From a bacterium (lineage in GTDB: Bacteria > UBA10199 > 2-02-FULL-44-16 > DYJF01): a stretch of 10,596 nucleotides of DNA. Within the stretch, counting starts at the first letter, position 1. Each line of letters starts with the position of its first letter. A program made the translations under genes and the position numbers. This document shows, piece by piece, positions 1 to 10,596 of the stretch. The notes under the pieces are model-generated. The model was not told the DNA's origin and made no database searches. It saw only the letters and a program-made list of their open reading frames with translations. Where the stretch lies: NCBI GenBank assembly GCA_041739675.1, contig JBGSNL010000071.1, positions 1 through 10,596 on the forward strand, written 5' to 3'.

Positions 1-1083
1 CATCATGTGGCGCATGATGGGGTAGTCGTCCACGATGCCTGCCGCTCCCAGCATTTCTCTTGCGATGCGCGTGCACTCGCGCGCGACCCAGACGTTGTTT
101 CTCTTGGCCATCGAGACCTGCTGGTGCTTCATATTCTCGGCGTCTTTGAGGCGGCCCAGCTGCAAAGCGAGGAGCTGGCCCTTCGTGATTTCCGTCAACA
201 TCCAGACGAGTTTTTCCTGCTGGATCTGGTAGCGCGCGATGGGGCTTCCAAACTGCAATCTTTCGCCCGCGTATTTGAGGGCCGTTTCGTAGCAGTTCAT
301 CGCGGCGCCCAAAGCGCCCCATGAGATTCCGTAGCGGGCCTGATTTAAGCACCCCAAAGGACAGGCAAGACCCTTTGTGCCGGGAAGATAATGGGTGTCG
401 TTGTCAATTTCGACATCGTCGAAGATAAGCTCGGAGGTGACGGACGCCCTTAGCGACCACTTGCCCTTCGTTTCAGGCGCGGAAAAGCCCTTCATACCTT
501 TTTCGACCAAAAAACCGCGGATGACATTTTCGTCGTCCTTCGCCCAGACTACCGCACAGTCTGCGATGGTTCCGTTCGTGATCCACATCTTTCTGCCGTT
601 GATGACCCACTTATTTCCCTTTTTGTGCGCGCGCGTGAGCATCGAGCCCGGATCGGAGCCGTGGTCGGGTTCGGTTAAGCCAAAGCAGCCGATTTTTTCG
701 CCCTTTGCCATCTTAGGGAGCCAGAATTTTTTCTGCTGCTCCGAGCCCCAGCGCCAGATGGGATACATGACAAGGCTTCCCTGCACGGAACACATGGAGC
801 GCACACCCGAATCGCCGCGCTCCAACTCTTGAAGGGCCAGGCCGTATGCGACGTTGTTCAAACCCGCGCAGCCGTATTCCTGCGGGAGATTAGCGCCGAA
901 ATAGCCCAGCTCCGCGATTTTAGAGATCAGATGTTTTGGAAATTCCGCCTTGCGGTGCGCCTCGGTGATGACCGGCATCACTTCGTTATCTACAAAATCG
1001 CGCGTCGCATTTTGGATCATCAACTCTTCTTCGGATAAAAGCCCGCTCATCGCGTAATAATCGGTGCAGTTCATCTTGCCCAT
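1..1083 (-). CDS. gcdH: Glutaryl-CoA dehydrogenase (acyl-CoA dehydrogenase family), 3'-truncated by the window edge, 361 codons visible
   Basis: Not in the ORF track because there is no stop in the window. Manual translation from ATG 1083: MGKMNCTDYYAMSGLLSEEELMIQNATRDFVDNEVMP...QELERGDSGVRSMCSVQGSLVMYPI...IGCFGLTEPDHGSDPGSM...NGRKMWITNG...KWSLRASVTSEL...LNQARYGISWG...AKRNN...AREMLGAAGIVDDYPIMRHMM. These are GCDH-type signatures. SD AAGGAGG lies just upstream of the ATG. Confidence 0.9.
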   Translation of the reverse strand, partial: MGKMNCTDYYAMSGLLSEEELMIQNATRDFVDNEVMPVITEAHRKAEFPKHLISKIAELGYFGANLPQEYGCAGLNNVAYGLALQELERGDSGVRSMCSVQGSLVMYPIWRWGSEQQKKFWLPKMAKGEKIGCFGLTEPDHGSDPGSMLTRAHKKGNKWVINGRKMWITNGTIADCAVVWAKDDENVIRGFLVEKGMKGFSAPETKGKWSLRASVTSELIFDDVEIDNDTHYLPGTKGLACPLGCLNQARYGISWGALGAAMNCYETALKYAGERLQFGSPIARYQIQQEKLVWMLTEITKGQLLALQLGRLKDAENMKHQQVSMAKRNNVWVARECTRIAREMLGAAGIVDDYPIMRHMM

Positions 1084-1118
1084 AAGGCCTCCTTGCCCAC
1101 CGGCGGTAGAGTGGCGGG

Positions 1119-2438
1119 CTATTTCAATTGAGACACAATTTTTGCTCCGGCATCGAACGCCCTGACGTTTTCGTCGCGGATCTTCTCCTTTGGGATCGCA
1201 TCAAGTACCGCCTTGAACGCGGCGGGATCGATCGCTTTTGAAAGATGAAGCAGGAGTGAAATCGCGGCGGTCATGATATTTGCCTTTGAAAGTCCCAAGG
1301 TTCTGTCCTGAGTGTCGATATCATAAACTCTGGCTTCTGTTTCGAGGTGAACGTCTTTTGTTTTGATGACGATGTCTTTTTCGGTCAGAAGTTCCAGCGT
1401 CTTTTTGACCACTTGCAGCCCGTCACTCGATACGATGAGCATGGCGCTTGGCTCGTCTATTCCGGCGTAATGGATCTCATGGGGAGAGAGCTTGATCTCG
1501 GAGACCGAATGGCCGGTCTGGACCGTCACGGGGTAGTCGTCCTGCTGTGTGGCGTAAAGACCGCAGTTTAGCCCCGCGCGCGCCAGGTTCGTTGCCGCGG
1601 AGACGATCTTCATGCCCGCGCTTCCCGCCAGCACTACCGAATAATATCCCTCTTTGATATTGGAGCTGAATTTCGCTTCCAACCCCTTTGGGGGTTTTGA
1701 AGGTTGTTTCTCAGGCGGCCACGCCATCCTCAAACCTTTTGAATATTCCGTGAGTTTTTCGTCCTTTAAGACGCCAAGCTTCAGACCATTATCCGCCACC
1801 ATCTTTTCCAGATTAGATTTCTTGAACTCATTTAACGGCATGAAGTAAGCGGTGCATATTTCAAGGATGTCGATAAAGGCAAAGCCGTCGTGACGAAACG
1901 CCTCGGCCAATGTGTCAGACAAGTCCTTGTCGAAGGCGGTCTTTCTCGCAACGAACGTGGCGTTTGAGGCGAGAGTGAGGTTGCAAAGATCGAACGGCCG
2001 CTCGATATTTCCTTCCGGCGTTGTGTGGGTTTTTCCCTGCGTGGGTGTCGTTACCGAGTGCTCGCCGCCGGTCATTCCAAAGTTGAAGTTGTTAAAGCAG
2101 ATGACCTTGATGCCGATGTTTCTGCGGGCGGCGTTTATAAGATGATTTCCGCCGATGCCGCAGCCGCCGTCTCCCACAAGCACGAAAACCTGAAGTTCCG
2201 GATTGGCGAGTTTCACGCCGCACGCGTAGGTGAACGAGCGGCCGTGAAGACCGTGAAAGGTATGCACGTCAAAATATTTGTCGGCCAAACCCACGCATCC
2301 TATGTCCGAGACAAGAACCGTGCGCTTTGGATCTGCGCCTGTTTTTTCAAGGGCATCGCCTATTGCGTCCAGAATCGTGCCGTGAGTGCAGCCGGGGCAG
2401 AACGGATAAGGTTTTCTATCTGGATTGACGTATTTCAT
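1119..2438 (-). CDS. 2-oxoacid:ferredoxin oxidoreductase, fused beta (TPP/[4Fe-4S]) and gamma domains, 439 aa
   Basis: N-terminal FCPGC (C14, C17), SDIGC (C48), HGLHGR, GDG...NN TPP motif, FGMTGG and C195 mark a beta subunit. After a Pro-rich linker (WPPEKQPSKPPK), residues ~265-439 (VVLAGSAGMKIVSAA...ATQQDDYPVTVQTGHSVSEIKLS...ENVRAFDAG) resemble the gamma subunit. The start overlaps the alpha stop (TAATG at 2436-2440). Confidence 0.9.
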   Translation of the reverse strand: MKYVNPDRKPYPFCPGCTHGTILDAIGDALEKTGADPKRTVLVSDIGCVGLADKYFDVHTFHGLHGRSFTYACGVKLANPELQVFVLVGDGGCGIGGNHLINAARRNIGIKVICFNNFNFGMTGGEHSVTTPTQGKTHTTPEGNIERPFDLCNLTLASNATFVARKTAFDKDLSDTLAEAFRHDGFAFIDILEICTAYFMPLNEFKKSNLEKMVADNGLKLGVLKDEKLTEYSKGLRMAWPPEKQPSKPPKGLEAKFSSNIKEGYYSVVLAGSAGMKIVSAATNLARAGLNCGLYATQQDDYPVTVQTGHSVSEIKLSPHEIHYAGIDEPSAMLIVSSDGLQVVKKTLELLTEKDIVIKTKDVHLETEARVYDIDTQDRTLGLSKANIMTAAISLLLHLSKAIDPAAFKAVLDAIPKEKIRDENVRAFDAGAKIVSQLK

Positions 2439-3547
2439 TATATTTTTTCGATAATCGTTTCGGGTGAAATGAGCTTCCCGTCAACGCGGTTAACCGCTTC
2501 CACCATCTTGTCCGGGAAGATCCTTTCAATTTCCAAGACGTATTGTCCGAGATTCAACTCCGGCACTATTATTTTTTTATGATTACCTACGAGACGCACT
2601 AGAGATTTTTCAGGAATCGGCCATATCGATTTCACGATGATGAGCGAGACCTTGCCGCCGCCTTTTCTCACCTCGTTCACGACATCGCGGGATGCGCGCC
2701 CCATCGAACCGTATGCTATAATGACGGCGTCTGCCCCGTTATCGAGATCGGTGTCGATGCGTTCGATCTCATCCGCATGACTCATGATCTTTTCGTTCAG
2801 ATGGAGAAGGGCGGGGCCGGCGACGTCGGGGTCTTTTGACAACATCCCCGCCTTGTTGTGAGTTGATGTGTTGATGCGCGTCAGAATGTCACCGCCGATC
2901 GGCGCGAAGGGCGGGACGTCTGAGAGCTCCTTGTAATTATAGGGAAGAAAGTTCGCCGCGTCGGTTGCCATTTTTCTCGAAACGGGCGCAGGTTTTTTAT
3001 ATTTTGCGATGTTTGCAGTGGAGCGGTTCATCACGAGATCCTTGCATGTCGATAAGACAACCGGAGTTCTGAACCTTTCGGCCAAATTGAAGGCCTCGAT
3101 TGTGAGCTCGTAGGCCTCTTCCACCGTGGTTGGAGAAAGGACGATCATGGGATATCCGCCGGATGTGACCCATCTTGCAAACTGGATGTCCCCCTCGGCG
3201 TTGGTCGTGGCCCCTCCGGTGGCGGGCCCCATGCGCTGAACGTTGATAATGACCATCGGGAGCTCGGCCATCTGCGCAAAACCTATATTTTCGGAGTATA
3301 GAGAGATACCTGGCCCGGAAGTGGCGGTCATGGGTTTCATTCCCGCCGACGATGCGCCGATACAAAAGCCTATCGATGCGATCTCGTCTTCGCCCTGCAC
3401 AATAACGCCTTGCGCCTTGGGCATCGAGCGGACAAGCGAGAGTAATATTCCGGTCGCCGGCGTGATTGGATAGCCCGCAAAAAAGTTGCAACCGGCATCG
3501 ATCGCCGCCCTTGCAATTACCTCTGCCCCTGTGACAAATTCTAGCAT
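2438..3547 (-). CDS. 2-oxoacid:ferredoxin oxidoreductase alpha subunit (KorA/VorA-like), 369 aa
   Basis: FFAGYPITP, QGEDEIASIG, TATSGPGISL, ELPMVIINVQRMGPATG, EAFNLAERFRTPV, and a C-terminal transketolase-C-like domain (IIAYGS...WPIP...ELNLGQ). Confidence 0.93.
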   Translation of the reverse strand: MLEFVTGAEVIARAAIDAGCNFFAGYPITPATGILLSLVRSMPKAQGVIVQGEDEIASIGFCIGASSAGMKPMTATSGPGISLYSENIGFAQMAELPMVIINVQRMGPATGGATTNAEGDIQFARWVTSGGYPMIVLSPTTVEEAYELTIEAFNLAERFRTPVVLSTCKDLVMNRSTANIAKYKKPAPVSRKMATDAANFLPYNYKELSDVPPFAPIGGDILTRINTSTHNKAGMLSKDPDVAGPALLHLNEKIMSHADEIERIDTDLDNGADAVIIAYGSMGRASRDVVNEVRKGGGKVSLIIVKSIWPIPEKSLVRLVGNHKKIIVPELNLGQYVLEIERIFPDKMVEAVNRVDGKLISPETIIEKI

Positions 3548-3643
3548 GATTACAGATAGTTAGATGTTTTTTAAATCCCCTCGAATTGGAGCTTTGTTAA
3601 ATCAAAACTGCCGTGATAAAGCAAGGGGGAAAAGGGGTATATA

Positions 3644-4078
3644 ATGAAGGGGATAACGGTAAAAGTGGCGGTCGGGCCCTCTGAACGGGAGATGGCATTT
3701 AAAGTCCGCGAGACCGTCTTTATTGACGAGCAAAAGGTCTCCCGCAGGGAGGAGATGGACGAATTTGAAGATAAGGCCACGCACATCGTTGCCTATTATA
3801 ATGACGAGATCGCCGGCTGCGCGCGCATAAGATTTCTGGAAAATAGATCGAAACTTGAACGAATCGCCGTTCTTCCCGAATTTCGCAAAAAAGGAGTGGG
3901 CAGAAAGATCGTCGAGTTTCTGGTCGATTATTCAAAAAAGATGGGTGCAGAAGAGGCCGTCATGCACGCACAGATCAATGCGAACGATTTTTATATGAAA
4001 TGCGGTTTTCTTCCCCGTGGCGAAGAGTTCATGGAAGCCGACATAAGACATGTCGAGATGTACATGAAATTGAAGTGA
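3644..4078 (+). CDS. GNAT-family N-acetyltransferase (YjcF/ElaA-like), 144 aa
   Basis: VRETVFIDEQ, EMDEFE, acetyl-CoA motif A KLERIAVLPEFRKKGVGRKIV, HAQ...FYMKCGF, FMEADIRHVEM. Purine-rich SD (AAGGGG) upstream. Confidence 0.92.
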   Translation: MKGITVKVAVGPSEREMAFKVRETVFIDEQKVSRREEMDEFEDKATHIVAYYNDEIAGCARIRFLENRSKLERIAVLPEFRKKGVGRKIVEFLVDYSKKMGAEEAVMHAQINANDFYMKCGFLPRGEEFMEADIRHVEMYMKLK

Positions 4079-4090
4079 GCGAGGTCTTAA

Positions 4091-4498
4091 ATGAAAAGAG
4101 AAAAACAGATCATCATGGTCGAGGCGATCGGTTTTTTCATTGTAGTCATTGCCGTCTGGTTCAACGAGTTTTACGATCTGCCGCATTACCTTTTCGGCAT
4201 GCCGCTCGAACGTTTCAATTACCACGAGGCGGGTTTCGAAAGCGTATTCGTCCTGGTTCTCGCCGCCGTCATAATCGCCGTGACAAGGCGCCTCATAAGA
4301 AGAGTGGAACAGTTGGAGGCCTTTTTGCCCATCTGTTCTTTCTGCAAAAAGATAAGAAAGGTCGGCGCCGATCCTTTCAAGCAGGATTCATGGGTTCAAC
4401 TTGAGCTCTACATTGAAGCTAAGACCGGTTCCGAATTTTCCCACGGCCTGTGCCCTGAATGCGCCGAGAAACATTACGGAAAATACGGAAAACCTTGA
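4091..4498 (+). CDS. Small membrane protein (2 predicted TM helices) with a C-terminal LPICxxCKKIR...SHGxCPxC putative metal-binding domain, 135 aa
   Basis: Hydrophobic segments IIMVEAIGFFIVVIAVWF and FESVFVLVLAAVIIAV. Tail LPICSFCKKIR...WVQLELYI...FSHGLCPECAEKHY. SD GAGG upstream; starts 12 bp after the GNAT stop. Confidence 0.85.
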   Translation: MKREKQIIMVEAIGFFIVVIAVWFNEFYDLPHYLFGMPLERFNYHEAGFESVFVLVLAAVIIAVTRRLIRRVEQLEAFLPICSFCKKIRKVGADPFKQDSWVQLELYIEAKTGSEFSHGLCPECAEKHYGKYGKP

Positions 4499-4527
4499 AC
4501 GGCTTGCACCTTCTTGCCGGGCGCCCG

Positions 4528-4941
4528 CTAATATACAAATTTCGTTTCCACCTTTATGTCGGGATGGAGACTCTGTTTTACGGGACACATAGTGACCGTA
4601 TTCTCCAGTTTTTTTCTGTCCTGGTCTGAAAGCTTCAGGCTCTTTGGAAAGGTGATCGTCGTTTTCAGATTTTCGATCCTGCGCAACGGGGCTGCCGCCA
4701 TCTCCTTGGTGACGCTTATTTTGGTTCCCTTCAGGTCTATTCCGCCTCTCTCAGCGACAAGGCCCATTATCGTCATGATGCACGAGCCGAAAGCCGCGGC
4801 GACGAGATCCGTGGGCGAAAAAAATTCCCCCTTGCCGCCGTTGTCGGTAGGTGCGTCCGTTTCCAAAGTCATTCTCGACGGGCAGTGGGTCGACGTGCAG
4901 CGAAGATTTCCCTTGTACTCGACATTGATCTCTACCGACAT
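4528..4941 (-). CDS. OsmC/Ohr-family protein (YhfA-like), 137 aa
   Basis: TDAPTDNGGKGEFFSPTDLVAAAFGSC and MCPVKQSL carry the two conserved family cysteines. SD AAAGGAGG lies in the 14-bp gap after lysAC. Confidence 0.92.
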   Translation of the reverse strand: MSVEINVEYKGNLRCTSTHCPSRMTLETDAPTDNGGKGEFFSPTDLVAAAFGSCIMTIMGLVAERGGIDLKGTKISVTKEMAAAPLRRIENLKTTITFPKSLKLSDQDRKKLENTVTMCPVKQSLHPDIKVETKFVY

Positions 4942-4955
4942 AGGGCCTCCTTTGT

Positions 4956-7547
4956 TTATTTTGATTTAAGAAAGTACTCTTCAGCAGGCGCTCTCATGTT
5001 GTAGTTCGAGCTCATCACGCGCCCGTATGCGCCTGCATTTCCGATGAGAAGGATGTCTCCTTCGCAAGGGGAGGCGAGAAGGCGCTCGTGGCCCAGGATG
5101 TCCCCCGACTCGCAGATAGGGCCGACGACGGAGGCAAGGTGCGCCGCTTGATCGCCCATGCGCGAAAGATTCACGATCTCATGGTACGAGCCGTAGAGCG
5201 CGGGCCTGATGAGAGTGTTCATGCCCGCATCCACGCCGACATAGTTGTACTCTCTCTTCTGCTTTAGTTGTGTGACTCGCGCAAGAATTATCCCCGCCTC
5301 CGCTATCAGGAATCTGCCCGGCTCGATCCATAGCTCATAGTTCGGATGGGCGTTTTTCACTTTTTTCAGATTTTCTTCAAGCGCGGCCATATCGAGGCCG
5401 GCATGGCTCGTCGTTTCGGGAACACCGAAACCGCCGCCGGCGTCAATGATCTTCACGTCGGGGAAACGTTTTGCGACGGACACAAGAAAGAGGGCGGTCT
5501 GGCTCCAGGTGTCGGGGGTTAAAATATTGGAGCCGACGTGTGCGTGGAGACCCTTGACCTTCGCGCCGCATTTTTTCAAGATGGATTCGATCTCGGGGAG
5601 CTGAGTCTCGATTATGCCGAATTTCGATTTTGAACCCGCGGTGCGCACATATTTGTGATGTCCGTCGCCTTTTTCAGGATCGATCCTTAAAAAGATTTCC
5701 TTGTTTTTGAAGATCTCTGGCCAGTTGACTATGGGGTATGTGTTATCTAGCGTAACCTGAACTCCCAGCTCAAACCCCTTCACATATTCGCTTTTTGGCG
5801 CGAAGTTGGGCGTGAATAGAATCCTTCCCCTCTCGATTTTGGGGAAAAGTTTGAGGACGTGGTTCACTTCACCCAGAGATACGCACTCAAAATTCAGGCC
5901 GGCCTTAAAAACCGCTTTCAGGATGTCGGGGTTCGAATTGGCCTTTACGGCGTAGAAAATCCGGTCCACCGATTTCAAAGATTTCAGCTTCACGATCGAA
6001 TTTTCAATTGTCTCTTCGTCGTAGACATAAAGCGGTGTTTTGTCTTTTGCGATTTTTAAAAGCTCGTTTCTCTTCTTGTTCCACCAGGGCAGGCTGGCCT
6101 TTTTTTCCGCCGGTTTTATGTTGAGCTCGTGCCATGTAGGCCCCAAAAGGGCGTCGTTTTTCCTCCCTTTGAAAAGTTGGCCGTGCAGCTGGCTCACAAG
6201 TCTTTGAGCCTCCTCCTCTTCCACGACGAAGGTCAGGTTCAAATCGTTTGCAGCCTGGGAGATGAGATATATCTTCTGCTCTTCGAATACTTCAAGGGCC
6301 GGCGTGAGCAGGTGAAGTATCGATCTTATGTTCTTTCCCAGAAGGCTCACGAGCGCGCACGAATCGATGACACGGACACGGCAGAATTCCGAAAGGTCCG
6401 AAGTTAGCGCGCTTAAACGCTCTTCATCGAGGAGATTCGCGCTGTGATCGAGCGTTACCGTGATATTTGTCTCAGAGGTGGAGACAAGATCGATCGAAAG
6501 GCCGTGCTTTTTGAAACATGAAAAGACGTCGGCCAAAAAACCAACCTGCTGCCACATGTCAACGGTGTCCATAGAGACGAGCGTGATGCCCTGCTTCGAG
6601 GAGATCGCCTTTACCTGCGCCCCTTTGTCGCCCGATTCGCTTCTGATCACGGTGCCTCTAACATCGGGATGGGCGGTGCTGTATATGTGGAGAGGAATCT
6701 TGTGTCTTTTGACGGGCGCAATGGTGCGCGGATGCAAAACCTTTGCGCCGGCCGAAGCTATCTCCTGAGCTTCGTCGTAATCCAAAACCTTCAGGAGTCG
6801 CGCCGACGGAATCTTTTGCGGATTTGCGGTGTACATGCCGGGGACGTCGGTCCAGATCTCAAGTCTTTCAGCGGAAAGTTTTGCCGCAAAATACGCGGCT
6901 GATGCGTCAGAGCCGCCCCTTCCCAGAAGGACGGTTTCGCCGCCTTTATTTCGTGCGATGAATCCCTGCGTGACGATTACCGGCGCCTTCATGCTATCGA
7001 AGCGTTTGAGAAGTTCGTCGTCTTTTTCGATATCGCAGACGGCCGATAGATAGGATTGTTTTTCGGCGAGATGGGCGATCTCCATTGAAGTCAGGTGCTC
7101 GCGCGCATCGCACCATGTTGTCGGAATGCCGCGCGCCGAGAGATAGGCCGCACCAAGTTTTGTAGACAAAAGTTCGCCGTACGAGAGCGCTTTTGCGCGG
7201 ACGCGCGGGGAGATTTCGCGGACCAACGACGCTCCGATAGCCAACTGTTTTAACTCCTCTATCAGCGGGGCCGCCTCATCAAAAGAGACGCTCAACTCTT
7301 TCGCGTGGTCTCTATGGCGTTTGGCGATCTCCTCTACGATCCTTTCGGGTTTTCCGGTCATGGTTTGGTGAAGCAGCCCTTCCAGCTCGTCGGAGACGCC
7401 AGAAAGCGCAGAGCAGACGATCAGCACGCGAAATCCCTCGTTTCGCCTTTTCTCGACGATTTGGGCTATCGTCTCCCAGCGATCCCGCGAGGAAACGCTT
7501 GTGCCGCCGAATTTTAAGACGACCCATTTTGAACCGGCAACTGGCAT
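4956..7547 (-). CDS. lysAC: Bifunctional aspartate kinase / diaminopimelate decarboxylase, 863 aa
   Basis: N-terminal aspartate kinase (VLKFGGTSV, TQGFIA, LGRGGSDAS, WTDVPGMYTANP, GAKVLHP) with ACT-like region (VGFLADVF...IDLVSTSE). C-terminal PLP fold-III decarboxylase (FYAVKAN, SKFG, HAHVGS, AGGGFG, EPGRF, RPALY, GPICESGD, GAYGRVMSSNYN). SD GAAGGGGG upstream. Confidence 0.97.
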   Translation of the reverse strand: MPVAGSKWVVLKFGGTSVSSRDRWETIAQIVEKRRNEGFRVLIVCSALSGVSDELEGLLHQTMTGKPERIVEEIAKRHRDHAKELSVSFDEAAPLIEELKQLAIGASLVREISPRVRAKALSYGELLSTKLGAAYLSARGIPTTWCDAREHLTSMEIAHLAEKQSYLSAVCDIEKDDELLKRFDSMKAPVIVTQGFIARNKGGETVLLGRGGSDASAAYFAAKLSAERLEIWTDVPGMYTANPQKIPSARLLKVLDYDEAQEIASAGAKVLHPRTIAPVKRHKIPLHIYSTAHPDVRGTVIRSESGDKGAQVKAISSKQGITLVSMDTVDMWQQVGFLADVFSCFKKHGLSIDLVSTSETNITVTLDHSANLLDEERLSALTSDLSEFCRVRVIDSCALVSLLGKNIRSILHLLTPALEVFEEQKIYLISQAANDLNLTFVVEEEEAQRLVSQLHGQLFKGRKNDALLGPTWHELNIKPAEKKASLPWWNKKRNELLKIAKDKTPLYVYDEETIENSIVKLKSLKSVDRIFYAVKANSNPDILKAVFKAGLNFECVSLGEVNHVLKLFPKIERGRILFTPNFAPKSEYVKGFELGVQVTLDNTYPIVNWPEIFKNKEIFLRIDPEKGDGHHKYVRTAGSKSKFGIIETQLPEIESILKKCGAKVKGLHAHVGSNILTPDTWSQTALFLVSVAKRFPDVKIIDAGGGFGVPETTSHAGLDMAALEENLKKVKNAHPNYELWIEPGRFLIAEAGIILARVTQLKQKREYNYVGVDAGMNTLIRPALYGSYHEIVNLSRMGDQAAHLASVVGPICESGDILGHERLLASPCEGDILLIGNAGAYGRVMSSNYNMRAPAEEYFLKSK

Positions 7548-7747
7548 AATGCCCCCTTCAAAATCCTAAAAAACAAATAATTTCAAGAACTAAAAGATAT
7601 CTGAAGTGCGGCTGCCATCTCGAATATGGCGGCAGCAAAGGTGCGTTATGAGAAAAAAGAGCGCGGCGGCAATAACCCCTAGTGGATATTCCTCAATGAT
7701 TTCAGCCATTAATGAACGATAATATTTTCTCCCCAACATTCGGAAAG

Positions 7748-7756
7748 TGGTATAAT
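7748..7756 (+). promoter_or_regulatory. Extended -10 promoter element (TGnTATAAT)
   Basis: TGGTATAAT is a perfect extended -10 consensus, ending 30 nt before ATG 7787 and upstream of SD GGGAGG. Confidence 0.6.
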
Positions 7757-7786
7757 CAAGCCAAAAGAAAAATGTGGGAGGCGGTT

Positions 7787-8080
7787 ATGAATAAAATTAT
7801 TCCCACGATCGGCGCTTCGTTGATGCTTGCTGCCAATGTTGTGTCGGCGGAGGTGCAATTTAACCTCATATCTCACGAGACGAAAGAACCCGGCGACAAT
7901 ACCTCAATCGATCTCAATTTGCCGGAAGACACGGAAGCTGTGGAAAGCGGGCAGGGCGCGGAGCCAGAGATGTATATGGAACCTCAGGGTCAAAGCGGAA
8001 GCCGCATCATCATATACGACAACGATTTCGTGGCGCCGAAATATGAGAGAAATTTCAGCCCGGTACCGAGAGTGAATTAG
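7787..8080 (+). CDS. Hypothetical secreted acidic protein, 97 aa (start revised from 7712 to 7787)
   Basis: SD GGGAGG precedes ATG 7787. MNKIIPTIGASLMLAANVVSA|EV looks like a Sec signal peptide. The mature part is E/D/P/G-rich with no Cys. Flanked by a promoter-like element and a terminator-like hairpin. Confidence 0.7.
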   Translation: MNKIIPTIGASLMLAANVVSAEVQFNLISHETKEPGDNTSIDLNLPEDTEAVESGQGAEPEMYMEPQGQSGSRIIIYDNDFVAPKYERNFSPVPRVN

Positions 8081-8107
8081 CTCCAAAGTACCGCCACGGA
8101 GCAGAAC

Positions 8108-8146
8108 CAATGCCCGGCGATGGACATGCCGGGCATTGTCTTATTC
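8108..8146 (+). terminator. Probable intrinsic terminator
   Basis: Perfect 11-bp inverted repeat CAATGCCCGGC (8108-8118) / GCCGGGCATTG (8128-8138) with a 9-nt loop, followed by an imperfect T-rich tail TCTTATTC, 27 nt after the stop at 8080. Confidence 0.65.
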
Positions 8147-8188
8147 GTCATTGTAATCTCCGCGCGGGCGTAGTAATGGCGGGCCCAA

Positions 8189-8557
8189 ATGAGAATTCCC
8201 GTCTTCTGTTCGCTGATACCTACGGAGCTTCTGTCCTCGCTCGGGCACGAGCTCCATTTTGTGAGCGCGGATGAGATTTCCGGCGCCGCCGCTTCCGGCT
8301 GCAATTGCCGGTTCCACGAAAACCTGTGCTCCTACGTGAAAGCGCTTCACGGCTATCTTGAGGCGTCGCATAAAAATTACGATCTCATCATTGTGCCGAC
8401 TTCGTGCGATGCCATGAGAAAACTTTTTAATGCGTTGAGCCAAACCGTCCCTTCCGGAAAAATTCATGTTTTAAGTGTGCCGCAGAACAAAGGAGAGGCG
8501 GCTGCCGGATTTTTCGCCGCCGAACTCAAAAAATTGAAATCGAGACTGGAGAGATGA
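8189..8557 (+). CDS. N-terminal half of a 2-hydroxyacyl-CoA dehydratase / BcrC / double-cubane-family Fe-S subunit, 122 aa
   Basis: VFCSLIPTELL, HENLCSYVK, PTSCDAMRKL and VLSVPQ...FFAAELKKLKSRLE match the N-terminal domain of HGD-D family subunits. It ends where the helical middle region would normally start. Confidence 0.82.
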   Translation: MRIPVFCSLIPTELLSSLGHELHFVSADEISGAAASGCNCRFHENLCSYVKALHGYLEASHKNYDLIIVPTSCDAMRKLFNALSQTVPSGKIHVLSVPQNKGEAAAGFFAAELKKLKSRLER

Positions 8558-8558
8558 A

Positions 8559-9779
8559 GTGAAAATAGGAATCCTCGGAGCGAATGTGCCGCTCAAGGCG
8601 TTGGAAGCCTGTTTGAAAAAATTCGGCTTCGAGGCCCTATATCTCAACCACTGTCTCGTGAAATCCCGTCCAGACGCGAAGTTGATGGAGTTAACTGGCG
8701 ACCTTCAAAAGTATGCCGCAGGATTTTTGAAAAAGAACAGCTGCCCGCGCACTAACGATCTTGATTACAAGGGGGAGCTCAAAAAAACAATCGAGAAGGA
8801 GGGCGTTGCGGGGCTCATAGTGAACGCAGTGAAGTTCTGCGATTTCCATCATTTTGATTACAAATATTTCAAAGAGAATCTCGCCATCCCCGTGCTCATA
8901 ATCGAGCATGAGCTGGATGTGAACTCGGAGGGGCAGGTTATGACAAGACTCGACGCGTTTTTTGAAAGTATAAAGAGAAAAATCAAGGTTAAGGCTAAGG
9001 CCAAAGCCGGAGAATATTTTGTGGGCATCGATAGCGGTTCCCACGCGACCAAGCTTGTCTGTATTGATGCGGACAAAAATATTGTCGCGCGCAAAATGGT
9101 TCCGACCGGCACATCGGTAAAGAAAAGCGTCGAGAGGTCTTTAAAGGAGCTGGCCGAAGACGGAATTGTGAAGGGCCAGATAGCGCGGATCGTCGCGACC
9201 GGTTACGGAAGAAACAACGTCGAAGGGGCCTCCCGGATCGTGACTGAAATATCCTGCCACGCGGCCGGGGCCTTTCACATACTTGGAAAACCCGCCACGG
9301 TCATCGATATCGGCGGACAAGACAGCAAGGCGATAAGAATGTCGGATGGAGGCAAGGTCGCCCAGTTTGCCATGAACGATAAGTGCGCCGCCGGGACCGG
9401 AAGGTTTTTGGAGGTGATGGCCTCAAAGATGGAAATGGATCTTACAGAATTTGCAAAACTTGCGCTCAAGGCCAAAAAAAGCGTCGCGGTCTCCAGCATG
9501 TGCTCCGTCTTTGCAGAGTCAGAGGTGATATCGCTCATCGCAACGGGTTCAGCCAAAGACGAAATTGCAAAGGGGATCCACATGGCGATCGCGGAGCGCA
9601 CAGCCTCTCTTGCGAGGAGGATAGGCGGAGAGCCCCCGTACTACATGGCAGGAGGGGTCGCAAAAAACATATGCCTCGTGAGGGAGCTCAAAAATTGTCT
9701 GGGCTCCGAAATTGAGGTCATAGACGAGCCTCAGTTCACAGGTGCTCTGGGCGCGGCGCTGTTCGCGCTTGAAGGATAA
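8559..9779 (+). CDS. Fusion of the C-terminal half of a HAD-family Fe-S subunit (aa 1-138) and a CoA-substrate-specific enzyme activase (HgdC/BcrA-D-type ASKHA ATPase), 406 aa
   Basis: GTG start with GGAG at 8548-8551. HAD C-terminal motifs: KIGILGA, NHC, SCPR, GLIVNAVKFCD, IPVLIIE...GQVMTRLDAFFE. Activase motifs: GIDSGS, ATGYGR, TEISCHAAGA, VIDIGGQDSK, MNDKCAAGTGRFLE, SSMCSVFAESEVIS, GGVAKN, PQFTGALGAAL. Confidence 0.92.
   Translation: MKIGILGANVPLKALEACLKKFGFEALYLNHCLVKSRPDAKLMELTGDLQKYAAGFLKKNSCPRTNDLDYKGELKKTIEKEGVAGLIVNAVKFCDFHHFDYKYFKENLAIPVLIIEHELDVNSEGQVMTRLDAFFESIKRKIKVKAKAKAGEYFVGIDSGSHATKLVCIDADKNIVARKMVPTGTSVKKSVERSLKELAEDGIVKGQIARIVATGYGRNNVEGASRIVTEISCHAAGAFHILGKPATVIDIGGQDSKAIRMSDGGKVAQFAMNDKCAAGTGRFLEVMASKMEMDLTEFAKLALKAKKSVAVSSMCSVFAESEVISLIATGSAKDEIAKGIHMAIAERTASLARRIGGEPPYYMAGGVAKNICLVRELKNCLGSEIEVIDEPQFTGALGAALFALEG
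8985..9008 (+). repeat. Degenerate hexamer tandem repeat encoding the KVKAKAKA interdomain linker
   Basis: AAGGTT AAGGCT AAGGCC AAAGCC, located between the HAD half-domain and the activase domain. Confidence 0.5.
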
Positions 9780-9780
9780 T

Positions 9781-10596
9781 ATGGCGGGAAAAGACGTCAC
9801 AGCGAAAAAATTGTACAACGCGGTGTCGAAGGGAAAATTTTCCTTCCATGACGCGATTCGCCTCTACAGGTTGCTTGACGTCTATTTTTCGAGGACGAAG
9901 TCGCCCGCCGGCAGGGTTTCGGCAAGGGAGATATCGGGCTATCTTGCAAAAGCTACCTCTGCCGACGTGAAAAGCGCCTGGACGTCGGTGCTCTTTCCGG
10001 CCGAGGTACTTCACACCTTCGGCATCCATCCGATAACCCTTGAGGCGATTGCAGGAACCTTTTCTTCGCTGGGCCTCTCCCCCATATTCCTGAACACCGC
10101 GGAAGGAATGGGTGCTCCGCCGACGATGTGCTCCTTTCACCGCATGCTCATGGGAATTTCAAAAAGCGGCATTCTCGGAACGCCCGATGTCGTGGGGGCC
10201 GCGTCCATTTTATGCGACGGAAACGTGAAGACGTTTTCGGAAGCGGCAACGGAGCAGCGTGTCCCTTTCATTTTCATAGATGTTCCCTTTGAAGAAAGCG
10301 GCGACGCGGTCGCCTATGTGAAAGATCAGCTGGGGCGCGCATTGAAAACCCTTTCGGAGCTCACGGGCGTAAAACATTACAGTGAAAATCTGCGTCAGGT
10401 GCTTGAAAATTCAAACAGGGCGTTCGGGGGTTTCAGGCGCTTTTACGATCTTGAAAGAATCAGCAGAAAAAACATTTTCAGGGCTCACGAGACCGCGAAC
10501 TTCGCCTTTCCAAACCACTTCATGCTGGGCCGCAGGGAACTAGTGTCGATGCTTGAAAAAACAAGCGAGGCACTGACATCGAAAAAGAGGCATAAC
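9781..10596 (+). CDS. Second 2-hydroxyacyl-CoA dehydratase-family subunit (probably the catalytic alpha-type), 3'-truncated by the window edge, 272 codons visible
   Basis: Not in the ORF track. Open frame from ATG 9781, 1 nt after the previous stop, with AAGGA upstream: MAGKDVTAKKLY...SAWTSVLFPAEVLHTFGIHPITLEAIAG...AEGMGAPPTMCSFHRMLMG...ASILCDGNVKTF...VPFIFIDVPFEESGDAVAYVKDQL...ELTG...LRQVLENSNRA. Confidence 0.9.
   Translation, partial: MAGKDVTAKKLYNAVSKGKFSFHDAIRLYRLLDVYFSRTKSPAGRVSAREISGYLAKATSADVKSAWTSVLFPAEVLHTFGIHPITLEAIAGTFSSLGLSPIFLNTAEGMGAPPTMCSFHRMLMGISKSGILGTPDVVGAASILCDGNVKTFSEAATEQRVPFIFIDVPFEESGDAVAYVKDQLGRALKTLSELTGVKHYSENLRQVLENSNRAFGGFRRFYDLERISRKNIFRAHETANFAFPNHFMLGRRELVSMLEKTSEALTSKKRHN

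Follow-up and report, generated by a model that had tools for sequence, protein, structure and literature searches.

A putative double-cubane subunit divided between two genes, one of which carries a fused activator ATPase

Gene content of the locus

The window, by which we mean the whole 10,596-nucleotide stretch of DNA analysed here, is an entire contig (C63) of the bacterial genome G000 (1.9 Mb, 94.6% complete). Three forward-strand genes, ORFs A, B and C, make up the cassette. ORF A (8189..8557) encodes 122 aa corresponding to the alpha/beta domain at the N-terminus of a six-cysteine subunit; it covers positions 1-111 of the Pfam HGD-D profile (PF06050) and by itself matches residues 74-185 of DCCP (6ENO), with three of its cysteines on the first three ligand columns of that protein. 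On translation, cysteines fall at residues 7, 38, 40, 47 and 73. Cys7 (8207..8209) is equivalent to DCCP Cys75 and BzdN Cys36 and is a predicted distal-cubane ligand. Cys47 (8321..8329, together with Asn45) is equivalent to DCCP Cys113 and Cys73 (8405..8407) to DCCP Cys143 and BzdN Cys100, and both would be proximal-cubane ligands. Asn45 is the counterpart of DCCP Asn111, a reductase contact.

The two genes meet within 8548..8561 on the forward strand, where a Shine-Dalgarno-like GGAG, the TGA of ORF A, one base and the GTG of ORF B are found, giving a +1 frame offset. ORF B (8559-9779, 406 aa, GTG start) has two parts. Residues 1-140 (8559..8978) correspond to the C-terminal alpha/beta domain of the six-cysteine subunit and contain Cys at 18, 32, 62 and 94; Cys32 (8652), Cys62 (8742) and Cys94 (8838) are equivalent to DCCP Cys308/340/373 and BzdN Cys263/293/327, and Gln126 (8934) to DCCP Gln408. 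The gene coordinates of the original prediction, and its spacings of C7-x39-C47-x25-C73 and C32-x29-C62-x31-C94, were reproduced by our translation. Residues 152-406 (9012..9779) encode an activator ATPase of the ASKHA type, fused to this domain, in which the motifs GIDSGSH, TEISCH and DIGGQD occur alongside two putative cluster cysteines, Cys276 (9384) and Cys315 (9501). This region scored 247.6 bits against TIGR00241 (cut-off 125.4) and was the only activator ATPase found in the 94.6% complete genome.

ORF C (9781..10596, forward strand, ATG at 9781) encodes a HadB/BzdO-like catalytic-type subunit and continues past the contig end. Glu88 (10042), Cys117 (10129) and Cys145 (10213) lie within the window. 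The third cysteine is encoded by a candidate C-terminal part on contig C6 of the same genome (G000:C6:2-538), which holds the remainder of an HGD-D protein and whose first 70 bases agree with those closing C63 in 65 of the 70 cases.

The flanks differ among loci, and no conserved pathway genes were found beside the cassette. An acyl-CoA dehydrogenase (window 1-1083) was rejected as a partner, with occurrence in 4/9 cassette genomes vs 18/84 others (Fisher p 0.21). G000 also contains a glutaconate-CoA-transferase-like pair, which occurs in six of the nine cassette genomes and five of the 84 others (8/84 at a looser threshold); because kin are not independent, we kept this co-occurrence only as a lead. 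The best match for oah scored 71.7 bits with TIGR03200, against a cut-off of 464. NF040772 has a selenium link (bioRxiv 2022.07.06.499078, available portion), and for selD no match in G000 rose above the cut-off (82.3 vs 125 bits). A search for COX1 gave no match, and no RNA holder was listed.

The break between ORFs A and B

Among 25 related loci, five (L018, L019, L020, L028 and L029) were split at the same place as the window, 17 were fused and three were too short, so that the fused form accounts for 17 of the 22 scoreable loci; the set includes near-duplicates (L010/L022, L012/L024, L018/L020 and L031-L033). Relatives at 62-72% identity retain the break. Fused relatives are 549-580 aa long, against 528 aa for ORFs A and B together, and carry a linker of 19-51 aa that is unconserved, predicted to be disordered in L021, and cleanly deleted in the split forms. 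Each split ORF B has its own start codon. Three junction layouts were found among the split loci, namely the stop, one base and a GTG (the window, L018 and L020; +1 offset), an ATGA overlap (L019 and L028; -1 offset), and an ATG that precedes the stop by ten bases (L029; -1 offset), and these differing offsets argue against one programmed frameshift.

Public contigs also cross the junction. X1 is identical to the window and is possibly its source, X2 has 36 substitutions and no gaps over the whole stretch, and an X5 contig has 71 substitutions and no gaps. With the same split in relatives, separate starts for ORF B and gapless contigs across the junction, the earlier claim that the halves are two genuine genes was borne out.

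In a 32-row tree of the B region, split rows were nested among fused rows at two places, which implies a minimum of two changes, and a single split clade was rejected by the AU test (p 1.4e-39). P0022, called split by its start alone, was left out of both the change count and the tested clade; the split call for P0002 came from its start and from a contig equal in length to those of P0014 and P0184. The tree has a midpoint root only, and its deeper rows, which include six firmicute-type proteins, are fused, making fission the likely direction. The split is therefore likely to be a derived fission, arising at least twice, of fused forms of 550-590 aa. Across the phylum, 9 of 93 genomes carry the cassette, and G000 was the only one seen to be split at this point. 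The one congeneric genome has the two genes fused here. The copy in G047 has a masked gap inside ORF A, yet the last helix of A reads into B.

Ligand columns, fold and the ORF C partner

A profile of 11 fused relatives placed their six cysteines on the six ligand columns of DCCP, with the fifth within one column (chain numbering in this alignment 76, 114, 144, 309, 341 [within one column] and 374), and aligned exactly with C36, C263, C293 and C327 of BzdN. The [8Fe-9S] ligands of BzdN are C36/73/100/263/293/327 (PMC11971306, available portion). Cys7, Cys47 and Cys73 of ORF A were invariant in 20/20 aligned A-type sequences, and Cys32, Cys62 and Cys94 of ORF B in 15/15 B-type sequences; more distantly, all six columns were Cys in 119 of the best 150 matches. 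The predicted agreement with the six-cysteine order of DCCP thus held, including at A-C7, B-C32 and B-C62, whose alignment and conservation had been singled out for checking. With a full-length six-cysteine match as the bridge, HadC, which holds a single cubane (PMC7317905, available portion), was seen to share four of the six cysteines; its first column is Pro and its fourth Ala, the positions of A-C7 and B-C32. These first and fourth columns, which divide double- from single-cubane subunits, are invariantly Cys in our set (20/20 and 15/15). Both solved six-cysteine members, DCCP and BzdN, hold [8Fe-9S] (PMC7317905 and PMC11971306, available portions), and the rule that six aligned cysteines denote a double cubane rests on these two proteins. 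From this alignment, ORF A and the N-terminal domain of ORF B quite probably hold an [8Fe-9S] double cubane. Mapping the three ligands of BzdO onto the columns indicates that both cubanes would span A and B, with A-C47, A-C73 and B-C94 as the predicted ligands of the proximal cubane and A-C7, B-C32 and B-C62 as those of the distal one.

Other positions were less uniform. The seventh cysteine of DCCP (Cys94, ~19 residues past the first) is absent, residues 24-29 of ORF A being without Cys. The original prediction also pointed to an extra CNC motif in ORF A. Its second cysteine, Cys40 (8306..8308), was invariant in 20 close relatives and lies within the predicted ORF C interface, but no more than 17 of the best 150 distant matches have Cys there, and it is specific to the close clade; Cys38 (8300-8302) was not conserved. 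The DCCP contact residues N111 and Q408 are kept as A-N45 and B-Q126, and both are invariant.

The prediction that the helical middle domain is absent was confirmed by the alignments of relatives, by a structural model and by the HGD-D profile, of which ORF A covers 1-111 and ORF B 244-342, so that the middle third is missing. Counted over both chains, 80 residues separate the third and fourth ligands here, the figure being 97-129 for the 11 fused relatives and 166-170 for DCCP; the split form has lost the linker as well as the middle domain. In BzdN this helical domain has a stabilising role (PMC11971306, available portion). An AlphaFold2 model of the six-cysteine part of the fused relative L021 (pLDDT 88.4, pTM 0.85) could be superposed along its full length on HadC, its top fold match (Z 23.0, rmsd 3.0, 275 aligned), on BzdN, which tied with HadC within 1 Z (Z 22.5, rmsd 2.9, 271 aligned), and on DCCP (Z 21.3, rmsd 3.1, 271 aligned), as compared with Z ~14 for catalytic alpha subunits. 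A profile comparison of A with the N-terminal domain of B gave no support for internal symmetry (probability 0.9%), and we therefore do not propose that the split restores a half-size ancestor.

ORF C follows B in all 16 loci that reach past B, and in L021 it is tandemly duplicated beside a single A-B. Conservation was scored in 76 close homologues out of 83 matches, the seven weakest being left out. The three cysteines were present in 74, 75 and 76 of these 76, the remainder being gaps, and Glu88 was present in 74/76. Glu88 aligns with HadB Glu55, which we take to be the catalytic residue of that enzyme, and with BzdO Glu65. The latter is catalytic (PMC11971306, available portion). ORF C is without the distal-cubane cysteines. 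Its model (pLDDT 89.5) has ~60 extra N-terminal helical residues, and its top Foldseek match was HadB (E 7.5e-18, TM 0.74), tied in TM-score by MbdO (0.74) with BzdO close behind; HadB was also the top single-sequence PDB match. At the position of BzdO His131, ORF C has Asn148, a His that HadB also lacks, and at that of the thioester-binding BzdO Tyr97 it has Phe119 (Phe in 69/76 homologues). With these two replacements, chemistry on a CoA thioester is not assured.

We predicted a complex from the L018 proteins, with A and B 1-140 together with three [4Fe-4S] clusters, and C as the partner and the only chain scored. ORF C scored 0.91, against 0.70 for the best of three controls; the mark applied is reached by 116/157 solved complexes and 2/215 mismatched pairs, counts that serve here as a rough guide only. 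At least 94% of contacts agreed between runs, the partner pLDDT was 91, and the predicted contacts of C fell on A 40-46, A 71-112 and B 63-116. This result may reflect likeness to the solved HadBC and BzdNO complexes. A reading of the two halves as a stand-alone DCCP is not supported, since B has its own ATPase and ORF C is present in 16/16 checkable loci; nor is one as a free-standing module for small-molecule reduction, since ORF C accompanies both halves and is predicted to dock on them.

Proposed mechanism and relation to known systems

On balance we favour a mechanism, drawn by analogy with solved relatives, in which A and B 1-140 would reassemble around an [8Fe-9S] cluster that stores electrons from the ATPase of B and passes them to the cubane of ORF C. 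In this mechanism A and B would fold together like their fused relatives, and each cubane would take ligands from both chains, as in the BzdN/BzdO mapping. Two B chains would pair through the ATPase and hold a bridging [4Fe-4S] (C276 and C315). The DCCP-R ATPase dimer docks on the DCCP C-terminal helix through contacts that include N111 and Q408, and electron transfer in DCCP:DCCP-R needs ATP hydrolysis (PMC9351452, available portion). In ORF B the ATPase is fused right behind the counterpart of that helix, and ATP hydrolysis could charge the double cubane with electrons in the manner of DCCP/DCCP-R. From there electrons would move to a water-ligated [4Fe-4S] in ORF C, as proposed for BzdNO (PMC11971306, available portion), which with Glu88 would perform radical chemistry on a CoA thioester. 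A tethered ATPase with a multi-electron store makes a stoichiometric reduction slightly favoured over a dehydration; given the closeness of ORF C to HadB, dehydration is nearly as likely. Because ORF C lacks His131 and oah falls far under its cut-off, its substrate is probably not benzoyl-CoA.

The nearest alternative retains the same assembly, probably with the same double cubane, and makes ORF C a 2-hydroxyacyl-CoA dehydratase using one recycled electron as in HadBC/HadI; its anatomy overlaps that of the favoured mechanism and only the reaction differs. HadB as the top fold match and top single-sequence PDB match, the lack of BzdO His131 in both C and HadB, and the glutaconate-CoA-transferase-like pair (a close orthologue in 6/9 cassette genomes and 5/84 others) all fit it. 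However, MbdO equals HadB in TM-score, solved HadC has lost the second cubane that is apparently kept here, and the 2-hydroxyacid dehydrogenase (PF02826) matches in G000 are partial and weak (best E 1.3e-8). No family III CoA-transferase was found in this 94.6% complete genome, and the glutaconate-CoA-transferase-like pair also occurs in five genomes without an HGD-D match, with kin that are not independent. We regard a dehydratase as possible, if on the unlikely side. It is less likely again that A and B hold one [4Fe-4S] or [4Fe-5S] through C47, C73 and C94 in the manner of HadC, with the other cysteines structural or bound to another metal. Such a site would suit the tie of HadC for best fold, its four cysteines at the six columns around one cluster, and the absence here of the domain that braces both halves in BzdN. 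It sits poorly with the invariance of C7, C32 and C62 (20/20 A and 15/15 B relatives), with the filling of all six columns in 119 of the best 150 distant matches, and with the [8Fe-9S] held by both solved six-cysteine members.

That the double cubane of A and B is itself the active site, in a DCCP-like small-molecule reductase opened by loss of the middle domain and with ORF C as an accessory, seems improbable to us. DCCP does reduce acetylene at its double cubane (PMC7317905, available portion) and scores with the top sequence matches, and the site could become more accessible once the middle domain is lost; against this, C keeps the catalytic Glu and three-cysteine pattern of HadB and BzdO, lies beside B in 16/16 loci and is duplicated in L021 where A-B is not, and the seventh cysteine of DCCP is absent. 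Least plausible is a split that reflects misassembly, a pseudogene, or programmed frameshifting with one fused chain as its product. The frames do lie one base apart, 17/22 scoreable loci are fused and so is the one congeneric genome at this site, but the break is kept at 62-72% identity, the 19-51 aa linker is deleted rather than frameshifted, the split B genes have their own start codons with differing offsets (+1 vs -1), the junction is spanned gaplessly by contigs that other studies produced, and every invariant residue is kept in both halves.

Returning to the favoured mechanism, we consider it an even prospect that the cassette is a natural case of [8Fe-9S] held between two polypeptides, neither of which would bind a cubane alone, and belongs to an uncharacterised third BCR/HAD branch whose stripped-down subunit, tethered to its ATPase, powers a new radical reaction, dependent on ATP, at a HadB-like site. 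If so, two bare alpha/beta domains would suffice for [8Fe-9S], even on separate chains, and class III proteins would relay electrons to a catalytic partner of their own and not act as stand-alone reductases. Fission of a gene at a flexible linker is nothing unusual. The locus would provide a natural construct in two pieces with which to study how a double-cubane cluster is inserted, and a site that tolerated fission at least twice would be a ready split system for double-cubane assembly.

DCCP and BzdN were the only solved double-cubane proteins met in our structure searches, and no split double-cubane subunit was found in the titles and abstract openings searched, a coverage outside which most of the subscription literature falls. 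The A, B and C pieces all fell far short of the curated cut-offs set for NF040772, BzdN, BzdO, HadB and HadC. HadBC with HadI (2-hydroxyisocaproyl-CoA dehydratase, PDB 3O3M/3O3N) combines a beta-type subunit, a three-cysteine alpha subunit and a single-gene activator, as here, and provides the best fold matches for A-B (Z 23.0) and C (E 7.5e-18), at an identity of only ~20%. HadC lacks two of the six cysteines and holds one cubane, and HadI is separate, whereas the window has all six cysteines and a fused ATPase. DCCP/DCCP-R of Carboxydothermus hydrogenoformans (PDB 6ENO, 7YYL, 7YZM; NF040772) shares the six columns, the fold (Z 21.3), the N111/Q408 contacts and a single-gene ASKHA ATPase. The points of difference are that DCCP forms a 421-aa homodimer, has a seventh cysteine, keeps its reductase in a gene of its own and lacks an alpha-type partner; against the NF040772 cut-off of 350 bits, A scored 47.8, B 20.7 and the fused P0008 56.6 bits.

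BzdN, of the BZD-type class I benzoyl-CoA reductase BzdNOPQ (PDB 8S02), matches in fold (Z 22.5) and ligand columns and places an [8Fe-9S] electron store beside a three-cysteine catalytic subunit, an arrangement predicted alike for A/B and ORF C. BzdN consists of a single 379-aa chain that includes a helical middle domain, and its heterodimeric ATPase BzdPQ is separate, whereas the halves in the window lack the middle domain and a single ATPase is fused to B. BzdO has His131 and Tyr97, and ORF C has neither. All scores for the BZD-type models TIGR03190/03191/03192 were under cut-off. By the defining features of those groups the cassette is not DCCP class I/II, not a BZD-type BCR and not HadBC.

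The closest description is that of the class III DCCPs, which were predicted from sequence (Jeoung, Martins, Dobbek 2020, PMC7317905) and which, in the available portion of that article, have six ligand cysteines, no seventh, enzyme and reductase on one ~550-aa chain, and a firmicute-rich distribution; the likeness is judged here by this published description only. The window has in common with them the six ligand cysteines and the lack of a seventh, and the fused relatives also fit the length. Firmicute-type fusions of 555-600 aa with a 'Y[IV]CKY' motif fit the description as well, and among the best 150 distant matches were 21 six-cysteine ATPase fusions, 12 of them with a gap of 101-116 between the third and fourth cysteines. 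A viral sequence search for the firmicute-type fusions returned one unrelated hgd-type locus, and plasmid searches gave no short fused form, the sole full-length match (Azoarcus KH32C) being a longer fusion. The minimal size noted in the original prediction is thus not new, since class III already describes a short six-cysteine form linked to an ATPase (PMC7317905, available portion). The window differs in that its six-cysteine domain is cut into two genes (122 + 406 aa), in its clade-specific Cys40 and in its non-firmicute host. Its cassette also has ORF C; the available portion of PMC7317905 makes no mention of a partner catalytic subunit. The short fused form with six cysteines and an ATPase is already implied by class III, and what is new here is the split form. 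As the window is split and its fused relatives are single-chain, the best reading of the comparison is that the cassette is a split variant of this described, uncharacterised class, with a BzdN-like subunit beside a HadB-like catalytic subunit.

Cysteines and domain order in the split six-cysteine subunit

Besides its inferred cluster ligands, ORF A carries an additional cysteine, Cys40 (window positions 8306-8308). All 20 of the 20 close relatives share this residue, but the majority of distant six-cysteine proteins lack it. Cys40 lies within the predicted A-C interface (ORF A residues 40-46), near the first cluster cysteine of ORF C.

Where A and B are fused, the linker between them ranges from 19 to 51 aa (loci L010, L025, L026 and L027). 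Several of these linkers have the appearance of in-frame repeat insertions, and that of L027 contains a tandem peptide repeat. Perhaps the A-B linker is a hotspot where fission, too, is promoted. In L011, a locus from a genome of the same genus, a short unrelated stretch with a frame change (L011:6597-6686) interrupts B between the equivalents of Cys32 and Cys62; this is possibly an assembly or scaffolding fault. Other arrangements occurred among the six-cysteine matches: the ATPase precedes the six-cysteine domain in P0041, the domains are rearranged or doubled in the 700-aa protein P0124, and P0156, a short protein (280 aa as recorded), has the six cysteines and no ATPase in its recorded sequence.

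The catalytic-type subunit ORF C

ORF C begins with three basic, amphipathic-looking helices (residues 1-60, window 9781-9960). The length of this stretch is kept across the family, and the sequence matches to HadB/BzdO do not extend over it; the helices could cap a substrate channel or bind a membrane. In L021, two ORF C genes lie in tandem behind a single fused A-B gene (L021:7919-10573), which suggests that one electron-relay subunit serves two catalytic subunits. Because the end of the window (10527-10596) overlaps the start of another contig of the same genome (G000:C6:1-70) by 70 bases with 5 mismatches, all inside ORF C, strain variation is suggested as the cause of the assembly break.

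Neighbouring genes and a CoA-transferase pair on another contig

Three reverse-strand genes lie at the start of the window, encoding an acyl-CoA dehydrogenase (1-1083) and the fused beta-gamma (1119-2438) and alpha (2438-3547) subunits of a 2-oxoacid:ferredoxin oxidoreductase. The dehydrogenase, which we take to be glutaryl-CoA-dehydrogenase-like, scores below every NCBIfam cut-off and shows no co-distribution with the cassette. A bifunctional aspartate kinase/diaminopimelate decarboxylase (4956-7547, reverse strand; NF006515 above cut-off) is syntenic only in L011, L018 and L020. Ahead of the cassette, a small forward-strand ORF (7712-8080) with a signal-peptide-like stretch starting at the Met at window position 7788 had no family match, is retained 5' of A in L011, L018, L019 and L020, and is followed by a 12-bp terminator-like hairpin (8108-8138).

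Elsewhere in the genome, we found a family I CoA-transferase pair (G000:C69:25007-26331) with close orthologues in 11 of the 93 phylum genomes, six of which have the cassette; it shares 32% identity with a GctA-like protein.
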